Positions 1 to 64,000 of a DNA stretch of 64,000 nucleotides are shown here, piece after piece (positions within the stretch are counted from its first letter, which is position 1; every line of letters starts with the position of its first letter). The stretch is from the NCBI GenBank assembly GCA_964407105.1, contig CAYOUG010000001.1, positions 8,059 through 72,058 of the forward strand, in the 5' to 3' direction. Both the position numbers and the translations under genes were made by a program. This DNA is from an uncultured Candidatus Saccharibacteria bacterium. GTDB taxonomy: Bacteria; Patescibacteriota; Minisyncoccia; Phycocordibacterales; CALRHW01. Under the pieces are notes generated by a model. That model made no database searches and was not told where the DNA came from. It worked only from the letters and a program-made list of their open reading frames with translations.

Positions 1-764
1 AGTATTAAAGAATAAACACCATTGAAATATGGAACTTTATTGATCGTTTCTTGATAATTTCCAGCGAGTACAAGTGGTACACCAGATGTTTTAGGCCACG
101 CAATAGCTCGAACCTCAACTTTTCCATCAGGAAAATCTGCAGCTTTAAGTTTTACCCAATATTCAGCCACATTTGTTGCTGGATTTTTTTGCATCTCTGT
201 AGAATCAATCCACGCACCACCGTTGGCGCTAAAAGAAACTTTTTGTATTCCGTTTGCATGAAATGCAACAACGCCAACCCGAATTTCTTCACCACTGTTT
301 ATCATTTGAAAAGGAACAGTAGTAAAACGTGCAATTGCTTTTGCTGTGTATCCTGAAGCAGAAGCATTACCAACAGGGGCGGGTTGCGCAGTAGGACCAG
401 AAAATCCAGAACCGGGGGTCAAAAAAAGTGCATCATTACCTGACTGTTGTGGGGGTTGTGTATTTCCACCAGACTGATCAGCTGGTGGATTTGCAAGTGA
501 AAGCGCTAAGTCTATTGCGTCTATAATATTGTTTCCGTCACAATTACCAGGAGTGGTTGGTAGAGCAACACCCCAATTATTAACCACCTGCATCAAAGTA
601 CAATTAGCCTGATATATTGTAGCGAATCCATTTGACCGACTCCAATTTGTAACTAAATCACGGATAGTTTGTGTAGACGTCATAAAAAACGCCACAACAG
701 ACACAACAAGAAGAATGGCAACACAAAACACCTTTAGGTTGGGATACTTTTCAAAAATATTCAT
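1..764 (-). CDS. hypothetical secreted/membrane-anchored protein (3'-partial; runs off window start)
   Basis: ATG at 764 on the minus strand. N-terminal hydrophobic segment (MNIFEKYPNLKVFCVAILLVVSVVAFF...) is followed by a Gly/Pro/Gln-rich linker. No stop codon before position 1, so it is absent from the ORF track because it is incomplete. Confidence 0.4.
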   Translation of the reverse strand, partial: MNIFEKYPNLKVFCVAILLVVSVVAFFMTSTQTIRDLVTNWSRSNGFATIYQANCTLMQVVNNWGVALPTTPGNCDGNNIIDAIDLALSLANPPADQSGGNTQPPQQSGNDALFLTPGSGFSGPTAQPAPVGNASASGYTAKAIARFTTVPFQMINSGEEIRVGVVAFHANGIQKVSFSANGGAWIDSTEMQKNPATNVAEYWVKLKAADFPDGKVEVRAIAWPKTSGVPLVLAGNYQETINKVPYFNGVYSLI

Positions 765-846
765 AATTGGTTTTTAATTGATAAAAATCTTATTCAATTG
801 TAATACGATTGAAATAAAAAAAACAGGCGTTGATAGGTCATCAACA

Positions 847-1698
847 TTAAAACTTAAGAAATATTTTTTTACCAAAACGAAGATCAATATATTTAAAATT
901 ATCAATAAATTTTCGCGGATCTGAAGAGGTTGTTTTATCGTTTAAAATAGATGCGAGATTTGAAAAAACCACAGAAAGATCATCTCTAGTAGTAATATAA
1001 ATAACACCTCCACGCTTAGTATGAAGCTCCACATCTCCATCATCGTAAACAAACACACCCTCTAAAGAAAAACCAAGTTTTTGAATTTCAAGAATAAATG
1101 CATGAATCCGATTAAATAATTCTTTATCTTTGTAAAAATATTCACCGATTGGTTTTTCTGAAAAAACACGTCCATAATATTTAATATATACATCACCAGA
1201 AAAATTTGGTGCTGAAGAAAAAATAAAACCACCCTTGTCTATAAAATAACAATCATTCGTAGGAGTAATTTTGTGCGTTTCTTCACTGTTTGTACTCTTA
1301 CACCACACAGCAAAAGGCTCTCGCAAAGATACTTTAATATTTATCGAGTGTAGATTTACAAAAGAAATTGATGCTGTTTCTAATCGAGAAAAATCTTTTA
1401 ATAGTCCGTTTTCAATTGCTTTTTTTGAATATAAAAAAATATTACTTTTTGAAAAAAGTTTAAAATAATTGCCAGAAATATGTTCTTTGGTGTAAGCAAC
1501 CATTTCATCACCCAACACTTCGTTGTTGCCCTCCAACAGAATGTCACGAATAGAAAAAAAAGAGAGCTGTGAAAGAATAATTGGTGTTGCTAAAATAACC
1601 AAAAACACCACGACTCCGAAAGAAAATTTAAACCACACTTGTTTTCTGCGTTTTTTTGCGAGTTGTGGTGATCTTAATGTAGAGTGGTGCTTAAGCAC
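847..1698 (-). CDS. FtsQ/DivIB-like cell-division protein (TM + POTRA-like domain)
   Basis: 283-aa ORF with an N-terminal basic segment and one TM helix, then a beta-rich domain. C-terminal ...YIDLRFGKKIF resembles FtsQ tails. Sits 2 nt downstream of serS. Confidence 0.45.
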   Translation of the reverse strand: MLKHHSTLRSPQLAKKRRKQVWFKFSFGVVVFLVILATPIILSQLSFFSIRDILLEGNNEVLGDEMVAYTKEHISGNYFKLFSKSNIFLYSKKAIENGLLKDFSRLETASISFVNLHSINIKVSLREPFAVWCKSTNSEETHKITPTNDCYFIDKGGFIFSSAPNFSGDVYIKYYGRVFSEKPIGEYFYKDKELFNRIHAFILEIQKLGFSLEGVFVYDDGDVELHTKRGGVIYITTRDDLSVVFSNLASILNDKTTSSDPRKFIDNFKYIDLRFGKKIFLKF

Positions 1699-1700
1699 GT

Positions 1701-2969
1701 TTATGCTTTCTTAATAACTCCTTTGTTCATATATTTATGAAGAACTTCTGGAATAATAATAGATCCGTCTGATTGCTGATTATTTTCAATAATAGAAATA
1801 AGAATGCGTGGAGATGCAAGCGCTGTATTGTTGAGAGAATGTGCAAATTTGAGTTTTCCATCAAAATCTTTATAACGAATATTTAAACGACGGGTTTGAA
1901 AATCGTGAAAATATGAAGATGAATGAGTTTCACCGTAAGCTTTTTGTCCTGCGCGCCATGTTTCGATATCATATTTTTTTACCTGACCCAAACCAAGATC
2001 ACCACCACAATTCACAACAACGTGATATGGGAGACCGAGCGCCTGAAGAAGTTCTTCTGCATTTTTTGTAAGTTCTTCATGGAATGCCACTGAAGTTTCA
2101 TGATTTGCTTCGCAAAGTACAACCTGCTCAAATTTAAAAAATTCATGTACACGATAAAGACCCTTTACATCTTTTCCATGACTTCCAGCTTCACGACGAA
2201 AACATGGAGAAAATGCAAGCATTTTTAATGGAAATTGCGTTCTGTCTATTACTTCGTCCATAAAATGAGCCATCGTCGCCACCTCAGCTGTACCCGCAAG
2301 ATATTCTCCGTCCTGAGTTTTATACAAATCTTCTTCACCTTGAGGAAGGTATCCTGTACCCAAAAGTGTCTCACGTTTTACAAGTGACGGAACAATCATG
2401 GGTGTAAATCCATTTTTGGTTACAAAATGTTCCATAACAAATTGCCAAAGTGCAAAACTAAGCAGAGCTCCATCGCCTTTCAAAAAATATCCACGAAAAC
2501 CAGCAACCTTTGAACCACGATCAAGATCAACCATGTTCAAATTTTCCATTAATTCAATATGGGTTTTTGGAACAAAATCAAATTTTGGAATCTCTCCCCA
2601 AGTGCGTACCTCTCTATTGTCTGCGTCACTTTCACCTTCTGGCACAGAAATATCTGGCACGTTTGGCACCTGCACCATTGCCATTTGCCAATGTTTCATT
2701 ACTTCTTTCAATTCATCTTCTTGGGTAGAGAGTGCCGTTTTCACTTCTTTCATTTCTTCAATAAACTTTGCACGCTCATCTGGATCAGCTTTCGTTATTT
2801 TTTCATTATACTCATTTTGTTGTGCACGTTTTGATTCTATAGAAACAATAAGTTCTCGACGTTTATCATCATGTACAAGCAATTCATCTACATCAAATGA
2901 AAGGTGCTTTTTGCGAGCGGCTTCTTTAATAAGGTCTTTGTTTTCTCTAATAAATTTAATATCAAGCAT
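1701..2969 (-). CDS. serS: seryl-tRNA synthetase
   Basis: 422 aa with an N-terminal coiled-coil arm and a class II aaRS core; full-length similarity to SerRS. Confidence 0.93.
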   Translation of the reverse strand: MLDIKFIRENKDLIKEAARKKHLSFDVDELLVHDDKRRELIVSIESKRAQQNEYNEKITKADPDERAKFIEEMKEVKTALSTQEDELKEVMKHWQMAMVQVPNVPDISVPEGESDADNREVRTWGEIPKFDFVPKTHIELMENLNMVDLDRGSKVAGFRGYFLKGDGALLSFALWQFVMEHFVTKNGFTPMIVPSLVKRETLLGTGYLPQGEEDLYKTQDGEYLAGTAEVATMAHFMDEVIDRTQFPLKMLAFSPCFRREAGSHGKDVKGLYRVHEFFKFEQVVLCEANHETSVAFHEELTKNAEELLQALGLPYHVVVNCGGDLGLGQVKKYDIETWRAGQKAYGETHSSSYFHDFQTRRLNIRYKDFDGKLKFAHSLNNTALASPRILISIIENNQQSDGSIIIPEVLHKYMNKGVIKKA

Positions 2970-3056
2970 GATGTTTAATTATACGGCTTTTATAGCTCTT
3001 GGCGAGTGTAACTAAATGAGACTTTAACATTTCTTTAGGAAAAAATCATATCAGAA

Positions 3057-4013
3057 ATGGTTGAATTTTTAAATACCCACAAAAACATGAAATACGACAA
3101 ACAATACCCCATTAAAATTCTACCGAAATCAGACTTTCCACCACTACTAAAACATATCAATGATCCGCCACAAACACTCTATATAAGAGGTGTTCTACCA
3201 AACGACCCAGAAACCAAATATCTTTGTGTGGTGGGTTCACGAGCATATACAAATTATGGAGAAGAAGTGTGTAAAACACTCATATCTGGCTTACGAGGAC
3301 AAAACATAATAATAGTATCTGGTCTTGCGCTTGGTATTGATTCAATCGCTCACCGCTCTGCACTCGATGCCAAACTTACCACTATTGCTGTACCGGGTTC
3401 TGGTTTAAATTCCCATGTGCTGTATCCGCGAGCAAACTGGCAATTAGCAGAAAAAATTCTTGATTCTGGTGGAGTAATCATTTCTGAAGAAGAACCCTCC
3501 TATCGCGCCACGCCGTATAGTTTTCCAAAACGCAACAGAATTATGGCGGGGATGTCTCATGCTGTGCTTGTTATAGAAGCCGAGCTTAAATCTGGCACAC
3601 TCATCACATCAAAATACGCAACAGAATACAATAGAGACGTTTTCACAGTCCCCGGCTCTATTTTTTCAAAAAAATCTGATGGGCCACACATGCTTCTAAG
3701 ACTGGGCGCTACACCCGTGAGAAAAAGTGATGATATTTTAGAAGCGCTTGGTTTCAGTGTTGAAGATGAAAATAAAAAAGAAAAAACACCGGAACAAATA
3801 CAAGCGCTTTATCAAAAAACTCTTACACTTTGCACACCCGACGAACGCGCCACGCTCAGCATTCTCGCCGACACATCTCATACGCGCGACGAACTCATTA
3901 GACTTCTCACAAAATCTCTTGAAAAACCAGTTTCAGAAATTACAGCATTACTCATGATGATGGAAATTAAAGATCTTATTGTTGAAAAAATGGGAGAAAT
4001 ATTTATAGTGTAA
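3057..4013 (+). CDS. dprA: DNA processing protein DprA (Smf)
   Basis: 318 aa; Rossmann-like DprA core (GSRAYTNYG...GLALGIDSIAHRSAL...VIEAELKSGTLITSKYA). Lies upstream of topA as in many bacteria. Confidence 0.88.
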   Translation: MVEFLNTHKNMKYDKQYPIKILPKSDFPPLLKHINDPPQTLYIRGVLPNDPETKYLCVVGSRAYTNYGEEVCKTLISGLRGQNIIIVSGLALGIDSIAHRSALDAKLTTIAVPGSGLNSHVLYPRANWQLAEKILDSGGVIISEEEPSYRATPYSFPKRNRIMAGMSHAVLVIEAELKSGTLITSKYATEYNRDVFTVPGSIFSKKSDGPHMLLRLGATPVRKSDDILEALGFSVEDENKKEKTPEQIQALYQKTLTLCTPDERATLSILADTSHTRDELIRLLTKSLEKPVSEITALLMMMEIKDLIVEKMGEIFIV

Positions 4014-4044
4014 ATTTGCAAAAAAAAATTATCTATAGTATTAA

Positions 4045-6264
4045 TTGAGTCACATGAAATTACTTATTGTCGAGTCGCCAGCAAAAGCAAAAACTATTTC
4101 AAAATATTTGGATGGTAAATTTACTGTGAAAGCATCAGTAGGTCATATTCGTGATTTACCAAAAAATAATAAAAAAGCAATCGACATCGAAGGTGGTTTT
4201 ATTCCTCACTATGAAATTTCAAAAGGTAAAGAGAATGTTGTGTCAGAAATAAAAGCGCTCGTAAAAAAAGCAGATGAAATTTATCTTGCTACCGACCCTG
4301 ATCGAGAAGGTGAGGCTATAGCTTGGCATATTGCGCAAGCCACGGGGATTAAAAATCCACAACGTGTCGTTTTTCACGAAATCACCAAAGATGCAGTAAC
4401 AGAAGCAATTCAACATCCGCGCGATATAGACGACAATTTAAAACAAGCTCAAGAAGCACGACGTGTGCTCGATCGTCTTGTGGGTTACGATCTTTCCGGC
4501 ATCATCTGGAAAAAAGTACGCTACGGTCTTTCTGCTGGACGCGTACAGTCGCCAGCTCTTCGTATTCTAATGGAAAGAGAACGAGAAATCCGCGCGTTCA
4601 TTTCTAATAAATTTTGGACAATCACCGCAGATCTTGAAAACACTGCAAAAAATAAACTCACATACACATGCGCGGACGAGCCAACAGATTTTTCTGTTGT
4701 AGAAAAAATTCTCTCTGCGGGAAAAGCTGGTGAATGGAAAATTACAGATATTAAAGAAACAGAAGTAAAACGTTCACCACGTGCACCGTTTACCACGTCC
4801 ACACTTCAACAAGCCGCAAGTTCACGACTTGGTTTTGCTCCATCAAAAACGATGGGGATTGCGCAAAAACTTTATGAAGCTGGACATATTTCATACATGC
4901 GCACAGACAGTACAACCCTTAGCTCACTTGCTATCGAACAAATTTCTGGGGTTATAGAAAAAAAGTTTGGAAAAAATTATCTCTCAGTGCGTGCATATAA
5001 AACAAAAAGTAAAAATGCACAGGAAGCACACGAAGCCGTACGACCAACACATTTTGGTAGTGAAAATGCTGGAACAACCGATGAACAAAAAAAACTTTAT
5101 CGACTTATTTGGCGTCGAGCAGTGGCTTCTCAAATGTCTGATGCAAATACGTTGCGTACACGCGTGACCACAAACATTGGTATAGCAGATGGTGTTGCGG
5201 GCGCTAAAACAGAGGCAATCCCCGATTTTCACGTCAATGGTTCTCGTATTCTTTTTGATGGGTGGTATGCCGCTGATCCCGCCGCTCGACAAGAAGATGT
5301 AGAACTCCCAAAAATGAGTATCGGTGAAGCATTAAAACTTATTGAAATAAAAACGGAAGAAAAAGAAACTCAACCACCAACACGTTATTCTGAAGCGGGT
5401 CTTGTAAAAGAGTTAGAAAAGCGCGGTATCGGTCGCCCATCTACTTACGCAAATATCATTAAAACAATTGTCGATCGTGGATACGTCCTCAAACAAAACA
5501 AAGCACTCGTACCCACAGACATTGGCGATGTTGTGAGCTCGTTTCTCGAAGACAATTTTATGAAATATATCAGTGATTCATTTACTGCTGAAATGGAAGA
5601 TAAGCTCGATGATATTGCAGAAGGAAAAGCTGAATATGAGAAAATTTTAAGCGCCTATTACAAACCATTAGCAAAAGAAGTTAAAGAAAAAGAAAAGCTC
5701 GCAAAAGCCACAGACCTCGGAAAAGCTCCAGCAGAATTTAAATGTCCTGTATGCAAAAGCGACATGATTATCAAACTCAGTAAGAGTGGAAGGTTTATGA
5801 GTTGTGAAAAATTTCCTGAATGTACTGGTGCTCGCACAATAGAAGGAAAAGAACTTGAGGGTCCAAAAGAAACAGGCGAAATGTGTCCTGAATGTAGTAC
5901 AGGTAAACTCATAGAACGCGACGGAAAGTTTGGACGTTTTATCGCATGCAACAATTATCCAAAATGTAAGTTTATTAAAAAAGACGCCGAGCTTGAAAAA
6001 CAAAATTCTACTGGTGTAACATGTCCTATCTGTAAAGATGGAATGATGACTGAACGCAGAGGACGTTTTGGACTTTTTTATAGTTGTAGCAATTATCCAA
6101 AATGTAAGCACGCCATAAAAGCAAAACCGACAGGAAATATTTGTGGCTACATGCGCGAAAACGGCCCGTGTCCTGCGCTAATGATGGAAGGTACGAAAAC
6201 AATTCCCGAGCGATGTTCAGATAAACTGTGTCCAAATCATAATCCGCATAAGTTGGGGAAATAA
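4045..6264 (+). CDS. topA: DNA topoisomerase I with C-terminal zinc-ribbon repeats
   Basis: 739 aa; TOPRIM N-terminus (MKLLIVESPAKAKTISKYL...GHIRDLP) and three C4 zinc-finger repeats (CPVC...C..C, CPEC, CPIC). Confidence 0.95.
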   Translation: MSHMKLLIVESPAKAKTISKYLDGKFTVKASVGHIRDLPKNNKKAIDIEGGFIPHYEISKGKENVVSEIKALVKKADEIYLATDPDREGEAIAWHIAQATGIKNPQRVVFHEITKDAVTEAIQHPRDIDDNLKQAQEARRVLDRLVGYDLSGIIWKKVRYGLSAGRVQSPALRILMEREREIRAFISNKFWTITADLENTAKNKLTYTCADEPTDFSVVEKILSAGKAGEWKITDIKETEVKRSPRAPFTTSTLQQAASSRLGFAPSKTMGIAQKLYEAGHISYMRTDSTTLSSLAIEQISGVIEKKFGKNYLSVRAYKTKSKNAQEAHEAVRPTHFGSENAGTTDEQKKLYRLIWRRAVASQMSDANTLRTRVTTNIGIADGVAGAKTEAIPDFHVNGSRILFDGWYAADPAARQEDVELPKMSIGEALKLIEIKTEEKETQPPTRYSEAGLVKELEKRGIGRPSTYANIIKTIVDRGYVLKQNKALVPTDIGDVVSSFLEDNFMKYISDSFTAEMEDKLDDIAEGKAEYEKILSAYYKPLAKEVKEKEKLAKATDLGKAPAEFKCPVCKSDMIIKLSKSGRFMSCEKFPECTGARTIEGKELEGPKETGEMCPECSTGKLIERDGKFGRFIACNNYPKCKFIKKDAELEKQNSTGVTCPICKDGMMTERRGRFGLFYSCSNYPKCKHAIKAKPTGNICGYMRENGPCPALMMEGTKTIPERCSDKLCPNHNPHKLGK

Positions 6265-6309
6265 AAGCACAGAACATATCCGTCTGTTCTTTTATTTCTC
6301 AATTCATTA

Positions 6310-6417
6310 AAACAATAACACTGTGTCTCGAAAACCACGCATAAAAGCCTGCTGGCTTTTTGCTACGCTCGGCCCGTCGGCCTGCGCGATGCTTTTCTCG
6401 ACACAGTGTTATTGTTT
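6310..6417. repeat. nested-hairpin intergenic repeat element, family 2, copy A
   Basis: 26-bp inverted arms (aaaacaataacactgtgtctcgaaaa / ttttctcgacacagtgttattgtttt) flank a GC-rich core ...gcctgctggctttttgctacgctcggcccgtcggcctgcgcgatgc. The core is near-identical to copy B at 11549-11652. Lies between the convergent topA and parB. Confidence 0.7.
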
Positions 6418-6424
6418 TACAAAT

Positions 6425-7480
6425 CTACACACTAAAATTTTTGATTGAATACAGCTCCTCCTCACTCTCCTGCTTTTCTGTTTTTGAGCGATCGTCAGCA
6501 AGATCTGATGTGAGAATTGGTTCTGGCGTTGAGGTTTCTTGCGATACTACATTTTGCCCCATTACCTCATCTGCATTTATAGATAAAGGTGTGGATGTAT
6601 TTTTCCCAAGTGTCTCAATATGTTTATCAAGCATCGCTGTAGCACCGCGAGATTTTTGCGATTCAAGCATATCTAAAATCGTGCGTAAGTCATCGTTTGA
6701 AAAGAAATCAATAGAAAGCTTTCCCCCATTTTCTTTTCGTTCAATAGACACGCGGGTGCCAAGCGTTTCAGAAAGTTTTTCTTCAAGTTCCACAAGCTCC
6801 GGGTCATGCATGAGCTCTTTCTTACGCACTTTATCAAAAGCAATTTTTCGAGAAATTGCTTCAGCTTCGCGTACTGTAAGTTTTTTGTAAACAATTTCTT
6901 TAAAAAGAGTATTTTGTTCTTCTGGTCTATCAACAAGCATCATGAGCGGACGCGTATGACCTTCAGAAATTTTTCCTGCACCGAGTGCATCAAGAATTTC
7001 CGATGGCAAAGAAAGAATACGGAGCGTGTTACTTACATACTCACGACTTTTACCAACCTTCGCAGCAATTTCGTTGTGCTTAAATTTAAATTCAATAGCA
7101 AGTCGCTCAAACGCTCGCGCACGATCAACAGGATTCAAGTCTTCGCGTTGAATATTTTCTATAATCGCGAGCTCAAGCTTCATAAGGTCGCTGTCATCAC
7201 CAGTTTTAATTAGCACCGGCACCTGTGTAAGACCAGCAAGCTTTGATGCACGCAAACGACGTTCACCGGCAATAATTTCATATTCCACCGCAAGTCCACC
7301 GTCTTCTTTTGGAACCTCTTTACGAGTAACGACAAGCGCCTGAAGTACACCGTATTGGCGAATAGAATCAGCGAGACTTTGGAGTTGCGCCTGATCAAAT
7401 TCGCGCCGTGGTTGAAACGGATTTGGTTTTATTTTATCTACATCCACCCAGAAAACTGAATCGTTGTAATACTGTGACAT
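6425..7480 (-). CDS. parB: chromosome partitioning protein ParB/Spo0J
   Basis: 351 aa; ParB box (VLQALVV...EIIAGERRLRASKLAGL) and HTH. No adjacent parA. Confidence 0.88.
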   Translation of the reverse strand: MSQYYNDSVFWVDVDKIKPNPFQPRREFDQAQLQSLADSIRQYGVLQALVVTRKEVPKEDGGLAVEYEIIAGERRLRASKLAGLTQVPVLIKTGDDSDLMKLELAIIENIQREDLNPVDRARAFERLAIEFKFKHNEIAAKVGKSREYVSNTLRILSLPSEILDALGAGKISEGHTRPLMMLVDRPEEQNTLFKEIVYKKLTVREAEAISRKIAFDKVRKKELMHDPELVELEEKLSETLGTRVSIERKENGGKLSIDFFSNDDLRTILDMLESQKSRGATAMLDKHIETLGKNTSTPLSINADEVMGQNVVSQETSTPEPILTSDLADDRSKTEKQESEEELYSIKNFSV

Positions 7481-7534
7481 GGTGGTTTTATTTTAACATT
7501 GATTTATGCCTAAAATCTAGTAGACTCAGTGCAT

Positions 7535-7616
7535 GCCGTGGTGGCGGAATTGGTAGACGCACACGACTCAAAATCGTGCGGAGCAATCCATGAGAGTTCG
7601 ATTCTCTCCCGCGGCA
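7535..7616 (+). tRNA. tRNA-Leu (anticodon CAA)
   Basis: Cloverleaf: acceptor GCCGTGG/CCGCGGC, anticodon stem cacga/tcgtg with loop CTCAAAA, long variable arm, T-loop TTCGATT. Confidence 0.85.
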
Positions 7617-7663
7617 CAGTTTTTAATCTTGGTTTTTAGTTTTTTGAAAAACACCCACAAACC

Positions 7664-7692
7664 TATTGACATTTACATATTTATGTAATACA
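7664..7692 (+). promoter_or_regulatory. sigma70-like promoter (TTGACA-17-TACAAT) for the repeat-protein gene
   Basis: ttgacatttacatatttatgtaatacaat read directly from the sequence. Confidence 0.4.
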
Positions 7693-7710
7693 ATACTTTT
7701 ACATATGAAT

Positions 7711-8349
7711 GGTATGAAATTTTTCATGTTAATAATCTTGATAGCCATCGTGGCAATTCCACGTATTTCCCTCTCGGAATTTCCGGCTAATTCGCCATAT
7801 CCGGGTGAATTTTATGCTCTGTGTCGTGATGGAATTGATAACGATGGCGACGGAATGATTGATGACGGTCTTACTGTGCCCGGCGTACCCGCCGACCCAG
7901 ATTGTCCTAAATGTTACGATGGTATAGACAATGAGCCAGATGGATTTATAGACTTCGAAGATTCAGATTGTCCACAAAGTGGAGAGGTTCTTGGTGCTAA
8001 TAATTCAAACAATGGAAATAATTTAAATGGCAACAGCAATTTAGATGGTACAAGTAACTTGGACGGAAATAGCAACCTTGATGGTAATAGTAATTTAGAT
8101 GGAAATAGTAATCTAAAAGGAAATAGCAACTTAAAGGGCAACAACAATCTTAATGGTTCAAGTAATTTAAATGGGAATAGTAATCTTTCTAGTAACAACA
8201 ATTTAAACGGCACAAGTAATCTTGGTGGCAATAGCAACTTAAATGGAAACAGTAATCTAAACGGAAATAGCAACCTTGATGGTAACAGTAATTTAGATGG
8301 AAATAGTTTTGGTGATGACTGTCATTGTCATTGTGGTTGTGACTGGTAA
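7711..8349 (+). CDS. secreted acidic protein: Cys/DxDxDG calcium-binding-like motifs, 17 tandem G-N-S-N-L-D/N/K hexapeptides, C-terminal CHCHCGC cluster
   Basis: Start at MKFFMLIILIAIVAIP (signal/TM). CRDGIDNDGDGMIDDG and CYDGIDNEPDGFIDFEDSDC motifs. The 18-bp DNA repeat at 8005-8310 encodes GNSNLD-type units. C-terminus is DDCHCHCGCDW. Confidence 0.6.
   Translation, partial: GMKFFMLIILIAIVAIPRISLSEFPANSPYPGEFYALCRDGIDNDGDGMIDDGLTVPGVPADPDCPKCYDGIDNEPDGFIDFEDSDCPQSGEVLGANNSNNGNNLNGNSNLDGTSNLDGNSNLDGNSNLDGNSNLKGNSNLKGNNNLNGSSNLNGNSNLSSNNNLNGTSNLGGNSNLNGNSNLNGNSNLDGNSNLDGNSFGDDCHCHCGCDW
8005..8310 (+). repeat. 18-bp tandem repeat (~17 units) encoding the hexapeptide GNSNL(D/N/K)
   Basis: Repeating ggNaaYagYaaYYTNgaY units are visible. 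The minus-strand ORF 7914..8273 is the mirror-image artefact of this repeat. Confidence 0.85.
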
Positions 8350-8358
8350 TGTGAGCTT

Positions 8359-9270
8359 ATGAATGCTCAAAAAAAACTTATTGTAATACTTGGACCAACA
8401 GCTTCTGGAAAAAGTTCACTTGCTGTTGAGATAGCTCGTGATCTAAAAAAAGACGAAATTAATGCAGAAATTATTTCTGCGGACTCACGACAGATATATA
8501 CAGGCCTTGATATTGGCACAGGAAAAATATCACACAAGGAGATGATGGGAATACCCCACCATCTCCTTGATGTTTGTAGTCCCAAAAAATGCAGATTTAC
8601 TGTGGCAGATTTTCAGCGCCGCGCGCATGCGGCTATCGCCGCAATGCATGCGCGCGGCGCAATCCCCATTCTCTGTGGCGGTACCGGCTTTTATATCCAA
8701 TCAATAGTAGACAACATTACTCTACCCGAAGTTCCACCCAACAAAAAACTTCGCGTAAAACTTGAGAAACAAAGCACTGAGAAACTTTTTGAAACTCTCA
8801 AAAAACTCGATTTGAAACGTGCTCGGGGAATTGATGCGTTCAACAGACCACGCCTCATTCGTGCAATTGAAATCGCAACAGCTCTTGGAAAAGTACCCGC
8901 TGTAAAATCGCGGCCACTGTATGATGTTTTGCAAATTGGAATTATGACAGATGAGAAAAAATTGCGAGCACGCATTCACGAACGCCTTTTTGCACGCATG
9001 AAAAAAGGCATGCTGACCGAAGCAAAAAAACTTCACGCCCGCGGACTTTCATACACACGCATGAATGAGCTTGGTTTGGAATACAAATACCTTGCCTTGT
9101 TTTTACAGAAAAAAATCTCACGCGCAGAAATGCTTAAAACACTTGAACAAGAAATCTGGCACTACGCAAAACGCCAAATGACGTGGTTTAAAAAGGATAC
9201 ACGCATTGCGTGGTTTCCTCTTTCAAAGAAGGTTACGATTAAAAAAGTGGTGCGAAATTTTTTGAAATAA
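8359..9270 (+). CDS. miaA: tRNA dimethylallyltransferase
   Basis: 303 aa; P-loop GPTASGKS followed by the IISADSRQIY motif. Confidence 0.9.
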   Translation: MNAQKKLIVILGPTASGKSSLAVEIARDLKKDEINAEIISADSRQIYTGLDIGTGKISHKEMMGIPHHLLDVCSPKKCRFTVADFQRRAHAAIAAMHARGAIPILCGGTGFYIQSIVDNITLPEVPPNKKLRVKLEKQSTEKLFETLKKLDLKRARGIDAFNRPRLIRAIEIATALGKVPAVKSRPLYDVLQIGIMTDEKKLRARIHERLFARMKKGMLTEAKKLHARGLSYTRMNELGLEYKYLALFLQKKISRAEMLKTLEQEIWHYAKRQMTWFKKDTRIAWFPLSKKVTIKKVVRNFLK

Positions 9271-9295
9271 ATAAAAAATAAACCTATCTTAAAAC

Positions 9296-9853
9296 TTATT
9301 TACGTCGAACAATAAGTATCGCTGAAAGTAGGATGTTTCCACATATCCAAGCTACAATCCAAGAAGAAGAAAGAAATGTGTAATACTCCACAGCAAACAG
9401 TGCCAAACAAAATCTTAAAGCATTGGTTACATAGAGCGAAAGTGTTTCTGAATATGGCTCATAATATGATTTGCGAACTGTTGGAATAAAAGCAAACATA
9501 TCAGCGAGAATAACTAAAATCATAGAGATCACAGGCTGGTCAACGATGAGCCAAAAAAATATTGCAACGAGAGATAAAACTGCCACTACCGTATCAGATC
9601 TTGTTATATCTTTCTTACCATTTTTAAAACTTAAAATAACGACCCCGATACACAAAAGTCCGGCAGATATTGTCACCAACACAGCGGGTCCAGCACCTCC
9701 CTTGATTTGTAGGGCAACAAGTAAGATCGTGAGTAGTCCCCACAATGACCAACTATAAATATGTGGGCGAGTTTTACCATTTAAAATATCACGATAGTAC
9801 GGGATATATGCCACAAAAGTTAGTACAGCAGCAGCAATGCCAATAATTTCTTT
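9296..9853 (-). CDS. integral membrane protein, PQ-loop/SemiSWEET-like repeats (ORF may extend to 9979)
   Basis: About 6-7 TM helices. LTFVAYIPYYRDILNGKTRPHIYSWSLWG resembles the PQ-loop motif (LPQ...K.T...S...W). Start chosen at MKEIIGIAAA; upstream in-frame M residues exist. Confidence 0.35.
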   Translation of the reverse strand, partial: KEIIGIAAAVLTFVAYIPYYRDILNGKTRPHIYSWSLWGLLTILLVALQIKGGAGPAVLVTISAGLLCIGVVILSFKNGKKDITRSDTVVAVLSLVAIFFWLIVDQPVISMILVILADMFAFIPTVRKSYYEPYSETLSLYVTNALRFCLALFAVEYYTFLSSSWIVAWICGNILLSAILIVRRK

Positions 9854-9975
9854 CATTCTTTTTTGCGGGCCCACTCCGACTCGAACGGAGAACTGCGCTT
9901 TTGGAGAGCGATGTTTTACCATTGAAACTATAGGCCCAATGTGGTTATGGTAGCAGAAAAAACTGGTTTTTAAAA

Positions 9976-10032
9976 GCAAAAAACGCTTCCGAACGAGTTA
10001 GCGAAGCGCTTTAGAGAGGAAGCGTTTTTTGC
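9976..10032. repeat. hairpin element family 1 copy (conserved core, co-varying arms); bidirectional terminator-like
   Basis: Arms gcaaaaaacgcttcc/ggaagcgttttttgc flank the core gaacgagttagcgaagcgctttagagag. T-runs lie on both sides. Lies downstream of rpmG. Confidence 0.7.
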
Positions 10033-10039
10033 GTTTTTA

Positions 10040-10198
10040 TTACTTCTTTGCTTCTTTATGAGGAGTGCGTTTCTTACACCAAGAACAATACTTTTTGAGC
10101 TCTATTTTTCGCTCAACAAGCTTCTTGTTTTTACCAGTTTGGTAGTTTGCTCGTTTGCAAGTTTTACAAACAAGTTTGATTAATCGATCTTGTGACAT
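10040..10198 (-). CDS. rpmG: 50S ribosomal protein L33
   Basis: MSQDRLIKLVCKTCKRANYQTGKNKKLVERKIELKKYCSWCKKRTPHKE shows the L33 Cys pattern. The ORF-track start lies upstream; start taken at MSQD. Confidence 0.8.
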   Translation of the reverse strand: MSQDRLIKLVCKTCKRANYQTGKNKKLVERKIELKKYCSWCKKRTPHKEAKK

Positions 10199-10277
10199 AG
10201 GCACTACTATACAAAAAAGCCCTAAAAAAAGCAATATTATGCCTAAGAGCTAACCTTATGCTATCTTGGGCACTTCT

Positions 10278-11420
10278 CTAAAGATAAATACGCTTAATGA
10301 GGGGATTAAGGCGAGTCACAAACTCATAGGGTGAATTGTGGGCCAAATCAGCGAGCTCTTCGGCTCGTATAATTTCCCCACCGTCGGTTCCGATAAGCGT
10401 TACTTCATCACCCACAGAAACATCAGGAATATCAGTAGTGTCGATGATAATCATATCCATAGAAACACGACCGAGGACTCGCGCGCGTGCTCCACGCACA
10501 AGGACACATCCCACGCTCGAAAGCGCGCGCGCATACCCATGCCAATATCCGATCGGACAAATAGCAATAGTACTATCGCGCGAAAAAGTTTCTGTAAAAT
10601 CATAACCCACCGAATCCCCCTTTGGCACCTTTTTTACTTCACCAATAATTGTTCGCCAAGACAAAATTGGTTTTAATTCTACTTTTTGTGAAGAAAACAT
10701 TTTTGTTTCTTTTGATGGCCAAATGCCATAAAGAGCAATACCGATACGCACCATATCAAAATGAGCTTGAGGAAAAATAAGTGTTCCACCACTTGCTGAT
10801 GTGTGTTTTATCGTTTTAAAACCAGCTTGATCAAAAGCACTTACCCACACACCAAAAGAAACCACCTGAGCAAGAGTTTTTTCTGGAACAGACGGATCTT
10901 TTGCTGCCGCAAAATGCGTAAAAAGACCTTCCACCAAAACTTTATTTTCAAGCACTTTGAGCATATCAATCACCTCTTGTATTTGAAATTCCTGAAAACC
11001 CTGTCTGTGCATGCCGGTGTCTACCTTTATATGAATTTTTAGTTTTTTTGAAAAATTAATCGAAGCAATAACTCCAAGTAATTCAAATGTGGAAACGGTA
11101 ATGCTAATATCAAGATCCGCTGCGCGTGGAAGCATTTCTGGAAGTGTATATCCAAGCACAAGTATTGGCTTTGTTACACCTTCTTCACGAAGCGCAAGGG
11201 CTTCCATAATAGAATCAACGCCAATCCAATCGACGCCACTTTTTTCCATCTCTTTTGCAACACCCACAAAGCCGTGCCCATAAGCATTAGACTTCACCAC
11301 CGACATTATTTTGCAGTTTTTTGAAAGATTTTTTTTAAGTGTTAAATAATTATGTTCAAGTGCCTTGGTATCTATTTCAATCCATGTGCGCAAACCTTTT
11401 CTCTCGAGATCTTTTTTCAT
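10278..11420 (-). CDS. alr: alanine racemase
   Basis: Start taken at MKKDLERKGLRTWIEID; PLP-lysine region VVKSNAYGHG. The ORF-track N-terminal extension (MLRSARRPARCFS...) runs through tRNA-Tyr and repeat copy B, so it is rejected. Confidence 0.85.
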   Translation of the reverse strand: MKKDLERKGLRTWIEIDTKALEHNYLTLKKNLSKNCKIMSVVKSNAYGHGFVGVAKEMEKSGVDWIGVDSIMEALALREEGVTKPILVLGYTLPEMLPRAADLDISITVSTFELLGVIASINFSKKLKIHIKVDTGMHRQGFQEFQIQEVIDMLKVLENKVLVEGLFTHFAAAKDPSVPEKTLAQVVSFGVWVSAFDQAGFKTIKHTSASGGTLIFPQAHFDMVRIGIALYGIWPSKETKMFSSQKVELKPILSWRTIIGEVKKVPKGDSVGYDFTETFSRDSTIAICPIGYWHGYARALSSVGCVLVRGARARVLGRVSMDMIIIDTTDIPDVSVGDEVTLIGTDGGEIIRAEELADLAHNSPYEFVTRLNPLIKRIYL

Positions 11421-11421
11421 C

Positions 11422-11508
11422 TGGTGCGTAGGGAAGGATTCGAACCTTCGTAGCCCAATGGGCGACAGATTTACAGTCTGTTGCGATTGACCGCTCCGCC
11501 ACCTACGC
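11422..11508 (-). tRNA. tRNA-Tyr (anticodon GTA), class II long variable arm, encoded CCA
   Basis: Reverse complement folds with acceptor GCGTAGG/CCTACGC, anticodon loop CTGTAAA, long extra arm, T-loop TTCGAAT and a CCA end. Confidence 0.85.
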
Positions 11509-11548
11509 AATACCACGAATTCTAAGCCAAAATTGACCTTAAGTAAAG

Positions 11549-11652
11549 CTGTAAAATAAGTGTTTGAAAAGCATCGCGCAGGCCGACGGGCCGAGCGTAG
11601 CAAAATCGCAGCAGCGATTTATGCGTGGTTTTCAAACACTTATTTTATAGCT
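11549..11652. repeat. nested-hairpin intergenic repeat element, family 2, copy B (inverted relative to A)
   Basis: About 27-bp arms (taaagctgtaaaataagtgtttgaaaa / ttttcaaacacttattttatagcttta). Core is the reverse complement of ccacgcataaatcgctgctgcgattttgctacgctcggcccgtcggcctgcgcgatgc. Lies downstream of gyrB. Confidence 0.7.
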
Positions 11653-11655
11653 TTA

Positions 11656-13737
11656 CTAGATATCAATCGTCGCTTTCTTTGCATTCGACTGAATAAAAGA
11701 TTTTCGAGACGGCACATCAGTACCCATGAGAATATCAAAAACTTTGTCAGCGGCCACACCATCTTCAACGGCTACTTGTTTTAAAATACGATTGCCCGGA
11801 TCCATAGTGGTCTCCCAAAGTTCTTCTGAGTTCATTTCTCCAAGACCTTTGTAACGCTGAATAGAAATTTTATTTTTTCGAGGCACTTTTCCTTTTGTTT
11901 CAGAAGTAGTATTTTCGTTACCCGCTTCTCCACCACCCTCTTCTTCAAAATCTCCACTGTCACCTTGAGAATCTTCCATTATTTCTTCTGCGGAAACATC
12001 TTTTCCAATTTTTTCGATCTTTTCAGCATCAGTGTAGGCATACATTACCTCCTTCCCTTTTTTAATTTTATAGAGTGGTGGCTGAGCAATATATACAAAT
12101 CCCCCGTCAATAAGCGGTCGGAAAAAACGATATAAAAGTGTCAAAATAAGTGTACGAATATGCGCACCGTCCACGTCGGCATCGGTTGCAAGAATAATTT
12201 TGTGATAGCGGAGCTTGGTAATATCAAAAGTGTCGCCAATAGCCGTACCGAGCGCGACCACCAAATTTTTAATTTGCTCTGATTCAAGCATACGATCAAG
12301 ACGCGCACGCTCAATATTTAAAATTTTTCCTCGAAGTGGTAGCACCGCTTGTGTGCGTCTATCGCGACCAGATTTTGCTGTACCGCCCGCAGAATCTCCC
12401 TCTACAATAAAAAGCTCCGACTCACTTGCGTCTTTCGTCTGACAATCTGCAAGTTTTCCGGGAAGTGTCATGCCTTCAAGTGCGCCCTTTCGAAGCACAC
12501 TGTCTTTTGCTGCTTTTGCAGCCTTGCGAGCTTTGAGCGCAAGCACAACCTTATTGATCATTGCACGTGCATCTTCAGGATTTTCTTCTAGAAAATAATT
12601 GAATGATTCACTAAAAATAGTTTCCACCGCGCCACGAGCTTCTACTGTACCGAGTTTTGCTTTTGTTTGACCTTCAAATTGAATTTCTCGAAGTTTGATA
12701 GACACCACAGCGGTCAGACCTTCAAGAGCATCTTCTCCAGTAAAATTATCCTCGTTTTCCTTAACCATATTATTTTTGCGTGCATAGGCATTAAGTGTAC
12801 GAGTGAGAGCGGTTTTAAAACCAGTAATATGTGTTCCACCTTCTGAGTTATAAATATTGTTTGCGAAAGCCAAAATTCTGCTTGAAATATCATCTACATA
12901 CTGCAAAGAAACTTCCACCGACTCATATTCATTTGTTGGCTTTTCAACATAAAAAATATTTTTGTGAATTGGCTTAAGGGTTTGATTGTAAAACTTTACC
13001 ATAGAAAGAATACCTCCTTCAAAATAAAAAGTTTGTGACGGTGCATCTACCCCAAGCTCACTGAAATAAAATATTTCTCCAGGAATTTCTTTTGTATAAT
13101 TTCTTGCGTCAATAACAGAAATACGAAGACCTTTTACAAGATATGCTTGCTGACGCATGTGTCCCACAATACGATTGAAATCGAAAGTTTGTTTACCAAA
13201 AATTTCTTCATCTGGTTCAAAGGAAATTATTGTTCCGCTGTGTTTTGTGGCACTCACACGCTTTACCACTGCTTTTCTTTTTCCTCGACTATACTCCTGA
13301 ACATAATAACCACCGTCTTTATGAATCTCTGCTTTTACATAAACAGAAAGTGCGTTTACTACAGAAGCACCCACACCATGAAGACCTCCCGACACCTTGT
13401 ATCCTTCACCACCAAATTTTCCTCCAGCGTGAAGTGTTGTCATAATTGTTTCAAGTGCAGAAACTTTTGTTTGTTTATGAATATCAACAGGAATACCTCG
13501 GCCGTTGTCTGTTACACGTACGCGATTATTTGGCAAAAGAACAATTTCAATATTATCGGCAAAGTCACCCATCGCTTCGTCGCGGGAGTTATCAAAAATT
13601 TCAGTAACGAGGTGATGGAAACCATCTGGACCGGTAGTACCAATGTACATACCCGGACGTTTTCGTACTGGTTCCAAACCCTCGAGCACCGAGATTGCTT
13701 CTGCGGTATATCCTCCTTTTTTTTCTTCTTTTGCCAT
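11656..13737 (-). CDS. gyrB: DNA gyrase subunit B
   Basis: 693 aa; GHKL ATPase, TOPRIM and C-terminal domains; EGDSAGG motif. Confidence 0.95.
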   Translation of the reverse strand: MAKEEKKGGYTAEAISVLEGLEPVRKRPGMYIGTTGPDGFHHLVTEIFDNSRDEAMGDFADNIEIVLLPNNRVRVTDNGRGIPVDIHKQTKVSALETIMTTLHAGGKFGGEGYKVSGGLHGVGASVVNALSVYVKAEIHKDGGYYVQEYSRGKRKAVVKRVSATKHSGTIISFEPDEEIFGKQTFDFNRIVGHMRQQAYLVKGLRISVIDARNYTKEIPGEIFYFSELGVDAPSQTFYFEGGILSMVKFYNQTLKPIHKNIFYVEKPTNEYESVEVSLQYVDDISSRILAFANNIYNSEGGTHITGFKTALTRTLNAYARKNNMVKENEDNFTGEDALEGLTAVVSIKLREIQFEGQTKAKLGTVEARGAVETIFSESFNYFLEENPEDARAMINKVVLALKARKAAKAAKDSVLRKGALEGMTLPGKLADCQTKDASESELFIVEGDSAGGTAKSGRDRRTQAVLPLRGKILNIERARLDRMLESEQIKNLVVALGTAIGDTFDITKLRYHKIILATDADVDGAHIRTLILTLLYRFFRPLIDGGFVYIAQPPLYKIKKGKEVMYAYTDAEKIEKIGKDVSAEEIMEDSQGDSGDFEEEGGGEAGNENTTSETKGKVPRKNKISIQRYKGLGEMNSEELWETTMDPGNRILKQVAVEDGVAADKVFDILMGTDVPSRKSFIQSNAKKATIDI

Positions 13738-13898
13738 TGGTTTAAATTGTGTAAACAGTAATCCGCTTTGTGGCGGATAAAATAAGGCTTAAAATCTACT
13801 GTTTTATAGCAATATTGTATCAAAAAAAAGGTCAAAAAACAATGAATTGTACACATCACAAAGCACCTTTTTTGTGGTCTAAATACAATGGAAAGTAC

Positions 13899-13926
13899 TT
13901 GACAAATATATTAGGTATGATATAAT
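13899..13926 (+). promoter_or_regulatory. consensus sigma70 promoter TTGACA-16-TATAAT (plus strand)
   Basis: ttgacaaatatattaggtatgatataat. It is divergent from gyrB, and there is no plus-strand protein gene of 60 aa or more downstream. Confidence 0.5.
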
Positions 13927-14008
13927 AGATACAGATGATGCTGGAACAGACCGTGCTCTAGTTGAGTACAGAACCAGCGTTAAGGGGAACCTAGCAAGAG
14001 GAATCCCA

Positions 14009-14098
14009 ATGAAGACTTCACTGATCGTCGCTGTTGATGGTACCACCTACGGATCGTCCGAGGAGTACCTGAGCAACGGTCCGGTTCACACCAAGTGA
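14009..14098 (+). CDS. candidate 29-aa small ORF (MKTSLIVAVDGTTYGSSEEYLSNGPVHTK) within a short promoter-to-terminator unit
   Basis: SD aagagga lies 6 nt upstream of the ATG. The region has higher GC than its flanks. It could instead be a structured sRNA. Confidence 0.3.
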   Translation: MKTSLIVAVDGTTYGSSEEYLSNGPVHTK

Positions 14099-14150
14099 AT
14101 CGGAAGGAAAAGAAGTCTCATGAGTAGTTTATGAGACCAAAAGATGTTTC

Positions 14151-14195
14151 GGGCTCGCAGTAAAATGCGGGCCCTTTCTTTTTGTTTATTTTTCT
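14151..14195 (+). terminator. Rho-independent terminator (9-bp GC stem gggctcgca/tgcgggccc plus T-run)
   Basis: Stem-loop followed by tttctttttgtttattttt. Ends the plus-strand unit that starts at the 13899 promoter. Confidence 0.6.
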
Positions 14196-14220
14196 TCACC
14201 CAAAAATCTAATTTATTTTT

Positions 14221-16203
14221 CTATCTCACTCGCCAACCAGATTGTGCATTCAATATATTTGTCACCTTTTTCATTACTTCGTTTATTTCTTGGTCATCAA
14301 GTGTGCGCTCATCAGATTGAAAAACTAAATTATAAGCAAAAGAAGTTTTCTTTGTACCGTCTTCAAAATTTTTATTAAAAACATCAAAAAGTGAAATTGA
14401 TGTCAAAAGCTTCCCCGCTTCACGAGAGATAAGATCTTCCACAAAATCTGCTCCCACTTCATTTGGTACAAATACAGCGATATCTCTCAACGCAAAAGGA
14501 TACTGTGAAATCTTTTTGTATTTTATTTGTTGATTTACAAAATGAGTATTATCAATATTTTTTTCTGGTAATAATTCAACAATTTCATCAAGATCAAATT
14601 CGAGTGTGTTGGTGGATTTGTTAGCTTTTATTTTTCCTTTAAATCCGATCTGTTCTGCTATAGTATGAGAAATATCTTCTAGCATTTTCAAAATAGTTGC
14701 GTCAGCGTTTTTTATTTTTTTAACAGAAGCAATTGAAATACCCAAAGAAAGATTTTCTCCTTTTGACGTAAATACTTTTCCTATTTCAAAAATTTTTACA
14801 AAGTCATACAGTTTGAGAAGCGGAGCATTATACAAATTTAGATCCAAACTTTGCAACAAACCTTCGGCAAGATTTTCTCGCAAAAACTTTTTATCTGATG
14901 CGATTGGATTTTGTAATTCTCGCTCGCCAGAATTTCTAAATGAATACGTATAAACTTCTGAAAAACCATTCTCTATAAGAATTGAACGGATAACATCGGT
15001 ATAAACAACGGTTTTATTTGGTGTTACATTCGCGAAAGCACCGATAGTATCTTTTGGTTCAAGCGGTGGCACATTGAAAAATCCATACACGCGCCCCACC
15101 TCTTCAATCAGATCCTCTTTTATAACAAGATCTAAACGTTCGTAAGGCACCGTTACTAAAAGTGTGTCGTCTAACATTTCTAACACACAGCCTAGATGTT
15201 TTAAAATTTGAATAATTTTTTTGTGAGTAATTGCGAAACCAAGTACGTTTTCTATATCTTTAAAAGTAAATTTGATGGTGTGTTGGGGTTTTTGATCAAC
15301 TCGCACATCTACAAGTGCTTCAATAGATCCTTCCGCAATATTCACAATGAGTTCACACACATCTTGAAGTGCTTCCACAGTAATTTCTGGAGTAATACCG
15401 TTTTCAAAACGCACAGAAGCATCAGTGCGTAAGCCAAGAAATTTTGAGGTGGTGCGAATTTTTATAGAATCAAAATTTGCAGATTCAAGAAGAATGTTTG
15501 TGGTGTTTTCATCAATAGAAGCAACGGTGCCACCCTTTATACCAGCAATTCCAAGAATTTTATTGTCTTTGCAATTTTTGTCGGTAATAACTAGTGTGTC
15601 CTGAGGAAGTTCATAAGTTTTTCCATCAAGAGCGTCCATTTTTTCACCTTCTTTTGAATTGCGGACTAAAATTGCATAAGAATTATTTTTTTCAATCAAT
15701 TTTGCAAGATCAAATGCGTGGAGTGGTTGACCAAGCGCAAACATTACATAATTTGTTGCATCAACAATATTGTTAATTGATTTTTGACCAATAGCTTCAA
15801 TTTTTTCTACAAGCCACGCTGGCGATTCTTTTACAGACACACCACGAATAATAGCTGAGCTGTATCGAGTACAAAGATTTTTGTCAGCAATGTCCACGGT
15901 CAGCGCTTCACTTTTAAAATCAGCGCTCTCCTTTCGTGGTGTCACCTTTAATTTTCGTCCGAGAAGAGTTCCGATTTCTCTTGCAATACCGCGATGTGAA
16001 AGACAATCATGTGCGCGATTTGGTAATATTTTTATATCAAAAACAAAATCGCTATGAATGCGCCGCGCGCCGTCGATGGCAGGCAAAACTTCATCTACCG
16101 ACTCCACCTCAAAAGCATACATAGTGAAAAGTTCTGCGAGTTCGCGCGGCGCAGGCAGTTTTTCATCAAAATATGTTTGTAGCCAGTTGTATGAAATTTT
16201 CAT
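14221..16203 (-). CDS. pheT: phenylalanyl-tRNA synthetase beta subunit (short form)
   Basis: 660 aa; B3/B4 and B5 domains; overlaps the upstream small gene by 4 nt. Confidence 0.93.
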   Translation of the reverse strand: MKISYNWLQTYFDEKLPAPRELAELFTMYAFEVESVDEVLPAIDGARRIHSDFVFDIKILPNRAHDCLSHRGIAREIGTLLGRKLKVTPRKESADFKSEALTVDIADKNLCTRYSSAIIRGVSVKESPAWLVEKIEAIGQKSINNIVDATNYVMFALGQPLHAFDLAKLIEKNNSYAILVRNSKEGEKMDALDGKTYELPQDTLVITDKNCKDNKILGIAGIKGGTVASIDENTTNILLESANFDSIKIRTTSKFLGLRTDASVRFENGITPEITVEALQDVCELIVNIAEGSIEALVDVRVDQKPQHTIKFTFKDIENVLGFAITHKKIIQILKHLGCVLEMLDDTLLVTVPYERLDLVIKEDLIEEVGRVYGFFNVPPLEPKDTIGAFANVTPNKTVVYTDVIRSILIENGFSEVYTYSFRNSGERELQNPIASDKKFLRENLAEGLLQSLDLNLYNAPLLKLYDFVKIFEIGKVFTSKGENLSLGISIASVKKIKNADATILKMLEDISHTIAEQIGFKGKIKANKSTNTLEFDLDEIVELLPEKNIDNTHFVNQQIKYKKISQYPFALRDIAVFVPNEVGADFVEDLISREAGKLLTSISLFDVFNKNFEDGTKKTSFAYNLVFQSDERTLDDQEINEVMKKVTNILNAQSGWRVR

Positions 16204-16415
16204 AATTCTTTTATAAATTGAAATCTCGGCATCTTTTTGCCATCAATATCCACCTCTTCTAAAAACATACTAAGCGGTCTCACCCAAAACTTAACATCTG
16301 ATTCATATTGCGGTTCATAAACCACCATATCTTCCATGGTTTCAGAATGTTTAGCCACAAAATGTGCACGATACATTTTTCCTTTATAGTGTTTGTAAAT
16401 GCCCGATTTAAACAT
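16200..16415 (-). CDS. DUF1653 family protein
   Basis: 71 aa; YKHYKG...Y.V...HSET..MVVY motif typical of DUF1653. Sits between pheS and pheT. Confidence 0.6.
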   Translation of the reverse strand: MFKSGIYKHYKGKMYRAHFVAKHSETMEDMVVYEPQYESDVKFWVRPLSMFLEEVDIDGKKMPRFQFIKEL

Positions 16416-16424
16416 ATTAATATT

Positions 16425-17180
16425 TCAAAATTGATTTGTTACCCGAAGATCTCCATTATAAAGTAAACGAACATCATCTACTCCGTATTTGAGCATCAAC
16501 AATCTATCTACACCGCCACCAAAAGCAAAACCTCGATATTTTTCTGAATCAATACCCACATCTTTTAAAACTTTTGGATGTACCATTCCTGCGCCCATTA
16601 TTTCTATCCATCCAGTGTTTTTACAAACAGAACAACCCTTTCCATCACACTTAAAACAAGACATATCTATTTCTACACCCGGCTCAACAAAAGGGAAAAA
16701 ACTTGGGCGAAAACGTACAGAAACCGTAGTACTAAAAAGTTTTCGAAAAAAGGTCTCAAGAACCCATTTCAAGTGTGCGAGCGATACGTCTGTATCCACC
16801 ATAAGCCCCTCTATTTGATAAAATTGGGCTTCATGCGTAGCATCTGTGGCTTCATGACGAAACACCTTTCCTGGGGCAATAATGCGAATTGGTGGCTTGT
16901 TTTTTTCCATATGACGCACCTGTACAGGAGAAGTATGGGTACGCAAAAGCTCACGAGTATTTTGTGGTTTAAGCCAAAATGTATCCCACATGTCTCGCGC
17001 AGGATGATGGCTTGGAATATTTAATGTATCGAAATTATAATGTTCATTTTCAATCTCCGGACCGTCAGCAACAGAAAAACCCATATCTGCAAAAATAGAA
17101 ATAATATCTTTTGTAACAATACTTAATGGATGCAGATGTCCGCGTGTCATTTTATTTTTTTGTGTATTTTCTATATCCAT
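16425..17180 (-). CDS. pheS: phenylalanyl-tRNA synthetase alpha subunit (short form)
   Basis: 251 aa; class II motifs ([37 protein letters not shown]). Confidence 0.93.
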
Positions 17181-17190
17181 ATCATTTACA

Positions 17191-18057
17191 TTACAAGTCC
17201 ATCAGTTGATATATTGTGCCCTTGTCTTGCACATATACTCTTCCGTCAAATATACGGAAGTCTGGTTTTTCTCCTTTATATAAAGTATAAAAATTTTGAT
17301 ATTTTCTGGTGTCTAATTCTAAAGCAAAAATTCCTTCCGAAACAGCAATTATCACAACATCATCTCTACCCGGATAAAAATCTATATGACGAATATTATT
17401 TGCACCGTTAAATATAGTTCGAGTCATTTCACACAAACCATTTATACAAAAATATGTCGGTAAACGACTTTCATCCCCCCTCCACTGAGCATAAATTTGC
17501 GTATCATCAAACCACACCTTCATTTTCTTTTTGGTGATTGCATAAATATTTGGGGTTGTAGTAGAAACACTAGAAGTGGCCACCGAAGCTGTTTGTTGAT
17601 ACTTAAAAATTAGAGCCAATCGATCATATTCTGCTTTTGTTACGCGAGTAGAGCTTGCATGAGAAGATGTGGCAGTAATAACCTCAAGCATATCTATTCG
17701 CTTTGGTACAAGAAGTGGGTAAACCGGCGACACTTCTCCTTCTTTTACATCCACATATTTTGCCCATGGCCAAAAAATATCATTTGACACCAACACCAAA
17801 TATGATTGTGGCTTAAGATTTTGTAAAAACATTTCTCTATTAAATGTGCTTGAAACATTTTTCAGTTCATCATTTATATATATTTCAGCGTTATTTTCAG
17901 TCACAAAAACATAAAGACCACCACGTTCAGTAATCTCATAATCTTTTGTAAAACGATAACCGAGAGAATAAAATACAATAAATGGAATAACTATTATAAA
18001 AATAGCAGTGAAAGAAAAAAAATAGAAAGCACGTTTTTTGGGAACCATCGGTTTCAT
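17191..18057 (-). CDS. hypothetical membrane-anchored protein (possible PEGA-like domain)
   Basis: 288 aa; N-terminal TM helix followed by a beta-rich domain. Confidence 0.45.
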
Positions 18058-18078
18058 AGCAATACTATATCACAGCAA

Positions 18079-19623
18079 TTATTGTCCGGCTCGATGTTTA
18101 GGTGTAACCCAAAAACCCATATATTTACCAAAAAGTAATCGTGTTTGTGCTTCCAAACCCGGAATAGATCCAAAAATGGTAATAGTGATTGGTACAAAAA
18201 CCCACTGCAGAACCATAAAAAGTTTTTGATGACGACGTATGTTTAATGGTGCTGGTGGTAAAAAACTAATAGATATAACAGCAGACATCACAAGCCCAGC
18301 CATAGCTAAAATCATAAGATCACGAGTAATGATTGGTAAATTGTAAGACAACACTGTAGTGTGAAAAAATCCATCACCAAGCCATAGTGGTAACCATCCG
18401 AGCAAAAAGATAAGAATTGGATTTGTTGAGAGCGACCAAAAACCCTCTAATTGTACAAAAGATACACGGATTTTTTTCCAAAAAGGAATGTGTGGATTTT
18501 TTATCATACCAAACAAAATATAAGGTACATTTTCTACCCCCCAACCCCAACGACGTTGTTGTTTGTAAATGTTTTTAATCGTCTGCCAAAAAGTTGGTGC
18601 AAGATTTGCATCCATCGAAACCGGATAAGATATCGGCATTACTGTATAATTTCCATCGTAAGCAAGAAATGCATTCCAAAAAATTCGAGAATCTTCTGAA
18701 ACCATATTTTTTTGCCAATACCCTATTTCATAAAGTGTCTTAAAGCTCACAGCATGAGAAGAAAAAGTAGCAAGTTTTTCTGGACGCTCTTGTTGAATCA
18801 TTTGCCAAAAAGTACCTGAAGCCGCTACCACACGAGAAAGTGCCGGGGCTTCCCAAATATTGTTGTTATACAAAGGAACGGGTTGAAACGAAACACGAAA
18901 TGGATTTTCTGCAGTCAAAAAATGCCAAGTAATACAAAGAAAATATTGCGGATATACCACCGTATCAATATCAAAAGCAGACACCACCACATTTTCATAT
19001 GGAATATTGTGCACATCAAGAAGCTCTTTGCGTACCTGTTCTGCAGCATACGCTATATTTGAACCCTTGCCCGGCATTTCACCCAACACACCCTTTGGGT
19101 GGGTTGTGGCCAAAAAATATCCAAACTTTTCTGCATATTTTTTATACATCAACGCATTAATTTCTTGTGCACGTTCTCCATCTGCAAATTCAGAGGCGAG
19201 TACAACAGCAATTTTTTTCTTATCATAATCTGTGCTGAGTAATGCTTGAATACTTTTTTCAACAACATCAATCGGCTCTTTAAAATATGGCAGTATTACA
19301 AGATGTATTACGTGATCATATGAAATATTTTTTAGTGGCACATGCCAATCTAACTTCATATTGTAACGCATGCGTCGCCAGTTGTGACGTAAATAAATAG
19401 AAAGATAAACGGTCTTAAGTAACCAATAAAAATCAAAAGCTATAATAAAAATAGCTGCCAAAATTGGATTAAAATAAGACAAAATCACAGCACCCAAAAG
19501 AGTTCCCCAAGCAAGTGCTCCCGGTATCATTTCAAGCAATCTATACAATACTCTGTCAGATCCACTGAGTTCTGTTGCTCTTCCGATATGAAGAGGTTTA
19601 TGAATATGATACGCTTCAGCCAT
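18079..19623 (-). CDS. processive family-2 glycosyltransferase (cellulose/chitin/hyaluronan-synthase-like), membrane-embedded
   Basis: 514 aa; TM helices on both sides of a GT-A domain; QQRRWGWG (the QxxRW motif of processive beta-glycosyltransferases). Confidence 0.75.
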   Translation of the reverse strand: MAEAYHIHKPLHIGRATELSGSDRVLYRLLEMIPGALAWGTLLGAVILSYFNPILAAIFIIAFDFYWLLKTVYLSIYLRHNWRRMRYNMKLDWHVPLKNISYDHVIHLVILPYFKEPIDVVEKSIQALLSTDYDKKKIAVVLASEFADGERAQEINALMYKKYAEKFGYFLATTHPKGVLGEMPGKGSNIAYAAEQVRKELLDVHNIPYENVVVSAFDIDTVVYPQYFLCITWHFLTAENPFRVSFQPVPLYNNNIWEAPALSRVVAASGTFWQMIQQERPEKLATFSSHAVSFKTLYEIGYWQKNMVSEDSRIFWNAFLAYDGNYTVMPISYPVSMDANLAPTFWQTIKNIYKQQRRWGWGVENVPYILFGMIKNPHIPFWKKIRVSFVQLEGFWSLSTNPILIFLLGWLPLWLGDGFFHTTVLSYNLPIITRDLMILAMAGLVMSAVISISFLPPAPLNIRRHQKLFMVLQWVFVPITITIFGSIPGLEAQTRLLFGKYMGFWVTPKHRAGQ

Positions 19624-19653
19624 ATAGTTTTAAAACCTTCTCACAAATTCCTG

Positions 19654-19726
19654 AGCCACCCGTCGGATTCGAACCGACGACCTATTGTTTACAAAACAAT
19701 TGCTCTACCAACTGAGCTAGGGTGGC
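19654..19726 (-). tRNA. tRNA-Thr (anticodon TGT)
   Basis: Reverse complement GCCACCCTAGCTCAGTTGGTAGAGCAATTGTTTTGTAAACAAT...GGGTGGCT; anticodon loop TTTGTAA. Confidence 0.85.
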
Positions 19727-19731
19727 GTTTT

Positions 19732-20094
19732 TTATTTATTTTTATCTTCAGAAATCTTCTTGATAAAATCTGATGCTTCACCAGTTTGTTTTATCATGTT
19801 TCGTCCACGAATCGTTCGCTCTATTTTTGCATAACGTTCACGAAGTCCGCGTGTCATATCGTGAGCTGTGTTCCATAAATGAAACGGTACGTGGTGTGTA
19901 ATGAAAAAAGAAAGATCCTGTTTTTTCTTTTGAGAACATTGTTTAAACTCATCAAATTTCTCCTCACACAAAGCATCGTACGTATTAACAATATCTGTAA
20001 AACGAAAGACTTTTTGGCGTTTAATCTCAACAAGTCGTACAAATATCATAAGTACGCACACCACACACGATACAACAAAAATTGAAAAAAGCAT
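19732..20094 (-). CDS. hypothetical membrane-anchored protein
   Basis: 120 aa; N-terminal TM helix then a charged domain. Confidence 0.35.
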   Translation of the reverse strand: MLFSIFVVSCVVCVLMIFVRLVEIKRQKVFRFTDIVNTYDALCEEKFDEFKQCSQKKKQDLSFFITHHVPFHLWNTAHDMTRGLRERYAKIERTIRGRNMIKQTGEASDFIKKISEDKNK

Positions 20095-20103
20095 AGTTTT
20101 TGG

Positions 20104-20694
20104 TTACTTTTGAAGAACAGAAAACCGAGAAAATCGGGCTATTTCAGTCTTCTCACCAAACTTCTGTATTGCACCTTCAACGAGCTGTCTTATAGTAAGA
20201 TCTGGATTTTTAATAAACGCCTGATCAAGAAGTGATCGTTCTCCGAAATAAGAATTGAGCTTTCCTTCAAGAATTTTTTGCTTTAGATCTTCTGGCTTAC
20301 CTTCTATATCTTTAGTAAACATTTCTTCTGCCGCTTTTCGCATTTCTTCTGGAACTGAATCCTGCGAGAGATATTGTGGGTCGCTAGCAACTATATGCAT
20401 TGCGATATCATAAGCAAGCGTTTTAAAATCTTCGTTTTTTGCAACGAAATCAGTCTCGCAAAGTAATTCAACCAGAGCTCCAACAGAACCCGTAGAGTGA
20501 ACGTACGCACGCACCACACCAGAACGAAGTGTTCGATCTGTTTTTTTAAGCGCAGTTGCTTTGCTATTTTTTTGAAGAACCATTAAAGCCTTGTTCATAT
20601 CCCCACCAGCTTCTTCTAAAGCTTTTTTGCACTGCATCACAGACACACCTGTTTTATCTCGCAATTCTTTAATTTGATTGGTCGTAATGTCCAT
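20104..20694 (-). CDS. tsf: elongation factor Ts
   Basis: 196 aa; N-terminal UBA-like ITTNQIKELRDKTGVSVMQCKKALEEAGGDMNKA. Confidence 0.9.
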   Translation of the reverse strand: MDITTNQIKELRDKTGVSVMQCKKALEEAGGDMNKALMVLQKNSKATALKKTDRTLRSGVVRAYVHSTGSVGALVELLCETDFVAKNEDFKTLAYDIAMHIVASDPQYLSQDSVPEEMRKAAEEMFTKDIEGKPEDLKQKILEGKLNSYFGERSLLDQAFIKNPDLTIRQLVEGAIQKFGEKTEIARFSRFSVLQK

Positions 20695-20721
20695 ATATAT
20701 ATTATGTAAAAAAACACTTAT

Positions 20722-21429
20722 TTAATCTTTTTTTGCGTTTTTACCAGCCTTGAATGCAGAAGCGATTTCTCCTACTACATAGTTTATTGTATGAATTGAT
20801 GAATCGTTTGCAGGAATCACATAATCTACATCAGCAAAATCACAATCTGATCCAGAGAGGCTAACAATTTTTATATTGTTTTTCTTTGCTTCCGCAATAG
20901 CAATATGCTCTCTTTTTGAGTCTACCACAAAAAGAGCCTTAGGAAATTCTTTCATTGGAATCAGTCCTGAGAAACTTTCTTGAAGATTTATAATGTCGCG
21001 ATCTATTAAAAGACGTTCCTTTTTTGTATATTTTGCAAGTTCTCCTTTTTCTTTTTTTGCTGTAAGATCTTCAAGTTTTGATACTCGTTTTCTAATTTCA
21101 GGAAAGTTTGTAAGAGTACCACCAATCCATCTACCAGCTACATAAGGCTGACCAAGAGATTGCGCTGTGTTTAAAACAGCTTCTTTTGCTTCACTTTTTC
21201 CACCAACAAAAAGTATCATACCGCCAGCAGATGCTATTGATTCGATAAATTTTTTCGCTTCCTCGATTTTTTCTTGTGTTTTTTCAAGATCAAAAATCTC
21301 TACTTTGTTTTTTACTCCAAAAATAAAAGGCTTTGCAGAAGGGTGTCGGCGTGACTTTGTGTAAGCAAAATGAGCGCCTGCTTTAAAAAGGTTTTCTATT
21401 GCATTTTTGGGTGTTTTCTGTGCTTCCAT
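20722..21429 (-). CDS. rpsB: 30S ribosomal protein S2
   Basis: Start taken at MEAQKT to avoid overlap with prfA; LFKAGAHFAYTKSRRHP core. Confidence 0.9.
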   Translation of the reverse strand: MEAQKTPKNAIENLFKAGAHFAYTKSRRHPSAKPFIFGVKNKVEIFDLEKTQEKIEEAKKFIESIASAGGMILFVGGKSEAKEAVLNTAQSLGQPYVAGRWIGGTLTNFPEIRKRVSKLEDLTAKKEKGELAKYTKKERLLIDRDIINLQESFSGLIPMKEFPKALFVVDSKREHIAIAEAKKNNIKIVSLSGSDCDFADVDYVIPANDSSIHTINYVVGEIASAFKAGKNAKKD

Positions 21430-21484
21430 AGGTAGAAAAGAGTCTATCAAATTATGCTTATAAGCGCAATGGTCTAGCCATATC

Positions 21485-22468
21485 TTAATCTTCGTCGTCT
21501 TCTGCGTTTCCAACAACACCTCCCTCACTGTATTTTTTACACGCCTCAATAATTTGATCCAAGTTTCCAAGAAAAATCTGATTGATATTGTGCCAAGATT
21601 GTTTTACGCGATGATCGGTGATACGGTCTTGTAAAATGTTGTAGGTACGAATTTTTTCTGAACGATCAGCTGTTCCTATTTGTCCTATTCGTTCTTTAGA
21701 AAGTGTTTTAACCGCCTCTTCTTCTGCCAACATTTCAAGTTTTGCCGCTAAAATACCCATCGCTTTTTCACGATTTTTTAACTGACTTCGTTCGGCAGTA
21801 GAACGCACATCTATACCAGATGGTTTGTGAATAATACGAACCGCAGTTTCCACCTTGTTCACGTTTTGTCCTCCAGCACCACCCGAACGAGAAAATTCTA
21901 TTTCTAAATCAGCTGGGTTTATTTCAATATGAACTTTTTTACGCATTGGCATAATAGCCACGGACGCTGTAGATGTATGCACACGACCCATTTTCTCTGT
22001 AGCTGGTACACGTTGAATACGATGCACACCAGTTTCAAAACGTAAATCTTTATATACATCTTGACCACGAATTTCAAAAGACGCATCTTTGTATCCACCC
22101 ACAGGACTTCTTGATTCATCTAATTTTCTAAAACCCCACCCACGTTTTATTGAATATTTTTCATACATTTCCGCAAGCTCTTCAGCAAAAAGTGCCGCTT
22201 CATCTCCACCTGCTCCAGCACGTATTTCAAGTACAATTTCGTTTGGAAATTCATCTTCTACTTCATCAACTTTAAGTATTTCATCCATTTGCGCAATCAA
22301 TGCAACTTTTTGATTTTCCAAATTTTTTAGTTCTTCATTTGCAAGTTCCGCCACAGAAGAGTCTTGAGCCAACATTGCTTTCACATTTTCCTCTTCACGC
22401 AAAAGAGACTGATAATGATCAGCCAAATAACTTGTTTTTACATTGTCTTTATATTTTTGAAGGTCCAT
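21485..22468 (-). CDS. prfA: peptide chain release factor 1
   Basis: GGQ motif plus PAT (the P-x-T tripeptide specific to RF1); start at MDLQKYKD. Confidence 0.9.
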   Translation of the reverse strand: MDLQKYKDNVKTSYLADHYQSLLREEENVKAMLAQDSSVAELANEELKNLENQKVALIAQMDEILKVDEVEDEFPNEIVLEIRAGAGGDEAALFAEELAEMYEKYSIKRGWGFRKLDESRSPVGGYKDASFEIRGQDVYKDLRFETGVHRIQRVPATEKMGRVHTSTASVAIMPMRKKVHIEINPADLEIEFSRSGGAGGQNVNKVETAVRIIHKPSGIDVRSTAERSQLKNREKAMGILAAKLEMLAEEEAVKTLSKERIGQIGTADRSEKIRTYNILQDRITDHRVKQSWHNINQIFLGNLDQIIEACKKYSEGGVVGNAEDDED

Positions 22469-22539
22469 GGTGTTTAGTTTAACAGATTTAGTGTAGCAGA
22501 AATTTAATCTGTACACAGAAAATGGTCAAGAATAGGGCT

Positions 22540-22602
22540 AAAAGAAAAAGGACTTCCGAGCGGGTTAGCGTAGCGCTTTAGCGAGGAAGTCCTTTTTCTT
22601 TT
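22540..22602. repeat. hairpin element family 1 copy
   Basis: Arms aaaagaaaaaggacttcc/ggaagtcctttttctttt flank the core gagcgggttagcgtagcgctttagcgag. Lies downstream of rpmE with T-runs on both sides. Confidence 0.7.
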
Positions 22603-22606
22603 GCCA

Positions 22607-22867
22607 TTACTCTTCTTTCTTCTCTTTTGAATCCGAAACCTTTTTAGCTTTCTTAGGAAGAGCCTCTGATTTTGAACGTCGATTTTTAAACTTTTCTACA
22701 CGTCCTGCAGCATCAAGAACCTTTTCATTACCTGTATAAAATGGATGACATGCGCTACAAATTTCCACCGTGATTTTCTCTTTGGTAGATCCAATATTAA
22801 ATTTATTTCCACATGCACACGTCACGCTTGCCTTTGGAAAATACATAGGATGTAACTCTTTTTTCAT
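22607..22867 (-). CDS. rpmE: 50S ribosomal protein L31 with a Lys-rich C-terminal extension
   Basis: [46 protein letters not shown], then [15 protein letters not shown]. Confidence 0.85.
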
Positions 22868-22944
22868 GGGCACAACTATATCAATAAAGGTGTTTTTTTG
22901 CAAGAAAAAGCTCGCAAAAAACACCACTTGGCTCGTGATTACTT

Positions 22945-24354
22945 TTACAAATTCTCTAAAGGGTCAATCATCGTGGTTTGAATCATTTCTGCCTTTGCCA
23001 TCACCTGATTGCCATAAAAAGCATTTGCTGGATTACTCCACGCTCCACCAGCGTAATATTTCAAAGCCGCGGTACGCTCCGAGGTATACGTAGCTACACC
23101 CGCACCAAGTTCACCTAGATAAATCCCCGAGGCCATAAAAGCATCTCGCGGTAACCATGGATTTGCTATGTTCTTTCCAAGTGCTGTGGCAATTTTTGTT
23201 TGATAACTCTCCCATGTGGTTGGAATAAATTGTGCGGGGCCCATAGCGCCACCCCAACCAGAACCCCAAGGACATGAAAGTGGCATAGATTCTGGATCTA
23301 AACCAAGAGCGTTTGTAATACGTAAATACGCACTTTCATCATCACGTTTTGAAAGTTTTTTAGCGATATCTGTGGGGCCGGGCATTATTTGTTGCCAATG
23401 TTTTGACGGAGGATCCTGAGGACGATTGCATGTTCCAATATTTTTTCCAAGATTTGTTTCTTGTGTCAGAATAGCCAAAAGAAATGCTGGGCGGACACCA
23501 GTTTTTTTAGATACTTCATTTGCATATGTGAGTGCGTCTCCAAATGAAATAGCGGCAGTATCTCGAAGTGCAAAAAGTGCCGAACGAATCTGGGCTGCTT
23601 TCAATTCCCGCTCTTTCAACACTTGGCCATATGTTTTTTCTTGCGTTTTACTAATGCCAAGTAATCTCTTTTTTTCAGCTTCGTTTGCTTCTACTTTTTT
23701 CTTCTCTGCTTCCACAACTGCTTTTGTATCTTTTTCCTGATTTTGTTTTAACGCAAGATCTTCTTTTTCTTTTTCTGTAAGATTTTGTGTAGTGCGTATT
23801 TTTTCAAATAAATCTTGCATTGACGCTTTTATGACATCGAAAGAATCTAGATCAGCAAAAAAACCAGACATGTCTTCGTTTGATAACACCATTTCTACTA
23901 TTGAATAGGAATCGATTTCGTTTGTTTTACGTACAATTTGTGAGAGTGATTCTTTGCTACGTTTTATTTTTTCTGATAAATCATCAATTGTTTTTTCTTT
24001 TTGGCCAATATCTTTACCGAGACGTTCAATGGCTAAATTTCTAGCTTTTATTACAAGCTTTGCTTCTTGAATTTTTGCATTTAAAATAGCAGCGTCACGC
24101 TCTAGAGAAGCTGATTCTTGTTGTTTTCCTTGCAAAATACCGCGCCACTGCGCAATTTCTTTTTCTGTTTGTTCGAGTTCTGCTTTTAGTTGTGCTTCAC
24201 GAGCGGCAATTATTTGTTCTGTATCAGACTGGATATCTGCAAATACAAATTTAGGTGTGGGATGATAGATATTAACACCCACAAAAATGGAAAGTGTAAT
24301 GGCTATGTATGATAAAAAGATGGGTCGCATACAAAAAAACACGCTATTTCTCAC
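22945..24354 (-). CDS. secreted coiled-coil protein with C-terminal MltB-like (SLT_2) lytic transglycosylase domain
   Basis: N-terminal TM helix and a long coiled coil. C-terminal ...[16 protein letters not shown]... matches the GxmQFmPsTW motif of lytic murein transglycosylase B. Confidence 0.55.
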
Positions 24355-24381
24355 ACAATATTAGACGAACGAATATAACAA

Positions 24382-25035
24382 TTATTTCTCTTCTGCTGGA
24401 GCTTCTACAGTCTCTTCCTCTTTCTTTCCTTTCTTTTCTACTTCAATAGCAGACAAATCAACAGGAGCTGAAACCTCTTCCACTTCTTCTTTAGCCTCAG
24501 CCACAAGTGCCACTACCTCATCAAAACCACTAACAAGATTAACACCTTCAGGAAGTTTTATGTCTTTTGCAATAATCTGATTTTCAAAAGTAGCAAGAGA
24601 AGAAATATCTACAACAATTTCTCGAGGTAAATCTTTTGGCATAGCTTCCACCTTGAGTTCTCGTAGTACTTTTACTAAAGTACCGCCCAAATCTTTTATT
24701 GCCGGTGCAACACCAATAAATTCAATAGGGATATCAACTTCAATTTTGTGACCTTTTTCAAACACATAGAAGTCTGCGTGTCGTGGTGTTTCTGTAACCG
24801 GATCAAGATCTACGTCATGAATAAGGGCTTCGAGCTCTTCCCCATTTGTTTGTTTTAAAACAACCACAGAAGATTCTCCTGCCTTTTTCCACACCTTCAA
24901 AAAATCGGAAAGTTTAATAGCGATAGGTGTAGATTTCTCTTTTTTACCATAAAAAACAGCGGGCACGGTGCCCTTTTTTCTAAGATCAGCAAGATTTACG
25001 GAAGTGTCCCGTGTTTCTACGTTTAAACTAAGCAT
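24382..25035 (-). CDS. rplY: 50S ribosomal protein L25 / general stress protein Ctc
   Basis: 217 aa; L25 N-domain (PAVFYGK) and the Ctc-type C-domain; acidic tail. Confidence 0.85.
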   Translation of the reverse strand: MLSLNVETRDTSVNLADLRKKGTVPAVFYGKKEKSTPIAIKLSDFLKVWKKAGESSVVVLKQTNGEELEALIHDVDLDPVTETPRHADFYVFEKGHKIEVDIPIEFIGVAPAIKDLGGTLVKVLRELKVEAMPKDLPREIVVDISSLATFENQIIAKDIKLPEGVNLVSGFDEVVALVAEAKEEVEEVSAPVDLSAIEVEKKGKKEEETVEAPAEEK

Positions 25036-25072
25036 TTCACCATTATATATATGACGAGCAAAAAATCAATAG

Positions 25073-26056
25073 TTAAGAGGCCTTTACTTCATTTGGTGGT
25101 ATTTTACCCAAAGAAAAATCAATAATGTTTTGGGCAACTGTTTGAGACATTTCGTTGCGAGCTTCTGTTGTTGCTGAAGCAATATGTGGTGTAAGTACTA
25201 CATTTGAAAGTTTTGTAAGACCATCAGCAAGTCTTGGTTCAAATTCAAATACATCCAAACCAGCACCAGCGATCGTGCCATTTTTAAGGGCTGATACTAA
25301 AGCCCCTTCGTCCACCACCGGACCTCGTGCGGTGTTGATAAGAAAAGCGGTTGGCTTCATAAGTTTTAAACGTTCTTCATTTATGAGATGTTTGGTTGAA
25401 TCTAAAAGTGGCACATGAAGACTCACGATATCTGCTTGTGAAAGCAGTGCTTCTATTGTTTCCATCCGCTTTCCTTGTGATTTTGTTTCGATTGCTTCGT
25501 TTGGTTTTACGTCGTAATAAATAACATTCATATCAAAACCATTTCTCGCATGATAAGCTACTCTTTCTCCTATTCCGCCACCACCAATAATTCCGATAGT
25601 TTTACGAGTAAGTTGAAAACCAATAAAAAGTTCTGGATCCCAACCCTTAAATTTACCCTTTCGAACAAAAGTGTCTGCTTCTACAATACGTTCTGCTAGC
25701 GCAAAAATAAGAGCAAACGTGTGTTCTGCTACGGTTTCGGATGTTGTTTGTGGCTTACCTGGAGTGTTTGTAACAATCACGCCACGTTTAAAACATTCTG
25801 CGACGTCTATGTTGTTAAAACCAACAGCGAAGTTGGCAACGAGTCGCAAAGACGGCGCGGCATCAAGCACTTCTGCGTCCACAGTATCTGTAAGAAGAGA
25901 TAATAAAATATCATACTGATCTTTCTTGAGTTCCTTTTTGAGTTCTTTTTTTGTAAGGGGTCTAGATTTTTGATTTATTTTAAAATAAAAACCACGCTCT
26001 GTGAGCATTGTTAAACATGGGCCAGGAATATGTCGCGTAATGTATATTTTTTTCAT
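25073..26056 (-). CDS. D-isomer-specific 2-hydroxyacid dehydrogenase (glycerate/hydroxypyruvate reductase family)
   Basis: 327 aa; NAD-binding GxGxxG (IGIIGGGGIG); catalytic-domain conservation. Confidence 0.8.
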   Translation of the reverse strand: MKKIYITRHIPGPCLTMLTERGFYFKINQKSRPLTKKELKKELKKDQYDILLSLLTDTVDAEVLDAAPSLRLVANFAVGFNNIDVAECFKRGVIVTNTPGKPQTTSETVAEHTFALIFALAERIVEADTFVRKGKFKGWDPELFIGFQLTRKTIGIIGGGGIGERVAYHARNGFDMNVIYYDVKPNEAIETKSQGKRMETIEALLSQADIVSLHVPLLDSTKHLINEERLKLMKPTAFLINTARGPVVDEGALVSALKNGTIAGAGLDVFEFEPRLADGLTKLSNVVLTPHIASATTEARNEMSQTVAQNIIDFSLGKIPPNEVKAS

Positions 26057-26071
26057 AATTTGTTTAAATAA

Positions 26072-27709
26072 TTACTTATGTGCAATGTGGGCCTTCATAT
26101 ATTCAACAGTTGCGTCCACCTTTTTTCTGGGATTAAAGATATTGTTTGAATCAAAAATATTTTTGGTCTGTTTAAAGAGATCAATTATTTTTTGACTGTA
26201 CATTTTATTTAAATAAGGTGTCCTAATGATACCGTCATTGTGTTCACCTGAAATTGAACCCTTATAAGACGCCACCAAATCAAAAATCTTGTCTGAAACA
26301 ACAGGAATTAGGTCGTGGTTTTTTTGTTGTTTCATATCCATGAGTGGAATAATGTGAAAATTACCATTACCCGCATGACCAGCTATAGTATAGATAAGTT
26401 TATAATCATCAAGAATTTTACGCATCTTTGGAAGAAATTCTGGTAAATATTGTGGCTGTACCACTACGTCGTCTATAAACGGAGCGGTGCGCATACCATG
26501 TACGTGCTTGCGAAGAAGACTAAAGCTTTCGCGCCGAATCGTCCAATATTTCTCTGCTTCAGACACAGTTTTTGTGGCTCGCATTGTAAATTTAAAATGC
26601 TTAATTTTATCTGCAAGTTTTTTCATTTGTGCATCAATTTCCTGCTCATTGTTGCCACTAAACTCTACGAGTAAAATTAATTTTGGAATACCACCGGTAA
26701 TCATCATAAAAACTTCAGGAATAAAACTAAAAATAAGTTTGAAAAAACTACCAGTCTTCATGGTTTTAAGCATTTCTGGCAAAAAACGAATGGCGAGTTT
26801 CATCGTACTATCGTCGTAAGATTCTACGGATTCTGGATTGAGTTCAAGCGCTTCTTTTACCAAATCTCCAAGATTGGTAAGATCACGCAAAAATATGACA
26901 AAAAGTTTTGAATATTTTTCTACTGGTATCAAACGAAGTTTTGCTTCAGTTACAATACCGAGCGTGCCTTGAGAACCCACGATAAGTCTAGTGAGATCAA
27001 AAGTATTACCATCCCAAACATTCCACAAATAGTATCCAGCAGAATTTTTAGAGACTTGTGGTTTTGCAGATTTAATTTCTGCTTCATTTTTTGTAATCAA
27101 CTCAAAAATGTTTTTGTAAAGATTGCCCTCAAAATCACCTTGTGACATTTTCAAATCTAATTCTGAACACGAAAGAGGTTTTACTGTATATTCTTTTCCG
27201 TCTACAAAAACAACTTTGAGTTCTTCTACAAAATTTTCCATCTTTCCATAACGAAGTGTTTTTTCTCCAGCAGCGTTGTTGCCTATCATTCCACCTATCG
27301 CGCACAGATTTTTTGAAGCAGTAAAACATGGCAAAATTAAGTTTCGTTTTAATGTTTCTGGTTCAAAGTCCCGATAAAAAGTGCCGGGAAGAACGCGCAC
27401 AGACTGACCTTCAAAACCAACAATTCCTTGCATGTGTTTTGAAACGTCGGCAATAATAGATTCATTAATCGGCCCACCAGACATACAGCTTCCCGCGGCA
27501 CGCACAGTAATAGAAAGATTTTGGTTTTCTGATTTATGTTCTGCTACATATTTTGTAAGTGCCACAATATCTTTTGCGTGCTTTGGAAAAACCACCAAAC
27601 ACGGCTTCACCTCAAGCAAGCTCGCATCATGACTATATTGTTCGAGCGTTTTAGCATCATCAACACACTCCCCCTCAATCAAAGCTTGAATTTCTTCTTT
27701 TAGAGCCAT
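26072..27709 (-). CDS. FAD-linked oxidase (GlcD/D-lactate dehydrogenase family)
   Basis: 545 aa; PCMH-type FAD-binding domain followed by a C-terminal oxidase domain. Confidence 0.8.
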   Translation of the reverse strand: MALKEEIQALIEGECVDDAKTLEQYSHDASLLEVKPCLVVFPKHAKDIVALTKYVAEHKSENQNLSITVRAAGSCMSGGPINESIIADVSKHMQGIVGFEGQSVRVLPGTFYRDFEPETLKRNLILPCFTASKNLCAIGGMIGNNAAGEKTLRYGKMENFVEELKVVFVDGKEYTVKPLSCSELDLKMSQGDFEGNLYKNIFELITKNEAEIKSAKPQVSKNSAGYYLWNVWDGNTFDLTRLIVGSQGTLGIVTEAKLRLIPVEKYSKLFVIFLRDLTNLGDLVKEALELNPESVESYDDSTMKLAIRFLPEMLKTMKTGSFFKLIFSFIPEVFMMITGGIPKLILLVEFSGNNEQEIDAQMKKLADKIKHFKFTMRATKTVSEAEKYWTIRRESFSLLRKHVHGMRTAPFIDDVVVQPQYLPEFLPKMRKILDDYKLIYTIAGHAGNGNFHIIPLMDMKQQKNHDLIPVVSDKIFDLVASYKGSISGEHNDGIIRTPYLNKMYSQKIIDLFKQTKNIFDSNNIFNPRKKVDATVEYMKAHIAHK

Positions 27710-27719
27710 GTTTGATTTG

Positions 27720-28589
27720 TTAATTTAATTTATTGAATATTTTTAATTTTTCTTCTGCCACTTTTTCTACAGCAAGAAGTGCTGGTTTTAAAATTTTATA
27801 TGGTGCCACCTCATCAGGATTTTCTTGTAAAAAAAGCTTTAGCGCATCACGGTATGCCACACGAAGCTCTGTGTTTATATGTACAATTCCTACACCAGCA
27901 TCAATACCATTTTGAAAATCATCGCTACTGTTGCCTGATCCACCATGAAGCACAAGTGGTACACCGGTTGCTTGTGAAATTTTTTTGATGCGTTCAATAT
28001 TTAATTTTGGATCACTTCCACCACGAAGCATGCCGTGAATATTGCCCACAGCAGGAGCAAGCATATCCACACCCGTTTCCTCTACAAACATTTTTGCTTC
28101 GTCCGAACTGGTAAGCATGTCTTCTCCTTGTGCCGCACCCTCTGGAATTTCATCTAAAATTTTTGATGACTGACCAATATATCCGAGCTCTCCTTCTATC
28201 ACTACATCACGACCACCTGACCTAGCATATTCAACACATTTTTTTGCCATCATGACATTTTCTTCAAAAGAAACTTTTGCGCCATCGAAAATAACAGAAT
28301 CAAAACCAGCGTCTATAGCCTCTTTCACTTTTTCAAATGAATATGTGTGATCGGCGTTTAGAAAAATTGGAAAATTGTGCTCTTCACGAATACTTTTCAC
28401 AAGCGCTACCGCCTGACGCACACCCACAAACTCTCGCTCACCTTCTGACACACCGATAATCACCGGCACATTTAGCTTTTTTGCTGCATTAAAAATCCCC
28501 CACAACGCCTCAAGATTTGAAATATTAAAATGTCCCACCGCCACACCTTTTTGCATCGCCTCCGCGACCGTTTCTCGTAATGTTTTCAT
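27720..28589 (-). CDS. fba: class II fructose-bisphosphate aldolase
   Basis: Start at MKTLRETVAEAMQKGVAVGHFN; LNADHTYSFE and LHGGSG metal-site motifs. Confidence 0.9.
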   Translation of the reverse strand: MKTLRETVAEAMQKGVAVGHFNISNLEALWGIFNAAKKLNVPVIIGVSEGEREFVGVRQAVALVKSIREEHNFPIFLNADHTYSFEKVKEAIDAGFDSVIFDGAKVSFEENVMMAKKCVEYARSGGRDVVIEGELGYIGQSSKILDEIPEGAAQGEDMLTSSDEAKMFVEETGVDMLAPAVGNIHGMLRGGSDPKLNIERIKKISQATGVPLVLHGGSGNSSDDFQNGIDAGVGIVHINTELRVAYRDALKLFLQENPDEVAPYKILKPALLAVEKVAEEKLKIFNKLN

Positions 28590-28761
28590 GGATATATAGT
28601 AACACACCAATGTGTAGACTATTTCCACATAAAAGAAAAAGCCCTGCACGCGATGTACAGAGCTTCCATTGTTTACGTTTTGGAATACGTTGCGACAACA
28701 TTGTCGCGAAGGACTAAGGTCAAGGGTTCAAGAAGACCCAAGGTGACCGAAGTCCTGAGTA

Positions 28762-29385
28762 CTAACTTTCGAAGCGAGCTGCGAGGCTGCGGCCGTCCCA
28801 GACGCTGTCGAGCCTGTCCCAAGGCACCACCACCTGGTCGCCGTAGCCGTAAAAATACGGGACGCAGCGACGGCCGTAGCGATCGCGTACGACGCTCTTC
28901 CAGCAGAAGACGACCTTTTTCCCGAACCGTTTCCGGAAGGTCTTGATGTCCACCAGCTTGGCGATGGCAAGTGCGTCGTGGAGACCAAGACATGTCTTGA
29001 GCGTGCCATTCTGACCAAGATGGTCGTAGATGACGTCGCCAGTCGTAGTGCAGCCATCCTTCTGGTCGTTGTGGAGCCAGAGCTTAACCCGTGTAAGGTC
29101 GTACTCGGTTGGACCGACAGACTCCAATTCTGGATGGAGTACCTCCGTTACCCAGTTTGGGTAAACGGGACGAATGGAACGGTCGACGCGGATGAAGGTG
29201 TTAGACGGTTCTTGTTCAGACGATCCGCTAACGATACCCTGAAAGATGTTTACGATCTTCTCAGGGTCACGCTTGCCGTCCAAGACAAGCTTGTTGACTG
29301 TCGTCTGAAGCTTCCAAAGCCGTGAAATCACAGCCGCTTCAGCGATTTGATCCATATCTTCTTTCGTCATACCATTACTCATGGC
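28762..29385 (-). CDS. hypothetical protein in a ~65% GC island (likely horizontally acquired)
   Basis: Start taken at MSNGMTKEDMDQ, with aggggaaacgcc immediately upstream. No recognisable family. Confidence 0.5.
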   Translation of the reverse strand, partial: AMSNGMTKEDMDQIAEAAVISRLWKLQTTVNKLVLDGKRDPEKIVNIFQGIVSGSSEQEPSNTFIRVDRSIRPVYPNWVTEVLHPELESVGPTEYDLTRVKLWLHNDQKDGCTTTGDVIYDHLGQNGTLKTCLGLHDALAIAKLVDIKTFRKRFGKKVVFCWKSVVRDRYGRRCVPYFYGYGDQVVVPWDRLDSVWDGRSLAARFES

Positions 29386-29570
29386 GTTTCCCCTAAAAAG
29401 AGTTTGCCCGCTACTTACAGGCATCTGAAGGGACGTATGGTTCCACAATAGAGCCACTATGTCCGAACAATTCCATTAATTATTATAAACTTTTTTTAAA
29501 AAATGTCAATATATCTGAGTAACCATTCTTCTATTCCTCCCACATTCACTTTTTATGCTACAATTTTCTC

Positions 29571-30572
29571 ATGTTCAAACAATTAGATTTTTTAGCTATT
29601 GGTGACACTGTTACCGATGCATTTATTAGACTTGAAGACGCGGACGTGCACTGTGATGTAAACCGCGAACATTGTAAACTTTGTGTAAAATTTGCAGATA
29701 AAATTCCTTACGAATTTGTAGAGGTGGTAAAAGCTGTGGGAAATAGTGCAAACGCCGCAGTATCTGCAGCTCGACTCGGATTGAATACCGGAATCATAAC
29801 CAACTTAGGAAAAGATGCTAATGGTGTGGATTGTTTAAAAGAGTTCAAAAGAAATGGCGTCTCAACAAAATACGTCACGATGCATCGTGGAATGCAAACA
29901 AACTATCACTACGTATTGTGGTTTGAAGATGAGCGCACTATTTTAGTAAAACATCAAGAATATCCATATTCATTTCCTTCAGCACGAGCACCAAAATGGT
30001 TGTATTTAAGTTCGCTTGCATCAAATTCTTTTGAATATCACATGCAGATTGCTCAATATCTTAAAAAAAATCCCTCAGTCAAACTCGCTTTTCAACCCGG
30101 CACATTTCAAATGAAACTTGGTTATGAAAAATTAAAAGAAATTTATCAACACACTGAAATATTTTTCTGCAACGTAGAAGAAGCAAAAAGAATTTTAGGA
30201 ATTTCTGAGGGTGAACAAATAGAAATTAAAGATTTGCTTAAAAAAATGCGTGAAAGCGGACCAAAAATTGTTTGCATTACAGACGGACCAAAGGGTTCAT
30301 ATGCTTTTGACGGAACGGATACATGGTTTATGCCTCCATATCCAGACACTAAACCTCCATACGAACGCACTGGCGCTGGTGATGCTTTTTCTTCGACCGT
30401 CACTTCTGCACTTGCACTTGGAAAAAATTTAGAAACGGCTCTTATGTGGGGACCTATTAATTCTATGTCTGTGGTGCAATATGTGGGCGCTCAAAAGGGT
30501 TTACTTTCTCAACAAGCACTCTTAGATTTTCTTGCAAAAGCTCCAGCAGACTACAAGCCAAGAAAAATTTAA
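29571..30572 (+). CDS. PfkB-family carbohydrate/nucleoside kinase
   Basis: 333 aa; ribokinase-like fold; C-terminal TGAGDAF anion-hole motif. Confidence 0.8.
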   Translation: MFKQLDFLAIGDTVTDAFIRLEDADVHCDVNREHCKLCVKFADKIPYEFVEVVKAVGNSANAAVSAARLGLNTGIITNLGKDANGVDCLKEFKRNGVSTKYVTMHRGMQTNYHYVLWFEDERTILVKHQEYPYSFPSARAPKWLYLSSLASNSFEYHMQIAQYLKKNPSVKLAFQPGTFQMKLGYEKLKEIYQHTEIFFCNVEEAKRILGISEGEQIEIKDLLKKMRESGPKIVCITDGPKGSYAFDGTDTWFMPPYPDTKPPYERTGAGDAFSSTVTSALALGKNLETALMWGPINSMSVVQYVGAQKGLLSQQALLDFLAKAPADYKPRKI

Positions 30573-30582
30573 TACACACAAA

Positions 30583-30615
30583 TAAAAAACCTCGAGAATA
30601 ATCGGGGTTTTTTAT
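30583..30615. terminator. bidirectional hairpin terminator between convergent pfkB kinase and transketolase
   Basis: aaaaacctcgagaataatcggggtttttt: stem with A-run and T-run flanks. Confidence 0.5.
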
Positions 30616-31604
30616 TTTCTTTTCAAAACCTTATCAACCGCCTCAGTGATTGCTTTTTCTCCCATACCATAGTGTTCAATAAGTTCTGCTGGCGTTCCTG
30701 ACTGACCAAATTTATCTTTTACTCCAACAAATTCAATCGGTACAGGTTTGTGTTGAGCAAGACATTCTGTCACAGCGCTTCCCATTCCTCCCGCTATTTG
30801 ATGCTCTTCGACTGTTACAATTGCGCCAGTTTCTTGCGCAAGATCGATGAGCGCTTTTTCATCGAGAGGTTTTATCGTCGATAAATTTAAAACTTTCACA
30901 CCAACACCTTTTTCGGTGAAATTTTTTGCAACCATTAATGCCTTGTGCACAAGCGCGCCCGTAGCCACAATTCCAACCTGAGCAAATCCATTTTCTGGAG
31001 CAAAAAATATCTGCGCTTTTCCAATTTCAAATGGAGTATCGATGGTGGTTATCACTGGAGTTTTATCTCGAATCAAACGAATATATACGGGGGTGTTTGT
31101 TTGAGCTGCGGCAAGTGTCGCCTTTTTTGCTTCTATATGATCGCACGGAGAAAGCACTACCAGATTTGGTATCACACGTGTAATCGCCAAGTCTTCTATC
31201 GCTTGATGTGTGCCGCCGTCTGGTCCAACAGAAATACCCGCGTGTGATCCAGCGATTTTTACAGGTCGATCGTTATAGCAAATTGTCGTGCGAATTTGCT
31301 CCCAATTTCTTCCGGGAGAAAACATTGCATAGGAAGTAATAAAAGGAATTTTTCCCATCGCCGCCATGCCGGATGCTACCGACGCAAGATTTTGCTCGGC
31401 CACCCCCATTTCAATAAAACGCTCCGGAAACTTTTGCGCAAAAAGATGTGTTTGTGTTGATTCTGTAAGATCAGCGCAAAGTGCCACTACTCGTTCATCA
31501 GTAATACCCGCAGTAAGCAAACCCTCACCATACCCTTTTCGTATCGGCACTTGTTCGACATCTGCGTCAAATACTTTTGGGTTTAAATGTAAATTATTAT
31601 TCAT
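30612..31604 (-). CDS. transketolase, C-terminal subunit (split transketolase)
   Basis: 330 aa; pyrimidine-binding and C-terminal domains; overlaps the N-terminal subunit gene by 8 nt. Confidence 0.9.
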   Translation of the reverse strand: MNNNLHLNPKVFDADVEQVPIRKGYGEGLLTAGITDERVVALCADLTESTQTHLFAQKFPERFIEMGVAEQNLASVASGMAAMGKIPFITSYAMFSPGRNWEQIRTTICYNDRPVKIAGSHAGISVGPDGGTHQAIEDLAITRVIPNLVVLSPCDHIEAKKATLAAAQTNTPVYIRLIRDKTPVITTIDTPFEIGKAQIFFAPENGFAQVGIVATGALVHKALMVAKNFTEKGVGVKVLNLSTIKPLDEKALIDLAQETGAIVTVEEHQIAGGMGSAVTECLAQHKPVPIEFVGVKDKFGQSGTPAELIEHYGMGEKAITEAVDKVLKRK

Positions 31605-32469
31605 GTTCGCTTTTAATTTTTCCCTCTAGGGTGCGCAACTCTTTAATTGCCATTGCCGCCTCTTCTTTGTTTGGCGGCTTACCATGCCATTCGTATTTTC
31701 GCTCAAAACCATGCACACCCTTACCTGGAATTGTATGAGCAATAATTATTGTTGGCTTTTCAAAAGTTGCTTTTGCGCGCTGTACTGCATAAATAATTTC
31801 TTCAAAATTGTGTCCATCTATTTCAAGCACATTCCAATTCCATGTTCGCCATTTTTCTGCTAAAGGTTCAAGTGGCATCACGTCTTCAGTAAAACCATCA
31901 ATCTGGATATTGTTACGATCAAGAATACCAATAATGTTTCGAAGTTTATGTTTACCGGCAAGCATTGCCGCCTCCCACACCTGACCCTCGTTGAGTTCGC
32001 CATCACTCATAAGACAATAAATATATCTATCATTTGAAATTCCCCGATCCATTCTGTCTGCAAGTGCCATACCCACCGCCTGCGAAAGACCAGAACCAAG
32101 TGGACCAGAACTATTTTCAAGCATTGGTAAAAATTCACGATGCGGATGTCCTTGCAAACGCGAACCAAACTTTCGCAAAGTCATGAGCTCTCCCACCGGA
32201 AAATATCCGGAATGTGCCATGGAAGCATAAAGTACTGGACAAATATGTCCGTTTGAAAGTACGACACGATCACGTTCTGCCCACTTTGGATTACGTGGAT
32301 TGTGTTTGAGAATATGAAAATATAAAGCTGTAAAAATATCTGCCATACCAAGGGGGCCAGCAGTGTGTCCTGAGCCAGCCTCAAGAAGCATTGAAATAAT
32401 AGAACGACGAATTTCGTTTGCTTTTAGCTCAAGCTCTTGAATTTTTTCTTCAGTAAATGTTTTACGCAT
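31597..32469 (-). CDS. transketolase, N-terminal subunit (TPP-binding)
   Basis: 290 aa; GSGHTAGPLGMADI...GDG-type ThDP motifs. Confidence 0.9.
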   Translation of the reverse strand: MRKTFTEEKIQELELKANEIRRSIISMLLEAGSGHTAGPLGMADIFTALYFHILKHNPRNPKWAERDRVVLSNGHICPVLYASMAHSGYFPVGELMTLRKFGSRLQGHPHREFLPMLENSSGPLGSGLSQAVGMALADRMDRGISNDRYIYCLMSDGELNEGQVWEAAMLAGKHKLRNIIGILDRNNIQIDGFTEDVMPLEPLAEKWRTWNWNVLEIDGHNFEEIIYAVQRAKATFEKPTIIIAHTIPGKGVHGFERKYEWHGKPPNKEEAAMAIKELRTLEGKIKSEHE

Positions 32470-32474
32470 TAAAT

Positions 32475-33188
32475 TTAGGCAAACAAATGTTCAAAAGCAG
32501 ATACAGCACTTGGCACATCTTCTTGTGCAAAAATTGCAGATCCAACAACAAGTCTCTTTACACCCGCTTCAATTAGTTTCGGCGCCACATCCAAACTGAC
32601 ACCACCATCAACACTAAGTATAAGATCTGGATACTTTGTATGCAAATCTGTAATTTTTTCAAAAACACGTTCATCAAAATCGCTTCCCTGTATGCCTATG
32701 TCTGCAATTCCCATAAGTTGAACAAAATCGATATCTTCAACAAAAGGATACACAGACTCAACTGACGCATTCATGCCGAGCGCAAAACCAATCTCAGTGT
32801 AAAGTGGTGACTCTTTTGCAACAGCACTTTTTCGTATCACATCAAGAAATGTTTTTGGTTCAATAACAGATTCCATGTGAAAAATCAGACGCTTTGCTCC
32901 AGCTTTAACCCAATCACGCCACACTTTTTCTGGTTCACGAATCATAAGGTCAACCTCAAAATCTACATCATTCCAAAATGGAAAACCTTCATCTTCACTT
33001 AAAATACGTACAAAATTTCTGTCAAAATCGGCGCCCAAATATGGCCAAGTGCGTTTTGGCGTAAGACGTCCATCCATTACATCTATTTGAATAAGCGGTA
33101 CAAGCTGAGCCACAAGAGAAATTTTTTCCTCAAGGTCTTCAAAACTCGTTGGCATTATTGCTGGAATTATTTCAATTTTTGATTTCAT
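32475..33188 (-). CDS. rpe: ribulose-phosphate 3-epimerase family
   Basis: 237 aa; TIM barrel with IDVMDG, DLMI.EP and SVDGG...GSAIF motifs aligning to Rpe. Confidence 0.7.
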   Translation of the reverse strand: MKSKIEIIPAIMPTSFEDLEEKISLVAQLVPLIQIDVMDGRLTPKRTWPYLGADFDRNFVRILSEDEGFPFWNDVDFEVDLMIREPEKVWRDWVKAGAKRLIFHMESVIEPKTFLDVIRKSAVAKESPLYTEIGFALGMNASVESVYPFVEDIDFVQLMGIADIGIQGSDFDERVFEKITDLHTKYPDLILSVDGGVSLDVAPKLIEAGVKRLVVGSAIFAQEDVPSAVSAFEHLFA

Positions 33189-33651
33189 CTATTTTTTTGA
33201 GTCGACGAGTGTGACGTTCATCGCCAGTAAATGGTGTAGCAAGCCATATTTCCACCGCATCTTTTGCATCTTTTTCAGAAAGAAAACGTGCACCGAGTGA
33301 AAGAATGTTTGCGTCATTGTGTTCTCGAGAAACAATTATTTCATGAGGTATCACACGATCATTTTCTGGTTTGTATTGACCGTTAAAAACAACCGCCCGC
33401 ACGTGTGGTAAACGGTTTGCTGTTATGGCTTCACCCTGACCAGAACCGCCAATAATAATTCCCTTTTGCTTTCCTTCACTTTTTGAAACTTCACGCGCAA
33501 GTGGAATAATAAAATCTGGATAATCGTCATCAGCATTAAATTCAAGTGCGCCAAAATCTTTTACTTCATATCCTAAATCACGCAAAAATGGCATGAGTTC
33601 TGCTTTAAGTTCAAAACCGGCGTGATCGGCTGCAATTAAAATTTTTTCCAT
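33172..33651 (-). CDS. rpiB: ribose-5-phosphate isomerase B
   Basis: Start at MEKILIAADHAGFELK; RpiB/LacAB fold. Confidence 0.85.
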   Translation of the reverse strand: MEKILIAADHAGFELKAELMPFLRDLGYEVKDFGALEFNADDDYPDFIIPLAREVSKSEGKQKGIIIGGSGQGEAITANRLPHVRAVVFNGQYKPENDRVIPHEIIVSREHNDANILSLGARFLSEKDAKDAVEIWLATPFTGDERHTRRLKKIDEIKN

Positions 33652-33767
33652 GCATATATTGTACCACGCGACACGACACAGAAAAAATACTTGACACAAT
33701 AATAAATTATCAATACAGTGTTTTAAGTCTCTTGTTCCCCAACACTCTCAACGAAAGGAGTATTTCA

Positions 33768-34118
33768 ATGGGAAAAATTATCGGATTGAGCTTCTCTCGT
33801 TGTGTGGCTGCCATTGCACGAGATGAAGAATCACCTGAAGATGTAGTGAAAATCTACACAAGCACTCGTATTTCCACAAACGAAGCGTGGAAAGCGGCAC
33901 TTCTGTGGCATCAACAACACCGCTGGCAAAACGACAACCCGCATCTTTGCATGCAAATTGCCGTCAAGCTCATCAAAGCTAAGAAGATTATCCAGCCATG
34001 GATCACAAAGGGTGTGGTGCCCGAAGTGATCAGCAACGACAAAATCTGGATCCTAGAATCAGAGGAAGGAAAAATCGTCTGGATCCAAGCGCCACAGGTT
34101 GTCCAAAAGCAAAGCTAA
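33768..34118 (+). CDS. hypothetical protein (GC-rich, ~50% GC, isolated plus-strand gene)
   Basis: Start at MGKIIGLSF with SD aaaggag. No family recognised. Followed by a hairpin and T-run at about 34150-34195. Confidence 0.4.
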   Translation: MGKIIGLSFSRCVAAIARDEESPEDVVKIYTSTRISTNEAWKAALLWHQQHRWQNDNPHLCMQIAVKLIKAKKIIQPWITKGVVPEVISNDKIWILESEEGKIVWIQAPQVVQKQS

Positions 34119-34210
34119 CAAACCGAGCACACCAAAAAGCTCGATCACCATCACCCCCGCAAAACCCCCCGTGGTCTGCGAGGGTTTTTGTTTTAAAATT
34201 TATTGTTTTT

Positions 34211-35236
34211 TTAAATCGCCGCACCGGTTTTCATCACATGATCCACAAGGGTGTGCGTATACCCCATTTCGTTGTCGTACCATGCAAGAACTTTTACAAG
34301 ATTGCCACCTACCACGCGAGTAAAAGAAAGATCGGCGATAGATGCATATTTACTTCCTTTAATGTCTGAAGATACCAACTGTTCTTCTGTCACTGAAAAA
34401 ATATTTCTCCATCTGTTTTGTTGTGATGCTTTTTTTAGAAGTCCGTTTATCTCTTCCACGCTTGTATCTCGCTTTGCGATAAATGTAATGTCAGCAATAG
34501 AACCAACCACTACCGGTACACGCATTGAGATACCATCAAATTTCCCCACAAGCTCTGGGAATGCTTTTGTAACAGCGATAGCCGCACCGGTGGTGGAAGG
34601 AACAATATTTTGCGCCGCAGCGCGACCTTCACGGAAATCTTTTTTACTTGGACCGTCTACAATAGACTGACTTGCTGTGTAAGCGTGCACAGTATTTAGA
34701 ACTGCTTTTTCAATACCAATAGTTTCATGCAAAATAGCAATAAGCGGACTTGCGGAATTGGTCGTACACGAAGCGTTTGAAGAAATAACACATGTTTCAA
34801 ATTTTTCTTCGTTGATACCCATTAGTATCGTTCCTGTATCAGCTGTTGCTTCATCTTTTGCTGGTGCGGTAATCACCACCCGTTTTGCACCAGCAGAAAT
34901 GTGCACACGTGCCTTTTCAAATTCCACAAAAAAACCAGTAGACTCTACCACAACGTCAATATCAAGTGCTTTCCATGGAAGCGAAGCCGGATCTTTTTCG
35001 CTAAAATATGCAATTTCATCACCGTCAACAATTATTTTTTTCTTATCTGAAGATACTTCTACATCAAACGGACTCACACCATATGCAGTATCGTATTTAA
35101 GTAAATATGCAATATTGTCGATATTTCCAAGATCATTTATTGCAACGATTTGAATTTCTTTATGTTCACGCGCCACTTTTATAAACGCTCGCCCTATTCG
35201 TCCTGCACCATTTATTGCAACTTTTATTTTTTTCAT
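34211..35236 (-). CDS. gap: glyceraldehyde-3-phosphate dehydrogenase
   Basis: 341 aa; NAD-binding INGAGRIGR; catalytic SNASCTTN. Confidence 0.95.
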   Translation of the reverse strand: MKKIKVAINGAGRIGRAFIKVAREHKEIQIVAINDLGNIDNIAYLLKYDTAYGVSPFDVEVSSDKKKIIVDGDEIAYFSEKDPASLPWKALDIDVVVESTGFFVEFEKARVHISAGAKRVVITAPAKDEATADTGTILMGINEEKFETCVISSNASCTTNSASPLIAILHETIGIEKAVLNTVHAYTASQSIVDGPSKKDFREGRAAAQNIVPSTTGAAIAVTKAFPELVGKFDGISMRVPVVVGSIADITFIAKRDTSVEEINGLLKKASQQNRWRNIFSVTEEQLVSSDIKGSKYASIADLSFTRVVGGNLVKVLAWYDNEMGYTHTLVDHVMKTGAAI

Positions 35237-35300
35237 TGTCTAATTCTTTTAATCTGTAAGTGATTATAGTATACCACTACTCTTAAAAAGTTATAGAAAA

Positions 35301-35340
35301 AGACAGCTCCTTTGAAAAAGCTGTCTTTTGTGGTGGCAAA
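35301..35340 (-). terminator. Rho-independent terminator downstream of the desaturase gene
   Basis: Hairpin aaaagacagcttttt/caaaggagctgtcttt followed by a T-run on the minus strand. Confidence 0.5.
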
Positions 35341-35364
35341 AAATCTTTCGATCATCACCAACCA

Positions 35365-36309
35365 CTATTGTGTTGCTACGATTTTTTCCTTTCTTTTGAA
35401 GATGGTTTCAATGTGAGGCTTGCCTTCAGAATCAAATCTGGGAACTTTCACGTCCCAAACAAGTCTGAGTTGTGCGAGAGTCCAGATGAGATACCACGTG
35501 GGGTCGATTTCCCACCACGAAATTCCGTGACGCGCAGAGTTTTGGATCGCGTGATGATTGTTGTGATTACCCTCACCAAAACCAATGATGGCAAGAATGG
35601 GGTTGTTTACACTATGATCATCAGTATCAAATCTCCTTATGCCCCAAATGTGACAAATTGAGTTGATACTCCACGTAATGTGATAGACGATGAAAAGCCG
35701 AATCATTCCTCCCCACAAAAATCCAAACAACGCCCCCTTCCAAGACCAAGAGATGAGTCCGCCGATCAAGCCCGGCAACAAAAGACCCAGCACAAACCAC
35801 AGAACAAAATACTTATTTACAAAAACAAGCGCTGGGTCACGAGACAGGTGTTTTGTGTACTGATCTTCTTTTGAATGACGGGGTTGCGAAAACCATCCCA
35901 TATGGGCGTGGTAAAAACCAAGCCAAAAACCATTCCATCCATCACCGTGTAGATGTGGTGAATGCGGATCTCCGATCTGGTCTGAGTACTGGTGGTGAAC
36001 ACTATGATCTGCGACCCATCGAAAAAATGAATTTTGTCCAGACATTGATCCACAAATCGCAAGTGTTATCTGAGTCCATCTGTAAGTCTTGTAAGAAGCG
36101 TGTGTAAACAATCGGTGAAAACCGGCAGTCACACCAAAACCACTCACAAAGACAAACACGATGAACAAGGAAAGAGATGTCGCGTCAATTCCCCGATTCC
36201 ACCAGTAAAAAACACCCCAGATGGCCACCAGAAATGGTGCCCAAACAAAAAAGTGAGTTAGGGCTTTTTCTGCCTTTCCAGGCCCAGCATGAAGTCCAGA
36301 TCTACTCAT
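35365..36309 (-). CDS. membrane fatty-acid (acyl-CoA/acyl-lipid delta-9-type) desaturase
   Basis: Histidine boxes HRLFTH, HSVHHQY and HNNHH, plus TM helices. Start at MSRSGL with SD ggagg 6 nt upstream. Confidence 0.8.
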   Translation of the reverse strand: MSRSGLHAGPGKAEKALTHFFVWAPFLVAIWGVFYWWNRGIDATSLSLFIVFVFVSGFGVTAGFHRLFTHASYKTYRWTQITLAICGSMSGQNSFFRWVADHSVHHQYSDQIGDPHSPHLHGDGWNGFWLGFYHAHMGWFSQPRHSKEDQYTKHLSRDPALVFVNKYFVLWFVLGLLLPGLIGGLISWSWKGALFGFLWGGMIRLFIVYHITWSINSICHIWGIRRFDTDDHSVNNPILAIIGFGEGNHNNHHAIQNSARHGISWWEIDPTWYLIWTLAQLRLVWDVKVPRFDSEGKPHIETIFKRKEKIVATQ

Positions 36310-36366
36310 GATTGACCTCCAAAAGGTAGAGTAGTAAGAAAAAAACAACAAGGAACGCCAAATTTA

Positions 36367-36864
36367 CTATATCACAACAGTATCATCTACTTTTATATTG
36401 TTTTTTTGTGCCGATCCAGCGTTTATTTCAAGTACGTATAATGATTTTTCTGTTGGTGTAAAAATTTTCGGAAAAGATTCTGGTGTAGCGTTTTTTTCTA
36501 TTCCCACGATTTTCATATTTTCACCAATCCAAATAATATCTATTGGAAAAAGCATGTCTTTCATCCAAATACCCGCATATTCTGGTGCGTTTAGTATAAA
36601 AAGTAGACCGCTTTGTGCATCAAGTGAGGTTTTTCCCGAAAGTCCTTGAGCGCGTTTTTGTGGTGTATCGGCAACGTCTATATTAAAAAATATTGATGTG
36701 CTGTTAGAAGAAATAATTTTTAGAGTTTTTGTATTTTTTATTTCAGAAATCGTATTTTGATCAAAAGTAACTGGCGCTCTAGCTAAATATTTCGGTAAAA
36801 AAAACATTAAACCAAGCGCACAAAGAACAATGCAAAAAATAATTAGAAGTATTTTGCTTTTCAT
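36367..36864 (-). CDS. DUF192 family secreted protein
   Basis: 165 aa; signal/TM segment; GLSGKTSLDAQSGLLF...WMKDMLFPIDIIW, typical of DUF192 (COG1430). Confidence 0.6.
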   Translation of the reverse strand: MKSKILLIIFCIVLCALGLMFFLPKYLARAPVTFDQNTISEIKNTKTLKIISSNSTSIFFNIDVADTPQKRAQGLSGKTSLDAQSGLLFILNAPEYAGIWMKDMLFPIDIIWIGENMKIVGIEKNATPESFPKIFTPTEKSLYVLEINAGSAQKNNIKVDDTVVI

Positions 36865-36885
36865 AACAACAAGTATAGCAAACTC

Positions 36886-37158
36886 TCAAACTCTCCGTGG
36901 AGGTCGATCTTCCATTGGACGAGCTTCATTTACGATAAGATTGCGACCGTCGAGTGGTTTTCCGTGCCACATTTCTATCGCCTTTTTAGCTTCTTCTGGA
37001 GTAGACATTTCCACAAAACCAAAACCGCGAGATCGATTTGTTTCTCTATCAATAATAATAGAAGCTGACACCACTGTGCCGGCCTTTGCAAATGCATCTT
37101 TTAAACCATTTTCATTAACACCATATGAGATACCACCAACATATAATTTTATTGCCAT
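36886..37158 (-). CDS. RRM-type RNA-binding protein
   Basis: 90 aa; RNP2 KLYVGGI and RNP1 RGFGFVEM. A TTGACT-16-TAAAAT promoter about 7 nt upstream of the ATG suggests a leaderless mRNA. Confidence 0.85.
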   Translation of the reverse strand: MAIKLYVGGISYGVNENGLKDAFAKAGTVVSASIIIDRETNRSRGFGFVEMSTPEEAKKAIEMWHGKPLDGRNLIVNEARPMEDRPPRRV

Positions 37159-37397
37159 AAATAAATTTTAACGACAGGCAGACAAAAGTCAATTATTTAA
37201 TAAGGTGGATAGACTCATTGACGCCACCACAAATGAGTATAGTATGAAATATAGGAATAGAGTGTACGAGTTTTACACAACCCAAACCGCAGAAAGGGAT
37301 CCTCTCAGACACCATCTCTCCTGTGACCAGCGCGGATCACCGAAGAGCTGTTTGAGCTGTGCACAAACTCGGTGGTGTTTTCCATATTCACCTCTCC

Positions 37398-38006
37398 TCA
37401 CCTCCGTTCCTCCCTCTCACGTCTGACCACAGGCGTGAGGGGTTTTATTTTATATCTAAAACATTGTGTTGTGTGATCATTTACCATTCCTGTCGCTTGC
37501 ATAAACGCATAACAAATAGTAGAGCCGACAAATTTAAAACCGCGCGCTTTCATATCTTTACTCATCGCATCAGACTCTGCACTTCGTGCTGGCAAATCTT
37601 TGTGTGTCTTCCACGCATTCACTTTTGGTTTCCCTCCCACAAACTGCCAAATATATGCATCGAAAGAGCCGAATTCTTTTTGTACACGCAAAAATTCTTT
37701 TGCATTTGTTATGGTCGCACGAATTTTAAGCTGATTTCGAATAATGCCCGCATCTTGCATCAATGTCGCGATTTTCTTTTCATCATACCGTGCAATCTTC
37801 CGCGCATTAAAATTGCTGAAAGCTTTACGAAAATTCTCTCGTTTTTTTAAAATAGTAAACCAAGAAAGTCCAGCTTGAAATCCATCAAGCAAAATAGCTT
37901 CAAAAAGTTTTTGATCATTGTGCAAAGGAACGCCCCATTCTGTGTCGTGATACTTTTGGTAAAGTGCGTCATCGCTCACCCATCCGCAACGGATTTTTTG
38001 TTTCAT
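37398..38006 (-). CDS. tag: DNA-3-methyladenine glycosylase I with an Arg/Glu-rich C-terminal tail
   Basis: Start at MKQKIRCGW; Tag zinc-site motifs (C..W...D..Y..YHD.EWG). The ORF-track N-terminal extension overlaps tRNA-Ser and is rejected. Confidence 0.85.
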   Translation of the reverse strand: MKQKIRCGWVSDDALYQKYHDTEWGVPLHNDQKLFEAILLDGFQAGLSWFTILKKRENFRKAFSNFNARKIARYDEKKIATLMQDAGIIRNQLKIRATITNAKEFLRVQKEFGSFDAYIWQFVGGKPKVNAWKTHKDLPARSAESDAMSKDMKARGFKFVGSTICYAFMQATGMVNDHTTQCFRYKIKPLTPVVRREREERR

Positions 38007-38008
38007 TT

Positions 38009-38098
38009 TGGCGGAAGATAAGGGATTTGAACCCTTGATGGAGTTTCCCCCATACCGCCTTTCCAAGGCGGCGCACTAGACCACTATGCGAATCTTCC
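38009..38098 (-). tRNA. tRNA-Ser (anticodon GGA), long variable arm, encoded CCA
   Basis: Reverse complement GGAAGATTCGCATAGTGGTCTAGTGCGCCGCCTTGGAAAGGCGG...TTCAAATCCCTTATCTTCCGCCA. Confidence 0.85.
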
Positions 38099-38141
38099 TC
38101 AATTTTTCCACACACGGCGCGTCTTACAGCGCGCCGCTCAT

Positions 38142-39044
38142 TTATCTACTATCCTTCATCCCACGCAAAATTTCAATACGTTCTGCTACTGGTGGATGTG
38201 TCATAAAAAGTTTTGAGAATCCACCTTTTGAGAGAGCACCGAAAGGATTCATGATAAAAAGATGAGCTGTGGCATTGTGTGCATGAGTAAGAGGAATGGC
38301 TTGTGATGTACGTGAAATTTTTTCAAGCGCTGATGCGAGTCCTTCTGGATAACGTGTGAGTAAGGCGCCAGACGCGTCAGCAAGAAATTCTCTTTTGCGC
38401 GATATGGCAAGACGAATAATAAGTGCAACAATTGGCGCAAGTATCGCAAGCACAACTCCAATAATTACAAAAATTCCGCCACCAGAATTATTGTTTCTAT
38501 TTCGTCCACCAAACATAAGTGATCGCAAAAAGAAATCTGACGCAAGAGAAACAACTCCAGCCAAAACCACAATCAAAGTAGAAAGAAGCATGTCGCGATT
38601 GCCTATGTGTGAAAGTTCATGAGCAATGACACCCTCTAGCTCGGTGCGATTTAAAATTGTAAGAAGGCCGGTGGTCACTGCCACCACCGCATGTTCTTTA
38701 TTGCGTCCAGTTGCAAAAGCATTGGGTGATTGATCTTCAATAATATAAAGCTTTGGCATCGGCAAACCAGCAGTAATCGCCAAATTTTCTACGACATTCC
38801 ACAAGTCTCGGTGCGACTCACGTGTTGCTGGATGTGCTTTGTGAAGCGAAAGTACGAGTTTGTCTGACCACCAATACGCACCAATATTCATAATCACACT
38901 AAAAATTACTGCGAATACTAAAATTGCAGAATTGTTGTAAGCGACAGAAAAAACATAACCAAGAGCAATAATCAACACAAAAAAACTTGCCATAAAAAGC
39001 CACGTCTTAAAAATATTTTCGCTTTGGTGTTTGTAGATGTTCAT
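38142..39044 (-). CDS. htpX: protease HtpX (M48 zinc metalloprotease)
   Basis: 300 aa; HELSHIGNRD zinc motif; TM helices. Confidence 0.9.
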   Translation of the reverse strand: MNIYKHQSENIFKTWLFMASFFVLIIALGYVFSVAYNNSAILVFAVIFSVIMNIGAYWWSDKLVLSLHKAHPATRESHRDLWNVVENLAITAGLPMPKLYIIEDQSPNAFATGRNKEHAVVAVTTGLLTILNRTELEGVIAHELSHIGNRDMLLSTLIVVLAGVVSLASDFFLRSLMFGGRNRNNNSGGGIFVIIGVVLAILAPIVALIIRLAISRKREFLADASGALLTRYPEGLASALEKISRTSQAIPLTHAHNATAHLFIMNPFGALSKGGFSKLFMTHPPVAERIEILRGMKDSR

Positions 39045-39052
39045 AAGGTTGT

Positions 39053-39170
39053 GAAATTCGTTTTAATAGTATGTTCGGAGGGGGTCTCGAGCGCGACGGC
39101 GCGAGAGCTTCAGGATTTTTTAAGCTTCAAAAAATCCGTACCCGGAGAACATACTATTAAAACGAATTTT
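39053..39170. repeat. nested-hairpin intergenic element, family 2-like divergent copy D
   Basis: About 27-bp arms (aaattcgttttaatagtatgttcgg / ccggagaacatactattaaaacgaattt). GC-rich core contains ctcgagcgcgacggcgcgagag, related to the cgccgtcgcgcctgcgcgag core of copy C. Lies downstream of lemA. Confidence 0.6.
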
Positions 39171-39176
39171 TATCAA

Positions 39177-39725
39177 CTAAAACTTCACCGCCACAGGCTC
39201 TTGCGCCACCGCATCGTCTGGGAGATCAAAAAATTCCATTTTTGAGAATTTAAACATTCCAGCAATAATATTTCCAGGAAATGATTCTATGCCGGTGTTG
39301 AGATCACGCACGTTTGTATTGTAAAAACGTCGCGCTGCTTGAATTTTGTTTTCTGTATCTGAAAGCTCACGCTGAAGCTCAAGAAAATTTTGGTTTGCTT
39401 TTAGATCTGGATACGCTTCTGAAATTGCAAAAATACTTTTAAGTGCACCTGTGAGCATATTTTCCGCCTTTCCTTTTTCTTCTATATTCCCTGCGCCCAT
39501 TGCGTTTGCACGAGCTTTTGTAACATTTTCAAACGCAGAACTTTCGTGAGTTGCATAACCCTTGACCGTCTCAACAAGATTTGGAATGAGATCGTAGCGA
39601 CGCTTGAGTTGTACCTCAATATCTGACCACGCTTCCTTTGCACGATTGATAAGTCGCACAAAACTGTTGTAAGAGAAAATGAACCAAAGAACAACAACTG
39701 CGACAATAATGAGTAAAATGTACAT
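39177..39725 (-). CDS. lemA: LemA family protein
   Basis: 182 aa; N-terminal TM helix; LemA signature (NRAKEAWSDIEVQLKRRYDLIPNLVETVKGY). Confidence 0.85.
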   Translation of the reverse strand: MYILLIIVAVVVLWFIFSYNSFVRLINRAKEAWSDIEVQLKRRYDLIPNLVETVKGYATHESSAFENVTKARANAMGAGNIEEKGKAENMLTGALKSIFAISEAYPDLKANQNFLELQRELSDTENKIQAARRFYNTNVRDLNTGIESFPGNIIAGMFKFSKMEFFDLPDDAVAQEPVAVKF

Positions 39726-39789
39726 ATTTTTATGATTAAATAATTAGGAACACATTATACCACAATTTTACTGGGTAAGTGTAAACGAT

Positions 39790-41466
<1,677 letters not shown>

Positions 41467-41526
41467 TTATGTGGTTTATTTCGCGCCGATTTTTTCCGGT
41501 CGTTTTTTTCGCGACATCCGCGTCAG

Positions 41527-41931
41527 TTATTTATTAATAATCGCCAAAATACTTTCTTCTTTTAAAATATAAAATTCTTTGCTATCGAGTGTAACGTCAT
41601 CAAAACCGTATTTTGAAAAAAGTACAATATCACCAACCTTAACCTTTACTGGTATAAGTTTGCCGTCGTTATAATGTCCTGGACCCACGGCCACCACCTC
41701 CCCTTGCTCAGGTTTTTCTTTTTGCACTGTTTCAGGAATGATAATACCGAAACTATTTGGCTTCGCTATTTCTTCCGCACTAAAAGGCCGCACAAGCACA
41801 CGGTCGCCAAGTGGCATGATGGGGTGTTTGAAAGATGGTGCAACAGGCTTTGTAACAGGTCGAGCTGCTGGTCGTGCGGGGGCTTTTTTCACACTCTTTT
41901 TCAAAATTTTCTGTTTCTTTTTTATAGCCAT
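41527..41931 (-). CDS. groES: co-chaperonin GroES with a Lys/Pro-rich N-terminal extension
   Basis: GroES core PLGDRVLVRP...GIIIPE...GEVVAVGPG...VKVGDIVLF. The start is ambiguous between MAIKKKQK and MPLGDRV. Confidence 0.75.
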   Translation of the reverse strand: MAIKKKQKILKKSVKKAPARPAARPVTKPVAPSFKHPIMPLGDRVLVRPFSAEEIAKPNSFGIIIPETVQKEKPEQGEVVAVGPGHYNDGKLIPVKVKVGDIVLFSKYGFDDVTLDSKEFYILKEESILAIINK

Positions 41932-42072
41932 AGATATATCTTTAGGGTAATTATTAATTAGGGTAAATACAATATTATCTGAAGACGATTTGGAGTCAAT
42001 ATTTAGAGATAAAATCTGTTTGTTATCGTGGGGGGGCGCAATGTAATAAATACTTTTAAACATGTTGTGTTA

Positions 42073-42149
42073 CTGGAGCGGTATGAAATATGCTTTTGAG
42101 CGAGTTAGCAAAGCGCTTTAGCGAGAAAGCATATTTCACACCGCTCCAG
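42073..42149. repeat. hairpin element family 1 copy (longest arms)
   Basis: Arms ctggagcggtatgaaatatgcttt/aaagcatatttcacaccgctccag flank the core tgagcgagttagcaaagcgctttagcgag. Lies between the divergent groES and secG. Confidence 0.7.
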
Positions 42150-42173
42150 CCAATCAGATTTGCAATATTTCTC

Positions 42174-42431
42174 ATGGTTTGTATAATACTTGGAATGAGT
42201 ATTGTCGCTTCTATATTACCGTATACACAGGTTGTGTTGTCTATAGTTCTAATCGCCCTGATTCTCTTGCAGAGATCAGAAGCTGGCCTTGGTGGTGCTT
42301 TTGGTGGTGGCGACGGCTTTAGCTCTGGATTTCACACAAAACGAGGCCTAGAAAAGACCTTATTCATAGGAACAATTATTGTTGCTCTACTTTTTGTTAC
42401 CTCGACATTCTTTTCACTCTTTGTACGATAA
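42174..42431 (+). CDS. secG: preprotein translocase subunit SecG
   Basis: Start at MVCIILGMSIV; LLQRSEAGLGGAFGGG signature; two TM helices. The ORF-track N-terminus is a translation of the hairpin repeat and is rejected. Confidence 0.75.
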   Translation: MVCIILGMSIVASILPYTQVVLSIVLIALILLQRSEAGLGGAFGGGDGFSSGFHTKRGLEKTLFIGTIIVALLFVTSTFFSLFVR

Positions 42432-42486
42432 AACACAACACTCAATATATTAAATTTCTGGTTATTTTATTTGACCTTATATTCAT

Positions 42487-44205
42487 ATGATATCTCATAA
42501 TCGGGCAGACGCTCCTATTCCAAAAAAAATTGCATTAGCAATAAAAACATTCTCTTTTACAGAAAAAATAATTTTTTTCTTGTTTTTTGTTGTGTTTGTT
42601 ATAAGCGGCCTACTTATTATCTGGGGTATAAATAAATATTTTCTTGTTGATGTGCCAAGCAAAGGAGGTTCTCTTGTAGAAGGCATTGTGGGTTCTCCAA
42701 GATTTATAAACCCACTTCTTGCTGTCTCTGATGCAGACAAAGATCTTTCTTCACTCATTTATTCTGGTCTTTTAAAAGCAACCTCGGGGGGCGTTCTCAT
42801 AAACGATTTAAGCAAAGAATACAGTATTTCAGAAAATGGACTTGAATACACCGTCACATTAAAAGATGATGTGCATTTTCATGATGGTGAACCAATCACC
42901 GCAGACGATATTGTGTTTACAGTAAAACGAGCACAGGATAGTAGTTTAAAAAGTCCACGTCGTTTAAATTGGGTTGATGTTATGGTAGAAAAAATTAATG
43001 AAAAGCAGATAAAATTTATTCTCAAACAACCATATTCTCCGTTCATAGAAAATCTTACACTCGGAATTTTACCAGAACATATTTGGAAAAATTTAGATGC
43101 TGATCAATTTTCAGCTAGTCTTTTTAACACCGAACCAATAGGTTCTGGTCCGTACAAACTTAAAAAAGTAAAAAGAAATTCTGGGGGACTTCCAATACTA
43201 TACGAGCTTACCCCTTTTGATAAATACACACTCGGCGAAACTTATATAGAACATCTGACCCTGCGTTTTTATACCAATGAAGACGATCTCATCGAAGCAT
43301 ACACTGGTGGTTATGTAGAAAGTATCAACGGCGTTCCACCACAACGTATCGATAATATTCTTAAAAAGGGTACGGTGGTAGCCACATCACCGCTTCCTCG
43401 CGTGTTTGGTTTGTTTTTTAATCAAAACCAAGCTCCAGTTTTTGTAAATAAAGAAGTAAGAACGGCATTAAATATGTCACTTGATAAAGAACGTATTGTA
43501 CGAGAAGTTCTTCGTGGATACGGTAGCGTATTAAATGGTCCTGTTTTACTTGATAAATCCGCAAAAGCGACATCAACATTTTCTGGTATAGATTCAGCAA
43601 TTGCTCTGCTTACAAAAAATGGTTGGACACTAAATGAAAAAACTGGAGTGATGGAAAAAAAGATAAAAAACGATATAACACCTCTTTCTTTTTCTATAGC
43701 CACAGGTAATGCTCCAGAGCTAAAACAAACCGCACTAATAATGCAAGAAGAATGGAAAAAAATTGGCGCAGATGTGAATATAAAAGTATTTGAAACAAGT
43801 AATCTAAACCAAGATATTATTCGTCCACGTAAATATGATGCGTTACTTTTTGGAGAAGTCACTGGTCGCGACCTTGATCTTTTTCCTTTTTGGCATTCAT
43901 CTCAACGCAACGATCCTGGTTTAAATATTTCAATGTATGTAAATAGCAAAGCAGACAAACTTTTAGAAGAGATGCGATCTACAACCGATGCAACAATAAA
44001 AAAAGAAAAATATCTTGCGTTTGAATCACTTGTTGCCGAAGATATACCAGCAATATTTACATACTCGCCAGATTTTATTTATCTTGTGCCAACAAAAATT
44101 AAAAATCTTACTCTCGGAAATATTACAGCACCATCAGAACGATTTATGAATATTGACGAATGGTATGTACAAACGAATAAAGTATGGAAAATATTTGTAA
44201 AATAA
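42487..44205 (+). CDS. extracellular solute-binding protein, family 5 (peptide/nickel ABC-type SBP)
   Basis: 572 aa; N-terminal TM anchor; SBP_bac_5-like regions. No adjacent permease or ATPase genes. Confidence 0.75.
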   Translation: MISHNRADAPIPKKIALAIKTFSFTEKIIFFLFFVVFVISGLLIIWGINKYFLVDVPSKGGSLVEGIVGSPRFINPLLAVSDADKDLSSLIYSGLLKATSGGVLINDLSKEYSISENGLEYTVTLKDDVHFHDGEPITADDIVFTVKRAQDSSLKSPRRLNWVDVMVEKINEKQIKFILKQPYSPFIENLTLGILPEHIWKNLDADQFSASLFNTEPIGSGPYKLKKVKRNSGGLPILYELTPFDKYTLGETYIEHLTLRFYTNEDDLIEAYTGGYVESINGVPPQRIDNILKKGTVVATSPLPRVFGLFFNQNQAPVFVNKEVRTALNMSLDKERIVREVLRGYGSVLNGPVLLDKSAKATSTFSGIDSAIALLTKNGWTLNEKTGVMEKKIKNDITPLSFSIATGNAPELKQTALIMQEEWKKIGADVNIKVFETSNLNQDIIRPRKYDALLFGEVTGRDLDLFPFWHSSQRNDPGLNISMYVNSKADKLLEEMRSTTDATIKKEKYLAFESLVAEDIPAIFTYSPDFIYLVPTKIKNLTLGNITAPSERFMNIDEWYVQTNKVWKIFVK

Positions 44206-44232
44206 AATTAATTAAAAAAACAAAAATATATT

Positions 44233-46164
44233 ATGAAAGATGCATTTGAAGCGCAAACATCAAACAGCGCTATAGAAAAAGGTCCGATACAAACAGTCGG
44301 GCCAACAAAAGAAAATTCACCACAAAACCCAGCTGGTGAAGCACAAAGAAACAACAGCCGAGGAACTCGCCGACCAAACTCTTCTGGTATGGGACGTGGT
44401 GGTGGACATCGACGTATGGGCGGTATGCGACGCGACAGCTCCCCTCTTCGTGTAGCAAAAAAACAAGAAGACACCATTCCACCAATCGGTGAGAGTGTGC
44501 GTATTATTCCACTTGGAGGAGTAGAAGAAGTTGGAAAAAACATGACAGCAATTGAATACAAGGACGATATTATCGTTCTTGATATGGGTTTTGGTTTCAG
44601 TGAAGAAAACACACCGGGTGTAGACTACATTTTGCCAAATTCAAAATACTTAGAAGACAATAAACACAAAATTAAAGCCGTGGTTATCACTCACGGACAT
44701 CTCGACCATATCGGTGGAATTCCATACATCATGCCTAGAATAGGTAATCCGCCAATGTACACCCGAGAACTGACATCGATTATGATCAGAAAGCGACAAG
44801 AAGAATTTGCTCATCTGCCACCGCTAGATATTCGTGTTGTGGAAAAAGACGATCATATTCGCATCGGTAATTTACCTGTACGCTTTTTTGCAGTTACTCA
44901 CACCATTCCAGATTCAATGGGAGTAATCATTGAAACTCCTTACGGCTCTATCGTAAACGCAGGTGATCCAAAACTCGACCATGACGACGGCGTTCCTACA
45001 GACGCTGAACAAAACGAGTACAAAAAATTTGAAAAAGAAAAGGTACTTCTTTTTATGAACGATTCAACAAACGTTGAAAACCCAGGCTGGTCTACTCCCG
45101 AAAAACTCGTACATAAAAACCTTGAAGAAATCATAAAAAATATAAAAGGGAGAATAATTATTGGTACTTTTGCTTCCCAACTTGAACGTATCATTAAAAT
45201 TATCGAGATTGCAGAAATGTATGGCAAAAAAGTGGCGGTAGAAGGCCGAAGCATGAAAACCAACATTGAAGTAGCAAGACTTGCTAAAATGCTCAATGTT
45301 AAAAAAGAAACCATGATCCCTATTGAGGACGTGGAAAAATATCCGCCAGACAAAATCGTAATACTTGCCACTGGTGCTCAAGGTGAAGAGTTTGCCGCAC
45401 TTATGCGTATGGCAAACAAAACTCACAAAAATTTCCGCATCAACAAACGTGATACGGTTTTGCTTTCATCTTCAATCATTCCAGGTAACGAACGCACAGT
45501 ACAAAAACTAAAAGATAATATTGCTAGACAAGGTGCAAAAATAATTCACTATCGTACATCAGATGTGTATATTCATTCCACCGGTCACGGCAACAGAGCA
45601 GAATTAGAGTGGATGTTCAAAAAAATCAATCCAAAATTTTTCATGCCAATTCACGGCAATCACTACATGCTTCGTCTACATGCACAAACTATCGAAGCTC
45701 TTGGAATGCCAGAAGATCACATCATCATTCCTGACAACGGTTCTATTATCGAAATTCAAGAAGAAGGAACAAAACTTGTTCGTCTAAAAGAATCAGCTCC
45801 AAGCGGAATGATGATGGTGGATGGATTTTCTATCGGTGATATGCAAGAAGTGGTAATACGCGACCGAAAAATGCTTGCCGAAGATGGAATGTTTGTCATT
45901 ATCGCAAGTGTTAATTTAAAAACTGGAAAACTCAGAAAATCTCCCGATATTATTTCTCGAGGATTTGTGTATTTACGTGAATCTCAAGATCTTCTTCAAG
46001 ACGCACGACATATTATTAAAAAAAGTGTCGAGGACACAACGGTTGGAATGAACCCTATCAACTTTGATTACGTAAAAGCAAACATTACCGACGTGGTGAC
46101 TCGTTTTCTCTTTCAGAAAACCGCAAAAAAGCCTATTGTTATTCCTGTAGTGCTTGGAATGTAA
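44233..46164 (+). CDS. rnj: ribonuclease J (beta-CASP metallo-beta-lactamase) with Arg/Gly-rich N-terminal extension
   Basis: 643 aa; HGHLDHIGG motif and beta-CASP region; N-terminal ~85-aa RG-rich segment. Confidence 0.9.
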   Translation: MKDAFEAQTSNSAIEKGPIQTVGPTKENSPQNPAGEAQRNNSRGTRRPNSSGMGRGGGHRRMGGMRRDSSPLRVAKKQEDTIPPIGESVRIIPLGGVEEVGKNMTAIEYKDDIIVLDMGFGFSEENTPGVDYILPNSKYLEDNKHKIKAVVITHGHLDHIGGIPYIMPRIGNPPMYTRELTSIMIRKRQEEFAHLPPLDIRVVEKDDHIRIGNLPVRFFAVTHTIPDSMGVIIETPYGSIVNAGDPKLDHDDGVPTDAEQNEYKKFEKEKVLLFMNDSTNVENPGWSTPEKLVHKNLEEIIKNIKGRIIIGTFASQLERIIKIIEIAEMYGKKVAVEGRSMKTNIEVARLAKMLNVKKETMIPIEDVEKYPPDKIVILATGAQGEEFAALMRMANKTHKNFRINKRDTVLLSSSIIPGNERTVQKLKDNIARQGAKIIHYRTSDVYIHSTGHGNRAELEWMFKKINPKFFMPIHGNHYMLRLHAQTIEALGMPEDHIIIPDNGSIIEIQEEGTKLVRLKESAPSGMMMVDGFSIGDMQEVVIRDRKMLAEDGMFVIIASVNLKTGKLRKSPDIISRGFVYLRESQDLLQDARHIIKKSVEDTTVGMNPINFDYVKANITDVVTRFLFQKTAKKPIVIPVVLGM

Positions 46165-46193
46165 AGGAATACTCAAAAATAGATTACAAAAAA

Positions 46194-46230
46194 GCCCCCG
46201 CGACCGAAGTCGGGGGGGCGTTTGTTCTAC
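46194..46230. terminator. bidirectional Rho-independent terminator (gcccccgcgaccgaagtcgggggggc)
   Basis: GC hairpin with T-run on the plus side (end of rnj) and on the minus side (end of the GC-rich gene pair). Confidence 0.6.
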
Positions 46231-46275
46231 ACGACGCAACCGTCGTCTAGAACTCTCTGTTTTGTTGACTAGTCG

Positions 46276-46869
46276 TCAGTCCTCAGCCTGCGGCTTGGGC
46301 TTAGGCTTCGGTGCTGGCGTCGGTGGTGGTCCAGGTGGTGGACCGCCGCCAACCCAGAAACAAGTGCTGGCTGTGAGAGCGTCGCACTTTGTGCCATTGG
46401 TGCACATTGTCGTTGTGCAACCGAACGTGACACCGTCATGGCAATCACATGGTTGCATGAGCACAACGACCGTGCCTCCGGGTGCAGGCATCGAGACTCC
46501 ACCGATTGCTCCGGCGACAATCACGTTGTCGCCAAGGTCGATGTTGTACTCAAACACCTGCACGCCGTTTGGCAAGATTCCGAGTGTGCCAAACACCGAG
46601 ACAACCATTCCGCTGGAAGTGGGAACAGCTGTGTAGGAAAACTTGTTTCCTACAACGGTTTGTGTGACGACGAATTCTTGTTCGCCGACAACAACCGTGA
46701 TGTTTCCGCTCACATGAGCGACGGAAACATCCTCGAACGGCAATTCAAAGGAAGCCGTTTTTCCCGTCATCGCCTTGGCGATATCAAAGCCGTTTCCAGC
46801 AAACGCTGGAACGGTGGGGATCGCCATTGCAACAAGCAAGGCGACAAGGCTCATCATTTTCCTGATCAT
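46276..46869 (-). CDS. hypothetical secreted protein, Cys-rich, with C-terminal Pro/Lys-rich tail (GC-rich island)
   Basis: 197 aa; signal peptide MIRKMMSLVALLVAMAIPTVPAFA; C-terminus ...GGGPPPGPPPTPAPKPKPKPQAED. About 55% GC versus a ~37% background. Confidence 0.5.
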   Translation of the reverse strand: MIRKMMSLVALLVAMAIPTVPAFAGNGFDIAKAMTGKTASFELPFEDVSVAHVSGNITVVVGEQEFVVTQTVVGNKFSYTAVPTSSGMVVSVFGTLGILPNGVQVFEYNIDLGDNVIVAGAIGGVSMPAPGGTVVVLMQPCDCHDGVTFGCTTTMCTNGTKCDALTASTCFWVGGGPPPGPPPTPAPKPKPKPQAED

Positions 46870-46937
46870 TACTCACTCCTTTGTTTGGAGTTTTCCCGAC
46901 CGAAAAAAAACGCAATCCCCTCTCTAAATCAGTAGTT

Positions 46938-47954
46938 TCAATCTGTTTTTCGCGCGGTCACCTCCATGGTTTGTGTTGGAACGAGATGAGAGTATTTGTA
47001 GCTGTACCTGTCGAACAGGTAATTTTGCCACGGCGTATACGGTGGCTCTGGCCATCGTACGTCGTTTGTGCGTTCAATTTCCCACCGAAGAATCAAAAAC
47101 GTTTTTGTGTCGATGTACATGTGGTCGTTTCTGACCGTCCATGACCGACGCGCACTGCCTCTCATCTTGCCCTCAGATCCTTCGTCCTGAGTAGCAACGT
47201 GGTAAACCTCCTTTCCGTCAAGCGTTTCTAGAGTAACAACTGATGTTCGACCAATTGTATCCATGAAAGCTTTGGCCTGAGAACTCCTATCGAGCCATGT
47301 GTTATGGAACTGTCCAATAGCACACACCGCCGCAGGAATTTCATCCGTAAGACAAGGCTGTGTTTTTAGATTCACATCACCAAACCCATGTGGATCTGGA
47401 GCTGGATATGAATCTGAGAAGTAGCCAACTTGCCCTGGTGTGTCATACCAGTTTGTTTCAGTGCACTCCCCGTCCTTGAGACTGAGGATGAGCTGTGGTT
47501 TATCAGCAGAAGTCTTCCGCATTTTGGTGCTGAAAGATTTTCTACCCATATCCGCACTTATTGAAACATGAGATGTGATAACACCAGGAAGGGTTGCTAC
47601 CGCGACACGAGGATTGAGCATCTCTCGCACCTGTCCCTCAGCAAGCTGGGGGGTTTGTACATAAGAGATCTCTAGCGTGGCTTCAAAAGCCAGTGAATCG
47701 AGAGAAGCATAGGCTTCCCCGACCTTTTTTGCAATTTCCTCCACGGTTGGAAGCGGAATTGAAATTGGCTTTGCCGACGTTTCGGGGGTTCCGATCGAAG
47801 CTTTCGCTTCGCTCGGAACTGTTTCTTCAGTCGCCACAACCAATGCCATACTGGCGGTAGTTGCGACAAGCATCAGAAGCGCGGTCCAAACAAGCGTTAG
47901 ACTTTTCACGGAATCCACCTTTCTTGAAAATTTAGAGTAGGAAAAAAACGGCAC
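46938..47954 (-). CDS. hypothetical secreted protein (possible LolA/RseB-like fold), GC-rich island
   Basis: 338 aa; N-terminal TM/signal; no confident family. Lies upstream of, and on the same strand as, the 197-aa secreted protein. Confidence 0.45.
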   Translation of the reverse strand: MPFFSYSKFSRKVDSVKSLTLVWTALLMLVATTASMALVVATEETVPSEAKASIGTPETSAKPISIPLPTVEEIAKKVGEAYASLDSLAFEATLEISYVQTPQLAEGQVREMLNPRVAVATLPGVITSHVSISADMGRKSFSTKMRKTSADKPQLILSLKDGECTETNWYDTPGQVGYFSDSYPAPDPHGFGDVNLKTQPCLTDEIPAAVCAIGQFHNTWLDRSSQAKAFMDTIGRTSVVTLETLDGKEVYHVATQDEGSEGKMRGSARRSWTVRNDHMYIDTKTFLILRWEIERTNDVRWPEPPYTPWQNYLFDRYSYKYSHLVPTQTMEVTARKTD

Positions 47955-48077
47955 CTCTATCTAGAACTGTCAACATGACAGAGAGCTATCTGCTTCAATC
48001 GTATAACTTTCTTTTATGTGTGTCAATGGCCATTACAATCCACATATATTTACAGCCATTTTTGCTATACTTACCTC

Positions 48078-49274
48078 ATGGTAAATTCTCTTTCAAAACC
48101 AGAAATTCATCAAAAAGCGCTGTCTATAATATATCTATCCAACCTTCTTCTTTCTTTTCATTACTTCCTAATCCTCTATATACATTCTTCATTTTTAAGT
48201 ATCTATGTAAACGCTTCACAGCTCGCTCTACTTTTTGTGGCTGGATCTATTTTAAATCTTTTTATTTTTTTAAATATTCCACACATTCTTGAACGTATCG
48301 GAAATTATAAATTTACTTTGTGGGCAATTATTTTTGAGGGTCTAGCAATAACGGGTATGGCTTTGGGTACATCTGCATGGACGATTAGTATGGCATTTAT
48401 TCTTCATCAAGCTGTTATTTCAATGATACTTTTTGGACTCGATATTTTTCTTGAAGGTACTGTAAAAAATGAAGCACACACCGGCACAATTCGTGGCATC
48501 TATCTCACACTTTCAAATCTCACTTTGGTGTTTTCACCTCTTATTGCGGGCATTTTAATTGCAAATAGTAATTTCAAAAAGGTTTATTTTATTTCTCTTA
48601 TTTTGCTTGTGCCACTGTTTCTACTTGTACAGAGAAATTTGAAACACGCGGCTTATAAATATAAAGATGGTGTACGCATCACAACAACTTATCTTATTGC
48701 TAGAAAAAATAAAGATGTTCGGGGTGTGTTGTATGCACACTTTATGCTTCAATTTTTCTACGCGTGGATGGTTATTTATGTGCCAATTTTCCTTCACCAA
48801 CATATTGGATTTGATTGGAAAGAAATCGGAGTAATTTTTACTGTTATGCTTTTACCATTTCTTCTTTTTGAACTTCCAATAGGACGTCTGGCTGACAAAA
48901 AATTCGGCGAAAAAGAAATCATGCTTGTTGGCTTTGTGATTATGGCTGTTTCAACATTTTATATTCCATTAATTTCAAGTACTCATATATTGGTATGGGC
49001 TGTTGTATTATTTCTTACTCGAGTTGGCGCAAGTTTTGTAGAAATCACTTCAGAAAGTTATTTTTTTAAACATGTAAATGAAAAAAATCCCGGATTGATT
49101 AGTTTGTTTCGAATGGCACGACCACTTGCATACATTACCGCCCCCGCCGTTGTAACTGGATCTATTGCTGTTTTTGGTTTAGAAAATGATTTGTATGCTT
49201 ATATTTTTCCTATTCTTTCTGTGTTTATGTTTTTAGGAATGAGATATGCTCTCTCTATCACTGACACCAAATAA
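48078..49274 (+). CDS. MFS transporter
   Basis: About 12 TM helices. Start taken at MVNSLSKPEI; an upstream in-frame start at 48018 is possible. Confidence 0.7.
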   Translation: MVNSLSKPEIHQKALSIIYLSNLLLSFHYFLILYIHSSFLSIYVNASQLALLFVAGSILNLFIFLNIPHILERIGNYKFTLWAIIFEGLAITGMALGTSAWTISMAFILHQAVISMILFGLDIFLEGTVKNEAHTGTIRGIYLTLSNLTLVFSPLIAGILIANSNFKKVYFISLILLVPLFLLVQRNLKHAAYKYKDGVRITTTYLIARKNKDVRGVLYAHFMLQFFYAWMVIYVPIFLHQHIGFDWKEIGVIFTVMLLPFLLFELPIGRLADKKFGEKEIMLVGFVIMAVSTFYIPLISSTHILVWAVVLFLTRVGASFVEITSESYFFKHVNEKNPGLISLFRMARPLAYITAPAVVTGSIAVFGLENDLYAYIFPILSVFMFLGMRYALSITDTK

Positions 49275-49406
49275 CACACTTTGAAATATTGTGCAATATG
49301 TTGATAACTCTTTACAAAAAGATAAATTAAGGAGTAATATTGTAGATGGATCGAGTGCGCCTCTCCCGCTAACCCAAAAATAGGCCACTCCTTCTGCATC
49401 TCTTCT

Positions 49407-49445
49407 CCACCCAGGGCGACATACAGCCCTGGGTATATTTTTGTT
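49407..49445 (+). terminator. Rho-independent terminator after the MFS gene
   Basis: cccagggcgacatacagccctggg followed by tatattttt. Confidence 0.55.
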
Positions 49446-49451
49446 TAAATT

Positions 49452-50210
49452 TTAATTTTTTCTAATCTCTGTGTATAAAAATAGAGGAATCTCTTTTCGC
49501 ATTCTGTCTTCTTCTTTTTGTCTTACGCCCGATGCACTTTTTTTGTGAGAAATCCACTCTTCAAGACGTGTTAGAACAAAACCAGCAGATGTAAAAGCTT
49601 TTACATAAAATTGTAAAGGACGATGAAAAGAAATTGTTTCGATTTTTTCTTTTTTTCCTGGATGCATGTCAATAAACACTCGAGACTGAGATAAATAACT
49701 ATCAATACGACGATACTGTACAGAAGATGCATCATCCCAACCCCAAGCAGATGCTTTTGGAATTCTAAATGCTGGATGGTTCATCACAATGTGCACTGTG
49801 CCACCAGAAACGAGCACACGATTACATTCCATAAGCACTGCTTTTATTTCATCAATGTTTTGAATTGCAAGAACAAAAGAGATTTTATTAATTGATGCAC
49901 TTGCAATAGAACTTAAATCATTTGCTGAAGATATTATATACCGCACATGTGGTGGAGAATTTTTTTGAGCAATTTCAATAAGTTCTGAAGACACATCAAC
50001 ACCAATCACATGCTCTGTATTTTTTGCATATTCACGAGTAAAAAAACCCGTGCCACAAGCAAGATCAAGAACCTTGTCTTGCGCAGTGATTGCCATGAGT
50101 CTAATCATGTTTGGTAACAACACTTTTTGATGATAAGAATCATCGTCTCTCGAAAGATGTTCATCATACCAAGAGGCCACCCCTCCCCACGACGTGTCTT
50201 GTTTTTTCAT
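49452..50210 (-). CDS. class I SAM-dependent methyltransferase
   Basis: 252 aa; motif I VLDLACGTG. Confidence 0.8.
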   Translation of the reverse strand: MKKQDTSWGGVASWYDEHLSRDDDSYHQKVLLPNMIRLMAITAQDKVLDLACGTGFFTREYAKNTEHVIGVDVSSELIEIAQKNSPPHVRYIISSANDLSSIASASINKISFVLAIQNIDEIKAVLMECNRVLVSGGTVHIVMNHPAFRIPKASAWGWDDASSVQYRRIDSYLSQSRVFIDMHPGKKEKIETISFHRPLQFYVKAFTSAGFVLTRLEEWISHKKSASGVRQKEEDRMRKEIPLFLYTEIRKN

Positions 50211-50242
50211 AACGGCTAGTATATCACGAACACAATTTGTTG

Positions 50243-51037
50243 TTACTTTTTAGAATTTTGAATGCAAAGAGAAAGTGCTTCTGTTTGTGTCCATCCGCAT
50301 TCGCCATTATTTTGGAGCTTACATTCTGCTGCCGAATAACACGCATATTCGTTTTTAAATTCACAAGTACTTACTAAATCTTGATCAGCACAAAGCTGAC
50401 CACTACAACCAGTGGGACGACATTCTTTAGTTCCAGATGAGGCCCCATCAGAAACAAGTGCTGGATCAAAAATAATAGGAATTTCTATTTGGGCTGAATT
50501 TTCAATAAGACCAGACGGATTGTCTTTTTGAAGAACAAGGGTACCTTTTTTTGTGTTTACCTTACCAAACATCATTGATCCTGAAAACGGCACAAAATCT
50601 GTCGTCATCCATTCACCTTGCGCGGTAATTGGAATCACCGCTATTTCTTTACCATTTGCGTCAAGTAATTTAGCAGGAAAGGATCCTTCAAAAAACCACT
50701 GCCCACGTGCTTCACCAGAAATAGAAAATGGACTTGAAATAATTGCGTTTAATGTGGGTGACACAACACGAATCATGTCCTCAATACCAATCTTGGGTTT
50801 ATTTATATTTTTATCAATCTCGACTTCAGTACTAGATTTTTTTTCTTCTACAAATGTTTTACCGTCTGGGGTTTTACATTGACGTGGATCAGACTCCATC
50901 ACAGGAAATCCATTATCTACACAAGTAGCAAAGTCTCTAATTAAAACAATATCGCCACGTTCACGCATATAAAAAACAGCAACAAAAACAAGTACCAAAA
51001 ATACTATAAAAAAAAGAATAAAGATGGTTTTTTTCAC
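50243..51037 (-). CDS. hypothetical secreted protein (Gmad2-like Ig domain plus C-terminal Cys-rich domain)
   Basis: 264 aa; signal/TM segment; ...GQWFFEGSFPAKLLDANGKEIAVIPITAQGEW...; 8-Cys C-terminal module. Confidence 0.45.
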   Translation of the reverse strand: MKKTIFILFFIVFLVLVFVAVFYMRERGDIVLIRDFATCVDNGFPVMESDPRQCKTPDGKTFVEEKKSSTEVEIDKNINKPKIGIEDMIRVVSPTLNAIISSPFSISGEARGQWFFEGSFPAKLLDANGKEIAVIPITAQGEWMTTDFVPFSGSMMFGKVNTKKGTLVLQKDNPSGLIENSAQIEIPIIFDPALVSDGASSGTKECRPTGCSGQLCADQDLVSTCEFKNEYACYSAAECKLQNNGECGWTQTEALSLCIQNSKK

Positions 51038-51070
51038 ATCTTTATTATACTACACCGAAAAATGAAAAAA

Positions 51071-51463
51071 TTATGAACTAAAATCAACCTCAAATGGATA
51101 CATACCCATTCCACAAGTACCTTGAAGAGTAGAGACTGGTTGCACGCCAACATCTATATCTGTAGCACCAGACTGTGGCAGATTTTTGCTTATATTCATA
51201 TTAGCAATTCTCACAGACGCAGAACAATCAAATGTGCCGTTTGTAAAAAATCTTAATATTGTTGGAATTCCCGCTTTTGCGATACTTCTTTCTGGGAGAT
51301 ATCCACCTCTAGCCCTGATTTCAATAATTTGTTTTCCATCTACAATACTTACATTGTTTTCTGTGGTTTGTGCACCAACACCATTATTTTTTTTAGAAAC
51401 AATAATTGCTCCTCCAATAATAAGTGCGGCAATTAAAATTGATAATACTACTGTTGTTTTCAT
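51071..51463 (-). CDS. small secreted protein, possible metal-binding (CxMxM-type), in the copper operon
   Basis: 130 aa; signal peptide; C-terminal TCGMGMYPF. Sits in the operon with the HMA permease and copA. Confidence 0.4.
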   Translation of the reverse strand: MKTTVVLSILIAALIIGGAIIVSKKNNGVGAQTTENNVSIVDGKQIIEIRARGGYLPERSIAKAGIPTILRFFTNGTFDCSASVRIANMNISKNLPQSGATDIDVGVQPVSTLQGTCGMGMYPFEVDFSS

Positions 51464-51477
51464 GTGGACTTATTATA

Positions 51478-52509
51478 TTAAAAATTAAAGATTGATGGAA
51501 TGACCCCCAATACAACCAGGCTATTTATAAGATTGAAAATCGCAAACATAATTACAACAAGTCCCGCTGATTTAAAGAATATTCCAGACTTTGCACTGTT
51601 TTTTATACTAAACGAACTAAAACTTACTAGAGCAAGAACCGGAAAAGTGCCTAAAGCAAAAGCAAGCATTGTGAGTCCACCATTCCAAAAATTTCCAGTT
51701 GTAAGTGTGTAAAGTTGCATCGACTGAGTAAATCCGCATGGCAAAAAGAATGTGGCGATACCGACCAAAATGGGTGTGAGAGTATGATTAAATTTTGAAA
51801 TACCGTGAGCATGTTTTGCAATAAATTTCGGCATTGACGGTTGAAGTTTTTTGGCCCAAGGAAAAACATCAAGAAGATTAATACCGAGTATGAGCATCAC
51901 GAGACCGATAATTAAACTTAAAATAAATGTCGAGGAAGAGTTGAGAGTAAATGCCGAACCTATCGCACCGATTATTCCACCAAGAATAAAAAAGGATACA
52001 ATACGCCCAACATGAAACATAATTTGCGGTTTAATTTTATCTCCTTCTTTTGCAAAGGTGGCCGACATTGAAAGTACCAAACCGCCAACCACAGCCATGC
52101 AAGTAGAAAGAGAAGCAATAATACCAACCACAAAAGCGGTACCGTAAGTAACATTGCTGGTATTAATAAAATTAATTATTCCAATTTTTTGAAGTATCAC
52201 GAAAAATATACCGAAAAGTAAAGCGACGGGAATAGCAATTTTAAAATCTCCCCAATTTGCTATGTGCTGTTGCTTTTCAACAGAAACCGTATAGCCGTTT
52301 GGTTTTAATAAATCTGTAAACTCTTGTGCAATTTCCTCTGGAGTTTTATTTCCAAAATCTCCCCACACCTCAAGGGAGTGGTTTTTTAAACTTGAAACAA
52401 CCCGACTGATTTGGGGTAAATCTTTTAATGCACTTTCCATCACAAGCACACACGCGTTGCAATGCATACCGTGCACATGAAATTTATAATTTTGCGTTTG
52501 GTTAGACAT
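51478..52509 (-). CDS. heavy-metal-associated (HMA) domain fused to a multi-TM permease (DsbD/CcdA- or TauE-like)
   Basis: N-terminal HGMHCNAC metal-binding motif; about 8 TM helices. Confidence 0.55.
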   Translation of the reverse strand: MSNQTQNYKFHVHGMHCNACVLVMESALKDLPQISRVVSSLKNHSLEVWGDFGNKTPEEIAQEFTDLLKPNGYTVSVEKQQHIANWGDFKIAIPVALLFGIFFVILQKIGIINFINTSNVTYGTAFVVGIIASLSTCMAVVGGLVLSMSATFAKEGDKIKPQIMFHVGRIVSFFILGGIIGAIGSAFTLNSSSTFILSLIIGLVMLILGINLLDVFPWAKKLQPSMPKFIAKHAHGISKFNHTLTPILVGIATFFLPCGFTQSMQLYTLTTGNFWNGGLTMLAFALGTFPVLALVSFSSFSIKNSAKSGIFFKSAGLVVIMFAIFNLINSLVVLGVIPSIFNF

Positions 52510-52512
52510 AAA

Positions 52513-54735
52513 TTATTTTAATTTTTTTGTTTTTAATCGAAGTGAATTTGTAACTACTGATACACTGCTTCCCGCCATAGCAAGTCCCGCAAAAATCGGA
52601 TTGAGCACTATGCCCCATATTGGATAAAGTACACCAGCCGCAACAGGAATACCTATAACGTTATAAATAAATGCCCAAAAAAGATTTTGCTTTACTGTTC
52701 TCATCGTTGCTCGCGAGAGATCAAACGCTTGAGAAAGTTTGTTGATATCTCCATGAAGCAAAGTAATGCCGGCTGACTCAATTGCTATATCAGTACCCGT
52801 AGCCATTGCTATTCCAACATCAGCCTGCACCAAAGCTGGCGCATCATTTATTCCGTCTCCCGCCATCGCTACTTTTTTCCCTTCATCTTGAAGTTGTTTA
52901 ATTTTATTAGCTTTTTCAGCAGGCATTACTTCAGAAATAACGTTGTCGATGTTTGCTTGTTTTGCTATGTACTGCGCCGCTAAATGATTGTCACCAGTAA
53001 GCATTACAACCTTAATACCTCTTTTATGAAGTTTGGCAATCGCCTCTTTTGCTTCATTTTTTAAAGTATCAGAAAGTGCAACAAGTCCTATTTTTTTATC
53101 ATCAACCTCTACCACCACAACCGTTTTTCCTTGTTCTTGTAAGGCCGTCAATTTAATTTCTTTTTTGTCATTTTCATTTGGCTTATGCACGTAAACCAAC
53201 GCACCATCAACATTTGCTTTCACCCCCACGCCCTCAAGTGAAGAAAAATTTTCTGCTTTACTAAGAGAAAGTTTTTGTTCATCGGCTTTTAAAACAATAG
53301 CCTGAGCAAGTGGGTGTTCAGAAAGTTTTTCTACACTTGCAGTAAGTTGTAAAATTTGATTTTCATTCCATTTAGAATCAAGAACCACAATGTCTGTAAC
53401 TTCTGGTTTTCCTTTTGTTATAGTTCCTGTTTTATCAAGCACAATCGTATCCACCTTACTTAATTTTTCTAACGCTTCAGCGTTTTTAATAAGGATGCCA
53501 TACTCAGCGCCCTTACCAACGCCCACAATAATAGCTGTTGGTGTGGCAAGACCAAGCGCACACGGACAAGCAATCACCAAAATTCCTACGCACGACAAAA
53601 TACCATAAGATAGCGCCATAGAAAATCCTATCGTAGGAATTCCCACCGCAATCCACAAAACAAACGTAACCAGAGCAATTATTAAAACAACAGGTACAAA
53701 AATACTAGAAATTTTATCGGCGAGAGCCTGAATAGGCGCTTTTGAACCCTGAGCTTCTTCTACCATACGAATAATTTGTGAAAGCAGTGTGTCCTTACCT
53801 ATCTTTGTGGCGCCAAAAGTAAAGTGACCTTGTTTATTTATTGTGGCACCCACCACAAAATCTCCAATTTTTTTATCGACAGGAATCGGCTCTCCACTAA
53901 TCATAGATTCATCAACAGAAGAATGTCCTTCAATAATTTTGCCATCAACAGGAATTTTTGCCCCCGGTTTTACAATTACAGCATCTCCTTCATGAACATC
54001 GTTTATAGAAATCTCAACTTCTTTTCCATCACGAAAAACAAGCGCCGTCTTTGCTTGCAATCCCAATAATTTTTCAATAGCTTCGCCGGTGCGAAGTTTG
54101 GACCGTGCTTCAAGATATTTTCCAAGGGTTACAAAACCTATCACAACTATTGTTACATCAAAATATGTGTATTCTGGTAAACCAAGTGATTCTCTTATTT
54201 GGGGTAAAAGGACGACCGCAACGCTATATACGTACGCGGTGAGAGTACCTATGCCGATAAGTGTGTCCATGTTTGCAACACGATATAAAACAAATCTTTT
54301 AACCCCCCGCAAAAATGGCTGTCCTATCCAAAAAAGTACTATTGTGGCCAATATCATTCCAACTATATTAAAAAGCATCATTGATATTGGAAGGCTTGGA
54401 ATAAATGAAAATGTTTTTGCTGCTATATCCCAAAGCATTAAAACAAACACAACAAGAGCAATGGGAAAAACAAATTGCATCTTTACTTTCATTTTGGAAA
54501 GTTCTTTGTTTTTGTCCTCTTTTGGTTGATCAACAAATTTGTATCCAAGCTTTTCAATTTCTTTATTCATTTTTTCAACAGAAATTTTTTGTGGATCAAA
54601 ATTAATGCTCGCTTTTTCTGTAGCAAAATTAACATCTATTTTTTTCACCCCATCTAATCCTAAAACTGTTTGAGAAATTATGGCCGAACAACTTGCGCAA
54701 TGCATTCCCTCAATTTTTAAAGTCTGATTATTCAT
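52513..54735 (-). CDS. copA: copper-translocating P1B-type ATPase
   Basis: 740 aa; N-terminal HMA (GMHCASC); CPC in TM6; DKTGT; GDGINDAP. Confidence 0.9.
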
Positions 54736-54756
54736 ATAAAAAATGTATATGTCGAT

Positions 54757-55008
54757 TTATTTCCTCTTAAGTTTATAGACCTTAAGAATCTCTTCTTTTG
54801 CTTTCTCGGTTTGTCCTTTGGTAACCTGATTTAAAACACAACTACCCAAATGGTTTTCAAGAAGCAGATCTTCTACATTTGAAAGAGCTTGTTTTACAGC
54901 AGACGTTTGAGTAATAACATCAATACAATAAGTATTATTTTCAATCATTTTTTGAAGACCGCGCACCTGACCCTCAACAAGTTTTAATCGACGAATAATT
55001 TTTTTCAT
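54757..55008 (-). CDS. csoR: CsoR/RcnR-family metal-sensing transcriptional repressor
   Basis: 83 aa; RLKLVEGQVRGLQKMIENNTYCIDVITQTSAV...H...C. This is the W-X-Y-Z fingerprint of DUF156. Confidence 0.85.
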   Translation of the reverse strand: MKKIIRRLKLVEGQVRGLQKMIENNTYCIDVITQTSAVKQALSNVEDLLLENHLGSCVLNQVTKGQTEKAKEEILKVYKLKRK

Positions 55009-55020
55009 ACCAATATTCTA

Positions 55021-55043
55021 TACCCCCCAAGGGGTATGTGTCA
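55021..55043. promoter_or_regulatory. CsoR-type operator palindrome (ATACCCC-N-GGGGTAT) overlapping the csoR promoter
   Basis: ctataccccccaaggggtatgtg lies 13 nt upstream of the csoR start. A minus-strand TTGCAA-16-TAAATT promoter sits just upstream. Confidence 0.6.
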
Positions 55044-55064
55044 ATTTAGTATCATAAGAGAAAG

Positions 55065-55242
55065 TTGCAAAATTGGTGCTGCCGATCAGGGACTCTCGGC
55101 TACCGCCGCGGGTGCTTTTCGGTCTCGCATGCGAGTACGCACACTCGACAACGAAAAGCCTTTCGAGTCCCTGACGAAAGTGCCGCGGGGCACTTTCTAT
55201 CGCCAGCACTCCGCTTCGCTACGTGCTGCCGATCAGGGACTC
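55065..55242. repeat. 20-bp direct repeats (gtgctgccgatcagggactc) duplicating the 3' end of tRNA-Gln, flanking ~140 bp of hairpin-rich DNA (att-like scar)
   Basis: Identical 20-mers at 55065-55084 and 55223-55242. The second is the 3' end of the tRNA gene. The interval has inverted repeats (cagggactc/gagtccctg; gaaagtgcc/ggcactttc). Confidence 0.6.
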
Positions 55243-55296
55243 GAACCCCAATTAACCGCTCCAGAGGCGGTCGTCCTACCATTAGACGAATCGGCA
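55226..55296 (-). tRNA. tRNA-Gln (anticodon CTG), U1-A72
   Basis: Reverse complement TGCCGATTCGTCTAATGGTAGGACGACCGCCTCTGGAGCGGTTAATTGGGGTTCGAGTCCCTGATCGGCAG. Anticodon loop CTCTGGA; a T-stem with two G-U pairs lowers confidence. Confidence 0.65.
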
Positions 55297-55344
55297 ATAA
55301 ACCTTACGATACTTTAAAAATAGCCTTTTTTCAAGCAAACAAAA

Positions 55345-55372
55345 ACCGGCCTCGGGGGTCGGTTTTTTGCGA
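55345..55372. terminator. bidirectional hairpin terminator (aaaaccggcctcgggggtcggtttttt)
   Basis: Palindromic GC stem flanked by an A-run and a T-run. Lies downstream of the 70-aa gene on the minus strand. Confidence 0.55.
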
Positions 55373-55397
55373 CAAAAATTGTGTCGCGTTTGTTTCG

Positions 55398-55610
55398 TTA
55401 TCGGATGGTTGCACCACGCTCGTTCAGAACGAGCCGTCCGAAGTCATCAACGTAAGAACGTTTTTCTGGGTCATACCTCAATCCACGCGCCTCAGCCGCT
55501 TCAACGTTGCGAGGATGCTCTGGTCTCAAACTCGCACAAAAAACTGGTTGGGGTTTTGTTGCAGGTTTCTGTGTTGCTGACTTCGGATTCGGAGTCTTCT
55601 TCGTCGTCAT
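55398..55610 (-). CDS. hypothetical small basic protein (70 aa), GC-rich
   Basis: SD aaaggaaa 6 nt upstream of the ATG; followed by the terminator hairpin. About 55% GC. Confidence 0.45.
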   Translation of the reverse strand: MTTKKTPNPKSATQKPATKPQPVFCASLRPEHPRNVEAAEARGLRYDPEKRSYVDDFGRLVLNERGATIR

Positions 55611-55681
55611 ACAGTTTCCTTTCTTTTGTACACACCCAAAAAAACTGTATCAGATTAAATAATAATTGTCTACACAAAAAA

Positions 55682-57355
55682 CTATTTCTTCTTCTTTAAA
55701 AGTGCTGCTCGTATAAAAGCAGTGAAAAGTGGATGCGGATCAAGTGGACGCGCTTGAAATTCTGGATGAAACTGTACACCAACAAAAAATGGATGAACAC
55801 TTCGTGGAAGCTCAGCTATTTCCATAAGCTGACGACTTGGTGATACACCAGAAAAAACTAGGCCAGCATTAGTGAGTTGCTCAACATACGCCGGATTTAC
55901 CTCAAAACGATGTCTATGACGCTCAGAAATTTCTTCGCAACCATATGCTTCTTGAGCAATCGTTCCTTTTGTAAGAACAGCCGCACACGCGCCGAGTCGC
56001 ATCGTGGCACCATATGCACCATCTTTCATGTGTTTTTCTTGCTCAGGCATTATGTAAATAACGGGATGTGGTGTTTTAGGATTTACTTCGGTGGTATGAG
56101 CATCTTTAAGGCCCGCCACATGGCGCGCGTATTCTATAACTGCAAGTTGCATACCGTAACACAAACCATAAAAAGGAATTTTTTCTTTGCGCACGTACTC
56201 AATAACTTTTATTTTCCCTTCAACGCCAGTAGAACCAAAACCACCCGGCACAAGAACGCCGTCATATTTTTTAAGTACGTTTAATTTTGTTTTTCCGATT
56301 TCAAAATCTTTTGCGCTTAAATAATGAATAACAGGTTTTACACCAAGAGAATATGCAGAAAATTTTATTGCGTGAATAACAGAAAGATAAGCATCAGAAA
56401 GAGAAAATTCACCTGAATCAAAATATTTTCCAACCATAGCAATATGCACTTCACCATTGCCATTTTTTACGTGAGCCACAAATTTTTTCCATTCATTCAA
56501 ATCGCCAACTTTATTTTTTGGTGTAAGTGAAAGTGTTTTACAAAGAATATCGCTCAAGTGATCACGTTCAAAATTGATAGGAACATCATAAATACTATCT
56601 ACGTCTGGTGCAGAAATAACATGATCTGGATGAATATTACAAAAAAGCGCAATTTTATCTTTTCGTTTTTGATCAAGCGAAACTTCACTACGAGCGATAA
56701 TGATATCTGCTTGAACTCCAACGCTATTTAGGGAACGCGCCGCGTATTGCGTTGGTTTAGTTTTCATTTCACCAATCTTGCTAGGCATTGGTAAATAAGA
56801 GACCATTACAACAGCAACATCATTCCAATTTTTTGCCTTCATCATTCGCGCCGCTTCCAAAAATAAAATATTTTGGTACTCACCTATCGTGCCTCCTATT
56901 TCTATCACCGTTACATCAGCATTTGCATTTTCAGCAGCAACCTCAATACGACGTATCACTTCAAAAGGCACGTCTGGCACCACCTCGACCGTCTTTCCTT
57001 TATATTCCAAATTACGTTCTTTACGTATCACTTCCTGATATACCCGACCGGTCGTCATGTAATTTATACGAGTAAGATCGATATTTAAAAAACGTTCATA
57101 ATTACCCATATCTTGATCCGTCTCATCTCCATCTTTTAAAACAAATACTTCGCCGTGTTCTGTGGGATTCATTGTTCCGGCGTCCATGTTTATATACGGA
57201 TCAATTTTAAGAGCGGTAACAGAAAAACCACGCGCCTTTAAAATAAGAGCGATAGAAGAAGCCGCGACACCCTTGCCCACCCCAGACATAACACCTCCGG
57301 TGACGAAGATATATTTTCTGATTTTCTGTGTAACTTGTGTTTTCTGTGTTTTCAT
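55682..57355 (-). CDS. pyrG: CTP synthase
   Basis: 557 aa; N-terminal synthase domain and C-terminal glutamine amidotransferase domain. Confidence 0.95.
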   Translation of the reverse strand: MKTQKTQVTQKIRKYIFVTGGVMSGVGKGVAASSIALILKARGFSVTALKIDPYINMDAGTMNPTEHGEVFVLKDGDETDQDMGNYERFLNIDLTRINYMTTGRVYQEVIRKERNLEYKGKTVEVVPDVPFEVIRRIEVAAENANADVTVIEIGGTIGEYQNILFLEAARMMKAKNWNDVAVVMVSYLPMPSKIGEMKTKPTQYAARSLNSVGVQADIIIARSEVSLDQKRKDKIALFCNIHPDHVISAPDVDSIYDVPINFERDHLSDILCKTLSLTPKNKVGDLNEWKKFVAHVKNGNGEVHIAMVGKYFDSGEFSLSDAYLSVIHAIKFSAYSLGVKPVIHYLSAKDFEIGKTKLNVLKKYDGVLVPGGFGSTGVEGKIKVIEYVRKEKIPFYGLCYGMQLAVIEYARHVAGLKDAHTTEVNPKTPHPVIYIMPEQEKHMKDGAYGATMRLGACAAVLTKGTIAQEAYGCEEISERHRHRFEVNPAYVEQLTNAGLVFSGVSPSRQLMEIAELPRSVHPFFVGVQFHPEFQARPLDPHPLFTAFIRAALLKKKK

Positions 57356-57376
57356 ATCTTCGTAAGATATTAAATA

Positions 57377-58303
57377 TTAAATTTTTAGGTATCTCCTTAC
57401 TGCCAGATAACTTGAAACCGCACCAATAAAAATACCAGAACCAATTACAATCAAGAAAATCTGACCGAAATTTGAAATGTAATAATCAAAAACATTTAAA
57501 CCAACAAAAAAATCTTTGGTCACTCCTCCGAGCCAAAGTGTTAGTGGATAAAAAATACAGAGAGTAATGATGCCAGCAAGAGCACCATACATAATACCAC
57601 TCACAACAAATGGACCACGAATATAAAGTGCGCTTGCCCCCACAAGACGCATCACAGAAATTTCTTCTCGAGAAATAAAAATCACCAAACGAATTGTGTT
57701 AAACGTAATTAAAATAGAAATAACAACCAATATCAGTGTAAACGCAAAACCAAAACGATTTGCGGCTGAAATAATTTGAGTAAGTTTGTTAATCGAGTCT
57801 TTGTTTTTAAAATAATTTACATTATCAACAATGGGTGCACCATTTTTTGCAAGAATATTTTCTCCCTGCAAAAACGTAGCGATACCCTCATACTGCTGTG
57901 GCTCTTTTGCTTTTATGTTTATTTTAGCGCCAAGAGGATTTTGACCGAGCTCATCTAAAGCCTGAAGTGTAAATGCATCGTTTTCATGACGTTTACGAAA
58001 ATCTGCAAGCTCTTGTTCACGAGACACGTATGTTGCGGTCGATACCTCAGGTAATTTTTCAATAGAACTTTTTATAGCCAGAATATCTTCTTCTTGTGCG
58101 GTGGTTAAAAAATAAACATTTACGTCAACCTTGTTACGAATTTCTTCAAGACTCTTATTTAGAATTGCACCAAAAAAAACTACCGAACCAATGACGGAAA
58201 GTGTCACTATCATTACAAGTATCGAAGAAAGTGAAACGAAACCGTTGCGGAAAAAACTAAAAAATCCAGACTTAATGATGCGTTTTAAATTGGTCCTAAA
58301 CAT
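57377..58303 (-). CDS. ftsX: cell-division ABC transporter permease FtsX
   Basis: 308 aa; 4 TM helices with a large periplasmic loop. Confidence 0.88.
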   Translation of the reverse strand: MFRTNLKRIIKSGFFSFFRNGFVSLSSILVMIVTLSVIGSVVFFGAILNKSLEEIRNKVDVNVYFLTTAQEEDILAIKSSIEKLPEVSTATYVSREQELADFRKRHENDAFTLQALDELGQNPLGAKINIKAKEPQQYEGIATFLQGENILAKNGAPIVDNVNYFKNKDSINKLTQIISAANRFGFAFTLILVVISILITFNTIRLVIFISREEISVMRLVGASALYIRGPFVVSGIMYGALAGIITLCIFYPLTLWLGGVTKDFFVGLNVFDYYISNFGQIFLIVIGSGIFIGAVSSYLAVRRYLKI

Positions 58304-58311
58304 GAGACTTA

Positions 58312-58992
58312 TTATATTACATATCTACCCTCTTTGTCGTCTCGAATAATACGTCCGTTTTCCATCGTTATAACACGACGACTAAGTGAATCGATGACTC
58401 CTTTGTTGTGTGTTGTGAGAATTACCATTGTCCCAAGATCGTTTATCTTTTTCAAAATTTGCACTATTTCATAAGTATTAACCGGATCAAGATTGCCGGT
58501 GGGTTCATCTGCAATAATAATATCTGGCTGATTAACTATCGCCCGAGCTATTGCTACACGCTGTTTTTCTCCACCAGATAGTTCGTGAGGAAAATTCCAA
58601 ATTTTATTACCAAGATCGACTAAATTTAGAACGTGTGGCACGTCGGCCTGAATTTCATCTTCAGCTCTACCAGCCGCCTCCATCGCAAACGAAATATTTT
58701 CAAACACCGTTTTATCCGGCAACAACCTATAATCCTGAAACACCACTCCTATTCGGCGGCGATAATTATTTATCTCTCTTGCACGCAAAGAATGAATGTC
58801 GGTTGATTCAATAAAAACCCTACCTTCGGTGGGTTTTTCTTCAGCCAAAAGCATTTTTAAAAGAGTGGTCTTTCCGGCACCAGAGTGACCGACAATAGAA
58901 ACAAACTCTTGGGGTTCAATAGAAAAAGTAATACCCTCTAGAGCAATCGAGTTGTCTGAATATATTTTTGAAACCTTGTCGAAATAAATCAT
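58312..58992 (-). CDS. ftsE: cell-division ABC transporter ATP-binding protein FtsE
   Basis: 226 aa; Walker A GHSGAGKTT; signature LSGGEKQR. Confidence 0.9.
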   Translation of the reverse strand: MIYFDKVSKIYSDNSIALEGITFSIEPQEFVSIVGHSGAGKTTLLKMLLAEEKPTEGRVFIESTDIHSLRAREINNYRRRIGVVFQDYRLLPDKTVFENISFAMEAAGRAEDEIQADVPHVLNLVDLGNKIWNFPHELSGGEKQRVAIARAIVNQPDIIIADEPTGNLDPVNTYEIVQILKKINDLGTMVILTTHNKGVIDSLSRRVITMENGRIIRDDKEGRYVI

Positions 58993-59049
58993 GAATTGTT
59001 ACTTTCGTGCTTAGTATATCATCAAAAAGAAATTAGAAAAAACTGTTCA

Positions 59050-59168
59050 AAAAAAGCAGAGAAATGTGTGTTTTCTCAGCACGCGTCAAAGCCTGCTGGC
59101 TTTGCTGCTCCGCTCGGCGCCGTCGCGCCTGCGCGAGTCTTCGTAAACACACATTTCTCTGCTTTTTT
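59050..59168. repeat. nested-hairpin intergenic repeat element, family 2, copy C
   Basis: Arms aaaaaagcagagaaatgtgtgttt/aaacacacatttctctgctttttt flank the core ...aagcctgctggctttgctgctccgctcggcgccgtcgcgcctgcgcgag. Lies downstream of prfB. Confidence 0.7.
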
Positions 59169-59183
59169 TGATTTTTTTGATTT

Positions 59184-60059
59184 TTATAGACCCTTTTCAG
59201 CCTCAATAAATTCATCGAGTTCACCCCCCAATACTTTTTCAATATCTCTCACTTCTACTTCTGTACGGTGATCTTTTACCATTTGGTAAGGGTGCATCAC
59301 ATACGAGCGTATCTGACTTCCCCATTCATTTTGAGTTGTTTTACTTACATACATACCACTTTCCTTACTTTTTCTATCATCTTCTACCATTTTATAAAGT
59401 TTCCCACGCAAAATTTGCATTGCATGTTCACGATTTTGTGCCTGAGAACGCTCTGAATCTGCATGTACAGCAATACCGCTAGGAATATGCACCACCCGCA
59501 CCGCCGTCTCTCTTTTGTTTACATTTTGTCCACCCGGCCCACTTGAACGTGAAAACTCAAAACGAATATCGTCATCAGGAATATCCAAATCATCAAGTTT
59601 TTCAAATTTTGGAATTACTTCAACCATTGAAAAAGAGGTGTGTCGAAGTTTTTTTGCACTAAAAGGAGAAATGCGAACGAGCCGATGAACCCCAGATTCA
59701 TTTTTTAATGTTCCATAAACATTTTTTCCTATTATTTCAAGCATCACATTACGATAACCCCCGTGATCATTTTCATGTTTGTGTATAAAATTTACACTCC
59801 AATCGTGATTTTGAATATACTTCAAATACATTTCAAGAAGAATGTGCGTAAAATCTTCGGCGTCATCACCTCCAGCACCAGAAAAAATGGTCATGATGGC
59901 GTTACCTTTGTCGTATTTTCCCACCCCCCCAAGCTCATCTTTTAAAGTCTGAAGTTCTTTAATTATATTTTGCGCGAGAACCTTGTCGTTCCAAAAATCA
60001 GGCGCTAGCATACGCGCCTCAATTTCAGCAATTTTTTTCTCAATCTCTTCTTTCTGCAT
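59184..60059 (-). CDS. prfB: peptide chain release factor 2 (no programmed +1 frameshift site evident)
   Basis: SPF and GGQ motifs. The ORF starts in the region equivalent to post-frameshift E. coli RF2. No upstream CUU-UGA-C window was found. Confidence 0.88.
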   Translation of the reverse strand: MQKEEIEKKIAEIEARMLAPDFWNDKVLAQNIIKELQTLKDELGGVGKYDKGNAIMTIFSGAGGDDAEDFTHILLEMYLKYIQNHDWSVNFIHKHENDHGGYRNVMLEIIGKNVYGTLKNESGVHRLVRISPFSAKKLRHTSFSMVEVIPKFEKLDDLDIPDDDIRFEFSRSSGPGGQNVNKRETAVRVVHIPSGIAVHADSERSQAQNREHAMQILRGKLYKMVEDDRKSKESGMYVSKTTQNEWGSQIRSYVMHPYQMVKDHRTEVEVRDIEKVLGGELDEFIEAEKGL

Positions 60060-60130
60060 TGATACAGTGTAACAAAAAGATTACACAAAAGAAAAACCGG
60101 GCACCTTCGTGGGTGCCCGGCTGGATTGTC

Positions 60131-60415
60131 AGAAACGCTGTGTCTGTTCAGGTCATTGGATGGGAAACGTCCCCATGAACATCCATCCTAGCCGTGGTGC
60201 CAAATTGTTACCCCAAAACCCCCTTTGGGATCAGAGTTACTATCAAGCATGCCTACGGCATGTTGTTGCACTTTACGGACACACGCATCTCTGACAATCA
60301 ACACGGAGGATCTTGCGCCCTCTTTATGAGCCTTGCTTGGGAAGTCGCCGTCCGGGTCTAACCCTTTTAGCGCTTCGAGCTCTAAGGCCTACAGATTGCT
60401 CCATGTGAACCAACT
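60131..60415 (-). ncRNA. candidate ~285-nt structured ncRNA (GC ~50%), own promoter and terminator; identity unresolved
   Basis: Minus-strand TTGACA-16-TAGACT promoter (plus coordinates 60423-60450). Terminator hairpin ccgggcacc/ggtgcccgg plus T-run at 60095-60130. No ORF of 60 aa or more on either strand. No RNase P P4, tmRNA tag or SRP domain IV motifs recognised. Confidence 0.35.
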
Positions 60416-60460
60416 GAATACGAGTCTACACCCACAAAAAAACATGTCAAGTGGATATTG

Positions 60461-60533
60461 AGCCACCTCGCAGAATCGAACTGCGGACCCCCACTTTACG
60501 AAAGTGGTGCTCTACCAACTGAGCTAAGGTGGC
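60461..60533 (-). tRNA. tRNA-Thr (anticodon CGT)
   Basis: Reverse complement GCCACCTTAGCTCAGTTGGTAGAGCACCACTTTCGTAAAGTGG...GAGGTGGCT. Confidence 0.85.
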
Positions 60534-60624
60534 GTACATATTTTTTAAGGATACACAAAAAATAACATCTGTGCCATGCATAAAGCGTGCATTGCAAAAG
60601 AAAAAACTTTGACTTTTGTTGCGG

Positions 60625-60697
60625 AGCCGTTGTCCGGGATTGAACCGGAGACCTCGTCATTACCAATGACGTGCTCTACCAACTGAGCTACAACGGC
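60625..60697 (-). tRNA. tRNA-Thr (anticodon GGT)
   Basis: Reverse complement GCCGTTGTAGCTCAGTTGGTAGAGCACGTCATTGGTAATGACG...GACAACGGCT. Confidence 0.85.
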
Positions 60698-60811
60698 ACT
60701 AATTAGTATTTGTGAATCATACTACAGGGTACTTTTTTTTCAATCTTTAGGGATGAATACTTTAGGAAAACTTTAGCACTTCTTGAGCCGTTGTTTTGTA
60801 ATATATATCCA

Positions 60812-61576
60812 ATGGCGAAATACCAAAAAAAACTCATAGCGATCGAACTCAGGAAAAAAGGACTGAGTATTAATGCTATTGCTAAAAAACTTGATATTTC
60901 AAAAGGAACGGTTAGCTTGTGGTGTAAAGATATGAAACTTACAGAAGAACAAAAAAATGTTTTAAAACAAAATACTATAAAAGCTGGTCATAAAGGCAGA
61001 AGTCTGGGAACAGAAAAACAAAAAAAGAAAAAATTGGATATTGTAAATTTTTATAATAACCTTGCAGAAAAAGATGTTGGGGCACTTTCCAATCGAGATT
61101 TTTTACTTATTGCTGCCGCGCTGTATTGGGGAGAAGGAAGTAAAACCAGCAACAGATTTATTTTTGTGAATTCAGACCCAAACATGATTAAATGTATGTA
61201 TATTTTTTTAACAGAAGTGTTAAAAATTGATAAAAATGACATACGACCCACCATACAAATAAACGAAATCCATCGACCACGTATCGACAAGGTCTTAACT
61301 TTTTGGCATATTTTGCTACAATTACCACTTAGTAGCTTCAATAAACCATATTATGTAAAGACCCCACAAAGAAAAGTCTATGCAAACTATGATTCATATT
61401 ATGGAGTACTAAGACTTAAGATCTTGAAGGGATCACGCATACAGTATAGAATACTGGGTCTTATTAAAGCATTATGTCGAGGTAGCTCAATGGTGGAGCA
61501 GTCGTTTCATAAGCGACAGGATATGGGTTCGACTCCCATCCTCGACACTATTTCAGATAATGATTTAGTGTATTGA
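60812..61576 (+). CDS. HTH + LAGLIDADG-like (single-motif) endonuclease-fold protein; the ORF reads through the tRNA-Met gene
   Basis: N-terminal HTH (KGLSINAIAKKLDISKGTVSLW). FLLIAAALYWGEGSKTSNRFIFVNSD resembles LAGLIDADG (GEG in place of DGDG). No in-frame stop until 61576, so the last ~33 codons overlap the tRNA-Met at 61476-61547. Confidence 0.35.
   Translation: MAKYQKKLIAIELRKKGLSINAIAKKLDISKGTVSLWCKDMKLTEEQKNVLKQNTIKAGHKGRSLGTEKQKKKKLDIVNFYNNLAEKDVGALSNRDFLLIAAALYWGEGSKTSNRFIFVNSDPNMIKCMYIFLTEVLKIDKNDIRPTIQINEIHRPRIDKVLTFWHILLQLPLSSFNKPYYVKTPQRKVYANYDSYYGVLRLKILKGSRIQYRILGLIKALCRGSSMVEQSFHKRQDMGSTPILDTISDNDLVY
61476..61547 (+). tRNA. tRNA-Met (anticodon CAT; elongator Met or Ile2/lysidine type, not initiator-like)
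   Basis: GTCGAGGTAGCTCAATGGTGGAGCAGTCGTTTCATAAGCGACAGGATATGGGTTCGACTCCCATCCTCGACA. Lacks the three G-C pairs that mark an initiator anticodon stem. Confidence 0.8.
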
Positions 61577-61611
61577 TATACGAGTCATTGTCTGTTAGAT
61601 TAAAACGTATT

Positions 61612-61685
61612 GCGGTCGTAGCTCAACTGGTTAGAGCACTCGCCTGTCACGTGAGAGGTTGTGGGTTCAAGTCCCATCGGCCGCG
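61612..61685 (+). tRNA. tRNA-Asp (anticodon GTC)
   Basis: GCGGTCGTAGCTCAACTGGTTAGAGCACTCGCCTGTCACGTGAGAGGTTGTGGGTTCAAGTCCCATCGGCCGCG. Confidence 0.85.
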
Positions 61686-61772
61686 CAAATAAAATTTATC
61701 TAAAAAGTCCTTCTTTTGCGGGGTGTTTTTGGTTCTAACCAATGTTTTAGGTACACACATTACCTAATGTGC

Positions 61773-61801
61773 TTGACTTATACAATTAAATATGCTATAT
61801 T
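61773..61801 (+). promoter_or_regulatory. strong sigma70-like promoter TTGACT-17-TATATT
   Basis: ttgacttatacaattaaatatgctatatt; drives the 85-aa Cys/His protein gene. Confidence 0.5.
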
Positions 61802-61820
61802 CGAAGCAGGAGGTCACAAC

Positions 61821-62075
61821 ATGATGACACTGTTTCGTGGTTTTGCCTCGTCCGTCACTGCATTCGTGGATGCGAACAGAGGCGAGAAGTCACGGCTTGA
61901 GAAAATCAGGGGGTGTGATGGTCATTATCATGTCACTTGGCCAATCAAGACGTTCTGCAATACTGCTGAAGAAGTGGTATTTGCAGAAAGCCAGCCACTT
62001 CATGATGTGGAACTTTGTGACGGTTCGTGTTTTGAACACACGACTGTCGCTATGTTCATGGCTGAAGCGTACTAG
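61821..62075 (+). CDS. hypothetical small Cys/His-rich protein (85 aa), GC-rich
   Basis: Perfect SD aggagg 7 nt upstream of ATGATG. Carries CDGHYH...C...CDGSCFEH. The ORF-track version starts upstream at 61716 without SD support. Confidence 0.5.
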   Translation: MMTLFRGFASSVTAFVDANRGEKSRLEKIRGCDGHYHVTWPIKTFCNTAEEVVFAESQPLHDVELCDGSCFEHTTVAMFMAEAY

Positions 62076-62229
62076 CTCCGCACAAAGAAGTCCTAAACTT
62101 CATCTTGTGTGGGGCTTCTTTGTTTACAAAAATAAATAATGTATTAGAGAAGTATTTTGAATAACAGTTCTAACATCGTCCACTAATCCGCGCAAATTAT
62201 ATAAGTTAAAAAAATGCTAGAATAAACCA

Positions 62230-62634
62230 ATGAACACATACAATTGGTACTCACAACTTATCAAACCAACATGGGCTCCTCCTTCGTGGATTTTTGGGCC
62301 AGTATGGACGGTGCTATATGCAATCATCGCCGTTTCTTTTTGTGCAGTTTTTTACAAATCATTCACAGGAAAACTTGCTTGGATCGTAGCTTTGCCTTTT
62401 GTCCTCAATCTAATTTTTAATTTCGCATTCACACCAATTCAATTTGGGCTCAAAAATAATCTTCTGGCTTCTGTTGATATCTTGCTTATTCTTGGCACGC
62501 TCATCTGGGCGCTCTACGTCCTATGGCACGCTTCACCCGAACTTCGTTGGGTGGTTTACGCCAACATTCCATATCTTTTGTGGGGTACATTTGCTACTTT
62601 TTTGCAATTAACAATTACTTATCTGAACAGATAA
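62230..62634 (+). CDS. tspO: TspO/MBR family tryptophan-rich sensory protein
   Basis: 134 aa (short); 4-5 TM helices; W/P-rich signature (LIKPTWAPPSWIFGPVWTVLY). Confidence 0.8.
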   Translation: MNTYNWYSQLIKPTWAPPSWIFGPVWTVLYAIIAVSFCAVFYKSFTGKLAWIVALPFVLNLIFNFAFTPIQFGLKNNLLASVDILLILGTLIWALYVLWHASPELRWVVYANIPYLLWGTFATFLQLTITYLNR

Positions 62635-62702
62635 TGATCAGTTTAGATTTTATTGGGTTATTTATTTTTATTAGTATATTATCTTACTTATAGCTAACTT
62701 CA

Positions 62703-63161
62703 ATGCATAGAAAAGTAAAATCAAAAAAAACTTTTGATCCACGTTTCAAACCAGATTTAACTCCAAAAGAAATGCTTGAGCTGGGTGTGTTTGGTGGATT
62801 ATATTTTTCAGATAGACCGAAGGAGTTTCCAAAAAATTGGTTTACTAAAGCAAAACTATCACCCGACGGAAAACGTCACAAAGAACTTAATTTTTTTGGT
62901 GTAAACGCTAGTCAACCACTCTCTGTGTGGCAAGCCAAGGGCTGGATTCATCCGCAAGATCCTCGTGGTTGGTGGCAGTGGTACTGTCGATATTATATGG
63001 GTCGCAGAACAGATGACGATGAGCGTCAGATTAAAAGATGGCTCGCTATGCGCAGACACATAACACAAATTAAAAATAATTGTCGGGCAGGAGACATTTT
63101 TTGTCGACCCAGACAAAGGCAAGCACTTTTGCACTGGGCATATGATTCAAGAAAGATTTAG
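62703..63161 (+). CDS. hypothetical conserved protein with GW...GWWQWYCRYYMGRR motif
   Basis: 152 aa; basic; no confident family assignment from memory. Confidence 0.45.
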   Translation: MHRKVKSKKTFDPRFKPDLTPKEMLELGVFGGLYFSDRPKEFPKNWFTKAKLSPDGKRHKELNFFGVNASQPLSVWQAKGWIHPQDPRGWWQWYCRYYMGRRTDDDERQIKRWLAMRRHITQIKNNCRAGDIFCRPRQRQALLHWAYDSRKI

Positions 63162-63257
63162 GGAGTTAAGTCGTTCACTAAGTTGCGCAGTAAAAAACAT
63201 AATAAAAAAACGACCTTAGGGGTCATTTTTTTATTCAGCTTATAAAATCTTGTTGCG

Positions 63258-63330
63258 GAGGCCGGAATTGCACCGGCGGCTGGAGGTTATGAGCCTCCCG
63301 AGATACTACTTCTCCACCCCGCTATGAAGA
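63258..63330 (-). other. tRNA-like element (CAT anticodon loop, atypical T-loop TGCAATT and imperfect acceptor); possible tRNA pseudogene
   Basis: Reverse complement AGCGGGGTGGAGAAGTAGTATCTCGGGAGGCTCATAACCTCCAGCCGCCGGTGCAATTCCGGCCTCCGCA. D stem gaga/tctc, anticodon stem ggagg/cctcc and T stem gccgg/ccggc all fold. Position 55 is G and the acceptor has a mismatch. Confidence 0.3.
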
Positions 63331-63374
63331 ACATCATATCATGAAAGTTTAAAAACACAATAGAACTAAGCGGA

Positions 63375-64000
63375 TTATATATACCTAAATTCCTCAAAAA
63401 CGCTTTGGTAAAGCGCCACCACCCTTCGTGCTTCCCTTTCGTCCATCTGAAAAGATGCTTCGTGTGCGATCAAATTGCGTACTTTGTGTGCCTCCCAAGC
63501 GTTGTTTATGGTCGTAAAATCACTCTGCTCTATAGCTTTCAATTTTTCACCAAGTGTTTCTCCGTGATAACCCATACTGTCCACCATTTCATCAAGAATC
63601 GCATCTGCTTCAATTATGGCAATTTTCCAATCGTTTGGATTTACAGACTCAATATGTTTTACCACGCGCTCCCATTTTTTTGCTGCAGGATTTGGAGCAA
63701 TTTCACTGGTTTGTGATTCGCTTGCCTCCAACTGTGCGGGAGTTGGCGCATATTTTTCACTCTCCCTTTTTTGAAGCTTAGAGAGTTTAAATGATGTTGA
63801 AATAATCGCGTACACCAAAAGAGAAGATAGTAAAAAAGAAAGAATTTTTAAATATGGCAAAGCAATTTGCCACCACAATTTAATATTATTTAATAACTGA
63901 TCAATACGAAGCGAACGTGTAAGAGAATTTGAACCAAGAAAATTTGAAAAATTTGCGACAGCGTAGCTTAAAAGAATGATTAAAATGCCAGCTATAATCA
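63375..64000 (-). CDS. membrane-anchored protein with HEPN-like Rx4H motif (5'-partial; continues past window end)
   Basis: The reading frame is open from 64000 with no in-frame stop upstream of the ORF-track TTG start. TM helices; soluble domain ...LGEKLKAIEQSDFTTINNAWEAHKVRNLIAHEASF... with R-N-L-I-A-H matching the HEPN Rx4-6H motif. Confidence 0.4.
   Translation of the reverse strand, partial: IIAGILIILLSYAVANFSNFLGSNSLTRSLRIDQLLNNIKLWWQIALPYLKILSFLLSSLLVYAIISTSFKLSKLQKRESEKYAPTPAQLEASESQTSEIAPNPAAKKWERVVKHIESVNPNDWKIAIIEADAILDEMVDSMGYHGETLGEKLKAIEQSDFTTINNAWEAHKVRNLIAHEASFQMDEREARRVVALYQSVFEEFRYI

Follow-up and report, generated by a model that had tools for sequence, protein, structure and literature searches.

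We consider it likely that the GC-rich gene between fba and pfkB in the stretch of DNA analyzed here (64 kb in full, hereafter the window) is a stand-alone DGR variable-protein gene that was inserted between these two neighbors and has probably ceased to be diversified. The island that it forms is sharp, and lies where the initial annotation of this DNA had placed it, but is less extreme than the ∼65% GC over ∼800 bp described there. The region 28650–29470 has a GC content of 52.9% and the ORF within it 54.4%, so that the island as a whole stands at 53–55%; only two 100-bp windows (28751–28900), both toward the 3′ end of the gene, attain 64%. The surrounding background, put at 37%, is 39% when measured (38.9% for the whole 64 kb). 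When the window is scanned in 700-bp segments, the highest GC (0.547, +4.2 SD relative to a mean of 0.389 and an SD of 0.038) is found in the segment starting at 28641, a value matched by a second island at ∼45.9–47.3 kb. The gene itself (28762–29382, minus strand) starts with the ATG of MSNGM and encodes 206 residues followed by a stop codon, or 202 residues from the next ATG, and not the 208 given earlier. Its GC3 of 0.66 is the highest among the 61 ORFs of the window (median 0.285), which agrees with the earlier remark that the gene does not share the codon usage of its host. No other part of the window departs more strongly in composition than the island.

The protein had been described as having no recognizable family, and it does lack a Pfam, NCBIfam or PHROG family and a sequence match in the PDB. 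Protein and profile searches nevertheless place it in a large family of Patescibacteria DGR variable proteins. A search of 5.8 billion proteins returned 107 homologues of ∼200–220 residues, down to E = 1e-58, all of them hypothetical proteins and, wherever a source is named, all from Patescibacteria. The nearest is 53% identical to the island protein. A profile search extends the family to at least 1,491 clusters at 50% identity, 443 of which are found at E ≤ 1e-30. Family members combine a variable N-terminal region of ∼55 residues with a conserved C-terminal domain of ∼145 residues that ends in the pattern VPYLxxxxxxVVxxWxWLxxxWxxxxPAxRFAS, in which variable positions alternate with invariant ones. 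In the island protein, residues 1–58 correspond to a variable helical hairpin and residues ∼62–206 to the conserved α/β domain; an AlphaFold2 model has a mean pLDDT of 89.7, with values above 93 in the C-terminal domain. Foldseek comparison of this model with the PDB and BFVD gave nothing significant, the best PDB match being a C-type-lectin-like snaclec at a probability of 0.21.

Two other identities were considered for the gene and set aside. A D..DxQK motif had suggested a PD-(D/E)xK nuclease or homing endonuclease, for which there was no fold or profile support and which was dropped after the link to DGRs emerged. An IS200-like element or an integron cassette was likewise rejected, with no HUH or Y1 match, no attC and no integrase. 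A scan of IMG/VR contigs with two peptide patterns, the only probes used for a phage reservoir, found no family member. Several observations concern the architecture of relatives. Two long proteins, P0108 (792 aa) and P0109 (658 aa), contain three or four tandem copies of the family domain. On contig L002 (9140–9781 and 10001–10621), the N-terminal ∼45 residues of a family member (…GRMWLxALxKFLRGE…) recur in the gene upstream of it, which has a different C-terminal domain, an instance of modular shuffling of N-terminal modules between neighboring genes. On L006, the contig of the closest homologue (3930–4550 and 256–933), the next gene (206 aa, no Pfam match) is also GC-rich, at 0.53 vs 0.41, and a nearby ORF resembles by eye the C-terminal part of a serine recombinase, with no Pfam match at E ≤ 0.01.

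The assignment of the family to DGRs comes from relatives in which the system is complete. In nine of the ∼51 relatives sampled, the last ∼126 bp of the gene constitute a DGR variable repeat (VR), and a template repeat (TR) lies 320–540 bp downstream of each of these nine distinct genes. Mismatches between VR and TR fall at TR adenines in 9/9 cases for locus L104, 17/17 for L095, 19/19 for L099 and 24/33 for L134. Beyond the TR are genes for bAvd (PF22296) and for a reverse transcriptase (RT; PF00078, E = 4e-25), the latter highly conserved, with more than 8,000 homologues at E ≤ 1e-20. The island protein is 46–50% identical to the DGR-linked proteins of L095 and L092 (P0011, E = 1e-42). The system is active in nature, as seen by comparing L103 and L134, which come from two samples and have flanks that are 99.3% identical: all 20 differences between the two genes are located in the VR, and 19 of them are at TR adenines. 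Stand-alone copies of the gene are also common, since at least 17 other family genes with 5–10 kb of sequence on both sides have no TR. The stand-alone copies that were recovered from two or more samples are 100% identical, whereas VR variation is present in three of five DGR-linked pairs.

The window copy bears the imprint of this process. Its last ∼43 codons (28766–28893, minus strand), which form the GC peak of the island, align with 10 family TRs. Relative to the consensus of these TRs, which serves here as a surrogate for a cognate template, the window sequence differs at 19 of 33 adenine columns and at 15 of 79 other columns (Fisher p = 1e-4), leaving a scaffold that is 81% identical to the consensus at non-adenine columns. 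Each of the 12 codons that read AAC or AAT in the family TRs has been replaced, the window having GAT, TAC, CGT, TGC, TAC, CCT, GAC, AGC, GAC, CGC, AGC and AGT. Three of these 12 codons end in T and one Trp codon of the scaffold has become AGG, changes that drift after the last homing event could have produced. The remaining parts of a DGR are missing from the window. No repeat of 28700–28990 that could serve as a TR is present anywhere in the 64 kb, and tblastn searches of the window with the L104 RT and Avd gave a best E value of 1.3. These searches cover 28.7 kb on one side of the gene and 34.6 kb on the other, within a source contig of 284 kb. The window gene, which is known from one sample only, thus combines an adenine footprint (scored against the surrogate template), a downstream hairpin and homology to diversified proteins with the absence of a cognate TR, RT and Avd in the surrounding 64 kb, and it must therefore be either an orphan or a remote target.

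The hairpin lies 7 nt after the stop codon (28711–28755, minus strand) and is built of three tiers, GGACT/AGTCC, GGTCA/TGACC and GGGTC/GA(A)CCC, spanning 45 nt. RNAfold assigns it −20.3 kcal/mol, with z = −3.2 relative to shuffled sequences. Folded independently, most of 26 family members are predicted to have the same nested three-tier topology, with stems that differ in sequence, a conservation of structure judged from individual folds because RNAalifold applied to a MAFFT alignment, in which the arms were one column off, gave no consensus. A second, smaller hairpin read from the sequence (GCGACAA-TG-TTGTCGC, 28692–28707, minus strand) follows, and a terminator-like stem with a T-run at 28637–28667 (minus strand) would end the transcription unit before fba.

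At the other end of the unit, a sigma-70-type promoter directed toward the gene occupies 29482–29509 (minus strand). It consists of TTGACA, a 16-nt spacer and TATAAT in AT-rich DNA, matches the consensus at 12/12 positions, and is the only promoter-like site in 28500–29700; on sequence grounds it probably drives the island gene. The 5′ UTR between promoter and gene (29383–29462, minus strand) is homologous to the 5′ UTRs of family members, aligning with those of L009, L095, L112, L136 and L142. It extends from the loop and 3′ arm of a hairpin that is found across the family to a ribosome binding site (AGGGG, 8 nt before the ATG), and includes a small terminator-like stem and T-run at 29405–29423. 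The 5′ arm of the long family hairpin is absent from the window, and the covariance model for this element (R1) has no match in the 64 kb.

The complete element is a separate feature of the family. It is a hairpin of 50–55 nt (GGTCATAGCCAnAAG...CTTTCTGGCTATGACC) that is present in most relatives, for example at 9762–9817 in L099, 5945–5999 in L103 and 5264–5313 in L092, with compensatory changes in 10 of 17 predicted pairs. In 725 kb searched with model R1, it was found only upstream of family genes, apart from one extra copy in L100. It accompanies eight of nine DGR-linked copies and about 8 of 21 stand-alone copies (p = 0.02 in a post hoc comparison). Neither this element nor the 3′ hairpin has a match in Rfam. 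The 5′-UTR hairpin is a candidate regulatory or recognition element.

Comparison with relatives shows that the gene is an addition to this locus. In the window it is flanked by fba, encoding a class II aldolase (27720–28589, minus strand, ATG at 28589), and by a pfkB-family kinase gene (29571–30572, plus strand). These two genes are divergent neighbors separated by 39–170 bp in about 35 of 80 Paceibacteria relatives that were found via pfkB, and none of the 80 genomes has the island gene at this site. The island gene is thus an insertion, because fba and pfkB are adjacent in close relatives. The 47-bp spacers of L015 and L017 delimit the extra DNA to roughly 28.64–29.54 kb. The locus therefore has both features by which genomic islands are recognized, atypical composition and absence from the same site in relatives. 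Other fba–pfkB spacers of the comparison set (loci L012–L091) contain unrelated small membrane-protein ORFs of very low GC (22–29%), and the spacer is a variable spot across Paceibacteria.

Neither end of the insertion bears the marks of a mobile element. As noted initially, there is no tRNA, integrase or significant flanking repeat at the island, and we also found no transposase. The candidate target-site duplications, 29531–29545 with 28619–28630 and 29471–29482 with 28664–28675, are not significant; 58% of shuffled sequences share a 6-mer. Homologues with 73–75% identity are found in unrelated contexts and have nothing in common outside of the gene unit, indicating that the unit relocates over evolutionary time.

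A model for the window gene can be proposed from these data. In complete cassettes, the RT and bAvd would copy the TR into cDNA, misreading adenines, and the cDNA would replace the last ∼126 bp of the target gene, thereby changing about 12 residues on what is presumed to be a ligand-binding surface; the hairpin just past the stop codon would mark the target site. The window copy would have entered the fba–pfkB spacer without a TR, avd or RT, and its consensus promoter would drive a single transcription unit. The encoded protein is most likely a binding protein whose specificity is now fixed.

The alternative that survives best is continued rewriting of the gene in trans, by a DGR with a TR matching this VR that would lie elsewhere in the genome, at a distance of more than 28 kb on one side or more than 34 kb on the other. 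We regard this as possible, although clearly the less probable reading. The ORF, the VR scaffold and the 3′ hairpin are all intact, and the GC content is as high as that of DGR-linked copies. Remote targets that are not adjacent to their RT are documented for other DGRs (PMC5758913), and in the present family a single 113-kb contig holds two stand-alone copies, L113 and L140. However, in addition to the lack of a TR, RT or Avd in the 64 kb, the remote targets described by Wu et al. all lie outside their CPR set, and a single adjacent target is the usual arrangement for CPR DGRs (PMC5758913). The invariance of stand-alone copies between samples, set against the variation in DGR-linked pairs, also speaks against continued rewriting, and the T-ending codons and the AGG codon in the scaffold are compatible with drift. 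Loss of diversification in a stand-alone copy is the reading that we prefer.

The initial annotation offered recent horizontal acquisition as one explanation for the island. That the gene is an insertion relative to its relatives is borne out by the comparison above; the reading of its high GC as pointing to a recent foreign donor is not. A single recent transfer of an unknown gene out of a high-GC organism that does not belong to the lineage would account for a composition 15 points above the host, for the absence of the gene from the same site in relatives and for the lack of synteny with homologues. However, the family appears to be specific to Patescibacteria, the nearest homologue is only 53% identical, and the composition of family genes is above that of nearly all of the 46 hosts sampled and does not track it. 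Across these 46 loci, host flanks have a GC content of 0.33–0.57, whereas the family genes have 0.47–0.66 with a GC3 of 0.50–0.90. Gene GC is uncorrelated with host GC (slope 0.02, r = 0.03), and the same holds for GC3.

The complete cassettes provide an internal comparison. In seven of them, the target is richer in GC than the flanks by 0.09–0.20, whereas the RT differs from the flanks by −0.07 to 0.00; RT and avd are at host GC in 7/7 cassettes. The high GC of the target must therefore persist after long residence, because an RT immediately next to it has the composition of the host. Composition is not a clock in this setting, because gene GC ignores host GC and the adjacent RT and avd do not. 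Three of the seven cassettes, L154, L156 and L157 (targets at 6410–7150, 6328–7155 and 6419–7054), have target proteins that are unrelated to the island family; there the targets are at 0.49–0.53, the RTs at 0.31–0.38 and the flanks at 0.32–0.41. Because these targets are unrelated, the contrast is general to DGR targets of Patescibacteria. In these organisms, a high GC content belongs to DGR target genes as such and is not evidence of a recent foreign donor, an explanation that as originally stated is largely refuted and that we now regard as improbable.

The shape of the GC excess places limits on its cause. In 22 low-GC hosts, the excess extends from ∼100 bp before the start codon to 50–100 bp past the stop codon, is roughly flat along the ORF, and has its peak in the VR. 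Upstream of the VR, the frequency of A at third positions falls from 0.29 in host genes to 0.15 and that of T from 0.33 to 0.17, so the effect is strand-symmetric, with each about halved. The VR alone is specifically poor in A (0.065) and rich in C. Adenine-specific depletion was therefore rejected as the cause for the whole gene, given the strand symmetry upstream, and explains only the 3′ GC peak. Several other causes were considered and rejected. Dual coding would require open alternative frames, and these are no more open than in synonymous shuffles. Expression-linked codon bias does not fit the EF-Tu, EF-G and GroEL genes of the window, which have a GC3 of 0.27–0.34. A gradient of GC away from the VR is not seen, the excess being flat along the ORF, and there is no clear difference in GC between orphan and DGR-linked copies. 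GC-biased conversion with frequent recombination, or selection on the transcript or duplex, are candidates for the process behind the trait.

A broader proposal, which we put forward only tentatively and think more likely wrong than right, is that target units of Patescibacteria DGRs are held at ∼50–65% GC whatever the GC of the genome (33–57%), while RT and avd drift to the composition of the host. At synonymous sites both strands are enriched alike, and the enrichment ends at the UTR hairpins, a pattern that might point to an unrecognized process tied to being a DGR target, of which the stand-alone copies could be products. Such a process could be a GC-biased form of conversion or repair that goes along with frequent recombination or retrohoming, or selection on a transcript or duplex that DGRs require. 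The stand-alone copies could then be, for example, target units that spread without an RT and not simple remnants of decay.

The other explanation offered originally, an assembly chimera in which a fragment of another, higher-GC genome was joined into the contig, is very unlikely. GC does change abruptly at both ends of the island and the source is a metagenome-assembled genome. However, the Logan assembly of SRR12487045, produced by a different assembler, contains an 8,889-bp contig that is identical to the window across both junctions, and this independent reproduction of the junctions argues against a chimera. Single-gene GC islands of the same kind also occur in more than 20 low-GC contigs from unrelated samples, and the promoter and the terminator-like site lie inside the spacer. 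It is just as hard to credit a second function of the DNA, such as an overlapping gene in another frame or a structured RNA across the ORF: ORFs of 97–115 residues in alternative frames, antisense included, do overlap the gene, as the initial annotation remarked in calling them typical of high-GC DNA, and structured elements are present in both UTRs, but the alternative frames of 45 family genes are no longer than in synonymous-codon shuffles, which makes the overlapping ORFs a by-product of high GC, Rfam has no match, and the GC excess, roughly even along the ORF, affects both strands alike at third codon positions.

Many components of this picture have precedents. CPR DGRs and targets without recognizable domains have been described (PMC8144416, PMC5758913), as have non-adjacent targets (PMC5758913) and an inverted repeat downstream of the VR (PMC5758913, PMC3240598). 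The closest known systems, from the same phylum, are the targets of the DGRs that Roux et al. 2021 (PMC8144416) placed in DGR clade 2 and those of the CPR set, with the unclassified VR classes UVR1–6, of Wu et al. 2018 (PMC5758913). Like targets of the Patescibacteria/CPR DGRs, the island family consists of small proteins with no recognizable domain, signal peptide or membrane segment, has the VR at the extreme C-terminus and AAY codons in the TR, and shares the cassette order target–TR–avd–RT and a conserved RT. The window copy differs from these systems (PMC8144416, PMC5758913) in having no TR, avd or RT within 64 kb. The family could not be assigned to any VR class or protein cluster that these studies name. 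In the accessible portions of PMC8144416 and PMC5758913, we did not find a GC-rich target accompanied by an RT at host GC; neither the whole-gene GC contrast nor the 5′-UTR hairpin was found in the DGR literature searched, a set that leaves out Paul et al. 2017 (Nat Microbiol 2:17045).

Beyond this phylum, the window gene resembles the remote targets of Treponema denticola and Legionella (PMC5758913), in that the VR gene lies away from an RT and the 3′ recognition elements are kept. For those targets the matching TR is known, whereas the window gene has none in 64 kb and its stand-alone relatives are invariant in the VR between samples. The Bordetella phage DGR needs a hairpin or cruciform for target recognition (PMC3240598). 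As in BPP-1 (Guo et al. 2011, PMC3240598), the inverted repeat of the window gene is directly downstream of the VR, with its structure kept and its sequence free. The BPP-1 repeat is a short one within a 24-bp downstream element, whereas that of the window is a three-tier hairpin of ∼45 nt whose role in recognition is a putative one. As in the C-type-lectin-fold proteins Mtd, TvpA and AvpA (PMC5006420), about 12 variable residues encoded by AAY are found near the C-terminus and alternate with invariant aromatic residues (W188, W196 and others).

Four other places in the window deserve mention. The second GC-rich island (46276–47954, minus strand) contains two adjacent ORFs, one of 197 aa (GC 0.55, GC3 0.59) with a Pro-rich tail and one of 338 aa (GC 0.48), each of which starts with a hydrophobic leader and lacks a Pfam match. 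The sugar-phosphate cluster includes, between gap and rpiB, a small 128-aa ORF (33732–34118, plus strand) with a GC3 of 0.52, compared with the median of 0.285, and no Pfam match; gene callers predict a 116-aa gene there on the independent Logan contig. At 55075–55296 (minus strand), the 3′ end of a tRNA-Gln gene (GAGTCCCTGATCGGCAGCAC) has a second copy ∼125 nt downstream; the two are separated by a GC-rich stretch, and the arrangement looks like an att-type duplication left by an integrating element. A small GC-rich ORF (55398–55610) lies upstream of this repeat, and Rfam matches only the tRNA. Finally, an intergenic repeat of ∼68 nt is present in three copies of mixed orientation, at 6330–6397, 11566–11633 and 59080–59141, with identities of 91% and 85%.

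With these results, what had been described as an unknown foreign gene or a chimera can be defined as a stand-alone DGR variable-protein gene. In low-GC Patescibacteria genomes, a sharp GC island confined to one gene predicts a DGR target or ex-target well; the prediction held in 22/22 low-GC loci of the family and in three unrelated target families. Because such an island marks a target or ex-target, calls of recent horizontal transfer or of contamination that are based on composition are wrong for this class of genes. The pairing of a GC-rich target with a host-like RT in one cassette needs a mechanism, and this general contrast is the part most worth following. For the bacterium itself, which is of the episymbiotic type and has a tiny genome, the window gene probably supplies a binding protein with a specificity that was written by a DGR and has since been frozen.

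Follow-up and report, generated by a model that had tools for sequence, protein, structure and literature searches.

The LolA-like fold is known to accommodate hydrophobic ligands, acyl chains among them, and RseB acts by binding lipid as well as a protein partner. ApoB-100, vitellogenin and MTP also have open, amphipathic beta-sheets in which lipid is cradled. At the level of genome organization, the O-antigen, capsule, pherotype and bacteriocin loci are hypervariable replacement loci situated between conserved flanks. Most of the CPR/Patescibacteria have no lipid synthesis and their hosts are unknown, and to our knowledge the manner in which CPR surfaces engage other cells is largely unknown too. 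Here we describe a rare and previously undescribed gene pair located within a 64-kb window (the whole stretch of DNA that was analyzed) of a low-GC Paceibacteria (CPR) genome. On balance we think it somewhat probable that the region is one version of a horizontally exchanged, hypervariable two-gene envelope module, both products of which are exported.

The region spanning positions 46170-47960 contains two co-directional genes on the minus strand, with rnj on one side and a gene for an MFS transporter on the other, an arrangement that agrees with the original prediction made from the letters of this DNA. The genes are as follows.

44233..46164, plus strand: RNase J (rnj), the left flank, with Pfam RNase_J_b_CASP, RNase_J_C and Lactamase_B; convergent with the cassette.
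46276..46869, minus strand: gene 2, an ORF of 197 aa with an AGGAG ribosome-binding site 6 nt upstream.
46938..47909, minus strand: gene 1, 323 aa from a GTG start; the longest ORF is 46938..47954 (338 aa).
48018/48078..49274, plus strand: MFS transporter, the right flank, with Pfam MFS_1; divergent from the cassette.

The true start of gene 1 is likely the GTG at 47909, giving 323 aa, which begins 5 nt after an AGGTGG ribosome-binding site (47915-47920); the protein is 311 aa long in the NCBI annotation and 323 aa in that of Logan. Alignment with the related locus L082 points to the ATG at 48078 as the probable start of the MFS gene, and rnj is the conserved anchor of the slot.

The composition of the cassette is unusual in several respects. 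First, its GC content is 0.503 (0.549 for gene 2 and 0.484 for gene 1), below the ~0.55 at which it was initially put, but it is indeed a GC-rich island, no other 1791-bp stretch of the 64-kb window being as high; elsewhere in the window GC averages 0.387 (sd 0.023) and peaks at 0.459. Second, GC3 is 0.586 in gene 2 and 0.454 in gene 1, compared with 0.30 +/- 0.09 in the other ORFs of the window. Third, the fraction of FYMINK residues (Phe, Tyr, Met, Ile, Asn, Lys) is lowest in these two proteins among the 55 window genes tabulated, so that the predicted departure from the genome background is apparent at both the nucleotide and the protein level. Finally, there is a sharp compositional jump at either edge of the cassette. 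A Logan assembly of run SRR12487045 is 100% identical to window positions 45939-55253 (9.3 kb) and covers both junctions; as this is an independent assembly, the insert is not peculiar to one assembler.

Four further elements lie at the two ends of the cassette.

46194..46219, no strand assigned: hairpin 1, GCCCCCGCGACC-GAAG-TCGGGGGGGC, GC-rich, bordered by an A-run and, at the opposite side, by a T-run.
46224..46253, no strand assigned: hairpin 2, GTTCTACACGACG-CAAC-CGTCGTCTAGAAC, adjoining the gene 2 stop region.
47976..47986, minus strand: the 5′ motif, GCTCTCTGTCA, with the consensus GTTCTCTGTCA, located where the composition changes.
47998..48026, minus strand: a sigma-70-like promoter, TTGACA-17-TACGAT, with 10 of 12 matches in a promoter scan, reading into the cassette.

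A TTGACA box occupies the equivalent position in L082, L096 and L100, and L097 has TTGACC there. The 5′ motif lies just downstream of the promoter-like site as part of a small palindrome (CTGTCA-TGT-TGACAG), and in L082/83, L097/98 and L100, whose coding sequences are only ~27% identical, it recurs at a distance of 40-60 nt upstream of gene 1. At the other end, hairpin 1 is matched by a terminator scan on the minus strand – the strand on which U6 comes next – and is likely the terminator of gene 2; plausibly it also terminates rnj. Folding of the double hairpin between the convergent rnj and gene 2 gives z-scores of -6.0 (minus strand) and -4.7 (plus strand), and the predicted sharing of a terminator by rnj and gene 2 is thus structurally plausible.

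Hairpin 2 overlaps a short repeat, TCTAGAAC, that is present at both ends of the insert. There are two edge repeats, one direct (12 nt; TCTAGAACTCTC / TCTAGAACTGTC) and one inverted (17 nt), each partly within the terminator hairpin; because they are partly explained by this hairpin and by the conserved 5′ motif, we do not call them recombination sites. There is no convincing att site, only these 12-17 nt repeats; the cassette is marked by no integrase or transposase, and no tRNA target or long direct repeats are present at it. Two known types of mobile or variable element were considered and rejected: an integron attC, as there is no integron integrase near the cassette and the edge sequence does not (by eye) fit GTTRRRY, and a diversity-generating retroelement, as there is no reverse transcriptase near the cassette and there are no long internal repeats.

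Each of the two proteins has a single hydrophobic segment, at its N-terminus, in keeping with the signal or transmembrane segments first proposed for them. The segments were located by hydropathy; that of gene 1 is predicted to be a signal peptide or N-terminal anchor, which points to an exported product. In CPR genomes the gene 1 copies carry an ordinary signal peptide; the lipobox Cys occurs in about seven copies, all on higher-GC or unplaced contigs, and in none of the five from CPR. Exhaustive HMMER searches recovered 18 distant relatives of gene 1, and the family is characterized by the motif TE[RS]xWY…VCATAEFxxWLG and by five invariant residues (E166, Y178, G190, C211 and W220; alignment A1).

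An AlphaFold2 model of gene 1 built on 19 homologues (pLDDT 81, pTM 0.74) begins with a helix at the N-terminus, which is followed by a long, curved sheet of ~12 antiparallel strands; further helices lie at 214-235. Foldseek matches it in the PDB to DUF1329 (4z48, E 7e-6) and to RseB (2v42/2p4b) and LolA (8cgm/6f3z), the latter two with probabilities of 0.99-1.0, as well as to the lipid-binding sheets of ApoB, vitellogenin and MTP, although the TM-scores are modest (0.2-0.4). The predicted structure thus shows the fold class to be that of a LolA/RseB/DUF1329-like open beta-sheet, and the suggestion of a LolA/RseB-like fold for this protein is borne out at the level of the model. None of this is apparent from the sequence: no LolA-clan Pfam model (LolA, LolB, MucB_RseB, DUF1329 and others) matches gene 1, neither the window protein nor a single one of the 19 members reaches a Pfam or NCBIfam family at E <= 1, and comparison of the gene 1 profile with PDB sequences gives chance-level matches only.

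The gene 2 protein begins with a predicted signal peptide (…PAFA, followed by GN). Its body is rich in beta structure, and six cysteines (C141, C143, C151, C156, C162 and C170) make up a module at the C-terminal end. The family motif is CxC-x7-C-x4-C-x5-C-x~9-CxW, and apart from the six Cys only two Gly are invariant (family alignments A3 and A7), a pattern that suggests a structural or binding role and not that of an enzyme. A single-sequence AlphaFold2 model is all-beta and of low confidence (pLDDT 49), too low for use in a fold search. The cysteine cluster and the tail GGGPPPGPPPTPAPKPKPKPQAED, a Pro/Lys-rich stretch formed by the last 24 residues and ending in ...PKPKPKPQAED, are both present as first described. 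The interpretation of this tail as a wall-spanning linker finds no support, however: it lies at the extreme C-terminus, no anchor, LPXTG or other residues come after it, and it is confined to this genome, the tails of the seven aligned homologues being either different or missing. We have rejected sortase or wall anchoring of gene 2 on the same grounds, since nothing follows the Pro-rich tail.

A word-indexed protein search returned only self-matches, from which the proteins would be regarded as orphans; this status was overturned by exhaustive HMMER searches and context look-ups, which define two tiny unnamed families of ~19 and ~6-8 clusters among billions of proteins. Searches of Pfam, NCBIfam, PHROGs, PADLOC and PDB sequences gave nothing for the single proteins or for profiles A1, A3 and A7, a metagenome scan with a sub-alignment found only four loci, and there were no relatives of the pair among the viral contigs, phage records and plasmid records searched. 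The literature on LolA-like proteins and on Paceibacteria/Planctomycetota yielded tangential papers only, and for the sample accessions none was found. The pair is neither composed of ordinary conserved proteins nor normal in its GC3.

The two families are closely linked. In the window and in L082/83, L085, L088, L090-93, L094, L095/96 and L099/100, the member of the gene 2 family comes directly after that of the gene 1 family, the gene 2 homologues that adjoin gene 1 homologues being those of L082, L085, L088, L090/91, L094, L096 and L099. Adjacency is seen in all contexts with a readable downstream region except for one (L084), in which the gene 1 homologue has no partner alongside. In L085 the coordinates of the two genes overlap by 4 nt, and the ORF sequences of L088 show the same ATGA overlap; the pair is thus sometimes translationally coupled. 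The sole constant neighbor of gene 1 is this six-Cys partner; otherwise the pair adjoins rnj and MFS in CPR genomes, and unrelated genes in the other contigs.

Some 65 related Paceibacteria loci share the gene order oppA-rnj-MFS. Among the 65 related genomes that have both flanking genes, rnj directly abuts MFS in 42, and the remaining 23 have other inserts between them, including an IS and a toxin-antitoxin pair. The slot holds divergent versions of the gene pair in at least four Paceibacteria contigs besides the window, from closer relatives (the CPR identity of the short contigs being inferred from flanking genes only), and the pair is missing from all 80 related reference genomes fetched. 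Among the relatives by rnj identity that lack it, L002 (~89%) has no insert and L003 and L006 have an unrelated gene. The description of an island thus stands, but its isolation does not: this is a recurrent cassette that is found in the same slot in several Paceibacteria, and not a one-off pair of orphans. The single GC-rich ORFs that occupy the slot in L003 and L006 were considered as gene 2 homologues, but homology is not demonstrable, the hhalign probability being only 14% and then 5%. These ORFs do resemble gene 2 in having a signal peptide, a Cys-rich region and a low-complexity tail.

The cassette versions differ from their surroundings in two features. First, they are only ~22-35% identical, whereas the flanks are 62-91% identical. 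L099 and the window share 90.7% identity in rnj and only 27% and 29% in the cassette proteins; for L082 the corresponding values are 79% (MFS) and 29% and 35%, and for L095 they are 62% (MFS) and 30% and 22%. Second, the GC content of the cassette exceeds that of its flanks by 0.10-0.20 in every CPR copy, and GC3 of CPR cassettes is 0.45-0.73 as against ~0.30 for the host. The cassette of L091 is AT-richer than its host (GC 0.44 versus 0.55-0.59).

Such behavior might be expected of a conflict module, in which the product of gene 2 would be a toxin or bacteriocin-like effector, secreted and rich in disulfides, and that of gene 1 an extracytoplasmic immunity protein or carrier, with arms-race selection and spread between lineages by horizontal transfer giving rise to hypervariability. 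The tight linkage and occasional translational coupling, the patchy and very rare occurrence across phyla, the atypical composition in every host and the extreme divergence beside conserved flanks are all consistent with this, and in several higher-GC copies gene 1 is a lipoprotein, like many periplasmic immunity proteins. However, it seems rather unlikely that the pair is of this kind. First, gene 2 has no invariant residues of catalytic type, only Cys and Gly. Second, neither protein has a toxin, immunity or defense match in Pfam, NCBIfam, PHROGs or PADLOC. Third, there are no secretion-system genes in any context, and in double-membraned hosts the Sec signal alone would take the product only as far as the producer's own periplasm. 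Finally, it is the larger, LolA-like gene that comes first.

The distribution of the pair extends to planctomycete-type and other higher-GC contigs, and the CPR versions are non-monophyletic; in a neighbor-joining tree (a distance method), CPR monophyly is recovered in none of 200 bootstraps. The L082 version clusters with those of the planctomycete L085 and P0016 with 93% bootstrap support. Outside of a few nodes the tree is star-like, and the window version is on a long branch, only loosely joined (55%) to a contig with a GC content of 0.73. In its deviating composition, its absence at the same site in related genomes and its incongruent gene phylogeny (from a distance tree) the cassette is like a horizontally acquired genomic island, and the initial proposal of a horizontally acquired envelope module gains support from the atypical composition, the 80 relatives lacking the pair, the planctomycete-type relatives and the non-monophyly of CPR versions.

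Long branches can nonetheless mimic non-monophyly in distance trees, and we have considered vertical descent from a single entry into the ancestor of a Paceibacteria subclade, followed by very fast evolution, with the GC content being kept by local GC-biased gene conversion or selection. The window, L082, L097 and L100 have the slot, orientation, promoter and 5′ motif in common, as such descent would predict, and L082 provides both the copy closest to the window gene 2 (35%) and the best phmmer match of gene 1. Yet it is the L082 version that groups with planctomycete sequences at 93% bootstrap, and for L099 a very large rate difference would be demanded by identities of 91% in rnj and 27% in the cassette. 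Nor is there any shift in GC3 from 0.45-0.73 toward the ~0.30 of the host, and in L091 the cassette departs from the host composition the other way; L002, although close by rnj, has no insert, and L003 and L006 have an unrelated gene. Taken together, these observations make purely vertical descent unlikely.

A third explanation is an envelope sensor of the RseB/MucB type, in which gene 1 would bind lipid or the product of gene 2 within a stress-signaling switch outside the cytoplasm; RseB does rank with the best matches of the predicted structure (2v42 and 2p4b, at a probability of 0.99-1.0). We regard it as highly improbable, given that sigma-E or anti-sigma genes are not found near any copy, that the gene 2 signal peptide looks cleavable and the protein has no membrane anchor or cytoplasmic domain, and that Pfam MucB_RseB is unmatched. 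That the GC-rich segment is a chimera of assembly or binning, or a contaminant of higher-GC origin, might be suspected from the sharp compositional jump at both edges and the relatives in high-GC genomes, but it is extremely unlikely because the Logan assembly repeats both junctions, four other samples have the pair between Paceibacteria rnj and MFS genes, and the cassette promoter, ribosome-binding sites and terminator fit the locus.

We therefore return to the horizontally exchanged envelope module as the preferred reading. Gene 1 encodes an exported protein with a predicted LolA/RseB/DUF1329-like open beta-barrel, and gene 2 a small beta-rich protein ending in a putative three-disulfide (six-Cys) knob. 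The operon has a fixed place between rnj and MFS in a Paceibacteria subclade, with its own predicted promoter, 5′ motif and convergent terminator. Its versions would undergo horizontal replacement or exchange, in which planctomycete-type bacteria of another phylum would also take part. This proposed replacement or exchange would account both for the high GC content of the cassette in a low-GC genome and for identities of ~22-35% between versions as against 62-91% in the flanks. As to the biochemical role, we infer that the two products may form an extracytoplasmic complex in which the LolA-like subunit would bind a hydrophobic ligand, for example a lipid or acyl chain, and the Cys-knob subunit would be its non-enzymatic binding partner. 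The module may act at the cell surface toward other cells, and such interactions could drive its diversification.

A more specific form of this proposal is that the cassette is a host-interaction determinant that moves between physically associated Paceibacteria and planctomycete-type bacteria, the association being one of symbiosis or of predation. Host lipid would be taken up by the LolA-like subunit on behalf of a cell unable to make lipid itself, docking on the partner surface would fall to the six-Cys subunit, and the rnj-MFS slot would act as a landing pad for version swaps whenever the host changes. We put this forward as a speculation that is quite doubtful at present, but if it were correct the hosts of Paceibacteria could be approached from sequence, through the phylogeny of the cassette. 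Whatever the role of the pair, it defines a candidate surface module of two exported proteins, the first with a predicted fold of lipid-carrier type, and it adds two unnamed protein families that lie beyond all of the curated libraries searched. It also illustrates that word-indexed searches can mislabel as orphans proteins whose family is revealed by exhaustive profile search and gene context.

How, then, does the cassette compare with known systems? It resembles classical genomic islands in its composition anomaly, its absence from relatives and its repeatedly used insertion site, and it differs from classical integrative elements in being only 1.8 kb long and in having no integrase, tRNA target or long repeats. 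With the LolA-like superfamily (LolA, LolB, the RseB/MucB N-domain, DUF1329 and LppX/LprG-type proteins), gene 1 shares export, the existence of lipoprotein copies and a predicted sheet with helices in the middle; it differs in having no Pfam or NCBIfam clan match and low TM-scores, and the gene 1 family has an invariant Glu and Cys. The Lol and Rse systems have no counterpart of the six-Cys secreted partner, and no lolCDE/LolB or rpoE-rseA neighbors are located beside the pair in the contexts examined. ApoB-100, vitellogenin/lipovitellin and MTP are among the top structural matches of gene 1 (E 1.6e-5 to 7.6e-4), but these are eukaryotic proteins many times larger, and only the sheet segment aligns (TM ~0.1 relative to the target); the likeness to the gene 1 model is one of architecture and not of family membership. 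In its genetic organization, the cassette can be set beside the O-antigen and capsule loci and the streptococcal pherotype and bacteriocin loci, as it likewise has a fixed slot, conserved flanks, divergent versions and atypical composition. It is distinguished from loci of the O-antigen and capsule type by consisting of just two genes, neither of them biosynthetic, and by exchange that apparently crosses phyla.

Two co-directional ORFs lie on the minus strand between the RNase J gene (rnj) and an MFS transporter gene within 46170-47960, as the original prediction had noted. The locus is arranged as follows.

44233..46164, plus strand: RNase J gene (rnj), left flank
46194-46219 and 46224-46253: two stable hairpins in the gap separating gene 2 from the convergent rnj (folding z-scores of -6.0 on the minus and -4.7 on the plus strand); an A-run and a T-run flank the first
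46276..46869, minus strand: gene 2, a 197-aa ORF co-directional with gene 1
46938..47954, minus strand: gene 1, a 338-aa ORF
48026-47998: promoter-like TTGACA-17-TACGAT, directed into the gene 1-gene 2 pair
48018/48078..49274, plus strand: MFS transporter gene, right flank

The starts favoured by ribosome-binding sites are GTG 47909 for gene 1, which yields 323 aa, and ATG 46869 for gene 2; each protein has a single hydrophobic segment, at its N-terminus. The two form a conserved, co-transcribed pair whose products are exported. The interval had been predicted to be a GC-rich island of about 0.55, and it is the richest of all 1791-bp stretches in the 64 kb, although the measured value is lower, 0.503 overall (stretches elsewhere in the window have a mean of 0.387, sd 0.023 and a maximum of 0.459). 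Gene 2 has a GC content of 0.549 and GC3 of 0.586, gene 1 has 0.484 and 0.454, and the GC3 of other ORFs is 0.30 +/- 0.09. Among 55 tabulated genes, these two have the lowest fractions of FYMINK residues (Phe, Tyr, Met, Ile, Asn, Lys); the top fraction of GARP residues (Gly, Ala, Arg, Pro) belongs to gene 2. The composition of the cassette is persistently atypical, and in all copies from Paceibacteria-type contigs (CPR copies) the GC of the pair exceeds that of its flanks by 0.10-0.20.

Neither gene is an orphan, and both families are unnamed and lie outside the curated libraries. A word-indexed search of 5.8 billion proteins matched both proteins only to themselves, and sequence searches of Pfam, NCBIfam, PHROG, PADLOC and PDB gave no match for either. 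When 1.84 billion cluster representatives were searched exhaustively with phmmer, 18 distant relatives of gene 1 emerged (25-36% identity, E down to 4e-17). Their alignment (A1) contains the conserved motifs TE[RS]xWY and VCATAEFxxWLG and the invariant residues E166, Y178, G190, C211 and W220. The decisive step was to look up the genomic positions encoding these relatives. At locus L082, the relative P0005 adjoins an MFS gene 79% identical to that of the window and is followed by a protein 35% identical to gene 2 (E 1e-29). With a gene 2 profile, partners of this type were found immediately 3' of gene 1 relatives at L085, L088, L090-93, L094, L096 and L099/100; the two genes overlap by 4 nt at L085 (from coordinates), and the same ATGA overlap can be read off the ORF sequences at L088. 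Against the 5.8 billion protein set the profile finds six clusters only. Only eight positions are invariant in the eight-member gene 2 alignment (A7): two are Gly, and the six Cys are spaced as CxC-x7-C-x4-C-x5-C-x~9-C, with W following. Lake metagenomes contain a gene 2 homologue in two forms of 173 aa and 143 aa (L091:7128-8432; P0023 versus P0025/P0026), the shorter differing by an in-frame deletion that removes 30 residues between two 'IQF' repeats. Its presence on at least 20 contigs suggests that part of the N-terminal beta region can be dispensed with.

The AlphaFold2 model of gene 1 built on A1 (pLDDT 81, pTM 0.74) has a hydrophobic N-terminal helix, a disordered linker, a helix at 71-83 and some 12 long strands in antiparallel arrangement; short helices lie at 214-235. 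In a Foldseek comparison with the PDB it matches DUF1329 (4z48, E 7e-6), ApoB-100, vitellogenin and MTP through their lipid-binding sheets (E 1.6e-5 to 7.6e-4), and RseB (2v42/2p4b) and LolA (8cgm/6f3z) at probability 0.99-1.0 and TM 0.3-0.4. These matches support the predicted LolA/RseB likeness as a fold class, not as a sequence family. Gene 2 folded alone is all-beta, at a confidence too low for use (pLDDT 49). Its homologues have C-terminal tails that vary or are missing, and the PKPKPK tail is restricted to the window (A7); since this tail forms the end of the protein, is peculiar to one version and lacks an anchor, its interpretation as a wall-spanning linker is unsupported. Of the five CPR copies none has a lipobox; about seven copies on higher-GC or unplaced contigs do.

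Related genomes gathered via RNase J (labelled Parcubacteria/Paceibacterota, some Zambryskibacteria) keep the gene order oppA-rnj-MFS. In 42 of the 65 loci having both genes rnj is effectively next to MFS, and 23 have inserts of 350-5000 bp; the pair is present in none of 80 related loci. The inserts are unrelated cargo: membrane proteins, a toxin-antitoxin pair and a DDE transposase are among them, and L003 and L006 have a secreted ORF that is both GC-rich and Cys-rich. Searching with the pair itself, and not via RNase J, recovered contigs that share the slot. Identities to the window are as follows.

L099/100: rnj 90.7%, gene 1 27%, gene 2 29%
L082: MFS 79%, methyltransferase 67%, gene 1 29%, gene 2 35%
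L095/96: MFS 62%, gene 1 30% (local), gene 2 22%

The pair is likewise present on the short contigs L097/98. The versions of the cassette are much more divergent than their flanks. A -35 TTGACA promoter and the 11-nt motif GTTCTCTGTCA, located 40-60 nt upstream of gene 1, are shared by the window (one mismatch), L082, L097/98 and L100, and the motif marks the conserved edge of the slot. In Paceibacteria the pair occupies a fixed slot and has a promoter, 5' motif and terminator of its own.

The rnj-MFS junction is also a general insertion hot spot (L003, L006, L013, L015, L016, L026, L033, L034, L048, L052, L059, L060, L076 and others). Among the cargo, L013 has the DDE transposase, L015 a RelE/RelB-like pair and L076 a small endonuclease-like ORF; GC-rich ORFs containing membrane segments are found in L026, L033 and L034. 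L003 and L006, close relatives whose rnj is 82-84% identical, each have one very GC-rich ORF in the slot (L003:9877-10623 (-) and L006:9872-10594 (-); 0.60 / 0.64 vs 0.40 / 0.49). Each ORF has a signal peptide and a Ser/Pro/Gln tail, and its C-terminal region is Cys-rich; the two share 45% identity and have no detectable homology to gene 2 (hhalign probability 5-14%). The cassette edges at 46246-46269 and 47960-47985 contain a direct repeat (TCTAGAACTCTC / TCTAGAACTGTC) and a 17-nt inverted repeat (88% complementary), explained in part by the terminator hairpin and the conserved 5' motif; the L082/83 cassette is flanked by CAGAGTTCC and CAGAGTCCC. RNase J has a GC-elevated, Arg/Gly-rich N-terminal extension of about 80 residues (44233-44480; …RRPNSSGMGRGGGHRRMGGMRRDSS…), which is variable within the lineage, as relatives align only from residue ~30-80 on.

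Several other features of the window were recorded. A second foreign insert may lie at 28762-29457 (-), where a GC-rich 231-aa ORF (GC 0.54, GC3 0.65, third-lowest FYMINK fraction, no Pfam match) separates a fructose-bisphosphate-aldolase-like gene from a sugar kinase. A 128-aa ORF at 33732-34118 (+), in a gap amid minus-strand genes, has GC3 of 0.52 and no match in Pfam or Rfam; it may be a gene, an RNA or a spurious ORF. The fatty-acid desaturase homologue at 35365-36351 (-) (Pfam FA_desaturase E 3e-17, GC3 raised to 0.44) stands out in a CPR genome, where dependence on scavenged lipids is expected. A GC-rich patch (0.47 per kb) at 55018-55650 surrounds tRNA-Gln (55225-55296), within which the contig of the independent Logan assembly ends; the patch includes a 70-aa ORF at 55398-55610 (-), and Rfam at E <= 0.1 yields the tRNA only. 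The region 50243-55008 looks like a copper-handling cluster.

54757-55008: CsoR-type repressor
52513-54735: Cu-type P-type ATPase with HMA domain
51478-52509: HMA-DsbD_2 protein
51071-51463: cupredoxin-like protein

A Gmad2-domain protein and a methyltransferase follow, and in relatives these keep their synteny with MFS.

Relatives also occur outside CPR. At L085 (NCBI GCA_037141355.1, GC 0.63) the pair adjoins PSCyt1/PSCyt2/PSD1 and DUF1501 genes, hallmark genes of Planctomycetota and of the PVC group at large; the L084 and L086-L089 contigs have GC of 0.59-0.73 and L094 has 0.64. On L091, a 394-kb lake-metagenome scaffold, housekeeping genes are at 0.55-0.59 and the pair at 0.44, so that its composition is foreign in this host as well, with the deviation reversed (AT-richer than its host). 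A search for viral, phage and plasmid relatives of the pair found none. In a neighbour-joining tree (19 sequences, 271 columns, 200 bootstraps) the CPR versions are never recovered as one clade, and the L082 version joins L085 and P0016 at 93%; the tree is otherwise star-like, with the window version on a long branch without resolved placement. In this tree the CPR versions interleave with planctomycete-type sequences.

We lean towards an exported pair that acts together, is horizontally replaced at the slot and has diversified through surface interactions with other cells. The two products would work jointly outside the cytoplasm, with the LolA-like subunit holding a hydrophobic ligand. The six-Cys protein would be a binding partner without enzymatic activity, since it has no invariant residues other than Cys and Gly. 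Versions in the slot would be exchanged by horizontal replacement, and their diversification may reflect surface contacts with other cells. A conflict module of the toxin-immunity type is unlikely, as the pair is without catalytic residues, toxin domains or secretion systems. Slightly less likely is that the pair was acquired once and then evolved vertically at very high speed, biased gene conversion keeping its GC high; this sits poorly with the 93% node and with the contrast between 91% identity in rnj and 27% in gene 1. An RseB-type sensor is very improbable, and an artefact is scarcely credible: 45939-55253 is recovered at 100% identity in the Logan assembly of run SRR12487045, so the cassette junctions are independent of a single assembler. 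It is conceivable, if quite doubtful, that the cassette tracks physical association of Paceibacteria with planctomycete-type hosts and serves lipid capture. The combination of a LolA-like protein, a six-Cys partner, a fixed CPR slot and cross-phylum sharing appears undescribed in the literature searched; replaceable hypervariable loci are already known as a general concept, as is the class of fold to which gene 1 belongs.

Follow-up and report, generated by a model that had tools for sequence, protein, structure and literature searches.

On the minus strand of the window, as we call the whole stretch of 64,000 nucleotides analyzed here, the locus comprises in order pyrG, a 70-aa ORF, a hairpin, a tRNA-Gln promoter-like site, tRNA-Gln, an insert, a distal repeat of the tRNA end and the copper genes csoR-copA (Table 1). 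The repeat is an exact 20-mer, GTGCTGCCGATCAGGGACTC, which occurs in two copies in the 64 kb, while no match to it is expected in shuffled sequences, even when 3 mismatches are allowed. On the tRNA strand it reads GAGTCCCTGATCGGCAG followed by CAC, and comprises 17 nt of the tRNA, from about position 57 in the T-loop up to the discriminator, and 3 nt of flank. The spacing from copy to copy is 147 bp and the insert has 127 bp (55096-55222). The first-pass annotation of this DNA had named the tRNA-Gln(CTG) correctly, as ARAGORN and Rfam (55.8 bits) confirm, and had reported a duplicated 20-mer, which is indeed exact. However, it placed the first copy at 55065-55084, 11 bp off, gave 158 bp for the spacing and about 140 bp for the insert, and divided the repeat into 16 tRNA and 4 flanking nt, where the split is 17 and 3. 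It had called the insert hairpin-rich, which understates the case, since the strand with the tRNA and the insert folds at -113.6 kcal/mol (z = -6.2 against shuffles), and it had missed an inverted copy of the tRNA end inside the insert. This inverted copy is present as two pieces split by a perfect hairpin, one complementary at 13 of 13 nt (55162-55174) and the other at 10 of 11 nt (55199-55209). The insert has a G+C content of 61%, against about 38% for the genome. No part of it was found to recur elsewhere in the 64-kb window, and duplicated ends were not detected among the other 10 tRNAs of the window.

Both repeat copies and the insert are present in an independent Logan assembly of SRR12487045 (contig L001; loci and contigs are given here by L numbers), so the arrangement is not an assembly artefact. 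The Logan contigs L001 (at its start) and L002 (at its end) of the same accession both break in the anticodon arm of tRNA-Gln (window ~55253-55270), with about 16 nt uncovered between them. This break may come from a k-mer in common with a second tRNA-Gln gene or from a population variant at the anticodon.

Table 1. Features of the tRNA-Gln locus and of its downstream context, in window coordinates
Feature	Position	Strand	Evidence
tRNA-Gln promoter-like site, TTGAAA-17-TATCGT	55306-55334	-	Consensus scan, consensus match only
tRNA-Gln(CTG), intact; the proximal repeat is its 3' end	55225-55296	-	ARAGORN; Rfam 55.8 bits
Proximal "sense" copy S, T-loop position ~57 to discriminator plus CAC, GAGTCCCTGATCGGCAGCAC; attL-like	55223-55242	-	Exact repeat
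Short linker or mini-hairpin, GTAGCGAAGCGGA, at the place of the terminator hairpin H0 of other subfamilies	55210-55222	-	Sequence, block comparison
"Anti-acceptor" arm, GTGCTGGCGAT, complementary at 10/11 positions to the 3' strand of the acceptor and CAC	55199-55209	-	Folds; helix 1 of model R1
hp1, perfect 9-bp hairpin, GAAAGTGCC-CCGC-GGCACTTTC, splitting the anti arm	55176-55197	-	Inverted repeat
"Anti-T" arm, GTCAGGGACTCGAA, complementary to the T-loop, the 3' strand of the T-stem and the beginning of the acceptor strand	55162-55175	-	Inverted repeats, 13/13 and 10/10; helix 3
hp2, long hairpin, GCTTTTCG...CGAAAAGC, with inner hairpin	55114-55159	-	Folds
Junction ACCCG and hp3 (CGGC-GGTA-GCCG)	55097-55113	-	Folds
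Distal "sense" copy S, displaced original tRNA end (putative), attR-like; pairs with the anti arms and so closes the module	55076-55095	-	Exact repeat, folds
csoR promoter-like site, TTGACA-18-TAGAAT, enclosing a CsoR-operator-like palindrome (55020-55037)	55015-55044	-	Consensus scan, 11/12 matches
csoR (55008-54757) and copA (54735-52513), downstream context outside the module	52513-55008	-	ORFs; Pfam Trns_repr_metal, HMA/E1-E2_ATPase

The genes around the insert place it at the edge of a variable region. The best named relatives of PyrG, whose gene lies 400 bp upstream, belong to Parcubacteria/Paceibacteria-type Patescibacteria, and the tRNA-Gln sequence of the window is identical to that of several MAGs of this type. 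Synteny with the closest relatives (prfB-ftsE-ftsX-pyrG) ends at tRNA-Gln, the content downstream differs between genomes, and by these gene orders tRNA-Gln is the boundary of a variable region in the clade. The 70-aa ORF between pyrG and tRNA-Gln (55398-55610, minus strand) is lysine/proline-rich and has no Pfam match. At the same place in relatives (L054:5855-6350 and L057:5700-5990) there is a putative fragment of a LAGLIDADG-type homing endonuclease (...YLRGLYEAEGSF...), recognized by eye. On the other side, the first-pass annotation had located the insert within the csoR-copA upstream region, next to the promoter, but the best promoter match lies about 30 bp downstream of the distal repeat and is intact; the palindrome within it is ATACCCCCCAAGGGGTAT. 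Both the predicted promoter and the predicted operator of the copper operon are thus uninterrupted by the module. No terminator is predicted between tRNA-Gln and csoR, therefore the only plausible effect on the copper operon would be read-through from the tRNA promoter.

The insert has relatives in other genomes. A scan for the tRNA end TTCGAGTCCCTGATCGGCAGCA, with one genome per species, yielded 30 loci, 28 of them tRNA-Gln loci of Patescibacteria. At least one homologous block follows the tRNA in 11 of these 28, block remnants lie upstream of it in 2, a block is absent in 11 and the remaining 4 loci are too short to judge; that is, 11 of the 24 informative Patescibacteria genomes with this tRNA end have a block after tRNA-Gln. 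One further block follows a tRNA-Lys and has Lys-matched arms, and a metagenome scan demanding both arm types added 6 loci. These public scans relied on exact motif matches and give the range of the family, and its absence elsewhere, only roughly; all related sequences are MAGs or metagenome contigs. The order of the parts is constant in every block: tRNA end, H0 hairpin, anti-acceptor arm, hp1, anti-T arm, hp2, junction, hp3 and second copy of the tRNA end. The anti-T arm ends in CTCGAA, hp2 is long, the junction is GUAC or ACCC, and the loop of hp3 contains GUA. In at least 11 of 17 cases, the H0 between the tRNA and the block resembles a terminator and has a T-run. When each block is folded alone, the two arms close into a stem bearing three hairpins. 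There are at least three scaffold subfamilies, and the window belongs to A1 together with L015 and L030 (66-70% identity); the motif ACCCGCGRCGGTAGYCGAGA of the junction and hp3 is common to the window, L015 and the Lys-armed block of L008. The flanking direct repeats measure 15-27 nt across loci. The blocks are always on the tRNA strand, directly downstream, and no copy was seen outside tRNA ends or arrays, the window holding one.

Rfam 15 has no match for the block: with E limits of 10 for the window and 0.1 for five other loci, only the tRNA was recovered. Known ribozyme and RNA families were rejected on this ground, and hammerhead-like motifs, compared by eye, misfit. In BLAST searches against phages and plasmids the tRNA part alone matches, and IMG/VR, searched with tRNA-end, arm and scaffold motifs, gave just chance matches, giant-virus tRNAs and one plain tRNA-Gln. 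The literature on CPR tRNA introns, T-loop insertions and serine recombinases at tRNAs contained no description of the block. The window insert is an intact member of a family of gene-less, strongly structured modules located at tRNA 3' ends of Patescibacteria (CPR), a family that is apparently undescribed.

Other structured sequences were found near some of these tRNAs. Upstream of tRNA-Gln in L017 (53-500) and L018 (reverse strand, about 250 nt upstream) there are decayed extra copies of tRNA-Gln before the intact gene, with an hp1-hp2-hp3 scaffold inside the T-loop, between GGGG and GAGTCCC, and with other hairpin inserts in the D-loop or the anticodon arm. A second trailer, also conserved and about 150 nt long (...CATGTGAGA-hairpin...ACGAGTCATGGGCTCGAA...), lies directly after tRNA-Gln or the block in L003, L010, L017, L021, L049 and L007. 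It terminates in a T-arm-like hairpin (TTGGTTCGAATCCAA) and a T-run, and has no Rfam match; in L049, a reverse transcriptase ORF of a DGR terminates inside it. After tRNA-Gln in L017 (700-790), L029 and L043 there is a third conserved trailer motif, CTATTCCGAAAATTGCATACCTGCTGAGAGCAGTATCC, with a terminator behind it.

The structure of the block was evaluated with a covariance model, R1, built from 16 blocks with an explicit structure. On the tRNA strand, all 16 training blocks are recovered by R1, with scores of 77-147 bits; matches on the reverse strand reach at most 28 bits. The window, which is itself in the training set, has a sole match in the 64 kb, at 55076-55209 (89.1 bits, E = 7e-23). 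New members recovered by the model were L023b and the Lys block of L008. In the alignment made by the model, 86% of the cells form standard pairs and 30 of 39 pairs have changes on both sides; in an unfitted MAFFT alignment the values are 80% and 24 of 39. As a control, sliding the partners lowered the paired cells to about 40% and about 43%, respectively, and in neither alignment did any of 500 shuffles reach the observed values. All six helices contribute to the covariation. In hp1 (helix 2), 6 of 7 pairs have both-side changes, with compensatory changes in L015, L030 and L016; the same holds for 6 of 6 pairs in hp2 (helix 4, 96% of cells paired) and 4 of 4 in hp3 (helix 6). The structure of the block is under selection, although the complementarity of the arms could in part come from both arms copying one tRNA and not from selection for pairing. 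The helices are nearly pure Watson-Crick: on each strand, G.U accounts for about 2 of every 48 pairs. The two strands also fold almost equally well, with a slight advantage of the sense over the antisense strand (p = 0.04). RNAalifold applied to the raw MAFFT alignment gave 14 pairs only, with helices out of register, and was replaced by the explicit structure and the covariance model.

Empty and filled sites were found in related genomes, where the first-pass annotation had advised looking for them. L010 (empty) and L049 (filled) have a near-identical downstream trailer, and L049 has an additional 176 bp bounded by TCCCTGATCGGCAGC. In L049, the discriminator is followed by the ancestral A in the distal copy but by T in the proximal one, showing that the working tRNA 3' end of this locus is element-derived. 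By analogy with L049, the proximal copy S of the window is probably element-derived as well. L003 and L021 form a second empty and filled pair, with the same downstream flank and a 22-nt repeat. In addition, the exact tRNA-Gln of the window occurs without a block in five genomes (L005, L009, L014, L020 and L027), and the closest PyrG relatives also have no block. A relative with the window's own right flank (csoR) was not found, and no excised or circular form of the module was observed. The earlier proposal of an insertion at the tRNA 3' end, marked by the duplication and comparable with attL/attR, is upheld by these sites. The opposite picture, with no empty sites and a unique, unstructured insert, was contradicted on every count. 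Insertion and the existence of a block family are well supported.

Two other interpretations of the repeat were discarded. The minimum-energy fold pairs the 5' strand of the tRNA with the distal copy, as would a T-loop intron, but distal copies decay in L008, L012, L016 and L030 while the proximal copies stay intact, and therefore the proximal copy is the working tRNA end. The CCA after the distal copy, which resembled an original CCA end encoded in the DNA, is out of register (...GGCA-G73 then CAC in both copies; GCACCA) and is absent in other loci, so that it is coincidental.

The arms of the blocks are modular. In L008, the A1 scaffold (TCGAAAGACTTTTCG...CGAAAAGTACCCGCGACGGTAGTCGAGA) lies after tRNA-Lys(CTT), with arms that match the end of this tRNA and a direct repeat of 27 nt. 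This locus (L008:1-260), with tRNA-Lys(CTT), a terminator and then the A1-type block, is the only non-Gln example seen; L008 also has a different, A3-type block after tRNA-Gln(TTG). Both arms of L006a differ from the local tRNA yet are complementary to each other, and in blocks preceded only by a degenerate motif, S', the anti arm still has a perfect distal partner. S' is a tRNA-Gln-end-like 27-mer (GTTCYAAYRTCRTMCCA.A..GYCAG), always found in tRNA orientation, which closes single-gene units downstream of tRNA-Gln in L005, L006, L007, L014, L020, L024, L026 and L050; L014 has three copies in about 1 kb and L050 has two. The order in L050 is block, isochorismatase gene, S', hairpin, block, peptidase S51 gene and S'. 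Two blocks are in tandem in L023, and in L006 and L024 genes for ClpP-like, HD-domain, zinc-finger-like and membrane proteins lie between two blocks. In their sequence organization, the S'-closed units look like integron arrays. No second block, S or S' motif that could bound a copper-operon cargo unit was found anywhere in the window. On the reverse strand of L050 (800-870) there is a truncated block start, formed by the anti-acceptor arm and half of hp1 and broken at the hp1 loop by a second hairpin-plus-block, which suggests a nested insertion into hp1.

No gene was found within the 127-bp insert. The first-pass annotation had advised looking for integrase genes near other copies, but a Pfam search of 102 neighboring ORFs revealed no recombinase recurrent near the blocks and no Phage_integrase family among the recurrent neighbors. 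Nor was a homolog of a large serine recombinase detected in the window. In relatives, a large serine recombinase of 530-550 aa with Resolvase, Recombinase and Zn_ribbon_recom domains abuts tRNA-Gln or tRNA-Asn; it is the only recombinase family seen at these tRNA ends, and the last 4-10 codons of its ORF are the antisense of the tRNA-Gln or tRNA-Asn 3' end. The islands headed by this recombinase have junctions after GGCAGCAC and harbor MerR-like/HTH_17, DUF5659, primase and restriction-modification genes. Judged by such content, they look similar to tycheposons, which are tRNA-anchored islands built by successive integrations (bioRxiv 10.1101/2020.12.28.424599). Within the approximately 10 kb visible per island, no block or long tRNA-end repeat was found in those located at the same tRNA ends; a role of the large serine recombinase as the mobilizing enzyme of the block is thus unsupported, its islands being without block and repeat. 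An autonomous parent element carrying the block was not found. More than 3000 homologs of large serine recombinases were detected in CPR at E <= 1e-30, such as L057:6040-7665 (minus strand) and others in L018, L019, L043 and L061-L066; the gene of L057/L058 is uncalled in the source annotation. Just downstream of the tRNA-Gln block of L049 there is a DGR core with an RVT_1 reverse transcriptase and a bAvd accessory protein (L049:2381-3780). This reverse transcriptase was also considered and set aside, being present in one lineage only and unrelated to the block.

The reading that we prefer, with a probability of roughly 0.55, is that of a non-autonomous module which was inserted by site-specific recombination in the segment from T-loop to acceptor and acts at the DNA level by means of a folded site. 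The module would be complete and gene-less, with 147 bp (the 127-bp insert and one 20-bp repeat). It would have entered tRNA-Gln by conservative site-specific recombination, with a crossover between the T-loop and just past the discriminator; its own copy of the segment would complete the working tRNA, and the original end would be displaced 147 bp downstream. The arms, one a reverse complement and the other a direct copy of the tRNA end, would pair and close the three-hairpin scaffold. Once folded, they would re-create the duplex of the tRNA-end attachment site, which may be the recombination site of the module. After insertion, this duplex may offer a second usable landing site, where gene cassettes could accumulate. 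The active form is probably folded single-stranded DNA, comparable to integron attC or CTX-phage attP, and the recombinase would be supplied in trans. Action at the DNA level is favored because the helices are near-pure Watson-Crick on both strands, H0 is terminator-like in most blocks and there is no room for a promoter. Co-transcription of the window block with the tRNA is possible, since the A1 subfamily is without the terminator hairpin. In an empty-site junction, the tRNA ...GGGGTTCGAGTCCCTGATCGGCAGCAC would be directly followed by CAATTTTGCAAC, and a circle or excision junction would read ...GCGGCGGTAGCCGA-GAGTCCCTGATCGGCAGCAC-GTAGCGAAGCGG.

The strong covariation and the conserved loops are also compatible with a structured non-coding RNA, which would be a tRNA-like minihelix (acceptor-like on T-like stem, one side arm and an expanded T-loop) obtained from the tRNA-Gln transcript or by read-through, acting for example as a processing or enzyme-recruiting mimic and spread by duplication from the tRNA gene. 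Such an RNA would agree with the constant position of the block on the tRNA strand and directly downstream, with its G+C content well above that of the genome, with the slightly better fold of the sense strand and with the lack of a terminator between tRNA and block in the A1 subfamily of the window. Within the anti arm there are the tRNA's own 5' acceptor strand, TGCCGAT, and a CAGGG that resembles a T-stem and leads into CUCGAA, which resembles a T-loop. However, these arms are an exact reverse complement of the tRNA 3' half, T-loop included, and not a copy of its 5' parts, and the two wobble pairs of the tRNA are Watson-Crick pairs in them. Most blocks have a terminator-like hairpin and T-run before them and no promoter space, G.U pairs are nearly absent, the structure of the other strand is equally good, and no Rfam family was matched. 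The presence or absence of the block with identical tRNAs, the tandem copies and the cargo arrays suit a mobile element better, and we consider an RNA function unlikely, though deserving of more weight than the two explanations that follow.

The first-pass annotation had favored a relic, that is, a phage or island integrated at tRNA-Gln of which deletions left about 127 bp, now functionless, between attL and attR. The direct repeat from T-loop to tRNA end is the classic one, large serine recombinase islands integrate at this tRNA end in relatives, and there are well-known cases of tRNA-anchored islands that have partial tRNAs (bioRxiv 10.1101/2020.12.28.424599). Random deletion remnants, however, are not expected to have the same architecture with compensatory changes in many genomes, the recombinase islands examined are without the block and long repeat, and the scaffold also occurs with tRNA-Lys arms. 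The insert is a complete, conserved six-helix module, and the relic, quite improbable in our estimate, is largely refuted by covariation and recurrence. The idea of a miniature element targeting the tRNA end, also raised in the first pass, came closest to the data, although not in the strict sense of a classical MITE mobilized by a transposase, with terminal inverted repeats resembling the tRNA end and a target-site duplication. The block is indeed small and gene-less, its inverted arms have about 20 nt, direct repeats flank it, and empty and filled sites exist. But the flanking repeat is the arm sequence itself, and its length differs from locus to locus (15-27 nt), whereas that of a target-site duplication would be fixed; copies were found at tRNA ends only, one in 64 kb and none dispersed, and there is no recurrent transposase nearby. 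We regard a classical MITE as very improbable.

If a recombinase reads the folded site of the non-autonomous module, this would be a new, structure-specified and potentially re-targetable attachment site. Patescibacteria have tiny genomes with few recognized mobile elements, and their gain and shuffling of accessory genes are poorly understood. A widespread gene-less module alternating with cargo genes points to a specific, so far undescribed route of gene acquisition. The larger proposal, of a tRNA-anchored and integron-like cassette system in Patescibacteria, with a folded-DNA module, re-programmable Gln/Lys arms, single-strand recombination in trans and single-gene arrays, is speculative and we give it little credence at present. 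Patescibacteria are thought to depend on DNA uptake, and single-strand recombination would suit them. For annotation, the blocks explain "partial tRNA" repeats and GC-rich, hairpin-dense spacers by CPR tRNA genes.

The module shares features with several known systems. As in tRNA-targeting elements and CIMEs, it lies at a tRNA 3' end, has direct repeats of partial tRNA and supplies a new tRNA 3' end; successive insertions stack distally, the region varies between relatives, and islands with a large serine recombinase and a primase occur at the same tRNAs. It differs from tRNA-targeting elements in being gene-less (127 bp), without an integrase, and in its conserved six-helix structure, inside which the attachment site is repeated in inverted form. 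Unlike for a CIME, the approximately 10 kb visible per island revealed no autonomous element that has its att sites and internal sequence in common with the module. MITEs are likewise small and non-coding, with inverted arms, flanking direct repeats and presence/absence polymorphism, whereas the module is strictly site-specific and undispersed, with variable repeat length and a complex conserved internal structure. The tRNA-like RNA domains, such as that of tmRNA and minihelix mimics, have in common with it an acceptor-like stem that continues into a T-like stem, and CUCGAA as a T-loop-like start, but the module has perfectly complementary arms, two hairpins that expand the loop and no in-register CCA.

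The comparison with attC and CTX-type sites draws on established knowledge of those systems, whose defining cores and enzymes were not found here. The block resembles integron attC in its size range (about 60-140 nt), in its variable sequence with compensatory structure and in the imperfect inverted arms that close a variable center. As with integron cassettes, sites alternate with single, promoter-less-looking cargo genes (L050 and L014) and the recombinase is outside the cassette. Unlike attC, there is no GTTRRRY / RYYYAAC core (the arm has GTTCGAG, not GTTRRRY) and no intI was found; unlike in the integron, the arms copy about 20 nt of a tRNA end, and a tRNA gene, not attI, anchors the array. 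The attP of CTX phage (IMEX, XerCD at dif) similarly has two inverted copies of the target about 70-100 nt apart, foldable into a duplex mimic of the target, in the order hybrid site, body, inverted copy, loop and hybrid site, with a recombinase in trans. However, the target of the module is a tRNA end and not dif, no phage genome is attached and there is no link to Xer. By analogy, the locus as a whole comes nearest to a tycheposon-like tRNA-anchored island, and the block itself to an integron attC or a folded attP of the CTX type.

Follow-up and report, generated by a model that had tools for sequence, protein, structure and literature searches.

A candidate structured RNA outside the described families in a variable slot between tRNA-Thr and prfB in a clade of Paceibacteria

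Layout of the locus and transcription signals

In the window, i.e., the whole 64-kb stretch of DNA analysed here, the minus strand reads tRNA-Thr(GGU), tRNA-Thr(CGU), a predicted promoter, about 294 nt without a credible ORF, a terminator and prfB (Table 1). The initial annotation had reported a GC-rich interval downstream of two tRNA-Thr genes on the minus strand, preceded by a TTGACA-16-TAGACT promoter and followed by a hairpin with a U-run before the prfB start, and each of these elements was recovered. The GC content of the body is 0.51-0.53, compared with 0.39 for the window.

Table 1. Features of the tRNA-Thr/prfB locus in window coordinates.
Feature	Position	Strand	Basis or remarks
HTH protein	60812-61576		In the window, same tRNA cluster
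tRNA-Thr(GGU)	60623-60697	minus	ARAGORN and Rfam
tRNA-Thr(CGU)	60460-60533	minus	ARAGORN and Rfam; upstream boundary of the variable slot
Predicted promoter of the RNA unit	60423-60450	minus	-35 TTGACA (60450-60445), 16-nt spacer, -10 TAGACT (60428-60423)
Candidate ncRNA unit, ~325 nt	60090-60416	minus	Promoter, GC-rich body, fold, terminator
RNA body, ~294 nt	60123-60416	minus	GC 0.52; predicted 5′ end near 60416, ~7 nt past the -10
Apical hairpin GGG-UUAGA-CCC of domain D1	60354-60364	minus	Read from sequence and MFE
Small hairpin GAGGGCGCAAGAUCCUC(CG)	60304-60322	minus	Sole variable spot of the body between strains
Intrinsic terminator	60085-60122	minus	11-bp stem (8 G-C pairs), 6-nt loop, U-rich tail
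Putative prfB promoter, extended -10 TGT-TACACT	60066-60074	minus	6 nt before the ATG
prfB, release factor 2, 291 aa	59184-60059	minus	TIGR00020, E = 6e-104; downstream boundary of the slot

The predicted promoter matches 10 of the 12 consensus positions and begins 10 nt past the 3′ end of tRNA-Thr(CGU). Since 24 promoter-like sites were found where 17.9 were expected, this match taken alone is not significant; it is kept in the closest other relative (L164, CACTTGACA...GGTGTAGnnTCG). At the other end of the unit, the terminator hairpin AGCCGGGCACC/GGTGCCCGGTT (60122-60095) is followed by TTTCTTTTGT and represents the best terminator-like site within the 7.5 kb scanned. Its stem shows a compensatory change from G-C to A-U at 60117/60100 in two strain variants (L161 and L162). 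A U-run lies 3′ of the hairpin on the minus strand only and the minus strand also folds better than the plus strand (z = -4.9 against -3.4), both of which fit transcription from the minus strand.

The statement that no frame holds an ORF longer than 60 aa needs a small correction, as a 61-codon GTG ORF on the plus strand (60109-60294) overlaps the unit, but no convincing coding sequence had been missed. Indeed, none of the ORFs of at least 20 aa in the unit, this one included, has a start context or a protein-like look, and the search for leaderless start contexts and small ORFs inside the unit gave nothing convincing; a basic ORF of 29 codons begins near the predicted 5′ end. On these sequence signals, we consider it confirmed that the unit is non-coding, with a predicted sigma-70-type promoter of its own and a predicted strong intrinsic terminator.

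The prfB gene starts at an ATG at 60059 and does not contain the CUU-UGA frameshift site, which is present in the prfB of more distant relatives (L009-L011). Its start codon is preceded by TGTTACACT and 6 nt. The corresponding motif TGnTAnACT lies upstream of the prfB ATG, at a distance of 6-11 nt, in the window and in L001-L004, L026, L088, L164, L168, L177 and L185, and in every unit-bearing genome examined this extended -10 lies downstream of a terminator. More generally, a Shine-Dalgarno-like sequence precedes only 4 of the 53 long ORFs of the window, the other 49 being without, and in many genes of the window the ATG is preceded, at 5-8 nt, by TGnTAnnnT, the hallmark of leaderless mRNAs. 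We infer that the prfB mRNA is leaderless and made from its own promoter. Because this promoter follows the terminator, the unit is probably a separate transcription unit rather than the leader of prfB.

A leader was nevertheless considered, as a structured RNA of ~300 nt ends in a terminator directly upstream of a translation-factor gene. Acting as a riboswitch, in the manner of a T-box or with the help of a protein, such a 5′ leader or attenuator would control read-through into prfB and stand in for the +1 frameshift autoregulation that is missing from the prfB of this clade, whereas the more distant relatives have the frameshift site. However, the conserved leaderless promoter separates the terminator from the ATG, and no core is conserved across the alleles of the unit described below. 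The T-box family (RF00230) gave no Rfam match and the T-box string was found with 8 mismatches in 18, as in shuffles; the unit is no more complementary to the neighbouring tRNA-Thr genes than expected by chance, and Rfam finds no riboswitch. Compared with T-box and other terminator-based leaders, the unit therefore shares the general build and the neighbouring gene, but it has neither the T-box sequence, nor the specifier logic, nor a conserved ligand-binding core, and its downstream gene would have a promoter of its own. We regard a leader as highly improbable.

Predicted fold of the RNA

The minimum free energy (MFE) of the unit is -136.6 kcal/mol, with z = -5.7 relative to dinucleotide shuffles, and the body without its terminator reaches -114 kcal/mol (z = -5.3), whereas six coding segments of the same length, used as controls, gave z between -1.3 and +1.3. 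Folding predictions thus confirm the body as a structured RNA that folds far better than its shuffles. The MFE structure comprises two domains, D1 (60406-60301) and D2 (60299-60124), as predicted from a single sequence: the only variants of the window allele that are known are near-identical strain copies. D2, of ~175 nt, would be closed by a helix of 21 bp (GAUUGUCAGAGAUGC.GUGUGUC / GACACAGCGUUUCUGACAAUC) and appears partly open in its middle. The apical hairpin of D1, GGG-UUAGA-CCC, loosely resembles the AUUAGAYACC hairpin found in the alleles of three relatives (L177, L185 and L193), a resemblance without statistical support.

Comparison with known RNA families

The initial annotation had left two readings side by side, an unclassified structured RNA or a highly divergent version of RNase P RNA, tmRNA, SRP RNA or 6S RNA, and had proposed a search of Rfam. 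Among the 4227 families of Rfam 15, none matched the unit, either at the gathering score or at E<=10 (59900-60600, 701 nt), and the positional counterparts from ten loci yielded, at E<=5, only tRNAs and scattered chance matches. Together with a fold z of about -5, this blank result agrees with the first reading, in which a structured RNA of no known class would be transcribed from the minus strand between a predicted promoter and terminator of its own. No known family is assigned, and the second reading finds no support in Rfam, ARAGORN or the hallmark strings.

The diagnostic motifs said to be absent (P4, the tRNA-like T arm, SRP domain IV) are indeed so, their consensus strings being found at shuffle level only. 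For RNase P RNA (RF00010/RF00011), no covariance-model match appeared even at E<=10, and the P4 strings CR-I GAGGAAAGUCCGGGC and CR-V ACAGAAcccGGCUUA were found with at best 6 mismatches in 15, the same as in shuffles. For tmRNA (RF00023 and permuted forms), ARAGORN detects tRNAs only, Rfam has no match in the unit, and the T-arm and 5′ consensus strings do no better than in shuffles. SRP RNA, of the 4.5S or the Bacillus type, gave no Rfam match and its domain IV string showed 9 mismatches in 20, again as in shuffles. The size of the unit, its position beside tRNA genes and the basic ORF of 29 codons near its predicted 5′ end could be taken for a very divergent RNA of one of these three kinds or for a small protein gene. 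Nevertheless, in addition to these negative tests, the alleles of the unit share no homology and some relatives have no unit in the slot, and the ORFs are short, differ between alleles and do not have the leaderless start context of this genome. Any of these three RNAs or a small protein is, in our view, barely credible. On general grounds, an essential housekeeping RNA, be it RNase P RNA, tmRNA, SRP RNA or 6S RNA, is not expected to be replaced by unrelated sequence, doubled or missing from the slot in close relatives.

6S RNA deserves separate consideration because it is, to our knowledge, the only class of housekeeping RNA without conserved sequence. An RNA of this type, or one like Ms1 of actinobacteria, would bind RNA polymerase. 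The strong promoter of stable-RNA type, a structure without sequence conservation, the 175-nt domain D2 with its 21-bp closing helix and partly open middle, and the similar size of Ms1 (~300 nt) are all consistent with this by analogy. In contrast, the 6S model (RF00013) has no match at E<=10 in the 701 nt. As to the rod-like fold of 6S, in which the 5′ and 3′ ends pair and a large bubble lies at the centre, the MFE structure was two-domain, and D2 alone combined a 21-bp closing helix with a loosely paired centre, again as a single-sequence prediction; the MFE folds of the other alleles are likewise multi-branched, with two or three domains instead of a single rod with a central bubble. Moreover, the slot is empty in some close relatives and doubled in others, and a global regulator is not expected to be swapped for an unrelated sequence within a species-level cluster. 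Therefore, although the unit resembles 6S (ssrS) and Ms1 in that it is predicted to be a stable RNA transcribed on its own, from a strong promoter to an intrinsic terminator, with a fold that is kept while its sequence drifts, the slot RNA behaves as an accessory element, and a 6S-like or Ms1-like function is very unlikely.

Other large RNAs were considered as well. ROOL, GOLLD, OLE, raiA, HEARO and the other large ncRNAs of Rfam 15 have no match in the unit at E<=10. ROOL and GOLLD often adjoin tRNA genes, and Rfam includes ROOL, GOLLD, raiA and OLE, the sequence cores of which are conserved. The units of this slot are like these four in being unusually large, GC-rich and highly structured, with a function that is unknown or newly emerging, but they are shorter (250-450 nt), share no motif across alleles and match nothing in Rfam. 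A group I intron (RF00028) was rejected because no match was found in the unit, which is intergenic with a predicted promoter and terminator of its own; the Rfam result is weak evidence if taken alone, as the same model also misses the intervening sequence in the tRNA-Thr(GGU) of L164.

Mimicry of ribosomal RNA was also evaluated. No unit is similar overall to the 16S or 23S rRNA of E. coli. In the L177 unit, 15 consecutive nt match the 16S 790 loop exactly, and the same loop is carried on different stems in L185 and L193; this candidate was rejected, as 3 of 30 shuffles score as well or better. Collinear motifs of the 690/720/770 regions, noticed by eye, found no support when compared with shuffles. 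A search of the literature on non-coding RNAs of Candidate Phyla Radiation (CPR) bacteria returned nothing relevant.

The same slot in related genomes

With prfB as the anchor, 190 loci were fetched; the closest relative in the prfB scans stood at 79% in genomes and at 68% in metagenomes, and the protein database provided one at 85%. Within the clade whose prfB is short and unframeshifted, many of the sampled genomes carry a non-coding unit of 250-450 nt upstream of this gene. Every positional counterpart ends in a strong hairpin and U run comparable to those of the window, and most are preceded by a -35/-10 pair recognisable by eye, that of L185 being unclear. These counterparts fold with z from -1.8 to -4.5 relative to shuffles. 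Two different units stand in tandem in L168 and L184, and in three loci (L001, L026 and L169) the unit lies directly 3′ of a protein-coding gene, with no tRNA between them. Five sampled relatives (L175, L189, L190, L006 and L007) have no unit in the slot, and in most of the unit-less relatives the 3′ end of tRNA-Thr(CGU) is found 0-7 nt from the prfB start codon. This arrangement, in which the tRNA abuts prfB, is probably the ancestral one.

At the sequence level, the bodies of these units are hardly comparable. Searches of the 190 loci and the window with the unit of the window, using nhmmer and blastn, retrieved only near-identical strain copies, and among 14 alleles the only shared k-mers or enriched motifs were those of the terminator tails. 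Pairwise local alignments of the bodies score as random against shuffles with the exception of L002/L184 (z = 28), the marginal cases being L002/L003 (z = 3.0) and L168a/L168b (z = 2.3). Two covariance models were built from other allele lineages and neither finds the RNA of the window or that of L177. The first (R1), from the 5′ domain of L002/L184, contains 30 base pairs arranged as P1 (CCAG/CUGG), P2 and a three-way junction, and recovers only its two sources in 130 kb including the window. The second (R2), from L185/L193, has no match in 59800-60700 with the filters off, its best score being 4.9 bits on the wrong strand; the unit of the window shows only loose echoes of this family (GGG-UUAGA-CCC and GAACAGAC). 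The RNA of the window occupies the same slot as the other units, and its homology with them, and hence a shared function, is at most putative.

Divergence between lineages and constraint within them

The contrast between the slot and its flanks is pronounced. The prfB genes of L185 and L193 are identical at 93% of third codon positions (97.4% over all nucleotides of the gene), while their RNA bodies are 54% identical over aligned columns. These two bodies still have their loops in common while the surrounding stems differ, 8 of 44 pairs being changed on both sides; the common blocks are the AUUAGAYACC hairpin, GGUAC-GAGUGA-GUGCC, the GUGGCGAARUUU loop, GUC-GAAA-GAC and GGGGAACAGACU. Between L177 and L185, the identity is 86% at third positions of prfB and 95-99% in the flanks, whereas the bodies resemble each other no more than random sequences do, and the 99% homology stops at the 3′ end of tRNA-Thr(CGU). 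Likewise, the bodies of L002 and L004 are unrelated although their prfB proteins are 93.5% identical, and those of the window and L164 cannot be aligned at a prfB protein identity of 85%, while the RNA promoter, the terminator tail and the prfB promoter are kept between the latter two. Conversely, the RNA of L002 is homologous to that of L184 despite prfB proteins that are only 89% identical.

Within an allele lineage, the situation is the reverse. The prfB of the window differs from that of L161 at 12 positions, all of them synonymous and amounting to 4.1% of third codon positions. The 293-nt body of the same two genomes differs at only four positions (60313, 60312, 60307 and 60304) and at none of the other 283 nt. 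One further change, in L162, falls in the hairpin 60304-60322. The units of L003 and L026 are 84% identical, compared with 76% at the third positions of prfB; among their 69 predicted pairs none is broken, eight show one-sided compatible changes and one is changed on both sides; an indel of 13 nt between the two units falls in an apical loop. In the 5′ domain of L002 and L184, all 30 pairs are kept, six of them changed on both sides, while control alignments slid by 1-3 columns are 20-43% paired against the 100% observed. These covariation counts, and that of L185 and L193, come from two sequences each, with structures predicted from the same sequences, and are therefore inflated and should be read as indicative and not as proof. 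Finally, the unit is stable in one strain-level lineage, where contigs from at least nine samples carry the L177 allele at 99.8-100% identity.

These comparisons are indicative of an RNA that changes more slowly than synonymous sites within an allele lineage, where selection would keep the predicted fold. Across the sequences compared, the pattern is one of constraint inside a lineage and of replacement or very fast divergence between lineages, and not of ongoing hypermutation.

The main rival to an RNA gene has to be weighed against this pattern. It assumes a role in cis, in which the RNA is a by-product: the inserted module, made of a strong promoter, a stable RNA, a terminator and the leaderless promoter, would uncouple prfB from the tRNA operon and may feed terminated polymerase to the weak prfB promoter ~30 nt downstream, while the stable fold would merely ensure clean termination and a harmless transcript. 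The flanks of the slot agree well with such a role. In the unit-less relatives, the close packing of tRNA-Thr(CGU) and prfB makes it probable that the two are co-transcribed; in every unit-bearing genome examined, a terminator is followed by the prfB-specific extended -10; the terminator tail and the prfB promoter are conserved whereas the bodies are interchangeable; and in L189 similar modules, made of a promoter and a long hairpin, are present on either side of ftsE, in the intervals to prfB and to ftsX. However, 283 nt that stay unchanged while 4% of synonymous sites have changed are not what a by-product would show, and neither are helices that persist through double changes. Furthermore, a terminator and a promoter need ~60 nt rather than a GC-rich structure of 250-450 nt, and tandem units (L168 and L184) add nothing to insulation. 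A role in cis accounts for the flanks of the slot, yet it leaves both the tandem copies and the constraint on the body unexplained, and we consider it unlikely.

The same pattern could also be read as diversifying selection on a structured RNA, with loops and helices kept and either a turnover at least seven times the synonymous rate or a swapping of ancient alleles. Fast turnover with kept loops and helices is what one expects when a molecule takes part in conflict or recognition; the RNA might then serve as a decoy or immunity RNA directed against a phage or a toxin nuclease, or in partner recognition by an episymbiont. Such selection seems to us doubtful, and quite unlikely on the present comparisons.

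Mobile-type features of the tRNA cluster

The tRNA cluster to which the slot belongs shows several features of a mobile type. The anticodon loop of tRNA-Thr(GGU) is interrupted by an intervening sequence of ~200 nt in L003, L164 and L185, which the group I model of Rfam misses. A homing endonuclease is encoded in the tRNA cluster of L185 (PADLOC HEase, E = 4e-10) and a reverse transcriptase in that of L026 (RVT_1, UG17-like), and that of the window includes the HTH protein at 60812-61576. The tRNA cluster would thus be a recombination hot spot, offering a route for allele exchange through its conserved flanks, which fits the collected mobile-type features.

Elsewhere in the window, at 55076-55242, the 3′ end of a tRNA-Gln gene is perfectly duplicated over 20 nt, and the two copies enclose a GC-rich and very stable insert of 127 nt.

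One further reading is that small mobile or integrative elements with a preference for the 3′ side of tRNA genes left the unit as a relic or brought it in as cargo; it would then be selfish or neutral for the host. The variable segment of L177 and L185 starts exactly at the 3′ end of tRNA-Thr(CGU), as such targeting would predict, and presence, absence and replacement of the unit are observed among near-identical genomes. The tRNA-Gln insert with its duplication in the same window, as well as the intervening sequences, the homing endonuclease and the reverse transcriptase in the cluster of relatives, point in the same direction. On the other hand, neither direct nor inverted terminal repeats were found flanking the unit, and no second copy exists in the 64-kb window or the 190 loci. 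The phage and plasmid collections contain no match to it, and scans of IMG/VR for exact words returned a single 22-nt match in an ornithine-decarboxylase-like ORF, without extended similarity and taken as chance. In addition, the promoter is kept across species and the body appears to be under purifying selection. A mobile origin of this kind is decidedly unlikely.

A probable orphan RNA gene in a hypervariable slot

With moderate confidence, we favour the reading of the unit as an independent, orphan ncRNA gene of ~325 nt that represents one allele of a lineage-specific hypervariable slot and would act through its predicted fold. Transcription would start at the stable-RNA-type promoter (-35 and -10) directly after tRNA-Thr(CGU); the transcript would fold into a GC-rich and very stable structure and end at the strong intrinsic terminator, and prfB would then be started from its own leaderless promoter ~30 nt further downstream. 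The unit appears to belong to no described RNA family, and the slot, as far as sampled, is that of one clade of Paceibacteria (Parcubacteria). Between lineages, the alleles would have been replaced or have diverged beyond recognition, probably by recombination through the conserved flanks. By analogy with the logic of the 6S, Y and CsrB RNAs, the RNA may act in trans by its shape, binding or sequestering a protein or serving as a decoy; we infer this, rather than a mode of action based on sequence or on a pairing seed, because no sequence is conserved, long single-stranded seeds are lacking and the neighbours show no complementarity.

Some known systems resemble such a gene in part. Accessory or orphan sRNA genes in variable islands flanked by tRNAs are likewise restricted to lineages, independently transcribed (as predicted here) and polymorphic for presence and absence. 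In contrast to the sRNAs that pair through a seed, the unit is much longer and more fully base-paired, and it has no above-chance complementarity to the neighbouring tRNAs; both sense and antisense matches elsewhere in the 64-kb window are at chance level. The spacer and trailer RNAs of tRNA operons, such as the 3′ETS-leuZ sponge, share with the unit their position directly 3′ of a tRNA gene on the same strand. Nevertheless, the unit differs from them by a predicted promoter of its own, which is conserved, and the units of L001, L026 and L169 directly follow a protein-coding gene instead of a tRNA.

CPR bacteria have tiny genomes with few known regulators, and almost nothing is known of their ncRNAs. 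Here, a consensus-type promoter and a costly GC-rich structure of 250-450 nt are devoted to an RNA that has no known family. The start codons that abut the 3′ ends of tRNAs, together with the mRNAs of this clade, most of which appear leaderless, suggest a mitochondrion-like tRNA punctuation. If the function in trans is true, the units of this slot would represent a new class of RNA specific to these organisms; and if diversifying selection lies behind their turnover, they would offer a rare example in bacteria of an arms race at the RNA level, a counterpart of the hypervariable protein loci that has not yet been described.

The RNA unit and its alleles

Three of the versions of the RNA unit (a predicted structured RNA) that occupy the slot between tRNA-Thr and prfB in different genomes (L177, L185, and L193; L-numbers denote the comparison loci, each with its own coordinates) share a hairpin with the loop AUUAGAYACC, which is that of the 790 loop of 16S rRNA. 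At this loop, L177 matches E. coli 16S at 15/15 positions and L193 at 17/20. The stems carrying the loop are not the same between these alleles, and the resemblance of their bodies to each other lies anywhere between random similarity and 54% identity. The 790-loop match alone is not significant as a database match, as 3 of 30 shuffles scored equally well or better, and no further rRNA similarity was found.

An exact match of 22 nt was also retrieved between the RNA body (window 60257-60278) and the IMG/VR contig L192 (3873-3894), where it encodes AVKCNNMP, the region of the PLP-lysine motif in an ornithine-decarboxylase-like ORF. Since no similarity between the RNA body and L192 was found beyond these 22 nt, this match was taken as chance rather than as a real relationship.

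In L189, a relative lacking the RNA unit, the two spacers flanking ftsE each combine a TATAAT-type promoter-like site with a long-range hairpin, such as GACCCCGCTCGAGTTTTG...CAAAACTCGAGCGGGGTT. These combinations may be additional small structured intergenic modules. The release factor 2 gene prfB, the downstream boundary of the slot, is short in the clade of the window (291 aa; window 59184-60059) and has no +1 frameshift site, and the CUU-UGA frameshift site is retained in the more distant Parcubacteria relatives L009-L011 (about 2700-2800).

Coordinates of the features discussed in this part
Feature	Locus	Position	Strand	Remarks
tRNA-Gln	window	55225-55296	minus	
Repeats with the insert between them, downstream of tRNA-Gln	window	55076-55242	minus	
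prfB-ftsE and ftsE-ftsX spacers	L189	2376-2598 and 3278-3462		
Interrupted tRNA-Thr(GGU)	L164; L003; L185	573-846; about 300-555; about 190-430		
tRNA-Thr partial-copy or split-tRNA regions	L002; L003; L083	2340-2470; 256-300; 1940-2300		
AUUAGAYACC hairpin	L177; L185; L193	1109-1123; about 1138-1156; about 246-262		
HTH ORF	window	60812-61576	plus	sole domain N-terminal HTH_23 (Pfam); weak IS630/TnsD-like signal
Reverse transcriptase, 352 aa	L026	13-1071		RVT_1; best PADLOC DRT model UG17
tRNA-Ser to ATG	window	38006/38009		
tRNA-Tyr to ATG	window	11420/11422		
tRNA-Thr(CGU) to prfB ATG, relatives	L190; L006; L175	1500/1501; 949/950; about 1497		

Interrupted, partially duplicated, and possibly invaded tRNA genes

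In L164, L003, and L185, ~200 nt of conserved intervening sequence, missed both by ARAGORN and by the Rfam group I model even at E<=10, split the tRNA-Thr(GGU) gene after the anticodon loop. A different interrupted tRNA, in L006, contains a group I intron that Rfam recognises (384-578). Elsewhere, tandem partial copies of the 5' half of tRNA-Thr (GCCGTTGTAGCTGTCTTGGTAGTAATGCAC...) precede the intact gene, and in L083 one tRNA appears to be split around another tRNA-Thr gene.

In the window, the final 20 nt of tRNA-Gln (GAGTCCCTGATCGGCAGCAC) recur as a perfect second copy located 147 nt downstream, start to start. The 127-nt insert between these repeats has a GC content of 0.61 and an MFE z of -6.3, and also includes the complement of the 3' strand of the tRNA T-arm. 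The arrangement has the appearance of an integrated element, either its scar or a mini-form, with the 3' end of the tRNA as the integration site.

Neighbouring and probably foreign protein genes

Two coding islands of the window (28650-29460 and 46150-46870) reach a GC content of 0.55-0.60, against 0.39 for the genome, and are probably both of foreign origin. A 231-aa ORF makes up one of them; the other encodes a 197-aa protein that has a proline-rich tail and whose hydrophobic N-terminus was taken by eye for a putative signal peptide. The HTH ORF and the tRNA-Thr genes are divergently oriented. Because this ORF extends at its 3' end across tRNA-Met (61476-61548), it may have been mis-delimited or be disrupted. 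In L026, about 215 nt separate the RNA unit from a reverse transcriptase gene upstream of it. The sister genome of L026, L003, carries the same RNA allele and no reverse transcriptase; therefore, the two are not obligately linked.

Probable leaderless mRNAs

At several sites in the window and in relatives, only 0-7 nt separate a tRNA 3' end from the start codon that follows it. These distances suggest that tRNA 3' processing could free leaderless mRNAs, a release resembling mitochondrial tRNA punctuation. Across the whole window, a Shine-Dalgarno-like sequence precedes only 4 of the 53 long ORFs. The 20 TGnTAnnnT-N5-8-ATG sites found over the same length suggest that leaderless mRNAs transcribed from extended -10 promoters are widespread in the window.
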